A program made the position numbers and the translations under genes. Positions 1 to 64,000 of a stretch of 64,000 bases of DNA are shown here, in pieces. Each line of letters opens with the position of its first letter. Within the stretch, counting starts at the first letter, position 1. The stretch is taken from positions 224,001 to 288,000 of the forward strand of contig CAWKDB010000011.1 in NCBI GenBank assembly GCA_963848295.1, given 5' to 3'. Origin of the DNA: an uncultured delta proteobacterium (GTDB taxonomy: Bacteria; Myxococcota_A; Polyangia; Haliangiales; Haliangiaceae). The notes beneath the pieces are model-generated. The model searched no databases. It was not told the origin of the DNA and was given only the letters and a program-made list of their open reading frames with translations.

Positions 1-947
1 TCGCGACCGCGAAGGCGAGCGATCATCCGATCGCACAGGACGTCGGTGATGTCGTCACGAACCACCCGGCGGCGTTCTCGCACGTCTCGGACGGCACGGT
101 CGTGTTCGGGTTCGACGAGGGCGCGCTGGTCGTCGCGGGCAAGCGCGGCACCGGGCGGTTCGTCGCGCTCGCCGACCCGAGCATGCTGATCAATCGCATG
201 CAGCAACAGCAATTCGGCGGCAACGTCCAGCTCGCGACCAACATCTTGCGCTGGCTCGATCGCGACGGGCGCGCTCGCCGAGTCGTCATCCTGCGCGGCG
301 AGGTCTCGATGTTCGGCGATCCGCAGTCGTTTATCGCCGATCCGAACGACAGCTCGGTCGCGCGTTCGATCGACGAGATCAACAAGTGGCTGCACGGCGC
401 GAAGGACTGGCTGCTCATCCCGAGCGGGATGCAAGGCCTCGCCGCCGCGCTCGCGACGCTGCTGCTCGTGCTCGCGGTCGCCGCGCTGCCGGTGCGCCGC
501 GGCCCGAAGATCGACGGCGCCTGGCTGCGGTTCGGCCGGCCGGTGCGCCGCGACGAGCCTCACGCGGTGGTCGCTGCGGCCGAGCGCGCGGCCGACGGCG
601 GTCCGTTGAACCGGGGGCGCGGGGCCGGCACGCTGCTCGTGCTCGCGTGCGTGATGCGGGACCAGGTTCAGGGCTTGCTCGCCGCGGCGGTCGGCAAGTC
701 CGAGCCGTTGTATACGATGCCGGAGAGCGAGCTCGTCGCGCGGGTCGCGACCGCGCGCGGGACAGAGGCGGGTATCGCGCTGACCCGCGTGTACCGCCGG
801 CTGCGGGCGTTGCCGAGCCGAGGTCAAGCGGCGGCGCCGTGGAGCGCCGGTCAGCTCGCCCGGCGCGATTTCGATGCGTTATACCGAGACGTCGCCGAGC
901 TGTGTCGTACTCTCGGTCAGCCCCTCAGCGAAGCCGTGGAAGCCTGA
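1..947 (+). CDS. DUF4350/GldG-like membrane-associated protein of MoxR cluster (5' truncated by window)
   Basis: Frame is open from base 3 (ATAKASDHPIAQDVGDVVTNHP...). It has 'GRFVALADPSMLIN' and a TM helix (LAAALATLLLVLAVAAL), and abuts moxR. Confidence 0.6.
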   Translation, partial: ATAKASDHPIAQDVGDVVTNHPAAFSHVSDGTVVFGFDEGALVVAGKRGTGRFVALADPSMLINRMQQQQFGGNVQLATNILRWLDRDGRARRVVILRGEVSMFGDPQSFIADPNDSSVARSIDEINKWLHGAKDWLLIPSGMQGLAAALATLLLVLAVAALPVRRGPKIDGAWLRFGRPVRRDEPHAVVAAAERAADGGPLNRGRGAGTLLVLACVMRDQVQGLLAAAVGKSEPLYTMPESELVARVATARGTEAGIALTRVYRRLRALPSRGQAAAPWSAGQLARRDFDALYRDVAELCRTLGQPLSEAVEA

Positions 948-1919
<972 letters not shown>

Positions 1920-1949
1920 CGCGGCGATGCCGCGCGTCGGAGCCGGCGT

Positions 1950-3620
1950 TTGATCCCGCGCCTCGCCGCCCGCGGCAAGTACGTGCTCGGCACGGCGCTG
2001 CTGTTTCTCGTCGTCGGCGCCCTGCACGGCGCGCCGCCGCTCGTCGCTCTGGCGGGCGCGATCCTCAGCGTCTTGCTCGCGCTCTACTTGATGTTCTATC
2101 CGACCGCGATCTTGCTGCGGCGCAAGAAGATCGAGCTGTCCTGGTGGGTGCCGCCCGGCGACCAACCCAGTGGCGCGCTCGCCGCGGATCGGCCGTTCTT
2201 GTTGCACCTCGCGTTTCGCAATCACGGCAGCCGCAAGCTGCGAATCCTGTCGACCAAGATCCTCGCCGGCTCCGGCCTGCACATCGAGGAGCGGCCGAGC
2301 GCGACCGTGAAGCGCGGCGAGCAAGTCGAGGTCACGACGACGGTGCGCGCGCTCGCCGCGGGCTATCACGTGTTGCACGGCGCGGCGCTCGCGTTCGGCG
2401 ACGCGCTGGGCCTGTTCGACATCGAAGCGTTCTTCCCGAACCCGATCGCGGTCAAGGCGTTCCCGCGCACGACGGTGCTGCGCGGCGCGGCCGTGCGCGC
2501 TGGCCTCGGCGCGCTGCACGAGCAGGTCGGGCTCCATCACGTCCGCCGCCGCGGCCTCGCCGGTGAGCTTCGCGAGATCCGCGAGCACAGCCACGGCGAC
2601 CCGTTCAAGTTCATCGCGTGGAAGGCAACCGCGCGCCGCCAGCAACTGATGGTGCGCGAGCTCGAGAACGAGATCGTGACCACCCACGTCGTCATGCTCG
2701 ACGTCGGGACGGGCATGCGCGCCGGCCCACTCGGCAAGACCGCGCTCGACTGGGCGTGCGATGCGACCGCTGCGGTCGCGAAGATGGCGGTCGCGTCGAG
2801 CGATCGTATCGGCCTGGTCGCGTACGACACGCGCCCGGTGCTCGAGCTCGCGCCCGACACCGGCCATCACCACTACCTCCAGCTTGTCGACCGCTTGCTC
2901 GACACCCGGGCGATCGTCGACGCCGATCTCACCGACGTCACCGCGGGCGAGCTCGTGGCGCTCGTCGCGCGCTACCTCGCGCACCAAGAGGCGATCGACG
3001 TCCGGATCAAGATCGCGCCTCCACTCGACGATCCACACTGGAACGCGATCCAGGCCGGCCCCGACGGCCAGCTCTACGACGTCGCGGCGACCGCGCGGAT
3101 GTGCAAGCGCCTGATCGACGCGACCGGGGCGCGAGACGGCCTGGACAAGCAGCGCGCCCCGGTCGTGGTCGACGACGATCCTCAGATGCGGCCGCTGCGC
3201 GCGCTGTGCCGACTGCGCGGCATCGAGCTGCCGTATCGCACGGCGTGGGAGCACGGTCGACGCGCCGCCGGGCTCACGGCCGCGGTCGAACGCGCGGTCG
3301 CGGGTGGCCGGCCCGACGTCGCGATCATCGTCAGCGACCTCGCCGGCCTCGGGGAAGACGAGCCGCGTGCGACGCGGGCGATCGCGCGCCTGCGCCGAGC
3401 CGCAGGCACGGTCGTGGCATTGGTGCCGTCGCCCGCGGTGTTCTTGCCGGTGGCGCACACCACGCACGGCCGGCGCGCGAGGGAGTTGATGGTGCGCGAT
3501 GCGCGAGCGGCGCACGAGGCGGGACGCAAGCTGCTCGTTCGCCACGGCGTCCGGGTCGTCGAGGCGTCGGGGGCGGTCCCCCTCGACGCGCTACTGCACG
3601 GCCGGCGTAGCGCCGCTTAG
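1950..3620 (+). CDS. DUF58 domain protein (MoxR partner, vWA-like)
   Basis: N-terminal TM helices, ELREIREHSHGDPFKFIAWKATAR motif, VMLDVG; directly follows moxR. Confidence 0.85.
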   Translation: MIPRLAARGKYVLGTALLFLVVGALHGAPPLVALAGAILSVLLALYLMFYPTAILLRRKKIELSWWVPPGDQPSGALAADRPFLLHLAFRNHGSRKLRILSTKILAGSGLHIEERPSATVKRGEQVEVTTTVRALAAGYHVLHGAALAFGDALGLFDIEAFFPNPIAVKAFPRTTVLRGAAVRAGLGALHEQVGLHHVRRRGLAGELREIREHSHGDPFKFIAWKATARRQQLMVRELENEIVTTHVVMLDVGTGMRAGPLGKTALDWACDATAAVAKMAVASSDRIGLVAYDTRPVLELAPDTGHHHYLQLVDRLLDTRAIVDADLTDVTAGELVALVARYLAHQEAIDVRIKIAPPLDDPHWNAIQAGPDGQLYDVAATARMCKRLIDATGARDGLDKQRAPVVVDDDPQMRPLRALCRLRGIELPYRTAWEHGRRAAGLTAAVERAVAGGRPDVAIIVSDLAGLGEDEPRATRAIARLRRAAGTVVALVPSPAVFLPVAHTTHGRRARELMVRDARAAHEAGRKLLVRHGVRVVEASGAVPLDALLHGRRSAA

Positions 3621-3634
3621 AAAAGCGTGTGCTG

Positions 3635-3865
3635 CTACTCGCCGATCTCCAGGTGCGACTGGACGACGGTGATGCTCCACGCATGGGCCGCGTCCTTACC
3701 AAACGTGGTGGTCGAGGCCGAGACCGCGTCTCCACCCTTGCCGGCCGCCTTCGAGGTCACCGACCCGATCGAGATGGCGGTCAGCAAGACGGCCGCCCCG
3801 ATGAACAGAGCGTCCCTCCAGCGATCGCGGAGATGACGGCGAGCGATGTCGGTCAGATTCCCCAT
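3635..3865 (-). CDS. Small 76-aa single-TM hypothetical protein
   Basis: GGAGG RBS (3873-3877) precedes ATG at 3865; hydrophobic segment ALFIGAAVLLTAISIGSV; lower-GC promoter-like region upstream. Confidence 0.7.
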   Translation of the reverse strand: MGNLTDIARRHLRDRWRDALFIGAAVLLTAISIGSVTSKAAGKGGDAVSASTTTFGKDAAHAWSITVVQSHLEIGE

Positions 3866-4103
3866 GGCAGTACCTCCAGCTAAAGAACTCCCACCATAAC
3901 AATACCAAGTCCCATGTCGGGTGTCACGCAAATCGCGTGAAAACGACCCTCCGGGGGGATCGATGTTGTCGTCGAGAAATGCCGAAACATCGCGACACCG
4001 AGCACCCTGGCCTACATCACGGGACAACACGTACGTGGGAGTCACCTACACGCCGTCACGTGGATGCTGCACGCCCCCGACCCGCGGTTGACGCGTCGTC
4101 GTT

Positions 4104-5285
4104 CTACGAGAGTCGTTCTTCGGCCTCGAGGCGATCCGACAACGATGCGATGTCGCCGCGCAACGCCGCGCCACACACATGACAGTGCGTATCGCTGTCG
4201 CGCACGATCGCCGAGCAGGCCGAGCAGCGCGGCACGCGCACGCGCCGACCGACGACATGGCCAGCGCACGCGCTGCCGAGCGCGATCACCGGCGCCGCGC
4301 CACGGCTGGCGACGAGCGCGGCGATGCCGACGCCGAGCACGGTCCCGGCGACCATCCCTACGCCACCGCGGTTCGTGCGCCAACGAAACGCGGTGCGCTC
4401 GATCGCGACCGGCTCGTCGAGCGCGACCGCTTCGAACGGCTCGATCGCGGGGCGCGTCGCGATGGCAGGGAGGTCGACCGCGATACCGAGCTCGGCGCGC
4501 AGCTCGCCGCCCGTGTCGCGCAGCGCTGCCATCCACGCGGTGACCTCGTCGCGCTGCGGCGGCTCGAGGCCACGCGGCGGGGTGGTCTCGCCGCGCACGA
4601 CGGTCTGCACCGCGAGCAAGAACGCGAGCTCGGACATGTCGAGGTACCCGGCCTGCAGCACGTCGTACTCGATCGGCGCGTAGCCGCCGTAGAACCGACC
4701 GCTGCGCGTGTACTGCTGGAACGCGGCGTTCACGGCGAGCACCCCGAGCCCGAGGTAGACCGTCGCGATCGAGCCGCGCTCGTGGTCGCGTTCGGGATCG
4801 ACATCGATCTCGTCGCGCTCGTTCGCGCGATACGGGTCCGGCGCCAGCTGGCGCGCGATCATCGCGTGCGCGACACCGACTTCGTGCGCGAGCGTGCCGG
4901 CGACGTTGTCGTCGCCGATATGCATCGCGGACAGCACCGCGACAAACCCTGCCGGCGATTGTTCGTCGGTGGGACGGAGCTCGATCACCGCACAGTCGGT
5001 CGCGGGTTTGCGCTCGGTCGGTGGCGCACCGACCAGCTCGTCGAGCACGACCGCGCCGCACAGCGGGCGCGGGTTCGTACCGGCCGCGTTCGCATGCGAG
5101 ATCAATCGCCGCACGAGCAGCTCGACCCCCGAGCAACTCGGGGCCCACGGCTCGGGGAACGCCGCTGGGCCGGGCACGACCGGCGGCAGCAGCAGCGAGG
5201 CCGCGCCGCCTGCCGCGATCAGCTCCGCCAGAGCCGCGAGTAGATCGCGACGCCGCTCGGGCTCCGGCTGCTCGGGCACCGCCAC
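4104..5285 (-). CDS. Hypothetical membrane protein with degenerate zincin-like motif and C-terminal Zn ribbon
   Basis: LAHEVG and YLGLG/GYL motifs, two C-terminal TM helices, CSAC-x10-CHVC; lies directly downstream of smc. Confidence 0.7.
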   Translation of the reverse strand: MAVPEQPEPERRRDLLAALAELIAAGGAASLLLPPVVPGPAAFPEPWAPSCSGVELLVRRLISHANAAGTNPRPLCGAVVLDELVGAPPTERKPATDCAVIELRPTDEQSPAGFVAVLSAMHIGDDNVAGTLAHEVGVAHAMIARQLAPDPYRANERDEIDVDPERDHERGSIATVYLGLGVLAVNAAFQQYTRSGRFYGGYAPIEYDVLQAGYLDMSELAFLLAVQTVVRGETTPPRGLEPPQRDEVTAWMAALRDTGGELRAELGIAVDLPAIATRPAIEPFEAVALDEPVAIERTAFRWRTNRGGVGMVAGTVLGVGIAALVASRGAAPVIALGSACAGHVVGRRVRVPRCSACSAIVRDSDTHCHVCGAALRGDIASLSDRLEAEERLS

Positions 5286-5305
5286 GCCTGGCTATGTAGC
5301 ACGCC

Positions 5306-9376
<4,071 letters not shown>

Positions 9377-9443
9377 GGCACTCCGCTGACTAGCCGCGGC
9401 AGGGTGCACCAACCCTATGACACTGACGTGCTATCACGTCGGG

Positions 9444-11186
9444 GTGCGCTGGGTAGCTGGCATCGCGATCGCGCTGTGTACGGCGGTGGCCGTCGCCGCG
9501 CCGCAGGTCGATATCAAGGCCCAGACCCAGGTCTCGCTGAGCTCGTTCCGGCTCGCCGGAGCAGGTCGCGCCGAGGTCCGAGGCCGGCTCACCGACAAGC
9601 TGACCGGCGAGGGGCTCTCCGGCGAGATCGTGACGATCAGGGTCGGGTCGGAGACCGTGCGAGGCTATACCGAGCTCGACGGCACCTTCACCGCGCAGCT
9701 CGATGTCGACGACGGCCCGCAGGTGGTCACGCTCGCGTTTCCCGGCGGCGGTGCGCTCGATCCGGCCAGCCCCACCACCGTGACCAGCGATCCGTCGAAG
9801 GCGCCGGTCGCGCTCGATGTCCGCAAGGTCGATGACGATCCGCGCGGGGTCAAGCTGATCGTGCGGGCCAGCGTCGACGGCGAGCCGATCGCACTGCCGA
9901 TCGCGCTATCGATCAGCGCGCCGGGCAGCGACAAGCGCGTCGAGCTGCCACCAGCGACGTCGAACCAGCCGCTCGTGGTCGGCCGCAAGCAAGTCGGTGG
10001 TCCCGGGCCCAAGCAATTGCGCGCCGCGTTCGCGGGCGATCTCACCCACCAGCCGGCGAGCGCCGAGACGACGTTCGAGCTGTCCGCGACGACGCAGACC
10101 ACGATGTCGTTGGCGAGCGCGACCTTGCCCTTCGAGGACAAGCTCGCGGTCACCGGCCAAGTCATCGACGAGGACGGCGCGCCCGTGCCGCTCGCGGCGG
10201 TCACTCTCAGCGCAAACGAGCGAGAGCTCGCCCACGGCCAGACCGGCGACGACGGCCACTATGCCTTCGAGGTCGAGGGCGCGGTGATCGCGCCAGACAA
10301 GACCGATCTGCCCGAGCCGTTCACGCTGCAAGTCGCGAGCGATCCGGGCAAGCCGTTCCTGACCTCGAGCAAGTCACCGCCCGCGACCGTGAAGGTCGAG
10401 AAACCGCAGCCCGTGCCTGTGTCGTACACGATGGGTGCGTTCCTCGTCACCGCGCTGGCCGCGGGCGGGTTCTTCGCCGCGCGCGGTAAGCCGTGGCAAC
10501 GGTTTCGTCGCCGCGCGCCGCCGGCCGAAGCGACGGAGGCCGCCGAGCCCGTGGTCGCGCGCGACGGCGGCATGGTGATCGCGAAGCCGAGCATGATGTC
10601 GACGCTGCGCCGCGCCGCCGATGACGGGTTCTCGGGCGCGGTCCGCGACACGGTGCGCGGCCGTCCGGTCGGTGAGGCGGTCGTCCGCCTGGTGTTCGGT
10701 GCGCTCGACGGCCGCGGCTTGCCCGCGGTCGGCAGCGCCGCCGAAGGGCGGCGCGGTGAGAGCGAGCTGGAAGCTCGGACCGCCGCCGACGGCAGCTTCG
10801 CGTTCGAGCGGCTCGAGCCCGGCGAGTGGCGCGCCGAGGTCGCGGCGCCCGGGCACGTCACCGAGCGGTTCGCGGTCACGATCCCGCATCGCGGCGAGCT
10901 CCGCGGCGTCCGCGTCGACCTCGTGCCGGTGCGCGAGCGCGTGTTCCAGCTCTATCGCCGCGCCGCCGAGCCGGTGCTTCCCGAGCCGCGGCTGTGGGGC
11001 GTGTGGTCGCCGCGCCAGATCGTCGATCACGTGCGCGCGCGTCGGCCGAGCCCTGCGCTCGCCGAGCTGACCGACTTCGTCGAAGAGGTCTACTTCTCGG
11101 CGCGATTGTCTGAAGAGACGGCGCTCGTCCTCGCCTCTGCGCGCGTCGATCGCGCGATTGCGGAACGAGCGACAGGCCGCGCTTAG
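9444..11186 (+). CDS. Secreted/membrane protein with Ig-like and carboxypeptidase-regulatory-like domains
   Basis: Signal peptide, repeated beta-sandwich motifs (TELDGTF, TGDDGHY, TAADGSF), central TM helix; divergent from smc. GTG 9444 preferred over 9417. Confidence 0.75.
   Translation: MRWVAGIAIALCTAVAVAAPQVDIKAQTQVSLSSFRLAGAGRAEVRGRLTDKLTGEGLSGEIVTIRVGSETVRGYTELDGTFTAQLDVDDGPQVVTLAFPGGGALDPASPTTVTSDPSKAPVALDVRKVDDDPRGVKLIVRASVDGEPIALPIALSISAPGSDKRVELPPATSNQPLVVGRKQVGGPGPKQLRAAFAGDLTHQPASAETTFELSATTQTTMSLASATLPFEDKLAVTGQVIDEDGAPVPLAAVTLSANERELAHGQTGDDGHYAFEVEGAVIAPDKTDLPEPFTLQVASDPGKPFLTSSKSPPATVKVEKPQPVPVSYTMGAFLVTALAAGGFFAARGKPWQRFRRRAPPAEATEAAEPVVARDGGMVIAKPSMMSTLRRAADDGFSGAVRDTVRGRPVGEAVVRLVFGALDGRGLPAVGSAAEGRRGESELEARTAADGSFAFERLEPGEWRAEVAAPGHVTERFAVTIPHRGELRGVRVDLVPVRERVFQLYRRAAEPVLPEPRLWGVWSPRQIVDHVRARRPSPALAELTDFVEEVYFSARLSEETALVLASARVDRAIAERATGRA
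10705..10765 (+). repeat. Double-hairpin REP-like element inserted in-frame in CDS (copy 1)
   Basis: GCCGCGG-CTTGC-CCGCGGT followed by GCGCCGCC-GAAG-GGCGGCGC; 49/61 identical to 34303-34363. Confidence 0.75.
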
Positions 11187-11210
11187 AAGGTTGCGGTATA
11201 CGTCCGGGCG

Positions 11211-12407
11211 ATGCAGACAGAGCTGATCGAGCTCGCCGGCGCGATCGTCGGACTCGCGCTGATCATGTTCGTGTTGCGGCGCGCGTCGGCCAGGAGCCGA
11301 GAGCGAGCGCCGGACAGCATTCGCGAGCGACTCGGCGTCGAACCGGCGCAAGAGCTCGCCAAGCCGCGCCGCGAGCGCAAGCGCCCTCGCCCGGGCAAGC
11401 CCGAGCCCGCGAAGGTTGAGAAAAAGCCGGCCAAGAAGCCCGAGCCCGAGGACGAGCACGAGGAGGAGCACGAGGACGGCCACGCCGATCCCGAGGCCGC
11501 GGCCGCCTACCAGGCCGGGCTGGCGAAGACGCGCGGCGGGTTCGTCGCGCGCCTCGGCAAGCTGTTCGGCAAGAAGAAGATCGACGCGACCACCCTCGAC
11601 GAGCTCGAACAGGTGCTGTTCACCGCCGACATCGGGCCGCGCGCCGCCGATCGGATCTTCCAAGCGGTCAAGCTCGGCTTGTCGAAGAACGAGCTCGAGG
11701 AGTCCGACAAGATCTGGGTGAAGATCAAACAGACGTCGCGCGAGATCCTCGCGGTCGACGCGCCCGAGCTCGACCTCGAGCGCGCACATCCATTCGTGCT
11801 GCTCGTGCTCGGCGTCAATGGCGTCGGTAAGACCACGACGATCGGCAAGCTCGCCGCGAAGTGGAAGGCCACCGGCAAGAAGGTGCTGCTCGCCGCCGGC
11901 GATACGTTCCGCGCCGCCGCGACCGAGCAGCTCGAAGAATGGGCCAAGCGCGCCGAGGTCGAGATCGTCAAAGGCAAGGCCGGTGGCGATCCGTCGTCGG
12001 TGATCTTCGACGCGATCAAGCGCGGCGTCGACGAGGGCTTCGACCTGGTGATCTGCGATACCGCCGGCCGGCTGCACTCCAACGCGGGCCTGATGGACGA
12101 GCTCAAGAAGCTGCGCCGCGTCAGCGACAAGGCGATGCCCGGCGCGCCCCACGAGACCTGGATGGTGCTCGATGCGACGACCGGCCAGAACGCGATCGAA
12201 CAGGCCAAGACCTTCAAGAAGGACATGGAGATCACCGGGATCGTCCTGACCAAGCTCGACGGCTCGTCGAAGGGCGGCGTCGTGCTCGGCATCTGCGACG
12301 AGCTCAAGGTCCCGGTCAGGTTCATCGGCGTGGGCGAAAAGATCGCCGACCTCCGGCCGTTCGAGCCGGAGGTCTTCGTCGAGGCGCTCTACGACAAGGC
12401 CCCGTAA
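11211..12407 (+). CDS. ftsY: Signal recognition particle receptor FtsY
   Basis: [32 protein letters not shown] motifs; N-terminal TM anchor. Confidence 0.97.
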
Positions 12408-12576
12408 CCGCCGATCGATCGGCCCACGTCGGGGCCGGTTCCCAGACATCTGCTGACGTCCCCTAACCGGAGCGCAATAGGGGGCTGGCTTTATGTGTCA
12501 GCCGGCCACCCGCCCGGTCAAACCGTGGCAGCCGGCTTGAGGGCCGAGAAAGTCACGTGTTATGAAGCGTCTACGA

Positions 12577-13614
12577 ATGGGGACTCTCAAACATCGATCG
12601 ACGTCCTGCCTGATCGTGGCCCTGGCGCTCGTCGCTGGTTCCGCGCTCGGGGCTCCGAAAAAGGGCAGCAGCGGCGCCAAGAAGGGCGGCGCCACCCCCG
12701 CCAAGGGTAGCGGCTCTGCCTCTGGCGACGCGGGCGAGATCGAGATGGACGACTCCGGCGGCGCCAAAGGCGGTGGCGGGGGATCGGCGGCAGGGGCCGG
12801 TAGCGGCGGCGGCAGCGGTGACAGCGGCGAGATCGAGATGGACGATGACAGCAACAAGCCGCCGAGCGACCTCGCGGCTGATCTGGCCAGCTCTGGCAGC
12901 GACACCGGACCGGTCAAGGTCGGCGCGGTCAAGAAGACCCCGCTGTCGTGGGCCGACATCCTCGTCGTCGTGCGCAAGCCGTTCTTGAAGACCGGCCGTA
13001 CCGAGCTCGCTCCGTTCGTCGGCATCACGATGAACGACAACATCATTCGCCACCAATCGATCGGCGGCGAGCTGTCGTACTACCTGACCGACGTGCTCGC
13101 GATCGGCGTCGAGGGCCAGTACTTCACGCATACGTTCGAAGAGCCGTTCGACCTCGTCGCGCGCCAGGCGCGCCGGCTGCCGACCGTCAACGATTACAAG
13201 TGGGGCGCCGCGCTCGACTTCCACTACGTCCCCGTCTACGGCAAGTTCGCCGTGCTCGACCACAAGCTGGTGTCGTGGGAGGTGTTCTTCACCGCCGGCA
13301 TCGGCGCCGGTCAGAGCGAGGTCATCCCGCGCGATTCGCGCTACCCCGGGTTCACGAACTTCCTGATCCAACCGAACGTCGGCGCGAGCATGCGGTTCTT
13401 CCTCGCGAAGTGGCTGACCGTCAGCCTCGGCGTGCGCGACTACGCCTTCATCGACCACTTCGAGCCCGTCGACCGCGGCGGGCCGATGATGCAGAACGTG
13501 ACCGCGAGCGAGGCGTCGGCGAACGCCGACAGCTCGTTCATCAACAACATCATGTTCCAGGTCGGCATCAGCTTCTGGCTCCCGACCTCCTTCGAATACA
13601 CCACCTTCCGCTGA
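12577..13614 (+). CDS. Myxobacterial outer-membrane beta-barrel protein (OMP_myx_plus/Glt-like)
   Basis: Signal peptide, G/S/D-rich linker, '[15 protein letters not shown]', 'PVYGKFA', amphipathic strands. Start could be 12562. Confidence 0.75.
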
Positions 13615-13625
13615 CCGGAGCGATC

Positions 13626-14486
13626 ATGGCCAAACCAGCATTATTCGTGGCCGCGCTGATCGGCGTGGCAATCACAGCGAGCCGGGCGAACGCCGACGAC
13701 TACATCGGTCACCGCACGAACAATCTCGCGAAGGACGTCGCGGTCCGCCATCGCCGGTTGCTCGTCAAGCATCGCATCGAGCTGACCCCGTTGTTCGAGT
13801 CGACGATCAACGCGGACTACCAGCACATCGTCGGCGGCGGCCTCAAGTTCGAGTACCACTTCAGCGACATGTTCTCGATCGGCGTGATCGGCGTCGCGTC
13901 GACCGCGTTCCACACCGCGCTCGTCGACAACATCATCAACTCGCCGCTGCCGGATAGCCCGACCGCGGGCGTCCGCGACCCGAGCAAGACCGAGTACCTC
14001 GATCACCTCAACTCGATGCCGTTTCACGGCGCCGCGTACCTGAGCCTCACGCCCTGGTACGGCAAGCTCGCCGCGTTCAGCTCGGCCTACGTCGCGTTCG
14101 ACTTCTACTTCCAGGCCGGCGTCGCGTTCGCGTCGCTGTCGAGCAACTGCCCGGTCAGCGTGTGCAGCGATCCCGATCCGGGGAAGCCGACGACCAACGC
14201 GATGGGCATGACCGTGCCACCTGACCTCAACCCGAACAACGATGCGCCGCTCAACAGCGGCGGCCGCGTCGGTCTCTACCTCGGCGGCGGCATTCACGTG
14301 TTCCTGAACGACTTCCTCGCGCTCGACCTCACGGTCCGCGACTACGCGTTCTCGGACAACCCGTCGGGCGCCGACGTCAACGCCGACCTCGCGGTGACCT
14401 CGGCGGACAACCAGTTCCTGAACCACCTGTTCTTCGGCGTCGGCCTGTCGATCATGCTGCCGACGACCGTCGTCCGCACGCCGTAG
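13626..14486 (+). CDS. Second myxobacterial outer-membrane beta-barrel protein (paralog)
   Basis: GGAG RBS, signal peptide, 'VRHRRLLVKHRIEL.P', 'PWYGKLA', 'LTVRDY' shared with the upstream gene. Confidence 0.75.
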   Translation: MAKPALFVAALIGVAITASRANADDYIGHRTNNLAKDVAVRHRRLLVKHRIELTPLFESTINADYQHIVGGGLKFEYHFSDMFSIGVIGVASTAFHTALVDNIINSPLPDSPTAGVRDPSKTEYLDHLNSMPFHGAAYLSLTPWYGKLAAFSSAYVAFDFYFQAGVAFASLSSNCPVSVCSDPDPGKPTTNAMGMTVPPDLNPNNDAPLNSGGRVGLYLGGGIHVFLNDFLALDLTVRDYAFSDNPSGADVNADLAVTSADNQFLNHLFFGVGLSIMLPTTVVRTP

Positions 14487-14512
14487 CCCCGAGTTGAATC
14501 GATCGGCCGGGC

Positions 14513-14884
14513 CTACTGGCAGTAGTCGGTCCCGCTCTGCTGGCCGTCGCGGAGCACGACGCAGGTCGAGACCGTCTGCTGGTTCGTCGTGATCGAGACG
14601 ACGACCTGGTTGCCCACGACCGCCGGGAACGGCTGCGTGGTGAAGCTGCCGTCGTCGCTGATCCGCTGGATCACCCCGCTGCCGACCGTGTCGTTGAACA
14701 CGTAGGCGGTGCCCGCCTCGTACAAGTCGTTCGACGGATAGCTCATGACGCCGGTCCCGGTCGACGTCGAGTCCGGCGGCGTGATCTGCACCGTCATCTG
14801 CGACGGGTCGGGCGGCGGGATCGGGATCGATGGCGTCACACAGCCGGCGAGGCTGACCAAAGCGATGACGACGAGGCGGCGCAT
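14513..14884 (-). CDS. Small lipoprotein
   Basis: Lipobox LAGC after a hydrophobic signal peptide. Confidence 0.75.
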   Translation of the reverse strand: MRRLVVIALVSLAGCVTPSIPIPPPDPSQMTVQITPPDSTSTGTGVMSYPSNDLYEAGTAYVFNDTVGSGVIQRISDDGSFTTQPFPAVVGNQVVVSITTNQQTVSTCVVLRDGQQSGTDYCQ

Positions 14885-14901
14885 GGCTCGGCTCTTCCAA
14901 G

Positions 14902-14917
14902 AGCAAGCGGCGATCCA
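14902..14917 (-). promoter_or_regulatory. Putative sigma54 -24/-12 promoter
   Basis: Minus strand TGGATCGCCGCTTGCT = GG-N10-GC with TTGC, just upstream of the lipoprotein ATG. Confidence 0.5.
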
Positions 14918-15078
14918 CGATCCGCCGCCTGATCTTGGCTAGTTATACGCCGGTTCCGCCAACAGCGTTGGCAGGGCGCCACCTTCGGTGGGGCCGCGAC
15001 GCCAGCGCAGCAAGACGGCCGACCGAGTCCTCAGGCCGAGGGTCTACGAGCCTCCAAGGCCGACGATCGGTCCCCGCC

Positions 15079-15591
15079 CTAGTGGTAGTCGTAGTGCGGG
15101 CTGGTCGCGAGGGTCGGGCGAAGCGTGCGGACCGTGCCGTCGTGCTCGATCGTGAGCACCGCGCTCGTGCCCGGCGCCGTCGACGAGATCCGTTGGATCA
15201 GCTCTGACCGGGTCTCCATCGGGACGCCGTCGACCGCGAGGATGTGGTCGCCGCGGGACAGCCCGATCGCTTCCGCCGGAGTGCCGTGGATGACCTCGAT
15301 CACCGCGAGCTTGCCATCGACGAGGTTCGTCGTCACGCCGAGGTAGCCGCGCGGCTGTTCGAGGTCGGCCGGCACCTCGACCATCCGTGCGTACGGACAG
15401 TGCGTCGTCATGCTGTCGGCGACTTGCATCGCCATCAGCGTCGTCGCGAGCGCGAGCCCGGACGCCACGCCGGCCATCGTGCAGACGACGGCGACCGTAC
15501 CGAGGCCGCGGTTGCGCTCGTTGGGGAGCAGCGCTTCACGACGAAGCACCGCGGGGAGAAGACTAGGCTCGGGGTTCGGCTCGGCAGACAT
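15079..15591 (-). CDS. Membrane-anchored PDZ-domain protein
   Basis: TM helix, then GYLGV...GTPAEAIGLSRGDHILAVDG. Confidence 0.85.
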   Translation of the reverse strand: MSAEPNPEPSLLPAVLRREALLPNERNRGLGTVAVVCTMAGVASGLALATTLMAMQVADSMTTHCPYARMVEVPADLEQPRGYLGVTTNLVDGKLAVIEVIHGTPAEAIGLSRGDHILAVDGVPMETRSELIQRISSTAPGTSAVLTIEHDGTVRTLRPTLATSPHYDYH

Positions 15592-15728
15592 CTCAGGTCC
15601 CTCGCTTTTTGGTCTTACTCACCACTATACGCCGCGCGCGCCGCAACACCATCGGGAACAATCACCGACGACAATTAATCCCCATGAGGTCCGAATTTTG
15701 AGAGCCGTGTTACCGTCTGGGCCGTAGG

Positions 15729-18700
15729 GTGAAGAGGTCCCAACGGCGACGCCTGCGGTGGTTCCTCGCCATCGCGCTCTCGGTCGTGCTCGTGCTGGGC
15801 GTGGCCTTTGCGGTGCTGCGCATCAAGTTCGAGGGGGCCGGTCTCGCGGACAAGGTCGCGTCGATCCTCAACAAGCGGATGCGCGGCCGGATCGAGATCG
15901 GGTCGATCGAGTGGCCGACCTCGGCGCTCGAGACGGCGGTCACGGGCGGCTGGATCCCGATCACGGTGCACGATGTGCGCGTGTGGGACGATTGCGCACT
16001 CAGCGCGGCGATCCCACAGGGCGATCCCGACGAGATCCGCAAAGGCGATCCGAACGAGGACTGCACTCCGGACGACCGCCCGGACCCGGATCCGAAGTCG
16101 AAGCGGCAGCCGCGCAAGCTGCTGCTGTCGACGCCGCTGATCACCGGCGAGATCGATGCGCACGCCGCGATGTTCGGCAACCACAACCTGGTGGTTCGCA
16201 ACCTGTGGGTGCACGGCGGCCAAGCGCTGCTCGAGCAGACGCGCGAACCGCAGCCGCTGCACGCCTACGATCGCACGATCGTCAGCATCGTCACCGCGTT
16301 CTATCCCCGGCTCAGGGCCGGCTTCCGGGCAGGCATCTTCGCGGACACCGCGCCGCCGATCTTCGATCTGCGCGACATCCACATCGAAAACCTCGATCTC
16401 ACGGTCCACGTCGCGCCCCAGAGCACCAGCGACGGCTCGGTCATGTACGGCATGACCGCGCAGGTCGACGGCGTCAACGTCGATGCCGGCCCCGACGCCG
16501 GGACGCCATGCGGCGGCAAGCACGAGTGCGCGTCGCTGTACATGGACGGCACCGATCCGCTCGTCGCGAAGTTCTACGTCAACCTCGCGTTGACCGGCCG
16601 GCACGGCACGGTGCGTATCCTCGACAAGGGCCCGCGCGAGTCGTTTCGCATCGCCGCCGAGAATCCCGATCGCCACAAGCGCCATGCGCGATACCAGATC
16701 GAGCTCGCCGACATTCGCCTCGATCGGCTCGCGCAGCTGCCGACGGATTGGGCGCGCCACAACTTCGTCGCGAATACGCTCGAGCTCGACGGCACGCTGC
16801 ACACCCTCGCGTGCGCGGGCGACGACGGTGTCGCGGCCCCGGCGACCGACGGCGCCGAGGTTCACATCGGCGGCGAGCTGCTGAACTACTGGGATCGACC
16901 GTACGACGGCGAATGGGCGCTCGCGCTCGACGCCAAGAACCTCGGGCCGACGCTACGGACGTGCATCAACCACAAGCTCGGCGGCGACAACCTGGCCGGC
17001 ACGATCGCGCTGTCCGGCCCGTTCATCGCGCAGCCGAAGGTCCGCCTCGATCTCCACGATCTCGACTTCGACCTGCCGCTGCGGAGAGATCAGGAACCGC
17101 TGAGGCTCACGCTCGCGGAGGTCCACGGCGAGATCGATCTCGTCAACGAGCACGGCTCGATCGAGAAGACCAAGGCGCTCGTCCGCAACGGCAAGGAGCC
17201 CGGCGAGATCGAGGTATCGGCCGACTTCGACCTCCGGCCGTATCGCGCGACCGCGAGTGTCGACATCACGAAGCCGATCGACGTCGGGCGGTTCTTGCCG
17301 GTTACGATCGCGAGCTCGGTCGGTCGGTTCCTGTCCGGCAAGCTGACCGCCGAGGGCGACGTCGACACCGGGTTCGCGCTGCGCGACTTCGACCTCGCGC
17401 TCGGCGACACGCCGGCCGACAGGGTCGTGCGGGTCCATGCCTCGGGCACCGGTCAGATCTTCACGGCAGATGGCTTCGATACGATCCAGATCCGCCGCGT
17501 CATGGTCGACGCGGGGCAGACCCACGCGCAGTTCGACGGCCCGATCTTCATCGCGAAGAACGACATGCGCGTGCACTGGACCGGCGAAGCGCCCGATCTC
17601 AAGGTCTGGCTCAAGCGCTTCGGCCTGCCCGAGTTCGCCCAGAGCGCAGGCGGCGGCGGCGATCTGACCGGGCCGATCACGTCGCCGCGGATCACCGTGA
17701 CGACCGAGCTGTCGGGGATCCCGTGCATCGACAAGATGAAGGTGCAAGACGCCGAGTACGCCGACGGCATGATCACGATCAGGCAGCTGTCGACCGAGGG
17801 GCTCGGCGGCGCGATGACCGCGACCGGCGTCATCCACGTCGCGAACGGTCAAGCGATGATCGAGAAGCTGCACATGTCCGGGACCGGGCTGCGCGGCGAC
17901 AAGCTGTGCGGGCTCGGCGGCGACCGGCTGAAGGGCACGATCGACAGCGCCGAGATCGACGTCCGCGGCACGGTCGACAAGAACCGGTCGATCGTCGACT
18001 GGCTCGATCACATCAAGCTGCGCGCGACCGCGAAGCAGCTCAACGTCTATGGCGACGGCTACTCCGATGTCGCGGTGTGCGTCAATCGCGACGACGACGC
18101 GACCTGCCGGCTGCGCACCACCGACGTATCCGCGAACGATCTCGCGCAATGCACCGCCGCGAAGCAACGCGGCGGCTCGTGCGCGGTGGCGTCGGCCAGG
18201 CGCGACGACGGTGGCACGCTCGACGTCACGCTCGCGAAGCTGCCCGCGTCGGGCGCCGGCAAGCGCGCGACCCCCGCGATGCTCGCCGGCGCGATCGCCC
18301 TCGATGCGGTCCCGCTCGCCGCGCTCGACCAGCTCCTCGGCCCGGACACGGTCGGCGGCATGCTCAGCGCGCGGCTCCACGTGTCCGGATCCGCCGATGC
18401 GAGGGGCGTGTTCAACCCTCAGCTCGCGGGCAAGCTCGGAGTCACCGGCGGTCGCGCGCTCGATGCGTTCATCGGCGACGCGGTGCTCGCGCTCACGCCG
18501 GTGACCGTGCGCGGCGTGCCCGGGATCGAGCTGCGCGGCAAGCTGCTCGCCGACCGGCTCGACATCACCGCGCGGATCGGCACGCGCGCGCCCTACCCGG
18601 TCGAGCTCGTCGTGAACGCGAGGCGAGTCGAGATCGATCCGTTCGTCGACATCGCGAAGGCGCTCGGCATCTCCGAGACGGTCCAAGCCTGGGCGTCGGG

Positions 18701-20903
18701 GCGCGTCACGCTCGACACCGAGCTCGCTCCGCTCGACGGCAAGCCGGCGCAACCCGAGGCGTGGGTCGAGCTGTCCGAGCTCGCGGTCATGGTCGACCAT
18801 CGCGCGCGCGATGGCCGGCTGACCCAGCTCGGCGTCGAGCTCGTCGATCAAGGGCCGGATCGCCCGGCGATGTCGATGCACCTGACCAAGTCATCGCTCG
18901 TGCTCGCCTGCCGCGACGCGCGATCTCCCGCCGGCTCGCCGTGTGACGCCAAGCTGCGCACGCCTGCGGGCGATGTCGTCGTCAGCGGCCAAGCGACGGC
19001 CGCCGGCATCGCGTTCAACGCGAACGGCGATCTCGACCTGCACCGGCTCGCCGGCATGCTCGACAACCAGTTCGACGACGTGCGCGGCGGCCTGCTCGTC
19101 GCCGCCAGCGTGACCGGGCCTTTGTCGAAACCGAGCTACCAGATCACCGCGGACCTCGACGCGCTCCAGCTCCGGCCGGTCGGCAGCGACACCGTGATCC
19201 AGGTGTGCCGCCGGCTGATCGATGTCGATCATCCCGACGCCACCGACCTCGTCCGCGATCCGGATTGCCAGATCAAGCTCGCGAACGGCAGCCTCGGGTT
19301 CAACAACCTCAAGCTCAGCGTCAAGGACGAGCGCAGCTATCAAGAGGGCGAGCTCGTGATCCACGGCGGTATCGGCCTCGACGGCTTGCGGCCGAAATCG
19401 TGGGGCGTATTCATCGAAGGCACGATCGCCGGCAAGATGTTGCTCGCGGCGATCCCGAGCCAGTTTTCCCAGGCGAGCGGCATCGCATCGATCGACGGCG
19501 AGCTCGTGCTCAGCGGCAGCGGCCCGCTACCGCTGCTCGACGGCGCGATCAGCTTTAGCGCGCCGAAGAAGGGCGATCCGCCGCTCGCGGTCACGGCGCG
19601 GGGCTTTCGCCACGAGCTCGAGCTCCGCGATGGTCGTGTCGAGGTCCGCACCGAGGCGGTCGGCGACCATCGCGAATACACGCTCACGATCGGGTGTGGC
19701 CTCGACGCCGACGCCGATTGCGACCCCCACGACGACATCACGGCCGCGATCGACGGCGAGGGCTCGATCCACAACTTGCACGGGAGCGTGACCCTGCGCG
19801 ACGGCCTGCCGACACGCGCGCACGTCGAGCTCGACGCCGACGACCTGCCCTATCGCGTGCCGGGGACGCTCGACCTCCAGCTGTCGGCGCGCGACGTCTC
19901 GCTCGACTTGCCGGACGAGCACTCGCCGGTCAGAGTCCGCGGCTCGATCTCGGTCGTCAACGGCCGCTATCTGCGCGACGTCCAGGTCACCGACGCACTC
20001 AAGCTCGCACCTACGACCGCGGCTCCCGCCGGTGGACTCGTGACGACCGCGTTCGGCGGCGCCGATCTCCAGCTATCGCTCGATATCCGGCGGTTCAGCG
20101 TCGTCGACAACCTCGGCACGATCGATCTCGAGGGCTCCTCGATCCAGATCAAGGGCACGCCGCGCGATCCGCGGCTCAACGGCTCGATCCGGGTCACCCG
20201 CGGCGACTTCAAGATCCCCGGTACGCGTGCTCGGTTCACGCGGACGAGCGGGTCGATCGACTTCGCGGAGAACGCGCGCGCCGGCAACCCGCGCCTCGAT
20301 ATCACCGCAGACGACCCGGCCTTCCTCGATCTGTCCGGGCAACAGCACATCATCACGCTGACCGTCACCGGCACGCTCGAGCAGCTGCAGTGGGACCTGC
20401 GGACGTCGACCGGCTACAACAAGTCGCAGACGCTGTCGCTGCTGCTGCTCGGCCGCAACCCCGAGCAGCTGCGCCGCTCGCTCGGCGATCAATCGCTCGG
20501 CTCGAACCCGACGCTGATCGATCCGACGACGAACCCATCGACCGGGTTCGCGGACGAGATCGTGAAGGATCTCGCCGGCGACTGGGTCTCCGGCCTCGTC
20601 GGCCAGTCGGTCCAGAAGATCCTGCCGCTCGATGTCCTGCGGTTCGAGCTCGGGTTCGGCACGGTCGGTGTCTACGCCGAGAAGAAGGCGCTCGACAGCA
20701 TCAAGTTCATCGGCCGCGCCGAGCAAACGATCCGCGGCACATCGCTCGAGGTCCGCGGTGAGCTGCAGAGCACGCTCCACGTGTTCTCCGGGGATTCGCC
20801 GCGCCTCACCGCCGGTCTGCTCCAGAAGAACTACTACGACCCGTCGGAGATCGACATCACCGATTGGCACGCCAGCCTCGCGTATCGCCTGTTCATCCCG
20901 TGA
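15729..20903 (+). CDS. TamB/AsmA-like translocation and assembly module protein
   Basis: N-terminal TM anchor, 1724-aa beta-rich body, C-terminal TamB-like region (GTPRDPRLNGSIRV..G, NPRLDI); coupled to an Omp85 gene. Confidence 0.8.
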   Translation: MKRSQRRRLRWFLAIALSVVLVLGVAFAVLRIKFEGAGLADKVASILNKRMRGRIEIGSIEWPTSALETAVTGGWIPITVHDVRVWDDCALSAAIPQGDPDEIRKGDPNEDCTPDDRPDPDPKSKRQPRKLLLSTPLITGEIDAHAAMFGNHNLVVRNLWVHGGQALLEQTREPQPLHAYDRTIVSIVTAFYPRLRAGFRAGIFADTAPPIFDLRDIHIENLDLTVHVAPQSTSDGSVMYGMTAQVDGVNVDAGPDAGTPCGGKHECASLYMDGTDPLVAKFYVNLALTGRHGTVRILDKGPRESFRIAAENPDRHKRHARYQIELADIRLDRLAQLPTDWARHNFVANTLELDGTLHTLACAGDDGVAAPATDGAEVHIGGELLNYWDRPYDGEWALALDAKNLGPTLRTCINHKLGGDNLAGTIALSGPFIAQPKVRLDLHDLDFDLPLRRDQEPLRLTLAEVHGEIDLVNEHGSIEKTKALVRNGKEPGEIEVSADFDLRPYRATASVDITKPIDVGRFLPVTIASSVGRFLSGKLTAEGDVDTGFALRDFDLALGDTPADRVVRVHASGTGQIFTADGFDTIQIRRVMVDAGQTHAQFDGPIFIAKNDMRVHWTGEAPDLKVWLKRFGLPEFAQSAGGGGDLTGPITSPRITVTTELSGIPCIDKMKVQDAEYADGMITIRQLSTEGLGGAMTATGVIHVANGQAMIEKLHMSGTGLRGDKLCGLGGDRLKGTIDSAEIDVRGTVDKNRSIVDWLDHIKLRATAKQLNVYGDGYSDVAVCVNRDDDATCRLRTTDVSANDLAQCTAAKQRGGSCAVASARRDDGGTLDVTLAKLPASGAGKRATPAMLAGAIALDAVPLAALDQLLGPDTVGGMLSARLHVSGSADARGVFNPQLAGKLGVTGGRALDAFIGDAVLALTPVTVRGVPGIELRGKLLADRLDITARIGTRAPYPVELVVNARRVEIDPFVDIAKALGISETVQAWASGRVTLDTELAPLDGKPAQPEAWVELSELAVMVDHRARDGRLTQLGVELVDQGPDRPAMSMHLTKSSLVLACRDARSPAGSPCDAKLRTPAGDVVVSGQATAAGIAFNANGDLDLHRLAGMLDNQFDDVRGGLLVAASVTGPLSKPSYQITADLDALQLRPVGSDTVIQVCRRLIDVDHPDATDLVRDPDCQIKLANGSLGFNNLKLSVKDERSYQEGELVIHGGIGLDGLRPKSWGVFIEGTIAGKMLLAAIPSQFSQASGIASIDGELVLSGSGPLPLLDGAISFSAPKKGDPPLAVTARGFRHELELRDGRVEVRTEAVGDHREYTLTIGCGLDADADCDPHDDITAAIDGEGSIHNLHGSVTLRDGLPTRAHVELDADDLPYRVPGTLDLQLSARDVSLDLPDEHSPVRVRGSISVVNGRYLRDVQVTDALKLAPTTAAPAGGLVTTAFGGADLQLSLDIRRFSVVDNLGTIDLEGSSIQIKGTPRDPRLNGSIRVTRGDFKIPGTRARFTRTSGSIDFAENARAGNPRLDITADDPAFLDLSGQQHIITLTVTGTLEQLQWDLRTSTGYNKSQTLSLLLLGRNPEQLRRSLGDQSLGSNPTLIDPTTNPSTGFADEIVKDLAGDWVSGLVGQSVQKILPLDVLRFELGFGTVGVYAEKKALDSIKFIGRAEQTIRGTSLEVRGELQSTLHVFSGDSPRLTAGLLQKNYYDPSEIDITDWHASLAYRLFIP

Positions 20904-23900
20904 TGATCCGCGCTCGTCATTGGCTCGTCGTCGTCATCATCACCGCGGTGACCGGACGCGCGCACGCCGACGGCGCGGAAGTAGTGGCGAATCGCGTCCC
21001 GCAGCTCGATCTCGCACAGTGCATCAAGCAACGGGTCAACACGACGCCCGGCGAGCTGCCGCAGGTGGCGCCGCAAGCGGGCGGCGACTTGCCGATCCCG
21101 TGGACCGAGCTCGAGATCGCCGGCCCGTTGGTCGATCCGCCGGAGACGGTCAAGGGCCTGCTGCAACCGACGCTCGCGGGCATGCAGACGAGCCTGACCG
21201 AGGCGCGCATGCCGGAGCTCGCGAAGCTGGTCTCGGCTTTCGGCTACCAGCTCGTCGCGAAGACGACAAGCCCGTCGGGCAATGGCATCAGGCTCACGCT
21301 GCACCTCGCGCCGCTGCCCTTGATCCGCAAGGTCACGGTCTCGGTCTCGCAGGGCTGGTTTCCTTTCCAGAAGCCGTTCGACACCGAGATCCAGCGCCGG
21401 ATGAGGCTGCGCGTCGACAGCTACCTGCCCTACGACGCGCTCGCTCAGGATTGCGCGCTGGTCGAAGAGCAAGAGCGGATCCTCAGCTACTTGAAGGACG
21501 AGGGCTACTACGACGCGAAGGTCCACGTCACCCGAGCGCACGAAGCGGCGAGCGTCAACCTCAAGGTCCATGTCGACCTCGGCAACGAGTATCGGATCGG
21601 CAAGGTGACGACCGAGCCGAAGACCGGCCTCGCGCTCGATGCCGCGACGATCAAGAACACGCTGACCGAGTGTGCGCACGCCCTCAACTCGGAGAAGAAG
21701 TGGCTGTGCATCGGCACCGCTCGGTTCACGCGCGCGGGTCACCTGGCGGACCTGCAGCGCCTGCGCAAGCAATTCCAGCAGCGCGGCTACCCATCGGTGC
21801 GGATCCAATCGAGCTTCGATCAGCAACAACCCGACATCGACCGGCGGACTCACACCGTCAATGTCGCGTTGACGATCGATCAGCGCCGCCGGCTCGACCT
21901 CGTGTTCGAAGGCTTCGATCGCGACACGGTCAGCGCCGAGCAGCTGCGCAAGGCGACGACGTTCGACCAATCCGGGAGCGCCGACGACGTCGATGCCGCG
22001 GACTCCGCCCGCGCGCTGACCGCGTACCTCCAGGGTCGCGGATTCTTCGACGCACACGTCACGTGGACGCGCGATCGGTTCGACGACTTCGATCGGCTGA
22101 TCTACCGCATCGATCAAGGTCGGACGCGCGAGGTCACGAGCGTGACGTTCGCGGGCAACCGGCACCTGTCGAGCGAGACGCTGGCCGATGTGGTCGCGAC
22201 CAAGGTCGTGACGATCGCGGCGAGCTTGTTCGGCAGCGGCTCGGCGGTGACGTCGCCGCAGCTCACCGACGACGTCGCGCGCCTCGTCGACAAGTATCGA
22301 ACCGAAGGCTTCCGCGACACGAAGGTCTCGGTGTTCGCCGCGCCCGAGCTCGCCGCGCTCGGCGACCCGGCGCTGACCGCCGCGATGCTCGTCGCGAACC
22401 ACGGCGACCGGCTCGACGTCCGGTTCGACATCGACGAAGGCCAGCCGACCCTGTTGACCCAGATCGAGCTCACGATCGACGGCGATACCAAGGGCGAGCT
22501 GTGCAACGCCGCGCTCGCCGAGCTCGCCGAGCTGCTCGGCGACAAGCAGGTCGCGAACCGCGCACCCGGCACCGCGTGCATCACGTACCCGACGAACATG
22601 CGCTATCGCGAAGACGCGGTCACCGCGGCCAAGGATCAGCTGCGCGACTGGATGTTCGGCCTGGGCCGACCCCGCGCGAAGGTCGAGGAGCTCCCGATCG
22701 AAGCACCGTTGCCCCACCGCGTGATCGTGCACTACCGGATCTCGAACACCTCGGTGCTCCGGGTCGGCAAGATCGTCGTGCGCGGCAACTTCAAGACCCG
22801 GCAGTCGGTGATCCTGCAGCTCGCGAAGCTCAAGGAAGGCGAGAAGCTCACCCGCGACCGGCTCGCCGAGGGGGCGCGCAAGCTGCGCAACACGGGCCTG
22901 TTCAACTCGGTGCACATCGAGCTCCCGGAGCTCGATCAAGACGAGACCGGCGCGGCGAGCGATGTCATCAACGCCGTGATCGAGGTCGAAGAGCGCTACG
23001 ACAACACCGCGCAGATCGACCTCGAGCTCGGCGGTTCGACGTACAGCGGGCTCTACGTCAAGATCGAGGACACTCAGGCGAACATCTTCGGGTCGGGGCT
23101 TTCGCTCAACCTGTCGGGCACGCTCGGCACTCAGATCCAAGACCTCGAAGGCACGCTGACCATCCCGAACTGGCTGGTCGATCGGGTCTCGCCGATCGAT
23201 TTTCGCGGCGATATCACCGCGCTGATTCGCCAGCAACAGACCGTGCGGTTCGGTCAGCTCACGACGAAGGGGGTGACCGTCGGCGGCAGCCACACGTGGA
23301 ACTTCCCACACACGCGCAAGCAGGTCGCTCACACGATCAACCTCGGCTTTCACTACGACTTCCGGTTGCGCACGCGCGACGTCGACGCGCTGCGGCCGAT
23401 CGGCGCGGACAACGACGCGCCGCAGGTGCCGGTGTCGACGAACGCCGGCTCGGTCGGCGCCGACTTCTACTGGGAGCAGCGCGTCGATCGCAACGGCGCC
23501 GCCGCACCGCTCGCGCCGGAGGAGGGCTTCCGGCTCGAAGCCTCGGCGTCGATCGCGAGCACGGCGCTGTTCGGAGACGATGACTTCATCAAGGTCTCGG
23601 CCTCGGCGTCGCGATTCCACCTCGTCGGGAAGAATCTGCTGCTGCGCGCCGACTTTCGCTACGACCAAGGCTTCCCGCTCGGCGGTGCGGTGCTGCTGCC
23701 CGAGGTCGAGCGGTTCTTCGCCGGCGGCGACACCACGGTGCGCGGCTACAACGACGATAGACTCGCGACCGAGGTCGTCCAGGTCGGCGTGCCGCCGATC
23801 GGCAACGTCTCGCAGATCCGCGTACTGCCGGCGGGCGGCAACATCCGCCTGCTCGGCAGCCTCGACGCCCAGCTGCGCATCAAGAGCGTGTTCGCGACCG

Positions 23901-24109
23901 CGCTGTTCCTCGACACCGGCATGATCACGAACCAATGGGCCAACGTCACGACCGACAACATCCGCCCCGCCGTCGGCATGGCGCTCGTCCGCATCGTCAC
24001 CCCGTTCGGAGCGCTCGCCCTCGAGTACGCCGTCCCCCTCCACCCCGAGCTCGGCGACGACCCGCGCGGCCGCTGGCACATCAGCTTCGCGGCGCGCGCC
24101 CAGTTCTAA
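20903..24109 (+). CDS. Omp85 (BamA/TamA) family outer-membrane protein with POTRA domains
   Basis: POTRA motifs (YLKDEGYYDA, VRGNFKT, LRNTGLF), RFFAGGDTTVRGY, C-terminal Phe; TGATG overlap with the upstream gene. Confidence 0.9.
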   Translation: MIRARHWLVVVIITAVTGRAHADGAEVVANRVPQLDLAQCIKQRVNTTPGELPQVAPQAGGDLPIPWTELEIAGPLVDPPETVKGLLQPTLAGMQTSLTEARMPELAKLVSAFGYQLVAKTTSPSGNGIRLTLHLAPLPLIRKVTVSVSQGWFPFQKPFDTEIQRRMRLRVDSYLPYDALAQDCALVEEQERILSYLKDEGYYDAKVHVTRAHEAASVNLKVHVDLGNEYRIGKVTTEPKTGLALDAATIKNTLTECAHALNSEKKWLCIGTARFTRAGHLADLQRLRKQFQQRGYPSVRIQSSFDQQQPDIDRRTHTVNVALTIDQRRRLDLVFEGFDRDTVSAEQLRKATTFDQSGSADDVDAADSARALTAYLQGRGFFDAHVTWTRDRFDDFDRLIYRIDQGRTREVTSVTFAGNRHLSSETLADVVATKVVTIAASLFGSGSAVTSPQLTDDVARLVDKYRTEGFRDTKVSVFAAPELAALGDPALTAAMLVANHGDRLDVRFDIDEGQPTLLTQIELTIDGDTKGELCNAALAELAELLGDKQVANRAPGTACITYPTNMRYREDAVTAAKDQLRDWMFGLGRPRAKVEELPIEAPLPHRVIVHYRISNTSVLRVGKIVVRGNFKTRQSVILQLAKLKEGEKLTRDRLAEGARKLRNTGLFNSVHIELPELDQDETGAASDVINAVIEVEERYDNTAQIDLELGGSTYSGLYVKIEDTQANIFGSGLSLNLSGTLGTQIQDLEGTLTIPNWLVDRVSPIDFRGDITALIRQQQTVRFGQLTTKGVTVGGSHTWNFPHTRKQVAHTINLGFHYDFRLRTRDVDALRPIGADNDAPQVPVSTNAGSVGADFYWEQRVDRNGAAAPLAPEEGFRLEASASIASTALFGDDDFIKVSASASRFHLVGKNLLLRADFRYDQGFPLGGAVLLPEVERFFAGGDTTVRGYNDDRLATEVVQVGVPPIGNVSQIRVLPAGGNIRLLGSLDAQLRIKSVFATALFLDTGMITNQWANVTTDNIRPAVGMALVRIVTPFGALALEYAVPLHPELGDDPRGRWHISFAARAQF

Positions 24110-24134
24110 AGGTGACGCTGTCTCTTTTGTCAAC

Positions 24135-25505
24135 TTAGGGGCAGTTCGCGGTGCGCCACGCGTTGGTCGGGTAATCGATGAACGTGCCGACGTAGTTCGA
24201 TCCCGCCTGGGCCTGCAGCTCCGCGCCGTTGACCGTCACGTAGTACTCGACCTGGAGCTGGACGTACATCCCGTCGCTGGTCGGCGACGCCGGCAGCTCC
24301 GGGCAATGGAAGTCGCGGAACGGATCGAGCGCGCGCCATGACTGCGCGTACTGCGCGTTGTTGCCGACCTGTGCGTCGTAGCCGACCGGCGTGATCGTCC
24401 AGTCGCTCGCCGCGGTCGGGTTGACGACGCGCCAGTGCAGCTCGGCGTCGAGCTGCTTCCACAGATCCGGATCGGGCACGTCGGTCTCGCCCGGCTGATA
24501 GACCTGGAAGCACAGGTTCGTGATCGTCGCCTGCTCGCGCGCCCACGTGTCGTAGGTGAAGCCGGTGACCGCGTCCGCCGCGCCATCGCAGTGGCTCGAG
24601 TCGTCGCGCGTGATGAGGTTGCCGGCGAGGCCGAGCCATTGCGGCGGGGTCTCGATCGCGAACTGGTAGTTCGCGCCTTCGTTCGAGTCATACGAGGTGC
24701 AACCCGTGGCGTCGGTGTTCACGAACCACACCTCGATCCCGCGCGCGCCGTCGGTCGGGATCGTGAACGTCGCGGTCGCGTTCGCGACGCTGGTCGCGAG
24801 CAGCTCGCCCGAGCCATCGAACAGGAGGTTCGCGGTGACGTCCCAGCCGGCGCCGCGGCAGGTCGGTGCGCGCGAGGCGTCGTAGACGATCGTCACGGTG
24901 CCGCCGGGGACGAGCACGCCGGTCTGCTCGACCGTGAAGTCAGGCGCGAACGTCAGCGTCGCGCCGCGCGAGTCGGTCGGCGCCTGGCAGGTGCCCGGCG
25001 CATCCCAGATCGACCAATCGTTGTCCGGGTTCGCCACGTAGGCCGCGAGGTCGTCGGAGTTGCGGTTGTGGTCGAACAGCCTGCCGCCACCGGGCAGCGG
25101 CAGGTAGGGAATCGCGGTCAGCGCCTGGTTCGCGGTGTCCGGCCCCGGGTCATCCTGGTCGATCGTGATCGTGAACCGCAGCCCCGTGCTCGTCGGATCG
25201 ACCAGCCCGGACACGCTGGCCCAGCCGCCGTCGTTGGTCTGGTACAGCATCGACGGAACCAGACCGGCGGTCGCCGCGTCCTGGGAGATCGTCACGTCGG
25301 CCACGAACACCCAGCCATCGGCGTCGGTGATCGTCGCGCCGCTGCCGTCGGTAGCGCGCAGCATCTGGCGCAACACGACGTTGCAGTCGCGATCGGCCTG
25401 GTCGCTGCCTCCCGAGACATCGAGCTGCGGCGCAGGCGCCGAAGGCGTGGTCGTGGCGGGATCGGCGCAGGCGGCGAGCGCGACAAGGCAGACGAGCGAC
25501 TTCAC
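24135..25505 (-). CDS. Lipoprotein, DUF6209-like (possible carbohydrate-binding modules)
   Basis: Lipobox LAAC; 'IVYDASR..CR', 'WF.N..GC..YDSN.GANY.F' motifs. Confidence 0.65.
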
Positions 25506-25518
25506 GCGCGCGGACCTC

Positions 25519-25533
25519 GCACGTCACGTGCCA
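25519..25533 (-). promoter_or_regulatory. Putative sigma54 -24/-12 promoter
   Basis: Minus strand TGGCACGTGACGTGC (TGGCACG-N4-GTGC); predicted +1 is near the GTG start at 25505. Confidence 0.55.
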
Positions 25534-25646
25534 GGGCTCCCCCACGCGGAATCGACCGGTTGCAGCCGCCAGCGCGCACGAGCGCTGCCGAACGCAACAT
25601 CGGCGGTGGCGGTTCTGCTACAAGAGTCGCCCACAAGGAGACCACG

Positions 25647-25784
25647 ATGGGACGCGGAGACAATCGTCGGACCTGGAAGATGCGGCGCAAGAAGCGCCAG
25701 ACCAAGCTGAAGGCGCGCACGAAGCGGCACATCGCCGTGGGCAAAGCCGCGAAGAAGCCACCCGAGAAGAAGAAGAAGGGTTAG
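25647..25784 (+). CDS. 45-aa highly basic small protein (Thx/mS38-like ribosomal candidate)
   Basis: AAGGAG RBS at 25635-25640; [48 protein letters not shown]-biased Lys codons. Confidence 0.75.
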
Positions 25785-25831
25785 CGCTCCGCCGCTCGCG
25801 AGAGTCCGCGGTCCGGGCTACGCTCCGCGCA

Positions 25832-26308
25832 GTGACGCCCGAGCAGACTCGCTGCGTGATGACGCAGATCGTGATGCCGATGCACACCAACGGTGCCGCC
25901 GGCGTCATGTTCGGCGGGATCATGATGCAGTGGATCGACGTGTGCGCCGCGATCTCCGCGATGCGCCACGCGAGCGGCCAGGTGCTCACCGCCGCGATCG
26001 ATCGCCTCGACTTCTTGTCGCCGGTCCATGTCGGCGAGGTCGTCGTGCTGCAAGCGCAGGTCAACTACACCTCGAAGACCTCGATGGAGGTCGGCTGTCG
26101 CGTCGAGACAGAGGACATGCGGTCTGCGACCCGGCGTTACGTCACGAAGGCGTACTTGACGTTCGTGGCGACCGACGAGATCGGCCGGCCGCGCAAGATC
26201 CCCGCGATCACGCTCGCGAGCGACGAGGATCGCCGGCGCCACGGCGAAGCGGAGGCCCGCCGGCGCGAACGCCTGCGCGCTGCCGGTCGGCTTGGAGACT
26301 CACCATGA
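25832..26308 (+). CDS. Acyl-CoA thioesterase (hotdog, YciA-like)
   Basis: [30 protein letters not shown] motifs. Confidence 0.9.
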
Positions 26309-27123
26309 TCGATCGCACCGCAATGCCCTCTGGCGACGCCGCCGGCGCGGCGCAAGCACGGACCGTCGACCGCAGCGACTGGGGCCGGCTGCGGTTGACC
26401 GGCGGCGATCGCCAGCGCTTTCTCCAAGGGTTGACGACGATCAACGTCGACGCGCTCGCCGACGGCGCCCATGGCTGGGGCGCGATCCTGTCGCCGAAGG
26501 GTCGCGTGCTCGCCGTGATCGACGTGGCACGCCAAGCGGACGCGTTCGTCGTGAGCTGCGAGCCGGCGATCGCGGACAAGACGCGCGCGCTGCTCGAACG
26601 CTACGCGGTGATGGACGAGGTCTCGTTCGAGCCCCTCGCCGGTCCCGCGCACCAGGCGTGGACCGACGCGCCCTCGGTGTGGACCGCGCCGATCATCGGC
26701 GCCGCAGGACCCGGTGCGCTCGGCGATGGCGATCCGGCGATCGACCGCCTGCGCATTCACGCCGGGTTCATGCGCTACGGGGTCGATGTCGACGAGGACC
26801 ACTTCCCGTTCGAGACCCCGCTCGTCGGCTTCCTCGACTACGGCAAGGGCTGTTACGTCGGCCAAGAACCGGTGTTTCGCGTCCACGCGCAAGGCAACGC
26901 CGCGCGCGCGCTGCGCGGGTTCGCGATCGAAGGTGCAGGCACGATCGCGGCCGGTACGCCGATCAAGCACGCGACGCGTGACAACGCCGGTGTCGTGACC
27001 TCGGCGATCGGCGACGGCGATCGCACGATCGCACTCGGCTACTTGCACCGCACGTGCTGGGACGTCGGAGGAACCGTCGAGATCGACGGGCGCACCGCGA
27101 TCGTCCAGGCGCTGCCGTGGTGA
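26305..27123 (+). CDS. YgfZ/GcvT-like folate-binding protein
   Basis: [24 protein letters not shown] motifs; ATGA overlap. Confidence 0.88.
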
Positions 27124-28403
27124 GACTGGCGGTGCTGGCGTTGCTCGCCGGCTGCAGCTACCTGACGAGCAGCTTCGTCGACAACGATTTCTCCGGCGAC
27201 TCGTTTCCGATCGCGGTCGACACCTCGAGCGGCGCGCTGATGATCGGTGTGCGCACCGATGGCGCGGCGGATCGCATCGGCGTGCTCGACGTGCTGTCGC
27301 CGATCACGGTGTTCGACAACGGGATCGATGCCACGCCGTCGATCTCGAATCCCGATCGCGTCACGCTGCTCGGCGAGGACGCCTCGGGAGCGCTCACCAT
27401 CCCGCGCGCGTCGCTGCAACAACCGCAAGTGGTCTCGTTGCATCCGTGCGCGGCGGATGACTGCGTGGTCGGAACGCCGTCCGCGCCGGTCGAGTTCGGC
27501 GCGCTGATCGGAGATGACGCGTTCGGCGGGGACGCGCTGCGCCTGCACCTGGCCGAGAGCCAGATCTTCGTCCTGCCGGACATCGCCGGCGACTCCGAGC
27601 ACCGCTCGTACGCGTGCGACGGCGTGTTCGGCGGCGACTCGAGCACGACCCCGTTTCGCGGCGGCGGTACGCTCGTGCTCGGCGGCACCGAGGTCGACTT
27701 CACGAACTGGCGGATCACGATCGACGCCTGTCTGTCGCCGAACCCGAGCGCAGCGCTGCAGAGCGATCGCGGCACCGACGTGCTGCTCGTCGCGTCGACC
27801 GCGCTCGGCGTATCGCTGCTCGACGAATCCGCGTACGCGCGCTACCTCGAGAGTCATCCGACCGCGCCACCGCTCGACACGCTGCCGATGGACTCGGTCA
27901 ACCTGCCGTCCGGTCCGGTGACCGGACATCGCACGTCGATCTCGACGCTCGCACTGGTCGCGAACTCGTCGAGCGAGCCGCGCTCGCCATGCCGCCAGGT
28001 CTACGCGCACCACCTGCTCGAGCTCCGTGACTGCAAGCCCAGCGATGACTGCCCGTGCACGGTCAACGACCCCGACGACAACCACCACTTCTGCACCGTG
28101 CCCGCGATCACCGAGATCGGCCCCGCCGCCGGCATCGACTTTCTGATCATCCCGGACGACGATCCGACGCTTCAAGCGCTGACCACCGAGCTCGAGCCCG
28201 ATCAGCCGATCGTCGACGGCATCCTCGCGAACGGGGCAATTCACGACACCGACGTCGATATCGATTACCAGCACGATCGCCTGCTGATGCGCTGCGCGGA
28301 CCCCTCGGCGCCGACCTGCAAGATCCGGCCGGAGATCGTGCGCGCCGCGGATCGCGTCGAGGTCAACGCCTGCATCGGCCATACGCCCGGCCCCGTACGC
28401 TAG
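27120..28403 (+). CDS. Lipoprotein with aspartyl-protease-like two-lobe pattern
   Basis: Lipobox LAGC; GVLDVLSP / ALIGDD and VASTA / DGILA..VDIDY motifs. Confidence 0.6.
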   Translation: MRLAVLALLAGCSYLTSSFVDNDFSGDSFPIAVDTSSGALMIGVRTDGAADRIGVLDVLSPITVFDNGIDATPSISNPDRVTLLGEDASGALTIPRASLQQPQVVSLHPCAADDCVVGTPSAPVEFGALIGDDAFGGDALRLHLAESQIFVLPDIAGDSEHRSYACDGVFGGDSSTTPFRGGGTLVLGGTEVDFTNWRITIDACLSPNPSAALQSDRGTDVLLVASTALGVSLLDESAYARYLESHPTAPPLDTLPMDSVNLPSGPVTGHRTSISTLALVANSSSEPRSPCRQVYAHHLLELRDCKPSDDCPCTVNDPDDNHHFCTVPAITEIGPAAGIDFLIIPDDDPTLQALTTELEPDQPIVDGILANGAIHDTDVDIDYQHDRLLMRCADPSAPTCKIRPEIVRAADRVEVNACIGHTPGPVR

Positions 28404-28500
28404 GAGCGACTCGAGGGCATCACCGAGACCGCGGTGCCCGGTGAGAGGCTGACAGCCGGCTTCGGTCGACACGCCGGCGCCGCGGAGGTCTGCTGCCGCG

Positions 28501-29697
28501 ATGCTGAACGCTCGAACCGTCGCGCTCGCCGTCCTCGTCGCGGGCTGCGGTGACAACCTCGCCACCCCTCCCGATGCCGCCAGCCCGGACGCCCCGATGG
28601 CCGACGCGCCGTGGGCACCTGCCGCGCACTACGCGCAGCCACAGGGTACGACGCTCGGTGGGCCGACGCTATCGGCGCCGAACGTCGTCCCGATCTTCTT
28701 CACCGGCGACAGCGACATGCAGGGCCAGATCGAGCGCTTCCTCGCTGCCCTACCCGGCTCGCCATACTGGAGCGCGACGACGAGCGAATACGCGGTCGGC
28801 GACATCACGATCCAGCCGAGCATCGTGTCGAGCGACCCACCGCCGACGACCGACGACGCGTTGCAGGCGTGGATCGTCCAGAACAGCGATGGCCTGCACG
28901 ACTGGCCGGCGAACACGCCGAACACGATCTACACGGTGTTCTTGCCCGATGGCGTGACGCTCTCGACGCCGTTCGGCGCCAGCTGCTCGTCCTTCGGCGG
29001 GTACCACGACGAGACCCAGGTCGGCGCGGTGGTCTACGCGCTGCTGCCGCGCTGTCGTGCGGGCGTGCTCGACTCGATCACGCCGGCGATCAGCCACGAG
29101 CTGGTCGAGGCGTCGACCGATCCATTTCCCGAGACGATGGGAGCGTATCAAGACACCGATGCGGCGCACGCGATCTGGAGCCTGATCCCGGGCGGCGAGC
29201 TCGGCGACATGTGCGAGTTCGTCGACAGCGCGTTCGATCGTTCCCTCGGCAGCTACCTCGTGCAACGCACCTGGTCGAACGCGGCCGCGGCCGCCGGCCA
29301 TGACCCGTGCGTGCCGCAAGACCCCGCGACGGCGTATCGCGGCGCGGTGCCGCTGCTCACCGATCACCTGCCGTTCTTCGATGAAGTCGGCAACTCGGTG
29401 ACGACCGACGGCGTCGCGGTCGCGACCGGGACATCGCGGACCGTCGAGGTCGATCTATTTTCCGATCTGCCCACCGACCTGTGGCAGGTCGAGGCGATCG
29501 ATGTGGCTTCGATGTTCGAGGGCAGCGCGGCCGAGCTGCAACTGTCGCTCGATCACAACGCCGGCAAGAACGGCGACAAGCTGCAGCTGACGATCCACCG
29601 GATCAAGGCTGGCCAGGAGGGCGGCAGCGTCGCGCTGATCGAGTCGTTCATCGGTGGCAACACGGTGAGCGAATACTGGGTGTGGGTGAGTAACTAG
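28501..29697 (+). CDS. Lipoprotein, PHI-1/EXORDIUM-like hypothetical
   Basis: Lipobox VAGC; GGYH, SHELVEASTDP, GELGDMC, YLVQRTWSN motifs. Confidence 0.6.
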   Translation: MLNARTVALAVLVAGCGDNLATPPDAASPDAPMADAPWAPAAHYAQPQGTTLGGPTLSAPNVVPIFFTGDSDMQGQIERFLAALPGSPYWSATTSEYAVGDITIQPSIVSSDPPPTTDDALQAWIVQNSDGLHDWPANTPNTIYTVFLPDGVTLSTPFGASCSSFGGYHDETQVGAVVYALLPRCRAGVLDSITPAISHELVEASTDPFPETMGAYQDTDAAHAIWSLIPGGELGDMCEFVDSAFDRSLGSYLVQRTWSNAAAAAGHDPCVPQDPATAYRGAVPLLTDHLPFFDEVGNSVTTDGVAVATGTSRTVEVDLFSDLPTDLWQVEAIDVASMFEGSAAELQLSLDHNAGKNGDKLQLTIHRIKAGQEGGSVALIESFIGGNTVSEYWVWVSN

Positions 29698-29699
29698 AC

Positions 29700-30383
29700 T
29701 CAGTCGCTGAGCACGTCGGCGGGCGTGCCGGTCTTGACGATGCCGCCGCGCTCGATCCGCACGACGCGATCGGCGAGCACCTTTGCCTCGCGCTCGGAGT
29801 GCGTGACGTAGATGACCGGGACCGCGAGCTCGGCCGCGAGATCCTTGACGAGCGCGGCGAGCTGGCCCCGCAGGTCGCGATCGAGTGCCGAGAGCGGCTC
29901 GTCGAGCAGCATCAGCTTCGGCGACCGAGCAATCGCGCGAGCGAGTGCGACGCGCTGCGCTTCGCCACCCGACAGCGTGCCCGGCTTGCGATCGGCGAGC
30001 TGGGCCGTGCCGACGCGCTCGAGCAGCGCCCTCGCCTTCTGAGACCGCGCCGCTCGGGGCAGCTCCGCCATGCCGTACTCGACGTTCTCCGAGGCCGTGA
30101 GGTGCGGAAATAGCGCGAGTCCCTGGAACACGAACGCGAGCGGCCGCGCGTGGACGGGCACGTCGATCTTGCGAGCCGCATCGAACCACAGCTCGTCGCC
30201 GAGCGCGATCCGTCCGCGATCCGGCCGGAGGAGGCCCGCGAGCAACGCGAGCAGCGTGCTCTTGCCTGCGCCCGACGGGCCCATGATGCACGTGATGCCC
30301 GGGGGACACGTGAGCTCGAGATCGAGCACGAACCCGTCGGTGCGCGCGAGTGCGACGGTGGCCGTCAACGCCGCGCTAGCCAC
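29700..30383 (-). CDS. modC: Molybdate ABC transporter ATP-binding subunit
   Basis: GPSGAGKS, LSGGEAQRV, LLDEP; follows modB. Confidence 0.85.
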   Translation of the reverse strand: MASAALTATVALARTDGFVLDLELTCPPGITCIMGPSGAGKSTLLALLAGLLRPDRGRIALGDELWFDAARKIDVPVHARPLAFVFQGLALFPHLTASENVEYGMAELPRAARSQKARALLERVGTAQLADRKPGTLSGGEAQRVALARAIARSPKLMLLDEPLSALDRDLRGQLAALVKDLAAELAVPVIYVTHSEREAKVLADRVVRIERGGIVKTGTPADVLSD

Positions 30384-31059
30384 GGCGATGCAGCCGCCTC
30401 GTCATGCGGTTCGCGAGGTAGAGCAGCAGCACGCCGACGACCGTCATCGCGATCGCCATCGTGAACGCGTTGTGCTCGTGATGCGGCGTGATGTATTCGC
30501 CGTAGACATAGATCGAAGCGGTGCTCGCGTCGTGGATGCCGACGCCATCGACGCGCGAGCCCGCGACCATCATCGTGATGCCGTAGTCGCCGAGCGAGCG
30601 CGCGAACCCGAGCATCGCCCCGGCGACGATCCCCGGCGCGGCGAGCGGCAACGTGATCGTCATCAACACCCGGCCCGGCGCGGCACCGAGCGTGCGAGCC
30701 GCGGCGACGAGCTTGCCGTCGACCGCGTCGAGCCCGACCCGGATCGCGCGCACGACCAGCGGCAACGAGCCGACGGTCGCCGCGATCACCGCACCGGTGA
30801 ACGTGAACGCGATCGGCTCGCCGAACACGCTCTCCCACGCGCGACCGACGGCGCTATCCGGCCCGAGCGACACGAGCAAGTAATAGCCGAGCACGGTCGG
30901 CGGCAAGACGAGCGGCGCCGACACGATCGCATCGAGCAAGTGCCGGCCTGGCAGCTTCGGCGAACCGAGCGCGAGCGCGAGCACGGTGCCGAGCACGACC
31001 GCGACGATCGTCGCGATCGTCGCGATCTGCAGCGAGAGTGCGAGGGGCGCCCAGGTCAA
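30376..31059 (-). CDS. modB: Molybdate ABC transporter permease
   Basis: PLVLPPTVLGYYLL, AARTLGA, FARSLGDYG motifs. Confidence 0.9.
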   Translation of the reverse strand: MTWAPLALSLQIATIATIVAVVLGTVLALALGSPKLPGRHLLDAIVSAPLVLPPTVLGYYLLVSLGPDSAVGRAWESVFGEPIAFTFTGAVIAATVGSLPLVVRAIRVGLDAVDGKLVAAARTLGAAPGRVLMTITLPLAAPGIVAGAMLGFARSLGDYGITMMVAGSRVDGVGIHDASTASIYVYGEYITPHHEHNAFTMAIAMTVVGVLLLYLANRMTRRLHRRG

Positions 31060-31068
31060 AGGTGACGT

Positions 31069-31884
31069 CTACTCGATCGCGGGATTCTTCGGGATCCGCA
31101 CGACGAAGACCGCGCCGAGGTCGCCGCGGGTCTCGACGTGGATCGTGCCGCCGTGCGCTTCGATCGCGAGCTTGCAGAAGTAGAGGCCGAGGCCGCGATT
31201 CGCGCGCGCCGAAGCGCGCCGGCGCTCGACCTGGAAGTAGCGGCCGAAGATCCGATCGCGCTCCGCTTCGGGGACCGGCGGACCGTTGTTGCCGATCGCG
31301 ACCTCGAGCGAGGCGCCCGCGACGCTCGCAGCTTGCCCTCGAACGTCAGCGCTCCCGGGTGGCGGTGCGGGTGTGATGAACCGCGCGCCGATCGCACACC
31401 GGCCACCGCGCGGCGCGTAGCGCGTCGCATTGTCCAACAGATTTTCGATCACGCGGCCGAACAGCTCGCGATCGACGTTGACCAGCATGTCGGGGTCGAC
31501 CTCGACGTCGCAACCGAGCTGGCGGACCTCGAAGTGTGGGCGGGCGCCGGCGCGAGCGCGATCGACCAGCTCGATCAGTCGGACCGGCTGGATGTTCGCG
31601 TGCAAGATGCCGTCCTCGAGCTCGTCGACATCGAGGATCGTCGAGACCAGGCCGAGCGCCTTGCCGAGCAGCGTCGTCGCGTCGTCGATGTAGCCGTTCG
31701 CCTGCTTGGCGTCGGGATAGCTCGAGATCTCCTCGCGGAGCAGCTCGAGGTAGCCCTGGATCGCCGACAACGGGCTGCGCAGATCGTGGACGACGAGCGC
31801 GGCGAGCACGCGCTTCTTCTCGCGCAGCTCGCGCGCCGAGTCGCTCTCGTCCTGCGTATCCGCGCGCTTGACGCCAGCGGTCAC
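31069..31884 (-). CDS. Cytoplasmic sensor-less histidine kinase
   Basis: H-box VHDLRSPL, N-box NLLDNA, G-box GLGL; no TM or sensor domain. Confidence 0.88.
   Translation of the reverse strand: MTAGVKRADTQDESDSARELREKKRVLAALVVHDLRSPLSAIQGYLELLREEISSYPDAKQANGYIDDATTLLGKALGLVSTILDVDELEDGILHANIQPVRLIELVDRARAGARPHFEVRQLGCDVEVDPDMLVNVDRELFGRVIENLLDNATRYAPRGGRCAIGARFITPAPPPGSADVRGQAASVAGASLEVAIGNNGPPVPEAERDRIFGRYFQVERRRASARANRGLGLYFCKLAIEAHGGTIHVETRGDLGAVFVVRIPKNPAIE
31320..31370 (+). repeat. Double-hairpin element copy 3, antisense within histidine kinase CDS
   Basis: 38/51 ungapped identities to 10706-10756; read in the kinase frame as PAPPPGSADVRGQAASV. Confidence 0.65.
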
Positions 31885-32769
31885 CTAGCCGACCACCTTG
31901 TTGCGGCCGCCTTCTTTCGCCGCGAACAGATTGGTATCGGCACTCTTGATGAACTCGAGGGCGTCCTCGACGTCGCCTTTGAGCGCGGCGACCCCGATAG
32001 ACACGGTCACCGGGATGACGGCGTCCTCGAACTTGAACTCCGCGACCTCGACGAGCTTGCGGATCTTCTCGGCGAACTGCACCGCGTTGTAGCCGTCGAT
32101 CTCGGGCAGGACGATCGCGAACTCCTCACCGCCGTAACGCGCGAGCACGTCTTCGCGGCGAATCCGCGTCTTGATCACCGAGGCGAGGTGCTTCAACACG
32201 TGATCGCCGGCGAGGTGGCCGAAGCTGTCGTTCACGCCCTTGAACCGGTCGATATCGAACATGATCAGCGACAGGTCGCGGCGATAGCGCAGCGCGCGGC
32301 CGATCTCGCGCTCGAGGGTCTCGACGAAGTAGCGCCGGTTGAACACCTGGGTGAGGCCATCGACCGTGGTCAGCCGATAGATCTCCTCGTGGTACGCGTT
32401 CTCGATGTTGTTGCCGCTGAGGAACTTGAAGATGCAGCGGCCGACCTTGATGAAGTCGCCGTCGCGCAACACGTATTCGTCGATCATCTCGTCGTTGACG
32501 TAGGTGCCGTTCGTCGACCCCATGTCGCGCAACATGATCGCGTTGCCGGTGTTGATGATCTTGCAGTGGTTGCGCGAGACCGCTTCCTGATCGATCTGGA
32601 TATCGGCCTTGCTCGACCGGCCGATGATGATCTGGGGCCGGTTGAGGTTGAACTTCTTGCCGAGCTCCAGGCCGTAGATCACGACGAGGCACGCCTCTTT
32701 GGCGACGGGGCGGTCGCTGATCTTGGAGATCGCGGTGACGACGGTCTTGTTGCGCCCGGTATCGCTCAC
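31885..32769 (-). CDS. FHA-domain diguanylate cyclase
   Basis: FHA motifs (IGR, VSRNH, GSTNGT) plus GGEEF domain with RxxD (RRED) I-site. Confidence 0.93.
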
Positions 32770-32799
32770 CCGCAGACGATCCTATCAGAAACCACGGAG

Positions 32800-33306
32800 T
32801 TAGCGATCTCCGTCCGCGCAAACGAGGCGATCGTCGGCCGCGCGCTTACACAACAGCACGTCGACGATCTGATAACCCCCGCGCGTGAAGCGGTACGACT
32901 GCAACAGCATGCGCCCGCCGTGTAGGTTCCAGTAGCCACGGACATCGCTCATGTTGTCATCGCCCTTGCTGGCGAGCGGCTCGAGCGCGGCCGCGGCGAA
33001 GGTCCCGGCGTAGCGCGCGCACTCGCCGGCAGCGTGAGGCGTCGTGAACACATTCCAGTAGCAGTTGCCGTCGCTGGCGCACATCGCGCGGTCCACGACG
33101 ATCACCTCCGCGAGGCCGTCGCCGTCGAGATCGCGATCGGCGTGCTCGAGCTCGGGCCGCGCCGAAATCACGCCATCGCGGGTTGGCGTGGCGCACGAGC
33201 CGACCTGAACCGACGGGGTCGGAAACGTCCGGGTGGTCGTACCCGTGCCTGCGTGGACGCACGCGCCGAGCGCGAACAACGCGCACGACCGCGCGAGCCT
33301 CTGCAT
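32800..33306 (-). CDS. Cys-rich lipoprotein
   Basis: Lipobox LGAC; DLDGDG Ca-binding-like loop. Confidence 0.7.
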   Translation of the reverse strand: MQRLARSCALFALGACVHAGTGTTTRTFPTPSVQVGSCATPTRDGVISARPELEHADRDLDGDGLAEVIVVDRAMCASDGNCYWNVFTTPHAAGECARYAGTFAAAALEPLASKGDDNMSDVRGYWNLHGGRMLLQSYRFTRGGYQIVDVLLCKRAADDRLVCADGDR

Positions 33307-33356
33307 CGCGGTGAACCTACCTCGAAACGCTTGAAGATTCTTGTACTCGCGCGCGG

Positions 33357-34745
33357 ATGACGCTACATCCCATGGGCGTGAGGTACTACGCGTTGCTCGC
33401 CGGTGGAGCGCTGATCGCGGGGGCCGGCCTCGTGATCAGCTCGGGCGCGGGCCCAGGCCCGGCGGCGAAGATCAGCGACACCGCGATCGATCGCGCGCGG
33501 GAGACCGCGACGTTCGAGCGACTCGGGGATCCTGCACCGACCACGAGCGCGGGGGATCCGAAGGCCGGATCGCCGACGCCTGCGACGATCGAGATCGACC
33601 TCGAGAAGATGAGTCGGGACGGCGATCACTATGTCGCGCCCGCGGGAGACGGCCGGACCGCGATCCTGACGCTCGATCCCGAATTGCAAACGACCGCCGA
33701 GAAGTTGCTCGCCGAAGCCAGGGCGCCGCGCGCCGCGATCGTGGCGATGGCACCGGACGGACGCATCCTCGCGCTCGCCGGCTGGCGCGGCAAGGAGCCC
33801 AAGGGCGGCAAGGCCGGCGTCGCCGATTGGCACCTCGCGACCGAGGCGTGGGCGCCCGCGGCGTCGGTGTTCAAGCTCGTCACCGCGAGCGCGCTCGTCG
33901 GCGGCGGCGTGAACCCCGATGACAAGATCTGCTACCACGGTGGGATCCGGTCGATCGTCGAGTCGAACCTGCGCGACGACAAGCGCGACAACGCGTGCAA
34001 CAGCCTGACGTTCGGCGTCGCGCATTCGAACAACGCGATCCTCGGCAAGCTCGCATACCAGCACCTCGAGCCGGCCGCGCTCGATCAGCTCGCGCATCAG
34101 ATGCTGGCGCCGCCGCCCGCGACGCTGGGCTTTGCCGCGACCAGCGCCGAGCTCACCTTGCCCGCGCAGAAAGACCTCACGTTCGCGCAGGCGGCCGCGG
34201 GCTTCAACGGCGTGAAGCTGTCCGCGCTCGGCGGTGCGCTGCTCGCCGCGACCTTCGCCGATGACGGCGAGCAACCCGAGCCGCGGATCATCGACTCGAT
34301 CGTCGACGGTCGGGGCGTGCACCCGGCCGGCGGCGCCGCCGAAGGGCGACGCGACGGGATCGATGCGACCGGCTCGCACGCGCAGAGCTCGGCGCCGGCC
34401 CACCACCTGCTCGCGTCCGACGTCGCGAAGGCGGTCGGCAAGATGATGGTCGGCACGTGCGACTTCGGAAGCGCCGCGCGGTCGTTTCGGCGCGCCGCGG
34501 TCAAGGTCGCCGGCAAGACCGGGACGCTGACCACGACCCAGCCGTTCTACATGGAGAACTCGTGGTTCGTCGGCTACGCGCCTGCGGACAAGCCAGAGAT
34601 CATCGTGTCGGTCGTGCTCGGCAATCCCGAGAACTGGCACCTACGCGGCCGCGAGGCCGCGAAGCGCTTGCTGGATCATGCCGTTCGTCGTGCGGAACGC
34701 GACACCGAGTCCGTGGCCGGCAAGCCGCTGCCGTCGAATCAATGA
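33357..34745 (+). CDS. Penicillin-binding transpeptidase domain protein
   Basis: TM anchor, LTLD..LQ, SxxK (SVFK), SxN (SNN), KTG. Start may be 33372. Confidence 0.88.
   Translation: MTLHPMGVRYYALLAGGALIAGAGLVISSGAGPGPAAKISDTAIDRARETATFERLGDPAPTTSAGDPKAGSPTPATIEIDLEKMSRDGDHYVAPAGDGRTAILTLDPELQTTAEKLLAEARAPRAAIVAMAPDGRILALAGWRGKEPKGGKAGVADWHLATEAWAPAASVFKLVTASALVGGGVNPDDKICYHGGIRSIVESNLRDDKRDNACNSLTFGVAHSNNAILGKLAYQHLEPAALDQLAHQMLAPPPATLGFAATSAELTLPAQKDLTFAQAAAGFNGVKLSALGGALLAATFADDGEQPEPRIIDSIVDGRGVHPAGGAAEGRRDGIDATGSHAQSSAPAHHLLASDVAKAVGKMMVGTCDFGSAARSFRRAAVKVAGKTGTLTTTQPFYMENSWFVGYAPADKPEIIVSVVLGNPENWHLRGREAAKRLLDHAVRRAERDTESVAGKPLPSNQ
34303..34363 (+). repeat. Double-hairpin element copy 2, in-frame in PBP gene
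   Basis: GGTCGGG-GCGTGCA-CCCGGCC then GCGCCGCC-GAAG-GGCGACGC; encodes DGRGVHPAGGAAEGRRDGID. Confidence 0.75.
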
Positions 34746-34775
34746 TATATTTTTGGGGTCGTCCCGGGAGGAATC

Positions 34776-35963
34776 ATGTCTAGGCTAACTATCGGCGTCG
34801 TGCTGGCGGTGTCGCTCGCGAGCCACGTCGTTCTCGCAGAATCGCAGGCCGAGATCGCGGCGAGAGAGAACGATGAGGGCAAGGAGCTGATGTTCGCGAC
34901 CAAGTACCCGGACGCCAGCGCGAAGTTCCGCGACGCGGTCGCTCGCGTCCCCGAGGCGGGTTACTTCTTCAACCTGTGCACGTCGCTCTACCAAGAGGGC
35001 AAGTTCGGCGAGGCGCTGACCGCGTGTAACTCCGCGGTCCAGAACAACGCCGACGAAAAGCTCAAGGACAAGACCGCGAAGCTGGTCCAGAAGATCAAGG
35101 ACACCGCCGCGGCACAGCACGTCGATCTGCAACCGGCCGGCGGCGGCGGCGGCGACCCTAACGTCGGCACGCCGGACCCCAACACCGGCAACCCGACGAC
35201 CGGCACGCCGGATCCCAACACCGGCAACCCGACCGGTACGCCGGGTCCCAACACCGGCAACCCGACGACCGGCACGCCGGTCACCGGCGCGGCGGCTGGC
35301 GCGTACGGCGTGGGTCGGCCTCCGGAAGGATCGGTGATCGCGGCCGGCCCGCCGGAGCACGCGTACACCTGGACGCTCGGCTTCGACCTCCTCGGCGGCG
35401 TCGGTCAGATCGGCGCGAAGAACTTCTACGGCCAGATCGCCGGCGGCTTCCGGATCAAGGGCGACTACATGCTGATCCCCGCCGCGAAGCTCGGCGGCGA
35501 GCTCTACCTCCAGTACCAGCACCTCGCCGCGAGCAACCAGCAGGTGGTTCAGCAGGGCGGCGCCTATGACCTCGACGTGATCGACGTCGGCGTCGCGGCG
35601 TACAAGCACCTCTGTCTGCCCAGTGTACAGCGGCTGTGCCTGACCCCGCTCGTCGGCGCGCAGCTGGCGCTGCTCAGCCCGGCGGACTCGACCGACAGCA
35701 CCGGCAGCCAGGTGTTCAACTACGCCGCGATCGGTGGCCGCGCTCAGATCACCGCGGACATCGCGTTCGGCCGGCACTACGAGCACGTGTTCTCCGCCGG
35801 CCTAGGCGTCAACGTGTATTCCGCGTCGCTGTCGAGCCCGAGCGACGCTAGCGCGATGTCGGTGGGCCTCGACCAGCCCGGTGCGATCGCGTTCCTGTCG
35901 CTGGGCTACACGTATCGGTTCAATACGCCGCTCGGCCGGGCCCCGTTCATCATTCTCGAATAG
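34776..35963 (+). CDS. Secreted TPR protein with Pro/Thr linker and C-terminal beta-barrel-like domain
   Basis: GGAGG RBS, signal peptide, TPR-like helices, amphipathic strands ending LSLGYTYRF. Confidence 0.7.
   Translation: MSRLTIGVVLAVSLASHVVLAESQAEIAARENDEGKELMFATKYPDASAKFRDAVARVPEAGYFFNLCTSLYQEGKFGEALTACNSAVQNNADEKLKDKTAKLVQKIKDTAAAQHVDLQPAGGGGGDPNVGTPDPNTGNPTTGTPDPNTGNPTGTPGPNTGNPTTGTPVTGAAAGAYGVGRPPEGSVIAAGPPEHAYTWTLGFDLLGGVGQIGAKNFYGQIAGGFRIKGDYMLIPAAKLGGELYLQYQHLAASNQQVVQQGGAYDLDVIDVGVAAYKHLCLPSVQRLCLTPLVGAQLALLSPADSTDSTGSQVFNYAAIGGRAQITADIAFGRHYEHVFSAGLGVNVYSASLSSPSDASAMSVGLDQPGAIAFLSLGYTYRFNTPLGRAPFIILE
35166..35280 (+). repeat. Coding tandem repeat (36/33/36 bp) encoding GTPDPNTGNPT(T)
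   Basis: Three near-identical units of ggcacgccggaYcccaacaccggcaacccgac(gac)c plus a partial fourth. Confidence 0.9.
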
Positions 35964-36051
35964 CCGCGCCGCGCAAAGATCTCGCGCGCGGACTCGGGTA
36001 TCGTCTTTACGCGTTGCAGCAAGTGCAGCGCGTACGACGGGAGTACACGCC

Positions 36052-37342
<1,291 letters not shown>

Positions 37343-37345
37343 AGC

Positions 37346-37951
37346 TCACTTGGCCGCGTGGCACGGCCCCGGCGGCTTCACGTTCTCGGCGTACTCGCCA
37401 TCGACGTTTCCCGCCGGGTCGTACTCGCACACGTAGATCTCGTTGCCGTTGCACTGCGAGTGGCCACACCCGACGTGGGTCGTCGCGCGCCACACGAGCT
37501 GCGTGAAGTGGCCGGTCTTCATCGAGAACCCGCCGTTCGGAAAGCGATAGAGCTTTTCCTCGTCGGCCCACATCGCGACGCTGCTCGCTTCATCGAGCGC
37601 TCCGAATGTTCCAGCCGCCAGGTTCTCACCAGTACCGCCATTGCTGTGTTGAAAGATGCACCCTGCATGCGCGAGGTGGTCGGCCCACTGCTTCGCCCGC
37701 GCGGTCAGCGGTTTCGACCACCTCAGCGGTGGGGCGCAGTGGGCTTCGCGCACGCGATTGTGCGCGTCGAGGAACTGTTGTTGCGAACTATCGAGCTGTT
37801 GTGGCGCCGGATCGGACGTCGGGTGCGATTGCGGGGGCGGAAGCGGTCCACCAGCATGCGGCGAGGATGCGGCGGGCGCCGGTTCAGTCGCCGGATAAAT
37901 CGGGCCACACGCGACCACCAGCGCAAGCGCCAGTCCTAGTTTCACACCCAT
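37346..37951 (-). CDS. CAP/SCP (PR-1-like) domain lipoprotein
   Basis: Lipobox VVAC; HNRVR, GENLA, GHFTQLVW, VCEYDPAGN. Confidence 0.9.
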   Translation of the reverse strand: MGVKLGLALALVVACGPIYPATEPAPAASSPHAGGPLPPPQSHPTSDPAPQQLDSSQQQFLDAHNRVREAHCAPPLRWSKPLTARAKQWADHLAHAGCIFQHSNGGTGENLAAGTFGALDEASSVAMWADEEKLYRFPNGGFSMKTGHFTQLVWRATTHVGCGHSQCNGNEIYVCEYDPAGNVDGEYAENVKPPGPCHAAK

Positions 37952-38011
37952 CGGGTCAAGGGTAGCGCACCGCTTGCAACTCGCGCGGCTGCGAGCCAAA
38001 GTCTGCCACTC

Positions 38012-38428
38012 ATGCGCCCCACCGTCGCCGAACCGTTGTCGCTTGCGGTGACCGAAGGGATTCGCGTCCGGGTCGCGTCGCTGTACCTGCCGGACCAGTC
38101 GTCGCCGCGTGACGACCGTTACGTCTTCGCCTACACGATCACGATCTCGAACGAGAGCGCGCGCACCGCGCAGCTCCGCACCCGGCACTGGGTGATCACC
38201 GATGGCCGCGGCGTGATCGAAGAGGTGCGCGGCGACGGCGTGGTCGGCGAGCAACCGCGGCTGCAGCCTGGCCAGACGTTCCAGTACACCTCGGGCTGCG
38301 TGTTGACGACGCCGATCGGCACGATGCATGGGACCTATCGGATGTGGCGCGACGACGGGACGTTCTTCGACGCCGAGATCGCGACGTTTTCGCTCGCGTC
38401 TCCGGCGCGGACGGACGATCTCAACTAA
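38012..38428 (+). CDS. apaG: ApaG protein
   Basis: YVFAYTITI.N, QL.TRHW.ITD, VRGDGVVGEQP, YTSG. Confidence 0.95.
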   Translation: MRPTVAEPLSLAVTEGIRVRVASLYLPDQSSPRDDRYVFAYTITISNESARTAQLRTRHWVITDGRGVIEEVRGDGVVGEQPRLQPGQTFQYTSGCVLTTPIGTMHGTYRMWRDDGTFFDAEIATFSLASPARTDDLN

Positions 38429-38526
38429 GCCGCCGTTTACGAGGCCGAATCGGGCGGTTGCCGCCCCCGACATGTAGGCAACAATTTCGCCAAGCCTTGG
38501 CGTAGGCTGTGCGTCTATATCCCGAG

Positions 38527-39186
38527 ATGACGAACGCTGAGCGCGAAGCATCGACCGCGACCGCCCTGGTGGCGGCGGCGAAGGCCGGCGACCAGCGGTC
38601 GTTCGAAGCGCTCGTTCGCCGCTATCGCAAGCGGATCTACGCGCTCGCGCTGCACATCACCGGCTCGGCCAGCGAGGCGGACGACATCGCGCAAGAAGTG
38701 TTCTTGAAGGCGTTCCGCGCCCTCGCTCAGTTTGAAGGCCGCAGCCAGTTCTTCACTTGGGTGTATCGGATGACCGTGAATCGGTCGCTCAACTCGCGCC
38801 GCGATTCGGCGCGCCGCGGCGAAGGCTCGCTCGATGATCCTCGGCTCGAGCTCGCCGTCGCGGTCGATGCGCGGGGCAACCCGGGCCTCGAAGCCGAGCT
38901 GCGCCAGACCTACTCTCGCCTGCTGCGCGCGCTCGACTCGTTGCCCGGCGACATGCGGACGACCGTGATCCTCGTCGCGTTGCAGGGGCTGTCGCACGGT
39001 GAAGCCGGGGTCGTGCAGAAGGTCAGCGAAGGCACGATCGGCTGGCGCATGCACGAAGCGCGAAAGCGGCTGCATGCAGCGATGGAGCCGGAGCGGCTGC
39101 ACCGCAAGCGCGGCCAGCTGTCCGCCGAGCTCGCGCGCGTGCTGACCGAGCACGGCTTGCCGCTGCTCGATCCTGCGAAAGCTTGA
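38527..39186 (+). CDS. ECF-subfamily RNA polymerase sigma factor
   Basis: Region 2 (ADDIAQEVFLKA, FFTWVYR) and region 4 (GLSHGE..GTI). Confidence 0.9.
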   Translation: MTNAEREASTATALVAAAKAGDQRSFEALVRRYRKRIYALALHITGSASEADDIAQEVFLKAFRALAQFEGRSQFFTWVYRMTVNRSLNSRRDSARRGEGSLDDPRLELAVAVDARGNPGLEAELRQTYSRLLRALDSLPGDMRTTVILVALQGLSHGEAGVVQKVSEGTIGWRMHEARKRLHAAMEPERLHRKRGQLSAELARVLTEHGLPLLDPAKA

Positions 39187-39202
39187 CGTAGCGCGCCCGC
39201 AC

Positions 39203-39862
39203 TCACCCCATCGGCTCGTTGGGACCGCCGCGCTCGACCGCGCGCAGGTACGCCGGCCGGGCGTGGACGCGCGCGACCCAGGCGGCGATCCGCTCCGGCG
39301 CGTTCGGCGTCCGCGCCGCGAGCGCCTCCATCGGGTACAACATCTGGACGTCCGCGCCGGTCGGCTCCTCGCCCGCAAACCACGCGGACTTCGCGAGCTC
39401 GCCGTCGACGAACGCGGCGTGGCGCTCGAGGTTTGGCGTGATCGCGATGGTCTCGACCTTCGACGCGATCCCCTTCGCGATCGGCCGCACTGGCCACGGC
39501 GCCTTGCGCACCCGGCCGAACACCAGCGCGAGCAAGAGATACGGCATCAGCGAGCCTTCGGCGTAATGCAGGAAGTAGCGGTAGCGCATGAGCTCGGGCG
39601 TCCCGGGCGCGGGTCTCCACTTGCCGGCGCCGTAGGTTTCGACGAGGTACTCGATGATCGCGCCGCTCTCCGCGATCGTCTTGCCGTCGTCGGTGACGAC
39701 CGGCGACTTGCCGAGCGGATGAATCGCCTCGAGGCTCTTCGGCGCGAGCATCGTCTTGGGATCGCGCTCGTACTTCGCGAGCTCGTACGGCACGCCGAGC
39801 TCTTCGAGGAGCCACAGCACGCGTTGCGAGCGCGAGTTGTTGAGGTGGTGGACGGTGAGCAT
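39203..39862 (-). CDS. Glutathione S-transferase
   Basis: HHLNNSRSQRVLWLLEELG, HPLGKSP, ESGAI. Confidence 0.93.
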   Translation of the reverse strand: MLTVHHLNNSRSQRVLWLLEELGVPYELAKYERDPKTMLAPKSLEAIHPLGKSPVVTDDGKTIAESGAIIEYLVETYGAGKWRPAPGTPELMRYRYFLHYAEGSLMPYLLLALVFGRVRKAPWPVRPIAKGIASKVETIAITPNLERHAAFVDGELAKSAWFAGEEPTGADVQMLYPMEALAARTPNAPERIAAWVARVHARPAYLRAVERGGPNEPMG

Positions 39863-39920
39863 GCCGCAACTGTCGCACGTCCTCTTGCGCCCGCATGCGC
39901 GGCCCGCCAGGATGCGGCGT

Positions 39921-40373
39921 ATGCCAGGCAAGACGCCGACGCGATCGCCGACACACGAGGACATCGACCTCGGCCGACTCGCGTCGATGGGGCTCGAGGT
40001 CGAGGAGCTCGGCGATGGCGAGACCGTCGTCTTGGCCGCGATGGTCGAGCTCGCCGAAGATCGCGGTCGGCCGACGAGCCACTACCTCGCGGCGATTCCG
40101 CTCGCGACCGAGCTCCGGCTCGCCGCGCCGGCGACAGCCACGATGACGATCAAGGTGTGCGCCGGGACGTGCCAGCGCTGGGGTGCGCTCGACCTGCTCG
40201 ATCATCTCGCGACCCGCGCCGCGACCGACACGCGGTTCGCGATCGCGCCGGTGACGTGCCTGGATCGCTGCGATCAAGCCCCGGCGTGCGAAGTCCACGG
40301 CGCGCACGGCCAGCTCGTGGTCGCGCCGGCGACCGTGGCTGCGCTCGACGAAGCGTTGGCGGCGCTCGGGTAA
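39921..40373 (+). CDS. Thioredoxin-like [2Fe-2S] ferredoxin (NuoE-like) protein
   Basis: C-x4-C (CAGTC) ... C-x3-C (CLDRC..AP) motifs. Start could be 39912. Confidence 0.75.
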   Translation: MPGKTPTRSPTHEDIDLGRLASMGLEVEELGDGETVVLAAMVELAEDRGRPTSHYLAAIPLATELRLAAPATATMTIKVCAGTCQRWGALDLLDHLATRAATDTRFAIAPVTCLDRCDQAPACEVHGAHGQLVVAPATVAALDEALAALG

Positions 40374-40387
40374 CGCGGTCGCGGCGG

Positions 40388-41839
40388 CTACGGGCACGTG
40401 ACGAGCACGCGTTCGGGAATCGTGTTCGAGGTCGTCGTCGTGTCGCCGACCTCGCCGAACTGATTGTCGCCCCAGCACCACAGCGAGCCGTCACGGGTCA
40501 GCGCGCACGCGTGAAACTTGCCGACGGCCATCTGAGTGACCCCGGTCAGGTACGTCGGCGTCGGCGTCGTGACGTCGACCGGATCGGTGCTCCCGATGCC
40601 GGCCTCACCGCTGCCGTTCGCGCCCCAGCACTGCAGGTCGCCGTTCGACCCGGTCAGACACACCGTGTCGGCGGTCGGCCCGCCGAACAGCCCGGTCGCG
40701 CTCGTCAAGCTCACCGGCGTCTCGCTGTTGCTCGAGTCGTTACCGGCGAGGCCGAAGATCCCGTCGGCGCCGTTGCCCCAGCACCAGACGTCGTCGGGTT
40801 GGGCCAGGACACATCCGGTCTCGTCGTCGGTGACGAGCTGCGAGACATCCCCGAACCCGGCGATCGCCACCGGCGTGATGCTCTGAGCCGTGCCGCCGGT
40901 CGCGAGCTCGCCGAGTTGGTTGCCGCCCCAGCACCACGCGCTGAGGTCGTCCTTGGCGAGACAGCTGAAGTCGTCGCCGACCTCGACGTCCAACACGTGG
41001 TTCGTGAAGTCCGGGCTCGAGCCGGTGATGATCAACGGGCCAGGGACATTCGGCAGCATCGTGAAGTCTTGTCCGGCTTGACCGCCTTGGCCGCCGGTCG
41101 TGTTCTCGCCCCAGCAGTAGACGTCGCCGTCGGCGCCAATCGCGCACGTGTGCTCGCCGCCCGCGGACAGCGTCTTGGCGACGTTGCCGCTCGGCAGCAT
41201 CGCGACGAATGGCGCTGCGGGGATCGCACACGCCGGCGTCGCGCCCGCGGTCCACGCCGGGACTTGCAGCGCCCGCGTGCTCTTCGTTATCGTGCCGGCG
41301 CATTGGCCCAGGTTCGACGCGTCGTTGATGCCCCAGCAGTACACCGTGCCATCGCTGATCAGCGCGCACGCGTGCTGCTCGGCCGCGGTGACCGAGATCG
41401 CGGGCAGGCTCGTCGGATCGGGCAGGCCGAGTACCCGGGCCGGCACCAGCCGCATCGTCGTCGTGCCATCGCCGAGCTCGCCGTCGGCGTTGTTACCCCA
41501 ACACCACACGGTGCCGTCGCTGCGCACGAAGCACGAGAACTGGACACCGACCGCGATCGACGACACGCAGCTGGTCGCGCCCGCGCCGACACACGAGTTG
41601 GCGAGTCCGGCGCCGGCGCTCGAGTCGTAGCGCTCGTTCGAATCGGTGCAGCTCGAGTCCGGGAAGCTGCAGTACTCGCTCGCCTCGCAGATCCCCTGCG
41701 TGCCGTCGCTGTCGATGCACTGCGCGTTCGACAAGCACAGGTAGCCCGGCGCGCTGTCACAGCCGCAAGCCGCGGCGAGCGCGACCAGCGCCGCTAGCAT
41801 CCGCGATGTCGAGGCTCGGTCCACGATACTCCTGTTCAT
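40388..41839 (-). CDS. RCC1/BLIP-II repeat lipoprotein
   Basis: Repeated H.C.....G.V.CWG.N..G.LG units, Cys-rich N-terminus, lipobox-like AAAC. Confidence 0.88.
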   Translation of the reverse strand: MNRSIVDRASTSRMLAALVALAAACGCDSAPGYLCLSNAQCIDSDGTQGICEASEYCSFPDSSCTDSNERYDSSAGAGLANSCVGAGATSCVSSIAVGVQFSCFVRSDGTVWCWGNNADGELGDGTTTMRLVPARVLGLPDPTSLPAISVTAAEQHACALISDGTVYCWGINDASNLGQCAGTITKSTRALQVPAWTAGATPACAIPAAPFVAMLPSGNVAKTLSAGGEHTCAIGADGDVYCWGENTTGGQGGQAGQDFTMLPNVPGPLIITGSSPDFTNHVLDVEVGDDFSCLAKDDLSAWCWGGNQLGELATGGTAQSITPVAIAGFGDVSQLVTDDETGCVLAQPDDVWCWGNGADGIFGLAGNDSSNSETPVSLTSATGLFGGPTADTVCLTGSNGDLQCWGANGSGEAGIGSTDPVDVTTPTPTYLTGVTQMAVGKFHACALTRDGSLWCWGDNQFGEVGDTTTTSNTIPERVLVTCP

Positions 41840-42630
41840 TAGAATCGCCGGCTGAGCGCGACCGCGAAGCCGCCGCGCGTGGGCGTCACGTCGATCGCGG
41901 CGTGCTCGGAGCGCGCGTGATGGCCGGCAACGGCGTAGTGCACGATCGCGCCGACGAGCAGCAGCGCACCGCCACCGGCGGTGATGAGGCCGATCGCCTG
42001 ATCGGTCTGGCCGGTGTGCAGCCGCGACTTGTATTGCGCGGTGGTGGCAGCCGACGTCGAATCGTCGACCTTGGAGTTGCCCTCGTAGAACACGACGGCA
42101 CCGACCGCGACCGCAGCGATCGCGCCGCCGAGCAAGATGTCACCGACCCGATCGTCAGTCCAGCTAGGCCCGGGTCGCGGTTTCGCCGGTACGATCGTGC
42201 GTACACGCTTGTCGTCGACCGGCGGCGGCGCGGTCTTCGCGGCGGTGGCCTCGGCCTTGGCCTTGGCCTGGTCGACCTTTGCCTCGCACTCTTTGGCCAG
42301 CGCCTGCACCGCCTCGATCTGCTTCGGTGTCGCCTCGCGCATGAACGCGTGAAACGACATCAGCGCGCCGGCGCAATCACCGCTCAGGCGCTGCGCCTGA
42401 CCGAGCGCGAACACGTACTCCTGCTTCGGCTCGCCTTCGTACGCGGCCTTGAGCTCGCGGATCGCGGTCGGCCAGTCCTGGACGTTGTAGGCGACCATCG
42501 CGCGGTCGTAGTGATCCTTCGCGGTGGCCGCGACGTCCCCGCCCGGCGCCGGCCCGTCGGCGTGCGAACGGGTCGCGGCTGCACCGACGAGCACGGACGC
42601 GAATCCGAAGACAAGGACCTTGCTGCTCAT
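41839..42630 (-). CDS. Secreted TPR protein with C-terminal hydrophobic hairpin and beta-strand
   Basis: Signal peptide, TPR (FALGQAQRLSGDC), two Gly-rich hydrophobic helices, ends GGFAVALSRRF. Confidence 0.75.
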   Translation of the reverse strand: MSSKVLVFGFASVLVGAAATRSHADGPAPGGDVAATAKDHYDRAMVAYNVQDWPTAIRELKAAYEGEPKQEYVFALGQAQRLSGDCAGALMSFHAFMREATPKQIEAVQALAKECEAKVDQAKAKAEATAAKTAPPPVDDKRVRTIVPAKPRPGPSWTDDRVGDILLGGAIAAVAVGAVVFYEGNSKVDDSTSAATTAQYKSRLHTGQTDQAIGLITAGGGALLLVGAIVHYAVAGHHARSEHAAIDVTPTRGGFAVALSRRF

Positions 42631-42640
42631 GAGGACTGCT

Positions 42641-44452
42641 TTACTGCGGCGGCGGAAGCGGGGAATCGGGAGTCCACGCCGGCGCGGGCTTGGCCGCAGC
42701 GGTGGGCGGTGCGGTGGTCGACGGTTGCGCCGCGGCGGCCGCGGCCGGCTTTTCCAGGTGCGTAGAGGTCGCGGCCGGCTTTTCCGTGTGCGCCTTTGCC
42801 GCCACGCCGCGCGCGCCAACGCGGATCCGCCCGGATACGGCCGGTGCGGCAGCGACCGCGGTGGGCCGCGCGACCGGCGCGGGTTCCGCCGACGGCGAGC
42901 CCGCGATCGGCGGTGGCAGCGAGACCGCGGACGGGTTCGTCGGCATCGCTTGCGCGATCGCCAGGAGCTTCAGACCGTCTGGATCCTGCGGCATGCGATC
43001 GAGCATGTTGCCGACGAGCGCGATCGCGCCGGCGCGATCACCCGCGTCGATCGCGGCCCGCGCTTTGACCTTGAACGATCCGGCCGCGACTTGATCGGCG
43101 AGTTGCGTCAAGCGAATGTCGAGCGCGGCGTCGTCGATCTGATAGGCGCGCGCCTTCGCGAGCATGCCGGCGGCGTCGTCCCAGCGCTGCGCGCCGATCA
43201 GCCGTTCGGTCTCGGCCGCGTAGCGCTCGGCGTTGGCCCGCGCCGCGGTCATCGGGGGCGGTGCAGCCGCCGGCTTGGGCGGCTGCGGAATCACGCGCGG
43301 CGCCGAGCTATGCGAGCCGCGGACGAGCACCGTCGCGACCAGAGCAAGCACCGCGATGCCGCCCACTGCGAACCACTTGCGGGTGCCACCGCGGCGCCCG
43401 GTCACGATGTCGATCCGTCGTGCGGTGCCACTCGGCGCCACCGCCGAAATCCGGCGAGATGACCGCGCAGGCGACCGGTTGCTGCGCGAAGACCCAGAAC
43501 CATGGCTGTCGGCATAGGTGTCTCCGCTTCCGTCGAGTTCGTTGTGGTCGGGAAAGAGCTCGTGCAGCCACGCCGAGACCGCCTTCGCCGACGACGGGAA
43601 TGGCCCGTTCGCGAACGCGGTCAACTGCTCGTGAATTTCGGCGGCGCTCGGACGGCGTGTCGGGTCGGGCTCCATCGCCGCGAGGATGATGCCCTCGAGC
43701 ACGACCGGGAACGAGTTGTCGACCTCGCTCGGCTTGCGGAACTGGCCGGCCGCGCGCGCCGCGAATAGCTCGCCTTCGGTGTCACCGCGAAACGGGCGAA
43801 ATCCGACGGTCGCTTCGTAGAGACAGACGCCGAGCGCGTAGACGTCGGCGCGATGGTCGACCGGCTGCGCCCGCAATTGCTCGGGCGCCATGTACGCGAC
43901 CTTGCCCTTGATCGATCCGGCGCCGGTCAGCGACGCATTGCCGACGGCCTTCGCGACGCCGAAGTCGAACACCTTCGCGACGCCATCGAGCGAGATCAGG
44001 ATGTTGTGCGGGCTGATGTCGCGATGAACGATGCCGAGCTTGTGGCCCTGCGCGTCGCACGCGTTGTGCGCGTAGTCGAGACCGGCCGCGACCCCAGCGA
44101 GCAGGAGCGCGAAGTGCGCGTGCGGGCGGGTGCGCCGAGCCTCGAGCCGATGCAGCACGTTCGACAGCGTCGGGCCGCGCACGTATTCCATCGCGATGTA
44201 CGGCAGGCCCTCGGCGGCGTCGATCTCGAAGATCTGAACAAGGTTCGCGTGGTTGAGCGCCGACGCCACCCGGGCCTCGTCGAGGAACATGTCGACGAAC
44301 CCGCGATCGCTGATGTCGGGCCGGATCCGTTTGATCACGACCGGCTTATCGAACCCGCCGATCCCGCGCAGCCGCGCCAGGAAGACCTCGGCCATCCCGC
44401 CCACGCCGAGCTTGCGGACGACCTGGTATTTCCCCAGCGTTTGGTCGCTCAT
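42641..44452 (-). CDS. Membrane Hanks-type Ser/Thr protein kinase
   Basis: LGVGGMAEV, HRDISPHN, DFG, YMAPE; TM helix, periplasmic helical domain, Pro-rich tail. Confidence 0.95.
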   Translation of the reverse strand: MSDQTLGKYQVVRKLGVGGMAEVFLARLRGIGGFDKPVVIKRIRPDISDRGFVDMFLDEARVASALNHANLVQIFEIDAAEGLPYIAMEYVRGPTLSNVLHRLEARRTRPHAHFALLLAGVAAGLDYAHNACDAQGHKLGIVHRDISPHNILISLDGVAKVFDFGVAKAVGNASLTGAGSIKGKVAYMAPEQLRAQPVDHRADVYALGVCLYEATVGFRPFRGDTEGELFAARAAGQFRKPSEVDNSFPVVLEGIILAAMEPDPTRRPSAAEIHEQLTAFANGPFPSSAKAVSAWLHELFPDHNELDGSGDTYADSHGSGSSRSNRSPARSSRRISAVAPSGTARRIDIVTGRRGGTRKWFAVGGIAVLALVATVLVRGSHSSAPRVIPQPPKPAAAPPPMTAARANAERYAAETERLIGAQRWDDAAGMLAKARAYQIDDAALDIRLTQLADQVAAGSFKVKARAAIDAGDRAGAIALVGNMLDRMPQDPDGLKLLAIAQAMPTNPSAVSLPPPIAGSPSAEPAPVARPTAVAAAPAVSGRIRVGARGVAAKAHTEKPAATSTHLEKPAAAAAAQPSTTAPPTAAAKPAPAWTPDSPLPPPQ

Positions 44453-44585
44453 AGCCCCAGCCGCGATCTTAACACGGCCCCCCGGCGGTGTTCCGCGCGG
44501 ATTCGTTCGATGTTCGATGTCGCATGCGTGTCGCGGCAGGCCGCATCTGGTCGGGATTCGCGGCGCGCGCTAGCTTGGTGACGCA

Positions 44586-45292
<707 letters not shown>

Positions 45293-45296
<4 letters not shown>

Positions 45297-46639
45297 TCCG
45301 CCGGCTGGTCGCGGCGGTGGTGCGCACGCTCGTGAGGCTGCGGCCGCGTCACCTGATCGCATTCGTCGAAGGCTTGTGGCTGTTCGTCGTGTCGCTGTTC
45401 TCGGTCGATCGCTGGATGGAGGTGTTCGACACGATCAAGCGCAACAAGCTGCGGACCGCGCTCACCGCGATCAGCGTCGCGTGGGGCATCTTCGTGATGG
45501 TCGTGTTGCTCGGTCTCGGCAACGGGTTCGACAAGGGCCTGCGCTACGGCTTCCGCCGCGAGGCGACGAACGGGATCTGGATCGCGGCGAACAAGACGTC
45601 GGTGCCGTTCGCGGGCTACGGCGTCGGTCGCAAGCTCGTGTTCGACAATCGCGACTTCGATCGGGCGAAGACTGTCCCGGGCGTCGAGCACATCTCGGGT
45701 CAGTTCTACATGTCCGGCGGCCAATTCGGCGGCGGCGAGATGCAGACCAAGCGCGGGATCAAGGCGAACACGTTCCAGATCAACGCGGTCCACCCCGGCT
45801 CGTTCTATCTCAGCGGCATCGCGATCGACGGCGGGCGATTTCTCGACGACGCCGACGTCTTGCACAAGCGCAAGTCCGCCGTGATCGGCCGGCCGGTGCG
45901 CGACTTCCTGTTCGGCACCGAAGACCCGATCGGCCAATGGATCGACATCGCGAACGTGCCGTTTCAAGTCGTCGGGGTGTTCTCGATGGAGGGCAGCGAA
46001 GAGCAGGAGCGCGCGATCTACATCCCGGTGTCGACCGCGCAGCTCGCGTACAACGGCTCGGGTCACCTCGGGATGATCGAGCTGACCGTCGGCAACGCGA
46101 CGCCCGAACAAGCGAAGGCGATCAGCAAGGCGATCGTCGGCCAGCTCGCCGAACACCACAACTTCTCACCCGACGATCCGCAAGCCGCTCGCGTCCACGA
46201 CAACATCGAGGGCTTCCAGCGGTTCACGAATCTGTTCCTGATGATCTCGATCTTCGTCGTGCTGATCGGGTGCGGCACGCTCGCGGCCGGCGTCGTCGGC
46301 GTCTCGAACATCATGATGATCGCGGTCAAGGAACGCACGAAGGAGATCGGCGTGCGCAAGGCACTCGGCGCGACTCCGATCTCGATCATCGTCATGATCA
46401 CGCAGGAGGCGGTGTTCCTGACCGCGATCGCCGGCCTGCTCGGGCTCGGCGCCGGCGTCGGCATGCTCGAGTTGCTCGACAAGGCCCACGTCAGCGACAT
46501 GTTGCGCGACCCCGCGATCGATCTTCGCGTCGGCATCGCCGCGACGCTCGGCCTGATCGCCGCCGGTGCGCTCGCCGGTCACTTCCCTGCTCGCGCCGCG
46601 GCGCGGGTCAATCCGATCCACGCCTTGCGAGATCAATAG
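45293..46639 (+). CDS. ABC transporter permease (MacB/FtsX-like)
   Basis: NKLRTALT, GRFL, NIMMIAVKERTKEIGVRKALGA, PIHALR; GTGA overlap. Confidence 0.9.
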
Positions 46640-47893
46640 ATGTTCGATCTCGACAACTGGCAAGAGATCGTCGCGGTGCTGCGCTCGAACAAGCTCCGCA
46701 CGTTCCTGACCGCGTTCGGCGTGTTCTGGGGGATCTTCATGCTGATGGCGATGCTCGGCTTTGGCTCCGCGATGCAGACCGGCACGAAGCATCAGATGAA
46801 GGGCATCGCGACGAACTTACTCTGGCTGTGGGGTCAGACCACCACGATGCCGTACGACGGTCTGCCGGTCGGCCGCGCGGTCCAGTTCAAGACCGACGAC
46901 ATCGAGCTGTTGCGCCACCTACCGGGCGTCGAGTTCGTCGCGCCGCGGCTGCAGCTCGGCGGATGGATGAACGACTTCAACGTCAGCTACGAGGGCAAGA
47001 CCGGCGGCTACAACGTGTTCGGCGACTATCCCGATCTCAAGCACATCATCGCGTTCGAGTATTCGGCCGGCCGGTTCCTCAACGACCGCGACATCACCGA
47101 CAACCGCAAGGTCGCGGTGATCGGCGAAGCGGTCGAGCAAGAGCTGTATCCGGAGGGCGCCGACCCGATCGGCACGTACATCAAGATCAGCGGCGTGTAC
47201 TTCGAGGTCGTCGGCATCACGCACACGTTGCGCCAGGGCCAGATGGGCGACCGCGACTCGCACTCGATCTTCGTGCCGTTCACGACGTTCCGCGACTCGT
47301 TCCACACCGGCGATCACGTCGGGTTCTTCGCGCTGACCGCGACGCCCGGCACCGACGGACCCGAGCTCGAGCGCCAGGTGCGCGATGCGATCTCGAAGCG
47401 GCACCGCGTCGATCCGGAGGATCACCTCGCGATCGGCTCGTTCAACATGTTCGTGATCTTCGCGAAGATCCAGACCGTGTTCTCGGTGTTGTTCTGGATG
47501 TCGTGGATCGTCGGTGGCGCGACGCTGCTCGCCGGCGCGGTCGGCGTGATGAACATCATGTTGATCACGGTCAAGGAGCGGACGAAGGAGTTCGGCGTTC
47601 GCAAGGCACTCGGCGCGACGCCGCGCTCGGTGATCTTGATGGTGCTGATGGAATCGGTCGTGCTGACGTCGATCGCCGGCTTGTGTGGCATCGCGTTTGG
47701 CACGCTGATCCTCACGCTCGCCGGTCACGCGTTCGAGCACGTCCCGAATTCGCCGTTCGGCGCCCCGCAGCTCGCGTTCTCGACCGTGATGTACGCGGTC
47801 GGCGTATTGATCGCATCCGGCGCGCTCGCCGGGATCCTTCCCGCGGCACATGCCGCATCTATCAAGCCGGTCGAGGCGCTGCGCGCTGAGTAG
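46640..47893 (+). CDS. ABC transporter permease (MacB/FtsX-like), second subunit
   Basis: NKLRTFLT, NIMLITVKERTKEFGVRKALGA, PVEALR. Confidence 0.9.
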   Translation: MFDLDNWQEIVAVLRSNKLRTFLTAFGVFWGIFMLMAMLGFGSAMQTGTKHQMKGIATNLLWLWGQTTTMPYDGLPVGRAVQFKTDDIELLRHLPGVEFVAPRLQLGGWMNDFNVSYEGKTGGYNVFGDYPDLKHIIAFEYSAGRFLNDRDITDNRKVAVIGEAVEQELYPEGADPIGTYIKISGVYFEVVGITHTLRQGQMGDRDSHSIFVPFTTFRDSFHTGDHVGFFALTATPGTDGPELERQVRDAISKRHRVDPEDHLAIGSFNMFVIFAKIQTVFSVLFWMSWIVGGATLLAGAVGVMNIMLITVKERTKEFGVRKALGATPRSVILMVLMESVVLTSIAGLCGIAFGTLILTLAGHAFEHVPNSPFGAPQLAFSTVMYAVGVLIASGALAGILPAAHAASIKPVEALRAE

Positions 47894-47902
47894 AGGGTGA
47901 CC

Positions 47903-49108
47903 ATGGAAATCGAGATACCGACCAACCTCAAGGGCAAAGCCAAATCGGTGGCTTGGTTCGTCGTGCTGCTCGTGTTCATCGCGGTGATCGCGCTCGCGTT
48001 CATCGTGCTGTACAAGCAGTCGCACGCGAAAGAGGTCGTGTGGCAGACCGAACAAGGCGAGGTCACGGACATCGTCAAGAAGACGGTCGCGACCGGATCG
48101 ATCGTGCCGCGCCAGTCGGTCGACGTGAAGCCGAAGGTCACCGGCGTGTTGTCCGAGCTCTACGTCGAGGCCGGCAAGGCGGTGAAGAAGGGCGACGCGC
48201 TCGGCAAGATCCAGATCATCCCCGACGCGCAGAACATGAACTCGGCGGAGTCGCAGGTGCGCAGCTCGCAGATCTCGCTCGACAACGCGAAGCGCGAGCT
48301 CGATCGCGAAGAAGGCCTGTTCAAGCAAGGCGTCGTGCCCGAAGCCGAGCTCTACAAGTATCGGACCGACTACGCGCTCGCGAAGCAACAGCTCGACCTC
48401 GCGAGCTCGAGCCTCCAGCTGGTGCGCGAAGGCGCGACGCGCGGCTCAGGCAAAGAGAACACGCTGATCGTGACCGCGACGGTCGACGGCACGGTGATCG
48501 ACGTGCCGGTCAAGGTCGGCTACTCGGTGATCCAGGCGAACAGCTTCAACCCGGGCACGACGGTCGCGACGATCGCGAACATGTCCGACATGATCTTCGA
48601 CGGCCATGTCGACGAAGGCGAGGTCGCGAAGATCAAGGAGGGGATGCCTCTGCGGATCAAGGTCGGCGCGATCGAGAAGGACACGTTCGACGGCAAGCTC
48701 GAGTACATCGCGCCCCAGGGCAAGGAGATCGACGGCGCGATCCAGTTCGAGATCAAGGCGGCGATGGCACAGAAGGACGGCTTCTACATCCGCGCCGGTT
48801 ACAGCGCGAACGCCGACATCGTGATCGACGAGCGGAAGCAAGTGTTCGCGATCCGCGAGGCGGTGGTCCAGTACGACCACGGCAAGCCCTACGTCGAAGT
48901 CGAGACCACACCGCAGACGTTCGTGCGGCGCGACGTCAAGCTCGGCCTCTCCGACGGTATCAAGGTCGAGGTCCTGTCGGGCGTCACGAAAGCGGACAAG
49001 CTCAAGATTCCTGACAACGCGGGCCCGGCGGGAGCCGCAGGCTCGGGATCCGGATCCGGCCGAGGCAGCGGCAACAGCATGGCGAGACCGGCTTCCCGTC
49101 CCAAGTGA
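47903..49108 (+). CDS. Efflux periplasmic adaptor (MacA/HlyD family)
   Basis: TM anchor, ATG.I.P...V.V.P..G, coiled hairpin, VKLGLSDG..VEVLSG. Confidence 0.9.
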   Translation: MEIEIPTNLKGKAKSVAWFVVLLVFIAVIALAFIVLYKQSHAKEVVWQTEQGEVTDIVKKTVATGSIVPRQSVDVKPKVTGVLSELYVEAGKAVKKGDALGKIQIIPDAQNMNSAESQVRSSQISLDNAKRELDREEGLFKQGVVPEAELYKYRTDYALAKQQLDLASSSLQLVREGATRGSGKENTLIVTATVDGTVIDVPVKVGYSVIQANSFNPGTTVATIANMSDMIFDGHVDEGEVAKIKEGMPLRIKVGAIEKDTFDGKLEYIAPQGKEIDGAIQFEIKAAMAQKDGFYIRAGYSANADIVIDERKQVFAIREAVVQYDHGKPYVEVETTPQTFVRRDVKLGLSDGIKVEVLSGVTKADKLKIPDNAGPAGAAGSGSGSGRGSGNSMARPASRPK

Positions 49109-49170
49109 CGCGACGGTGACGGCTCGCGCACGGCGAGATGCGCAACGTCGGGTGCAGGTGAGCTAGCCGG

Positions 49171-49228
49171 GATCGTGCGCGCGGACGTGCACGTGCACGT
49201 GCACGTGTCACCTTCACGTGCACGATTC
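49171..49228. repeat. CACGTG/GTGCAC-rich palindromic intergenic element (left of ppx)
   Basis: GATCGTG...(CACGTG)n...CACGATTC; same termini as the element at 50860-50918. Confidence 0.75.
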
Positions 49229-49253
49229 GATGCACGTGATAGCGTGAGCCTCG

Positions 49254-50852
<1,599 letters not shown>

Positions 50853-50859
50853 ACAGGGA

Positions 50860-50918
50860 GATCGTGTACGTGAACGTGCACGTGTCACGTGGCACGTGCA
50901 CGTACTCGTACACGATTC
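50860..50918. repeat. Near-perfect 56-bp CACGTG-rich palindrome (right of ppx)
   Basis: Arms 50861-50888 and 50889-50916 are reverse complements at 25/28 positions. Confidence 0.85.
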
Positions 50919-50943
50919 CTGATCAGTCGTGATATCGCAGGTC

Positions 50944-52644
50944 ATGCGCCGCATCCTTGCCGCTGTCGCCGCTACCGCCGCCGTCGCCGCCTGCGGCGGT
51001 CACGACATGACGCCGCCCCCGACCGGCCCGATCACCGCGGACGTGCTGCACTACGACTACACGTTCGACATCACGTCGCGCGCCGCGACCGCGTCGGTGA
51101 CCGCGACGGTGACCACGGCAGGCGATTGCTTCACCCTGCCGTTTCGCGCCGATGGGCTCGCGAACGCGATGTTCGATGCCGAGCCGGCGGTGTCGGCGAC
51201 GTCGGACGCGACGTCCGCGATGATCTGCGGCACCGGGGTCGCCGCGGGCGAGCAGCTCACGGTGTCCGCCGATACCACCGTCGCGCTCGCGACGCTCGAT
51301 GCGAGCCAGGTCGGCTATTCGGTCACGAACGATTCCGACGGCAACCCGTTCTACTACCTGGTCAGCTGGGTGGAGGGCTGCGATCAGTTCGGCCCGTGCG
51401 ACAACCGCGCGAACCAATTCGCGACCTACTCGTTCCACGTCACTCACCCGGCGGAGCTCACGGTGCGCTGCCCCGGCACGGTCACCGACGTCGATCCGAT
51501 GACGACCACCTGCGACTTCGAGTTCCCCGGCGGCCCGACCTACTCGACGTTCGGCATCGCCGCGTATCCCGCGTGGACGCAGACCTCGCTCGGCACGTGG
51601 TCGGACCTGAACGTCACGCTCTACGATCGCGCCGACACGAACATCGCGGCCGCGATCGATCCGGCGTACCACTCGGGGTTCGTCGCGTGGATGGAGTCGC
51701 AGTTCGGGCCATTCCCGTACGGCAGCGATCTGCGGATCCTGACCGCGCCGACGTACTGGAACGGGTTCGAGCACCCGACGAACATCGTGCTCGCCGACAC
51801 GCTCGCGAAGCAGAAGAACTCCGGCTACGCGAACAACACCGCGCACGTCATCGATCACGAGACCACGCACATGTGGGCCGGTAATCAGACGACGCTCGCC
51901 GACCCGTACGACTTCGCGTGGAAAGAAGCGATGGCGGAGTACCTGCCGTACGTCTGGGAGGACATGAACGACAGCGCGGTCGGCCGGATCACGGCCGGCG
52001 CGTGGAAGACGTTCGGCCGCACCGCGGAGTACCCGATCGTGCCTGACGACCATCCGACGCTGATCGCGTACTACGGCGACGTCTACGGCCCGGGGCCGAT
52101 GATCTTGTTCCGCCAACTCGAAGTGCTGTCGTCGCGCGCGCAGGTGATCGCCGCGATCCAGAGCGTGATCGGCAAGCCCGGAACGTTGTCGGTCGACGAC
52201 CTCGTCACCGCGCTGCAGACCCAGACCGGGCTCGACCTCACCGCGTATGCGGCCGCGTGGATCCACGGCACCGGCACGGTCCACTACCCGAGCTACACCC
52301 TGACGTACACCGCGGGTACCGGCGAGACGAGCACGCTGCAGCTCGCGCTCGACAACCCCGACACCGCCGGCGGCAAGCTGTGCAAGTTCCACGTCGAGCT
52401 CGACGGCGCCGATCCGACCACACAGAACGCGCTCGTCGAGGTCGACACGTTCCACAACGGCGCGAACCAGACGCTCACCGTTCCGACGCCAGCGTTTCCG
52501 GTCACCGCGATCATCCTGGACCCGCAGAACGAATGCTTGGTCTACGCGAGCGCGACGACGCCGCTCCCGCCGACGCCGCACGTGAATCCGTGGGTGTCTG
52601 TGGAACCGCCCGGCGATCCCGCGACGCACGAAGTACTTCGCTAA
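50944..52644 (+). CDS. M1-family aminopeptidase lipoprotein
   Basis: Lipobox VAAC; HETTH-x18-E zinc motif; GFEH in place of GxMEN; VY..G. Confidence 0.85.
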   Translation: MRRILAAVAATAAVAACGGHDMTPPPTGPITADVLHYDYTFDITSRAATASVTATVTTAGDCFTLPFRADGLANAMFDAEPAVSATSDATSAMICGTGVAAGEQLTVSADTTVALATLDASQVGYSVTNDSDGNPFYYLVSWVEGCDQFGPCDNRANQFATYSFHVTHPAELTVRCPGTVTDVDPMTTTCDFEFPGGPTYSTFGIAAYPAWTQTSLGTWSDLNVTLYDRADTNIAAAIDPAYHSGFVAWMESQFGPFPYGSDLRILTAPTYWNGFEHPTNIVLADTLAKQKNSGYANNTAHVIDHETTHMWAGNQTTLADPYDFAWKEAMAEYLPYVWEDMNDSAVGRITAGAWKTFGRTAEYPIVPDDHPTLIAYYGDVYGPGPMILFRQLEVLSSRAQVIAAIQSVIGKPGTLSVDDLVTALQTQTGLDLTAYAAAWIHGTGTVHYPSYTLTYTAGTGETSTLQLALDNPDTAGGKLCKFHVELDGADPTTQNALVEVDTFHNGANQTLTVPTPAFPVTAIILDPQNECLVYASATTPLPPTPHVNPWVSVEPPGDPATHEVLR

Positions 52645-52784
52645 CCGTATTTTTGATCGGCGCGCCGCGCCCGCGCCGTTGCGGTTTGCGGTATCGATCC
52701 AACCGCACTGCCATTCGGCAGCGCGGATGCCCGGGCGCAGTCCCGGCCATCCATACCGCTCCCTCAGCGAAAGTGATCGATCCC

Positions 52785-53672
52785 ATGCGCGCTCAATCAG
52801 GTCTTATTCTCGCGGCGGCGGTCTTGGTCTCGTGCGGACACGGCGTCCCCGGTGCTCCGACGCTGCCGAGCAAGCCCGCCGTCCCCGGTGGGATCCCCAG
52901 CACGTCGGGTGAAGTCGATCCGAACACGTGCGGCAACTACGCCGCGTCGGACGCCGGCGCGAAGTTCAAAGTGTTCCTGCAAGCGGTCAAGGATCTCGAC
53001 GCCGCGACCACAGACGCGGCCAAGGTGATCAAGAACAGCTGCGTGACGATGGGCAACGAGCTGTCGATGCCGGCCGATGACCTCGCGGGCGACGACACCG
53101 GCGCGATCTGCAACAAGGTGCTCGACACGTACAAGGCGAACCTCAAGGTCAGCATCAAGGCGAAGGCGAAGCTCAAGATCAGCTACACCCCCGCGAAGTG
53201 CACGGTCGACGCGTCGGCGTCGGCGAGCGCGTCGGCCGGTTGCTCGGGCTCGGCTTCGGCCGGCGCTGGTGGCGGGGGGGCGAACGGCGAGTGCGCCGCC
53301 GGCGCGGCGGTCAACGCGTCGCTCCACGCCGAGTGCACCCCGGCGTCGTTCTCGGTCGGCGTCGCTGCCAAGATGATCGTCGACAAGACGAAGTTCGAGG
53401 CGACGGTCAAGGCGATCGAGGACGGCCTGCCGAAGCTGCTCGACGTCGCGGCGCGGACCCAGGGCATCAAGGATGCGGCGGACGCGGTCGTTCAGGCCGG
53501 CAAGGACCTCGCGGCGATGGGTCCGAAGTTCGCGCAGTCGTTCCCGGACCAGGGGCTATGCATCGCGAGCCAGCTCGCCAACACCGTGAAGGCCTCGACC
53601 CGGATCCAAGCCAACGTCTCGGTTTCGGTGTCGGTTTCGGCCTCGGCGACGGCTACCGCCGGCGGTTCGTGA
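52785..53672 (+). CDS. Cys-rich lipoprotein with Ala/Ser/Val low-complexity strands
   Basis: Lipobox LVSC; C-terminus ANVSVSVSVSASATATAGGS. Confidence 0.75.
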   Translation: MRAQSGLILAAAVLVSCGHGVPGAPTLPSKPAVPGGIPSTSGEVDPNTCGNYAASDAGAKFKVFLQAVKDLDAATTDAAKVIKNSCVTMGNELSMPADDLAGDDTGAICNKVLDTYKANLKVSIKAKAKLKISYTPAKCTVDASASASASAGCSGSASAGAGGGGANGECAAGAAVNASLHAECTPASFSVGVAAKMIVDKTKFEATVKAIEDGLPKLLDVAARTQGIKDAADAVVQAGKDLAAMGPKFAQSFPDQGLCIASQLANTVKASTRIQANVSVSVSVSASATATAGGS

Positions 53673-53722
53673 CCCCTCGACGGGGGTGACAGCGCGGCGG
53701 AATTGATGGTAGCTAGCGTGCC

Positions 53723-54940
53723 ATGAAGACGCTCACCGAGTTCTCGACGCTAACGTTGCGCAAGGCCGCGGAGGCGCGCGCGAAGGTTCGGCGCAGCGCC
53801 CCGGCGCCCGCCGTCGACAACTCCGCGGCGCCGGTGCCGGCACAGGACGCGGTCACCGCTCCGGTCAACGCGGAAGAGCCGGCGCAGGTCGAGGCCGCTC
53901 CCGTCGAAACCGACTCGGCGACACCAGCTCCGAGCGAAGCCACCGAGTCGGCGGAAGCGAGCGCGACTCCGGCCGCGGCGCCGGACCCCGCGATCGACGC
54001 GGTCGCTGCCGAGCTCGGCGTGCAGCCGGATCGCGCCGCGCGGTTGCTCGAGGCGCTCGATATCATCGGCGACCGCATCGATCAGGTGCGGCTCGTTCGC
54101 GTGTTCCAGGGCGATACCAAGCCGACCGGCGCGGTGTCCCGCGGCGAGTTTCACTACGCCATCGATCGCGTCGCAGCGCCCTCGCGCGCCCGGCGCGACG
54201 ATCGCAAGCGCGACGATCGCGGCGGCCGCGGCGGCGGCGGCGGGGGCGGGGGTGGTGGACGCGGGGGCGGCATGGGCGGCCCGGGCGGCGGCCGTGACAA
54301 GCCACGCGGCCTCGGCAGCCTCAAGGCCGGCGCGAAAGAAGCGCCGAAAGATGACGACGAGCGCGGCCCGCGTGGCGAGATGCCGCGCGCCGGAATCGGC
54401 TGGCAGCTCACTGCTGCTCCGCGCGAGTTCCGCGGCGGTCCCCGCGAAGGTCGCGGCGGGCCACGTCGGGGTCCCGGTGGTCCCGGTGGCGACCGGCGCG
54501 ATCGCCGTGGCCCCGGCGGGGGTGGCCCCGGTGGTCCGCGGGGCGATGGTCCGCGCGGTCCCCGTAGCGACAGTCGCGGTCCTCGCGGTCCGCGGCCGGA
54601 GGGCGGCGGCTTCGCTGGCCCGCGCCAGGAGGGTGCTGGCTTTGGGGGCGCGCGGCGGGACGCCAACGGTGGCGGTGGCCATGATCCGCGCCCGCCGGCG
54701 ATGGGCCCCGACGGACAGCCGCTGCCGCCGCGCAGCAAGCGCCCGCGCAAGGAGTTCGGCCCCGACGCCAACGGGCTGGGACCCGACGGAAAGCCGTGGG
54801 ATCCCACGCGTCGCGAGAAGCGGATCGCCGAGCGCGAGGCACAACGGCCTGCGGTGAATGCGGCTGGGTCGGGGAGCGTCGAACCGACGCCCCCGAGCGC
54901 TGATGCCACACCACCCGATCACTCGAGCTCGAACACCTAG
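53723..54940 (+). CDS. Hypothetical protein with small folded core and long RGG/RGP-rich disordered tail
   Basis: MKTLTEF N-terminus, Ala/Pro/Glu linker, compact core, repeated RGG/RGP/GPGG. Confidence 0.7.
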   Translation: MKTLTEFSTLTLRKAAEARAKVRRSAPAPAVDNSAAPVPAQDAVTAPVNAEEPAQVEAAPVETDSATPAPSEATESAEASATPAAAPDPAIDAVAAELGVQPDRAARLLEALDIIGDRIDQVRLVRVFQGDTKPTGAVSRGEFHYAIDRVAAPSRARRDDRKRDDRGGRGGGGGGGGGGRGGGMGGPGGGRDKPRGLGSLKAGAKEAPKDDDERGPRGEMPRAGIGWQLTAAPREFRGGPREGRGGPRRGPGGPGGDRRDRRGPGGGGPGGPRGDGPRGPRSDSRGPRGPRPEGGGFAGPRQEGAGFGGARRDANGGGGHDPRPPAMGPDGQPLPPRSKRPRKEFGPDANGLGPDGKPWDPTRREKRIAEREAQRPAVNAAGSGSVEPTPPSADATPPDHSSSNT

Positions 54941-55065
54941 ACCGGGCCGTAACGCCGGTTACGCTCGATCAGCGCGGCGATCGGGCCAGCGAGCGAGTGA
55001 CCTCGGGCCGAAACTTTCGGGCCCACGCGGTGTCGACGTCATATGATCCCAGAGTGGAGGCCACC

Positions 55066-55554
55066 ATGTCTCGTCGCCTGATGTCCGCAGCGGTCCTCGC
55101 GCTGGCAATCGCGGCCCCGGCGCGTATCGCGCGCGCCGATATCACCTCGTCCAGCGTGATCTCGGCGTTCCATGGTCAGTTCGTCGTCAGCAAGGACGAG
55201 CTACCGGAGGGCAAGAACGATCGCGAGACGATCCAGAAGATCAGAGCGGTCCAGCTCAAAGAGCTCGTCGGCACCTCGTCCGGCGGCGGCAAAGACGATG
55301 TCACGAGCTGGCACTTCCACTACACGGCGTTTCTATCGCGCACCGGCGCGAAGACGCTCAAGCTCGACTTCTTCAACGGCAAGCAGTTGTCGGCTGATCA
55401 GCGGCTGTCCGATGTCGATCCCAAGAACACCGTGCTGTCCGGCGACATCTCGATCGACGAAGACCAAGGCCTCAACAAGGGCCGCACCTATACCGTCCAG
55501 CTCATCACCGACAACGACCAGGTCGTGTGCTCGACGCAGCTGACGATGAAGTAA
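55066..55554 (+). CDS. Secreted hypothetical protein
   Basis: GGAGG RBS; signal peptide ending ARA-D. Confidence 0.75.
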
Positions 55555-55558
55555 CCCG

Positions 55559-57536
55559 TTACCCGAGCGTCTGGGCCGCCGCGACGATCGCAGCGGACGT
55601 GATGCCGAGCTTCTCGAGCACGATCTCGCCCGGAGCCGACGCGCCGTAGTGATCGATGCCGATCGCGATGCCGCGGTCGCCGATGTACTCGCGCCAGCCC
55701 ATCGTGACGCCGGCTTCGATCGAGATCCGTTGCCAGCGCGCGCGAGGCAAGACTTGCTCGCGATATGCGGCGTCCTGGGCGGCGAACAGCTCCCAACACG
55801 GCAGCGACACGACGCGCGCCGCGATCTTCAGCTTCGCGAGCTCGTCGCGCGCCGCGACCGCGACCGAGACCTCGGAGCCGGTCGCGATGATGATCGACGT
55901 CTCCGCCGTCGGCGAGCACGTAACCGCCGCGCTCGGCACCCGGTGCGCCGGGCTTCGTCACGATCGGCAGATCCTGGCGCGATAGCACGAGCGCGGTCGG
56001 CCCGTCGGTTCGGGACAGCGCGTACCGCCACGCCGCGGTCGTCTCGTTGCCGTCCGCCGGCCGGAACACCGCAGAGCTGCGGCATCGCGCGCAGCGCCAT
56101 CAGGTGCTCCACCGGCTGGTGCGTCGGGCCGTCTTCGCCGAGACCGACCGAGTCGTGCGTCCACACGTAGATCACCGGCTGCTTGTTGAGCGCCGCGATC
56201 CGCACCGGCGGGCGCATGTAGTCGGAGAACACGAAGAACGTCGAGACGTAGGGGCGAACGCCGCCGTGATAGTGCAGGCCGTTGCCGATCGCGCCCATCG
56301 CGTGCTCGCGAATGCCGAACCGCAAGTTGCGCCCGGCGCCCGGCTTCTCGTAGTCGCCGCCCTTCACGATCGTCTTGGTCGAGCCACCGAGGTCGGCGTC
56401 GCCACCGAGCAGCCACGGGACTGCGCTCGGCGAGCACGGCCATGATCTTGCCGCCGGCGCTGCGCGTCGCGATCGGCTTGTCGAACGCGCGGGAGGTCAT
56501 CGCCCCAGCCCGCCGGCAGCTTGCCCGCGATCGCGAGCTCGAGCTGTGCCGCCAGCTCGGGATGCGTCCTGCTTGTACGCCGCGAACCGCTTGCGTCCAG
56601 GCCGCGCGTGCGGTCTCGCCCTTGCCGACCGCCTCGCCCATGTGGGCCCGCACGTCGTCGGGGACGTAGAACGACTTTTTCGGATCCCAGCCGAGCGCGA
56701 CCTTCGTGGCGGCGACCTCGTCGACCCCGAGCGGCGAGCCGTGCGCCGCGCTCGTGCCGGCCTTTTTCGGCGAGCCGAAGCCGATCGTCGTGTGGATGAT
56801 GATCATCGACGGCCGCTTCGTCTCGGCATTCGCCGCGGTGATCGCGCGGTCGATCGCGTCGACATCGTGATCGCCGTCCTCGACGTGCTGGACGTGCCAG
56901 CCGTACCCGGCGTAGCGCGCCCCGACGTCCTCGTCCATCGAGATGATCGAGCGGCCCGTCGAGCGTGACGTTGTTCGCGTCGTACATGTAGCAAAGCTTG
57001 CCGAGGCCGAGGTGGCCCGCGATGCTCGCGGCTTCGTGCGAGATGCCTTCCATCATGTCGCCGTCGGACACCAGCGCGTAGGTGCGGTGATCGATGATCG
57101 TATGGCCGGGGCGATTGAAGTACGTCGCGAGGTAGCGCTCCGCGATCGCCATGCCGACCGCGTTCGCGGTGCCTTGACCGAGCGGACCGGTCGTCGCCTC
57201 GACGCCGGTCGTGTGATGCCACTCCGGGTGACCCGGCGTGCTGCGTGCCCCACTGCCGGAAGCTGCTTCGAGATCCGACATCGGGAAGTCGTAGCCGGTG
57301 AGATGCAACATCGCGTAGAGCAACGCGGAGCCGTGGCCGGCCGACAACACGAAGCGATCGCGATCGAACCAGGTCGGCGCGTGCGGGTCGTGCTTCAGGT
57401 GGCGCTGCCACAACGCGTACGCCATCGGTGCGCAGCCGAGCGGCAGTCCGGGATGTCCGGAGTTCGCTTTCTGGACGGCGTCGATCGCGAGGGTTCGGAT
57501 CGTGTTGATCGACAGCGTCGTAAGGTCGGTGCTCAT
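55559..57536 (-). CDS. tkt: Transketolase, broken by ~11 single-base insertions (probably sequencing error)
   Basis: [61 protein letters not shown], spread over several frames. Confidence 0.9.
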
Positions 57537-57574
57537 CGCGAGCCAAACCTAGCATGGTGATACGCTCGCCGTGG

Positions 57575-59323
57575 ATGCTGACGACCCCTCGGTGCGCGGC
57601 TCGATTCGCGATCGCGCTCGCGGCGTGCGGCGGGAGTCGAGTGCCACCGCCAACTCCCGCATCCGCGGTCGTGCCGCGCACCGCGAAGCCTCCGCTCGGC
57701 CCGGACGCGCACGAGCCCGAGCTCTATCCGCCCGCGTGGAAGACCGTCGGCGTCGGCCAGACCATCAGCTTCTCGACGTCGGTGATCGATCAGGACCTCG
57801 ACGTCACCTCCGCGACGCTCGCGAAGCATCCGGCCTCGGCGACGTTCGATCCGATCACGCAGACCGTGACGTGGACGCCGACCGCCGCGGATCGACCCGC
57901 CGCGTCGTTCACCGTCGCGATCGCGCAACCGGAGCGCGGCAAGACGCTCGAGCGCACGTTCTCGATCGCGGTCGCCGCGACGCCGCAGCCGGCGCCGACC
58001 GCGCCGGTACAGAGCCCGTTGATCGAGACGCTGCTGCTGATCCGCCAGCCCGAGCGACTCGCGCAGGTCAACCACGACTGGCCGATCGATCGCCTGCTCG
58101 AGGTCGGCGCCGCGACGTTCGCGCTGCAGTTCCCCGACGCGAAGCGCAAGCTGCTGCGGACCACGCTCGACGGCGCGACCGCATACAAGCAGATGCTGAC
58201 TGGGCTCGCCCAGGTCCAGCGCAACCCGCGGCTCGATCCGGCATCACCGCAGTTCGACCGCGCCGCGTTCGGCGATGCGAAGAGCTGGAAGATCGTCGCG
58301 TTCCGGCCGCGCATCGACAAGCAGTGGTCCGAGCTGCGCGTCGTGTATCGCGCGATGAACGCGCCCGAGCCGGTGTTCGCGATGTTCCGGCTCCGCCCGG
58401 TCGTCGAATACGTGCCCGCGCTGCCGCGCCCCGGCGACGAGCTCGACGCGGACAACCAGGTGTTCCTCGCGATGGTCGCGAAGCGCTTGATGAAGGCGGG
58501 CGGCCCGAATCCGGCGTTCGACGAGGACATCGCCGGCCACGCCGCGGCGGTGTCGAGGTTGCTGACCGACGTCATGACCTACGACGCGACGACGACCGCG
58601 AAGTATCGCCACGGCTTCCTGATCGGTCTCGCGATGGAAGCGCGGATGGGCGGCGGCTCGGTGCGCGACGCGGCCGGGCACTACGTGTCGGGCGACGGCT
58701 GGGGATGGAGCGCGATGAAGCCGTTCCAGACCGCCGACGGTACCGGCCAGGCCTACGTCAACATCGCGATTCCCGGGTTCTGGACCGACCTCGTCCCGGG
58801 CAAGGCACGCACACACGATCTGCCGTGGCAGCCGAGATGCGCGCCCCGGTTCGACGTGAACAGTCCGGATCACGTCCCGGGCTACGACGCCCTGTGCCGC
58901 AAGACGATGGGCCTCGTCGATCTTCCCGAGCTGGTCAACGGCAAGATCGCGAACGGCAAGCTCGACGCGACGAACCTCTACGTCCGGCACAAGCAGACGT
59001 TCATGGTCGACCACCTCCCGCTCGCCGACGGTCGCCGCGATGTCGGCGAAGAGAACGGCATGACGTGCTCGCAGTGCCACATTCGCAACTTCGGCATGCA
59101 CGACTGGCGGGATCCGGCGACCAACGATCCCGACGCCGGCACGCCGAAGGCGCTGAACCACGCGCTGCCGACCGTCGACTTCCAGATCATTCCAACCACG
59201 ACCTGGGAGCCGTTCACGCTCGAGTTCCTCGACTACCAGGAGTGTCGCGCGAAGATGATGCTCGAGCTGTACCTGGGTGCCGACGCCGCGAGGCACCTGA
59301 CCTGCCCGCTCGCCAACCGATGA
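57575..59323 (+). CDS. Lipoprotein with N-terminal Ig-like domain and single CxxCH heme motif
   Basis: Lipobox LAAC; ATFDP.T.T.TWTP Ig-like motif; CSQCH at 59066-59080. Confidence 0.7.
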   Translation: MLTTPRCAARFAIALAACGGSRVPPPTPASAVVPRTAKPPLGPDAHEPELYPPAWKTVGVGQTISFSTSVIDQDLDVTSATLAKHPASATFDPITQTVTWTPTAADRPAASFTVAIAQPERGKTLERTFSIAVAATPQPAPTAPVQSPLIETLLLIRQPERLAQVNHDWPIDRLLEVGAATFALQFPDAKRKLLRTTLDGATAYKQMLTGLAQVQRNPRLDPASPQFDRAAFGDAKSWKIVAFRPRIDKQWSELRVVYRAMNAPEPVFAMFRLRPVVEYVPALPRPGDELDADNQVFLAMVAKRLMKAGGPNPAFDEDIAGHAAAVSRLLTDVMTYDATTTAKYRHGFLIGLAMEARMGGGSVRDAAGHYVSGDGWGWSAMKPFQTADGTGQAYVNIAIPGFWTDLVPGKARTHDLPWQPRCAPRFDVNSPDHVPGYDALCRKTMGLVDLPELVNGKIANGKLDATNLYVRHKQTFMVDHLPLADGRRDVGEENGMTCSQCHIRNFGMHDWRDPATNDPDAGTPKALNHALPTVDFQIIPTTTWEPFTLEFLDYQECRAKMMLELYLGADAARHLTCPLANR

Positions 59324-60510
59324 CCAAGCTCCCGGTCCTCAAGGCGGCGGGCCCGCGCGGGGGCGCGACGGCGTTCACCGATAGCGGCGCGGCTCCTCGC
59401 TGGGTCACGGCCGCGCGGATCGTGATGCTGGTCGCGTTCGGGGCGACGATCCCCGCGGTGCTCGGGCTGCGGCACGGCAATCGGGCGGTGTGGACCGTCG
59501 CGCTCGCCGCGCTGCCGATGTTCTGGACGGTCACCGGCTATCACGTGTGGCGGCGGATCTGCCCGCTCGCCGTCGTGGGACAGACCGGTCGGCTGCTCGG
59601 CCGCCCCGGTACGCGGAAGGTCGGCGAGTGGCTCGCGGCGAACTACTTGGTCGTCCAGCTCGGGTTCATGATCGCGTGTCTCACGCTGCGGCTCGTCGCG
59701 ACCAACGGCGGCGACCGCTGGCTCGCCGGATTCCTCGGCGGGATCGCGGGGTGCGCGCTCGTCACGTCGTTCATCTACGGCGGCAAGACCTGGTGCAACT
59801 TCCTGTGCCCGATCGGCATGGTCGAGAAGATCCACACCGAGCCGGCGCGCTCGGCGATAGGTGCCGACTCGCTGACCTCGCAGTGCATGCCGTGCGTCGC
59901 GTGCAAGAAACACTGCCCGGACATCGATCTCGAGCAGGGCTACTGGAAGGAAGCCGGCGACGGGTCGCGCCGGATCGCGTACTTCGCGTGGCCGGGCGTC
60001 GTCGTCGGGTTCTACCTCTACTTCTATCTCGTCAGCGGCGGCTGGGACTACTACTTCTCCGGCGCGTGGGCGTACGAGCGCGCGCTGCCGCTCGCGACCG
60101 GAGCGGGCTGGTGGTTCGCGACCGCGGTGCCGCGCATCGTCGCCGCGCCGGTGACGCTGGTCGCGTTCGGCGGCGCGAGCTTCGCGCTGTTCGCCGCGAT
60201 CGAGGCGATGGCGCGTTCGGCGTGGCGCCGCGGCCATCCCGGTGTGACCGACGACGCGCAGGCGCGAGCCCGGATCCGGCACGTCCTGCTGGCGGTCGCC
60301 GGCTTCGTCGCGTTCGACGCGTTCTATTTGTTCGCGGGCCGGCCCACGTTGCGCGAGCTACCGCCGTGGCTCGTCGCGGGCTGGAACATCGCGGTGGTCG
60401 TCGCGTCGATCGCGATGCTGCTCCGCCGCATCGGTGGGCGCGAGCAGCTACGGCCGCTAGGGATTCGGCGTGCCCGGGCGGATCTTCGAAGCGCTCATCC
60501 GCTTCGATGA
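59320..60510 (+). CDS. Polytopic 4Fe-4S-binding membrane protein (NapH/FixG-like)
   Basis: WRRICP, WCNFLCP, CMPCVACKKHCP, multiple TM helices; ATGA overlap with the upstream gene. Confidence 0.8.
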   Translation: MTKLPVLKAAGPRGGATAFTDSGAAPRWVTAARIVMLVAFGATIPAVLGLRHGNRAVWTVALAALPMFWTVTGYHVWRRICPLAVVGQTGRLLGRPGTRKVGEWLAANYLVVQLGFMIACLTLRLVATNGGDRWLAGFLGGIAGCALVTSFIYGGKTWCNFLCPIGMVEKIHTEPARSAIGADSLTSQCMPCVACKKHCPDIDLEQGYWKEAGDGSRRIAYFAWPGVVVGFYLYFYLVSGGWDYYFSGAWAYERALPLATGAGWWFATAVPRIVAAPVTLVAFGGASFALFAAIEAMARSAWRRGHPGVTDDAQARARIRHVLLAVAGFVAFDAFYLFAGRPTLRELPPWLVAGWNIAVVVASIAMLLRRIGGREQLRPLGIRRARADLRSAHPLR

Positions 60511-62187
60511 GGCCGCCGGGTCGTACGGGTCGAGCTCGACCACGAATCGCGCGCCGGGCCGAGCATCCTCGACCCACACGCGACCGCCCATCGCCTCGAC
60601 CTGGCTCCTCACGATCGCGAGGCCGAGGCCGGAGCCGCCGCGATCGCGACTGCGCCCGGCGTCGAGCCGATAGAACCGCTCGAACACCCGCTCCTCGTGG
60701 CCGCGCGGGATCCCCGGACCGCGGTCGCTGATCGCGAGCCGGATCTTCTTGCCGTCGCGCACCGCACTCACGCCGACCGGGGTGTCGCCGCCGTACTTGA
60801 CCGCGTTGTCGATCAGGTTCTGGACGACGTGATCGAGCCCATCGCGCGTGCCGAGCACCTCGAGCGCGGGCGCGACATCGATCGAGATCTGCGCGCTCGG
60901 GGTGACGCCCTTCGCGGTCCGCACCGCGTCCTGCACGACCTCGACGAGCGCGATCGCGACGCGATCGCCGACGACCGCCTCGCGACCGCCGAGTTGTTCG
61001 AGCACGAGCAGATCCGAGACCAGGCCGGCGATGCGCTGCGCGTTGCGGTGGATCGTCTGCAAGAACTCGCGCGACGTATCGCTGTCGACGCCGGCGCCGA
61101 GCAGCGTCTCGGCGTAGCCCGAGATCGAGGTGACCGGCGTGCGCAGCTCGTGCGCGGCGTTCGACAGGAAACCCTGGCGCACTGCCTCGGCAGCGCGCAG
61201 CGCGGTGACGTCGTAGAGCACGACGATGACCGCTCCGGCTTGCAACGGACGAGCCGCCGCGCGCACGGTGCGGCCGACGAGCTCGAGCTCGTCGTCGGCT
61301 TGCTCGCCCTTTTCGGCGCGCGCGACGAGCTTCGCGAGCGGCGCTGGCAACGGCCCTTCGCCGACGAGCGGCTGCGCGGCTTCGTTGACGAGCGTCAAGG
61401 CACCACCGGGCGCGACCACGACCACGCCCTCGACCAGAGCTCCGACCACGACCGATTGCAAGTCGCGCTGCTCGGTGAGCTCGGCGATCCGCGCTTTGAT
61501 CTCGCCAGCCATCTGCATCATCGCGCGCGCGAGCACGCCGAAGTCGCCGCCGGCGGCGAGCGCCGCGGTCGGCGGTGGCGCATCGAACTGGCCCGCCGCG
61601 AGTCGCTCGGCGGTCAGCGTCACCGAGCGAATCGGCCGCGTGATCGCGCGAACGAACACCCACGATAACAACAGCGAGCCGACGAACCCGACGCCAAAGC
61701 CGACGAGCAAGCGCGCCCGCATCCGCGCGCGGGCCTCGGCGATGTCCCCGATCGGGACCGCGAGCCGGACCACCGCGCCCGCTCCGGCCGGGACCGCGAG
61801 CAGGTACTGCGGCGGCTCGTCGGGCGTCAGCGAGCGCTGCGCGCGTCCGGTCGCGCCGGTCCGCGCCTGGGCGACCTCTTCGGCGTCGCCGATCGGTCTG
61901 CCGACCGCACCGCGATCGGCCGAGTCCCCGGTGATCATCCCGTCGGCGCCGACGATCGTGATCCGGGTCCCCGTGACATCGGCGAGCTCCTGCGCGAGCT
62001 GCGCCGGGTTGCCCTCTTTCGCGAGCCACTCGGCGACCGCGCGGCCTTGCTTCGCGAGCCGCGTGTCGAGGCCGGCGACGAGGTCGCCGGCGAGCGTGCG
62101 CTCGATCCCGAAGAGCGTCGCCGTTCCGCCGAGCACGACCGCCACGAAGAACGTGACGAGCAGCCGATAGCGGAGGGTCTTACGCAT
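60457..62187 (-). CDS. Sensor histidine kinase, PhoR-like
   Basis: Two TM helices, HAMP, PAS-like, HELRTPV, NLIDNAVKY, FERFYR, GSGLGL. Confidence 0.9.
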   Translation of the reverse strand: MRKTLRYRLLVTFFVAVVLGGTATLFGIERTLAGDLVAGLDTRLAKQGRAVAEWLAKEGNPAQLAQELADVTGTRITIVGADGMITGDSADRGAVGRPIGDAEEVAQARTGATGRAQRSLTPDEPPQYLLAVPAGAGAVVRLAVPIGDIAEARARMRARLLVGFGVGFVGSLLLSWVFVRAITRPIRSVTLTAERLAAGQFDAPPPTAALAAGGDFGVLARAMMQMAGEIKARIAELTEQRDLQSVVVGALVEGVVVVAPGGALTLVNEAAQPLVGEGPLPAPLAKLVARAEKGEQADDELELVGRTVRAAARPLQAGAVIVVLYDVTALRAAEAVRQGFLSNAAHELRTPVTSISGYAETLLGAGVDSDTSREFLQTIHRNAQRIAGLVSDLLVLEQLGGREAVVGDRVAIALVEVVQDAVRTAKGVTPSAQISIDVAPALEVLGTRDGLDHVVQNLIDNAVKYGGDTPVGVSAVRDGKKIRLAISDRGPGIPRGHEERVFERFYRLDAGRSRDRGGSGLGLAIVRSQVEAMGGRVWVEDARPGARFVVELDPYDPAASSKRMSASKIRPGTPNP

Positions 62188-62884
62188 CGCGCCGAGCGCG
62201 ATAGCCAAACCCGTGCACCGTCTCGATCACTTCGGACGCGGTGCCGAGGCTGACGCGCAGCCGGCGCACGTGGACATCGACCGTCCGCGTGTTGATGTCG
62301 CCGCGCATCTCCCACACCTGCTCGAGCAGCTCCTCGCGCGAGAACACGCGGCCGGGATCGCCGACGAGCAACTGCAACAGCTTGTACTCGAGCGGGCGCA
62401 GCTGGGTCGGCGCACCGTCGATCTTGACGTCGTGGGTGACCGGATCGAGCTCGATCGGACCGACCTTGAGCAGACCCGTGGCGTCGCTCGACGTCGGCCG
62501 CGCCTTGCGCTCGGCGATGCGATTCGCGAGCGCGGTCACGCGCAACACGACCTCGCGCACGTTGAACGGCTTGACGACGTAGTCGTCGGCGCCGACCTCG
62601 AGGCCCAGGATCCGATCCTCGGCCTCGCCCTTCGCGGTCAGCATCAGCACGCCGACGTCATTGAGCTTCGCGTCGCCGCGGATCTCCTTGCACACGTCGT
62701 AGCCAGACGCGTCGGGCAACATCAGGTCGAGCACGACGACGTCCGGGATCTGCGCGCGAGCGGCCGCGAGCCCTTCGGCGCCGGTGCCGGCGGATACGAC
62801 GGTGAAGCCCGCGCTTTGCAGGTTGAACTCCACCAATCGAGCGACATCGCGCTCGTCCTCGATGATCACCACCCGGCGTTCCAT
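62180..62884 (-). CDS. OmpR/PhoB-family response regulator
   Basis: VLDLMLP, MLTAK, GADDYVVKPF, RTVDVHVRRLR, TVHGFGY. Confidence 0.92.
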   Translation of the reverse strand: MERRVVIIEDERDVARLVEFNLQSAGFTVVSAGTGAEGLAAARAQIPDVVVLDLMLPDASGYDVCKEIRGDAKLNDVGVLMLTAKGEAEDRILGLEVGADDYVVKPFNVREVVLRVTALANRIAERKARPTSSDATGLLKVGPIELDPVTHDVKIDGAPTQLRPLEYKLLQLLVGDPGRVFSREELLEQVWEMRGDINTRTVDVHVRRLRVSLGTASEVIETVHGFGYRARRDA

Positions 62885-62914
62885 CCCTAGGTTATACATC
62901 GTAGGCTCGGCCGC

Positions 62915-63643
62915 GTGCGTGGCTCTGCGGCCTTCGTCCTGTTCGCGGCCTGCTCGTCACACGCGGACCGCCACACCGTCCGGGTCGCGGCGGCGGCGGA
63001 TCTGGCGCAGGCGCTGCCCGCGGTCGCTCGCGCGTTCACCCAGAAGACCGGGATCACTCCACTGTTCGACTTCCAGTCGAGCGGCGTGCTCGCGAAGCAG
63101 ATCGAGGCCGGCGCGCCGTACGCGCTGTTCGCCGCGGCGAGCCGGACGTACGTCGATCAGGTGATCGCGAGCGGCAAGTGCGATGCCTCGACCGCGCAAT
63201 CGTACTCGCGCGGCACGCTCGTCGTGTGGACGAAGTCGGGGCCGGCTCCCACGCTCGCCGACCTCGCCGACGATCGATTCAAGCGCATCGCGATCGCGAA
63301 CCCGGATCACGCGCCGTATGGCCACGCCGCGGTGCAGGCGCTGAAGAAGGCGAACCTCTACGATCGCGTCCACGAGCGGCTCGTGATCGCGGAGAACGTG
63401 CAGACCGCGATGACGTTCGCGCAGCAAGGCAGCGCCGATGTCGCGATCGTCGCGCTCGCGCTCGCGATCGGCGATGGCAGCGGCGGCTATACGGTCGTCG
63501 ATCCCGCGCTGTATCCGCCGCTCGATCAGGCGCTCGTCGTGTGCGGCACCGGCGCCGACGCGGCGGCCGGCCTCCAGCTCGCGCAGTACATCGAGTCCGC
63601 GGAAGGCAAGGCGATCCTCGCGCGCTACGGGTTCACGCCATGA
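62915..63643 (+). CDS. modA: Molybdate ABC transporter substrate-binding protein
   Basis: VAAAADL, SSG.LA.QI..GAP, IAIANP.HAPYG, ENV; lipobox FAAC. Confidence 0.88.
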   Translation: MRGSAAFVLFAACSSHADRHTVRVAAAADLAQALPAVARAFTQKTGITPLFDFQSSGVLAKQIEAGAPYALFAAASRTYVDQVIASGKCDASTAQSYSRGTLVVWTKSGPAPTLADLADDRFKRIAIANPDHAPYGHAAVQALKKANLYDRVHERLVIAENVQTAMTFAQQGSADVAIVALALAIGDGSGGYTVVDPALYPPLDQALVVCGTGADAAAGLQLAQYIESAEGKAILARYGFTP

Positions 63644-64000
63644 GGCCCGAGACGCTCGCGATCAAGACCGGCCACGCGGCGAACGCGGTGGTGCCGAACA
63701 TCGAGCTCGCGACGACGTATCCGCGCGACGCCAGCTACGCGCTGCCCGATGGCCGCGACTACATCCGCGACAAGGCCGCGACTCCGATGTACGCGGAACA
63801 AGTATTGGTCGCGCTCGAGCGCGGCGCGGCGGCGATGGTGTTCGCGTCGGGGATGGCGGCGGCGACCGCGGCGATTCGCGCGACGTGCAAGCCCGGCGAT
63901 CACGTCGTATTCCCGCGTGCCGGCTACTACGCGCTGCGCGAGTGGCTGCGCAAGTTCGCGGCGCGCTGGCAGCTCAGCGTCGACTTCACCGCCGAGCCGA
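63640..64000 (+). CDS. Cys/Met metabolism PLP enzyme (cystathionine gamma-synthase/lyase family), 3' truncated
   Basis: Not in the ORF track. Translates MRPETLAI...LATTY...Y.R...LE.G..AMVFASGMAA...PGDHVV; ATGA overlap with modA. Confidence 0.88.
   Translation, partial: MRPETLAIKTGHAANAVVPNIELATTYPRDASYALPDGRDYIRDKAATPMYAEQVLVALERGAAAMVFASGMAAATAAIRATCKPGDHVVFPRAGYYALREWLRKFAARWQLSVDFTAEP

Follow-up and report, generated by a model that had tools for sequence, protein, structure and literature searches.

Cyanobacterial small dispersed repeats (SDR), at 21–27 nt, are very small mobile elements whose fold is conserved and whose target is palindromic. Palindromes inserted in frame into coding sequences are already known from published descriptions of Rickettsia palindromic elements (RPEs), intragenic REPs and the Bordetella BRE. 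RPEs (Ogata 2000, 2002) are described as palindromic elements lying in frame in unrelated, often housekeeping, genes, with an unknown mobiliser, and RPE-1 as a sequence of about 105–150 bp that encodes a conserved peptide and numbers tens of copies in the reduced genome of an endosymbiont (PMC10969869, PMC3184786, PMC3733652). The element analysed here resembles RPEs, as portrayed in these sources, in being a palindromic in-frame insert in unrelated genes that is absent from orthologues but, compared by description, differs in its length of 57 bp, its use of five reading frames, the lack of selection on the peptide, its abundance of about 150 loci, its residence in the 7.8-Mb genome of a soil bacterium, and its recent presence/absence between sister genomes. 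REPs are, according to one of these sources, mostly intergenic (PMC3733652). With GTAG REPs and BIMEs served by TnpA-REP (RAYT), as outlined in PMC3333891, PMC8266576 and PMC6006769, the element has in common short GC-rich hairpins, a tetranucleotide at the hairpin foot, a dinucleotide core, one folded strand and tandem arrays; it departs from that description in its tag ([G/T]CAG rather than GTAG), its core (CG rather than CT), the two dissimilar hairpins in each unit of fixed length, a mostly genic location, and the absence of a transposase gene flanked by copies. Stems of 8–9 bp, loops of 4–5 nt, copies in repair and replication genes and the lack of a linked transposase recall the CGTC, or intragenic, REPs as characterised by Di Nocera 2013 (PMC3733652), whereas the CGTC tag 5′ of the stem and the CCA tail reported there are missing from our element, which occurs as head-to-tail singles or arrays and not as inverted dimers. 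Mycobacterial MIRUs, also GC-rich repeats of 40–100 bp with tetranucleotide direct repeats and empty sites, differ in being intergenic or overlapping gene ends and in numbering 40–50 copies, and the BRE, also inserted in frame in genes, differs in its length of about 90 bp and its presence in about nine genes (both as summarised in PMC3184786); the terminal repeat of our element is a shared core rather than a copied target.

The element works like a REP or an RPE but, by the features compared, qualifies as a member of neither family. The initial annotation had called it RPE-like and REP-like, a label that captures its in-frame insertion in unrelated genes and its absence from orthologues, but the REP hallmarks tested are missing and the likeness to RPEs stops short of identity. 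A literature search, sparse for subscription papers, returned nothing on this 57-bp family, and the accessible part of one bioRxiv preprint (10.64898/2026.09.22.753630) held nothing pertinent.

The element was recognised in a 64,000-nt stretch of DNA (hereafter, the window) from the genome of an uncultured delta proteobacterium (G000; 7.78 Mb, 85% complete). Two copies, at 10705–10765 (+) and 34303–34363 (+), are identical at 49 of 61 ungapped positions, as first reported, and drop to background-level identity beyond both edges; the repeat unit is 57 bp (19 codons), the 61 positions counting the common core at both ends. Both copies are sense and in frame, and the similar peptides quoted for them were verified in proteins that are otherwise unrelated: a 589-aa protein with Ig/carboxypeptidase-regulatory-like domains (9417–11186, +; Pfam match to CarboxypepD_reg) and a penicillin-binding transpeptidase (PBP; 33357–34745, +; Pfam match), with the insert at about residues 317–335. 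A third copy, given as 31320–31370 and antisense in a histidine kinase gene (31069–31884, −; Pfam match), is genuine (E 5e-6); degenerate in sequence, it spans 31319–31379 (+) and lies in frame within the HATPase_c domain. The copy reported in another frame in SMC (5306–9412, −; single-copy gene with an uncertain start, placed at 9376 by our gene caller) is also real (E 4e-4), but its span is 7273–7327 (−) rather than 7287–7327; this sense copy in the hinge region is a 51-nt deletion derivative, 6 nt shorter than the full unit. Besides the element, the SMC hinge region (7100–7400) contains a long lineage-specific linker, which relatives have too. Six copies are present in the window instead of the four claimed, the additional ones being at 26309–26369 (−), antisense and in frame, directly downstream of the start codon in a YgfZ/GcvT-like gene (26305–27123, +), and at 52694–52754 (−), between the genes at 51007–52644 and 52785–53672, where the intergenic copy is matched by both the profile and nhmmer.

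That the insert should be absent from orthologues holds for all five genic sites of the window. Exactly 57 nt is missing from the Ig-like gene in the genomes G100 and G018 and from the PBP gene in G100, 57 nt from the kinase gene in G054 and G251, 51 nt from SMC in G100, and a net 54 nt from the YgfZ-like gene in G100, G018 and G065 (57 nt in G070). In the PBP gene, the element is found in none of the 24 homologous loci covering the site, a result that includes the unpublished genome G010 and holds without it. The proposal that the inserts add surface loops agrees with the structure that AlphaFold predicts for the PBP (23 sequences, mean pLDDT 83), in which the insert is modelled as a loop, in the low-confidence segment 321–339 that follows the β-strand 312–316 of an otherwise confident model. 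An unrelated short tandem-repeat insert occupies the same PBP loop in an orthologue from another family of the order (L017).

A profile and model scan of the whole genome revealed 154 loci, far more than expected by chance, as had been anticipated: an iterated profile detects 148 ungapped copies at ≥22 bits, whereas the reversed genome has no match exceeding 6 bits, and nhmmer yields 177 matches at E≤0.01, with 0 in the reversed genome, which collapse to the 154 loci. By the gene calls of a self-trained model (6,894 genes, 90% coding), 91 loci fall deep within predicted genes, 37 are at the ends of genes, and 26 between them. The description of an intragenic family is therefore apt insofar as most loci are deep in genes, but not if it implies aiming at genes: the deep-genic share is 59%, compared with 75% for random positions (p 1e-5), so that genes are depleted rather than targeted. 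Among the 83 host genes, 61 were sent to Pfam and 52 matched, including those for EF-G, ArgRS, Era, PlsX, RecG, UvrD, FtsI, SbcD and two Lhr helicases. The G000 gene calls contain no paralogue of ArgRS, Era or SMC, and the Era and ArgRS inserts interrupt alignments to solved structures. Inserts within a listed Pfam stretch amount to 12 of 50, against 50% cover. Length variants are multiples of three in 5 of 5 cases deep in genes and in 2 of 9 elsewhere, a comparison that is partly circular. In the explanation that we favour, a length divisible by three lets the element persist in genes. The sole ArgRS found (G000 C11:700301–702295) contains five tandem units, 95 aa, inside the catalytic domain.

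Each unit consists, in this order, of a CG(A) core, hairpin 1 (model positions 5–27), the tetranucleotide [G/T]CAG, hairpin 2 (positions 31–50, with a 4-nt loop), a short tail, and the core again. In the copy at 10705–10765, these parts correspond to the left CG core, the probable crossover point, at 10706–10707 (positions 2–3; C in 94–99% and G in 96–99% of copies), hairpin 1 at 10709–10731, the tetranucleotide, a candidate guide at the foot of hairpin 2, at 10732–10735, hairpin 2 at 10735–10754, and the right CG core, defined by column conservation, at 10763–10764 (positions 59–60). Either GCAG (149) or TCAG (34) occurs in 183 of 208 non-redundant copies, and position 29 is C in 99%. Both stems covary: the highest mutual information is found between positions paired in the stems, which show G–C/C–G swaps, and on 31 copies 89% of cells pair, with a covariation score of 0.226 against ≤0.09 for slid controls, a score reached by 0 of 500 shuffles, although related copies inflate such tests. 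The two tandem stem-loops that the initial annotation described are present as stated at 10705–10765 (DNA z −2.6), whereas the copy at 34303–34363 keeps both stems with mismatches but is as stable as its shuffles (z −0.15); 2 of the 6 window copies fold better than shuffles, and old single copies have decayed. G·T pairs exceed A·C pairs in the stems (97:58 in G000, 138:50 pooled), and therefore the plus strand is likely the folded, active one, an excess equally compatible with an RNA fold.

Tandem copies recur every 57 nt, with 9 arrays among 128 ungapped loci. Repeated transposition was rejected as their source: the units of an array have private variants in common, and in at least one case flank bases are found inside inner units, which makes the arrays probable local duplications. 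Half-element matches in G000, judged by eye, resemble deletion derivatives. No match to the element was found in Rfam at the gathering score. Shared copies at G000 C10:1182964, 2343305 and 2877314 display clustered, partly compensatory changes in stem 1, the pattern expected from template switching or re-insertion; 5 of the 29 changed stem pairs in shared copies are altered on both sides.

The variable positions at the two ends are uncorrelated (1 vs 58, 4 vs 61), position 1 matches the empty allele whereas position 58 stays the element's T, and position 4 covaries with the internal position 28 whereas position 61 does not. These relationships point to a crossover at the CG(A) core, and the ends of the element are a shared core without a copied target duplication. 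The fifth base of the target is linked to the element: where position 27 is G, this base is C in 100 and T in 23 copies, and where it is A, C in 12 and T in 23 (p 3e-7; 208 non-redundant single copies; the best of all flank–element pairs and above the permutation maximum). Within both subfamilies, too, the base after CGA tracks the 5:27 pair of the element, and the same link to position 27 is apparent in empty alleles (T in 7 of 10 vs 2 of 27). Linear pairing of positions 28–30 with the target was rejected, given that there is no covariation at 28:61. A HIP1-like over-representation of TCGA was also discarded: the motif is 4.5-fold more frequent than predicted from base composition but stands at 0.99 against a Markov model, so that the excess is a CG/GA dinucleotide effect. 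Across G000, Leu/Val codons end in C in 93–94% of cases before GA and in 17–30% before CG, and nTC-GA third positions are only 1–4% different from the sister genome. In the published account of a group 3 REP transposase, the tag bases choose the cut site, bases 2 and 4 of GTAG selecting a CA cut (PMC8266576); by analogy, the same rule applied to [G/T]CAG would predict a CG cut. The invariant CG core and the wobble bias may be consistent with single-strand cleavage at a tag-chosen dinucleotide.

The sister genome G100 is ~89% identical to G000 over 936 kb aligned, in a comparison that covered about 1.4 of 7.5 Mb. Flank comparisons (n=135, some sites being counted from both genomes) comprise 40 clean presence/absence pairs, 46 shared sites and 49 ambiguous ones; the element is recently mobile. 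Within the genus, a covariance model finds matches in 72 of 90 genomes at E≤0.001 and ten or more in 22, a tally that includes the unpublished G010 and G048, in which many single matches are weak and high counts are lower bounds (at least ~60). In a sample of 150 other genomes of the phylum, 4 have one weak match each. A search with an exact pattern through 45 of 64 parts of a genome collection returned 82 stretches, and among the 80 listed, 75 are titled Kofleriaceae or Deltaproteobacteria; the five out-of-lineage matches were dismissed, two having no match to the full model, one lacking hairpin 1, and two coming from an "Acidobacteriota" MAG. The latter (L288, L317) contains full elements in DNA that is 77–85% identical to G000, so that its title or binning may be off. 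The exact pattern also occurs in 122 metagenomic stretches and, as a single exact pattern, in 0 stretches of viral_contigs. Contigs from three soil DNA runs, with patchy coverage, include one that is ~93% alike and has 22 letters instead of 64 at the kinase copy, which lends weak support to absence of the element there.

On balance, we consider it probable that this is a selfish 57-nt element moved in trans as folded single-stranded DNA by a candidate Y1 HUH (RAYT-like) transposase. The non-autonomous element would borrow a transposase of this kind; its folded single strand would be cut out and inserted at a CG dinucleotide, within a short (T)CGA(Y) site, with [G/T]CAG as the putative guide and the crossover presumably at CG. 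As the initial annotation noted, no mobilising enzyme is encoded in the window, and none of the nine Y1_Tnp genes of G000 falls inside it. All eight high-copy genomes examined encode Y1, compared with 6 for reverse transcriptase, 2 for IS91-type and 0 for IS110 (PF01548), the last being found in 1 of 6 zero-copy genomes; zero-copy genomes have Y1 as well, so that this universality lends weak support. The element flanks none of 32 Y1 loci (9 in G000, which is 85% complete and was scanned but for 8,000 bases, and 23 from five relatives with high copy numbers), tag-plus-hairpin motifs are not enriched there, and across 90 genomes Y1 counts do not track element counts (rho −0.13, p 0.22; high element counts being lower bounds). 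Four Y1 proteins tested score 27–38 bits against the RAYT cut-off of 80, and the multi-copy Y1 genes of G000 have a ~300-bp repeat of their own. No leading/lagging-strand bias is visible among the G000 loci.

The Y1 genes of G000 (C10 and C2; L031–L039) form a divergent multi-copy family of nine loci, with the HUH motif and YxLNNW; seven of them seem to retain both the HUH motif and the catalytic tyrosine, and the one at C10:3806686–3807414 has a syntenic orthologue in G100. The ~300-bp repeat lies upstream of most copies and has 15 BLAST matches in G000, some without a transposase; individual genomes of the genus have up to 37 Y1 matches. G100 (L150:382–2020) has a 1.64-kb block, including a Y1 transposase, that is missing at G000 C10:1513424–1513428, so that Y1 genes look mobile themselves. 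In G043 (L147, L151, L159), Y1 genes adjoin repeats of ~500 bp that occur in both orientations, an arrangement resembling that of TIR-associated tyrosine transposases. One Y1 gene has a weak match to the element model in its 3′ end (E 0.02, small set); the match lies in conserved coding sequence and was discounted. Several familiar identities were rejected, namely, a classical MITE (there are no terminal inverted repeats or copied TSD, the ends having only the palindromic core in common), a non-autonomous IS200/IS605 derivative (no autonomous parent with the same two end hairpins was found), and a substrate of an IS110/IS1111 bridge recombinase (the eight high-copy genomes lack IS110).

A simple cut-and-join between C and G fails to account for the frequent absence of CG from empty alleles. 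Filled sites have G on both sides in 95–99%; in 37 clean pairs (flanks ≥84% identical), the core G is absent from the empty allele at 13 of the 26 sites where it falls in the third codon position, compared with 5.7% of control sites (p 4e-10). Measured against local flanks, the proportions are 12 of 29 and 48 of 325 (p 0.001). Where the core G occupies codon positions 1–2, 0 of 7 empty alleles lack it, and core position 2 differs in 0 of 24. Relaxed constraint was rejected as the cause of the broken core, given that flanking C-before-G third positions differ in only those 48 of 325 cases. A hand tally of outgroups, for which some alignments are gappy, counted a base other than G in 18 of the 45 alleles that could be read across 11 such sites, two of them outside the clean set, and in 0 of 9 across two G sites. 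Judged by outgroups, 4 of the 11 sites lean ancestrally non-G (3 with non-G in the majority of outgroups, 1 only in G054), 5 look ancestrally G, and 2 are mixed. For one site no outgroup match was found, and the outgroup search with a sigma-54 activator gene was swamped by paralogues. Three processes, namely, overwriting, preferential insertion at sites of recent origin, and scars left by excision, each account for some of the missing core G.

A more specific version of the transposase reading is possible, and we hold it tentatively: a self-guided, codon-length ssDNA mini-transposon in which the tag would specify CG and the foot of stem 1 the fifth base, and which a divergent myxobacterial Y1 would deliver preferentially to newly arisen or overwritten CG. 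Rather doubtful is the involvement of another enzyme, which would be an unrecognised recombinase or a host protein of recombination, repair or replication and would act through a short heteroduplex at the core, where a mismatched base of the target is overwritten. Such overwriting would fit the G on both sides of filled sites, its absence from half of the empty third-position sites, and the non-G outgroups, and no dedicated gene recurs beside the element: when 1,094 ORFs beside 392 element loci were clustered, no recurring mobility gene emerged, the largest clusters being host-gene families. However, overwriting should appear also at non-synonymous positions, non-G contexts being 38% of nnC-NAn, where none was seen at core position 3 or 2. 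The enzyme families tested were Y1, IS110, reverse transcriptase and IS91-type.

It is unlikely that the filled and empty alleles go back to an ancestral element that one lineage excised, with a one-base scar remaining only where the change is synonymous. Excision scars would account for the restriction of the core change to synonymous positions, and at 5 of the 11 sites, where outgroups mostly have G, the base of the empty sister looks derived; yet the element is in no outgroup at these sites, non-G recurs in outgroups at 4 of the 11, and the spread of the family would be left unaccounted for. Equally improbable is movement via RNA, with a folded transcript being reverse-transcribed and integrated at CG. 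The G·T excess on one strand, the three clear reverse transcriptase genes of G000 and the location of most copies in genes, where they would be transcribed, speak for this route. Against it, reverse transcriptase was not found in the high-copy genomes G100 and G043 (about 90% complete), none of 29 RT, IS91 or IS110 loci is associated with the element, antisense copies in genes outnumber sense ones by 56 to 35 (p 0.035), there is no variable target duplication, and Rfam yields no match.

The assertion that the conserved unit is DNA or RNA rather than peptide stands, because frames follow the availability of TCGA and inserts drift neutrally. Inserts use five reading frames, with phases of 70:20:1 against 72.5:16.2:2.3 expected from TCGA sites in genes (p 0.43), and in ten inserts shared with the sister genome divergence is 12%, compared with 11% in flanks, distributed over codon positions as 9, 15 and 14%, whereas the genes show 6, 4 and 21%. 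Retention for function as a peptide loop or mRNA hairpin is very unlikely, and as a reason for the whole family it is largely refuted: persistence in single-copy ArgRS (with its 95-aa array), Era and SMC, sites common to sister genomes and the mild antisense bias favour it, but the frames in TCGA-site proportions, the flank-like divergence of shared inserts with no third-position bias, and the depletion of loci in genes and Pfam stretches all run counter to it.

How palindromic elements enter coding genes has been an open question since the Rickettsia elements, the enzyme of which is unknown. For the selfish element that we favour, with a Y1 transposase as the candidate enzyme, base-exact filled/empty pairs are available by the dozens, the target preference is linked to the element, and the same genomes encode candidate enzymes, which makes the question testable in vitro with short oligonucleotides. 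Housekeeping genes accommodate 19 to 95 extra codons without a break in the frame, and annotators should be warned that such lineage-specific loops probably are selfish DNA. If the self-guided reading is true, the element would, as a recently active source, supply proteins with 19-residue loops and offer the first tractable model of the spread of RPE-like coding palindromes.
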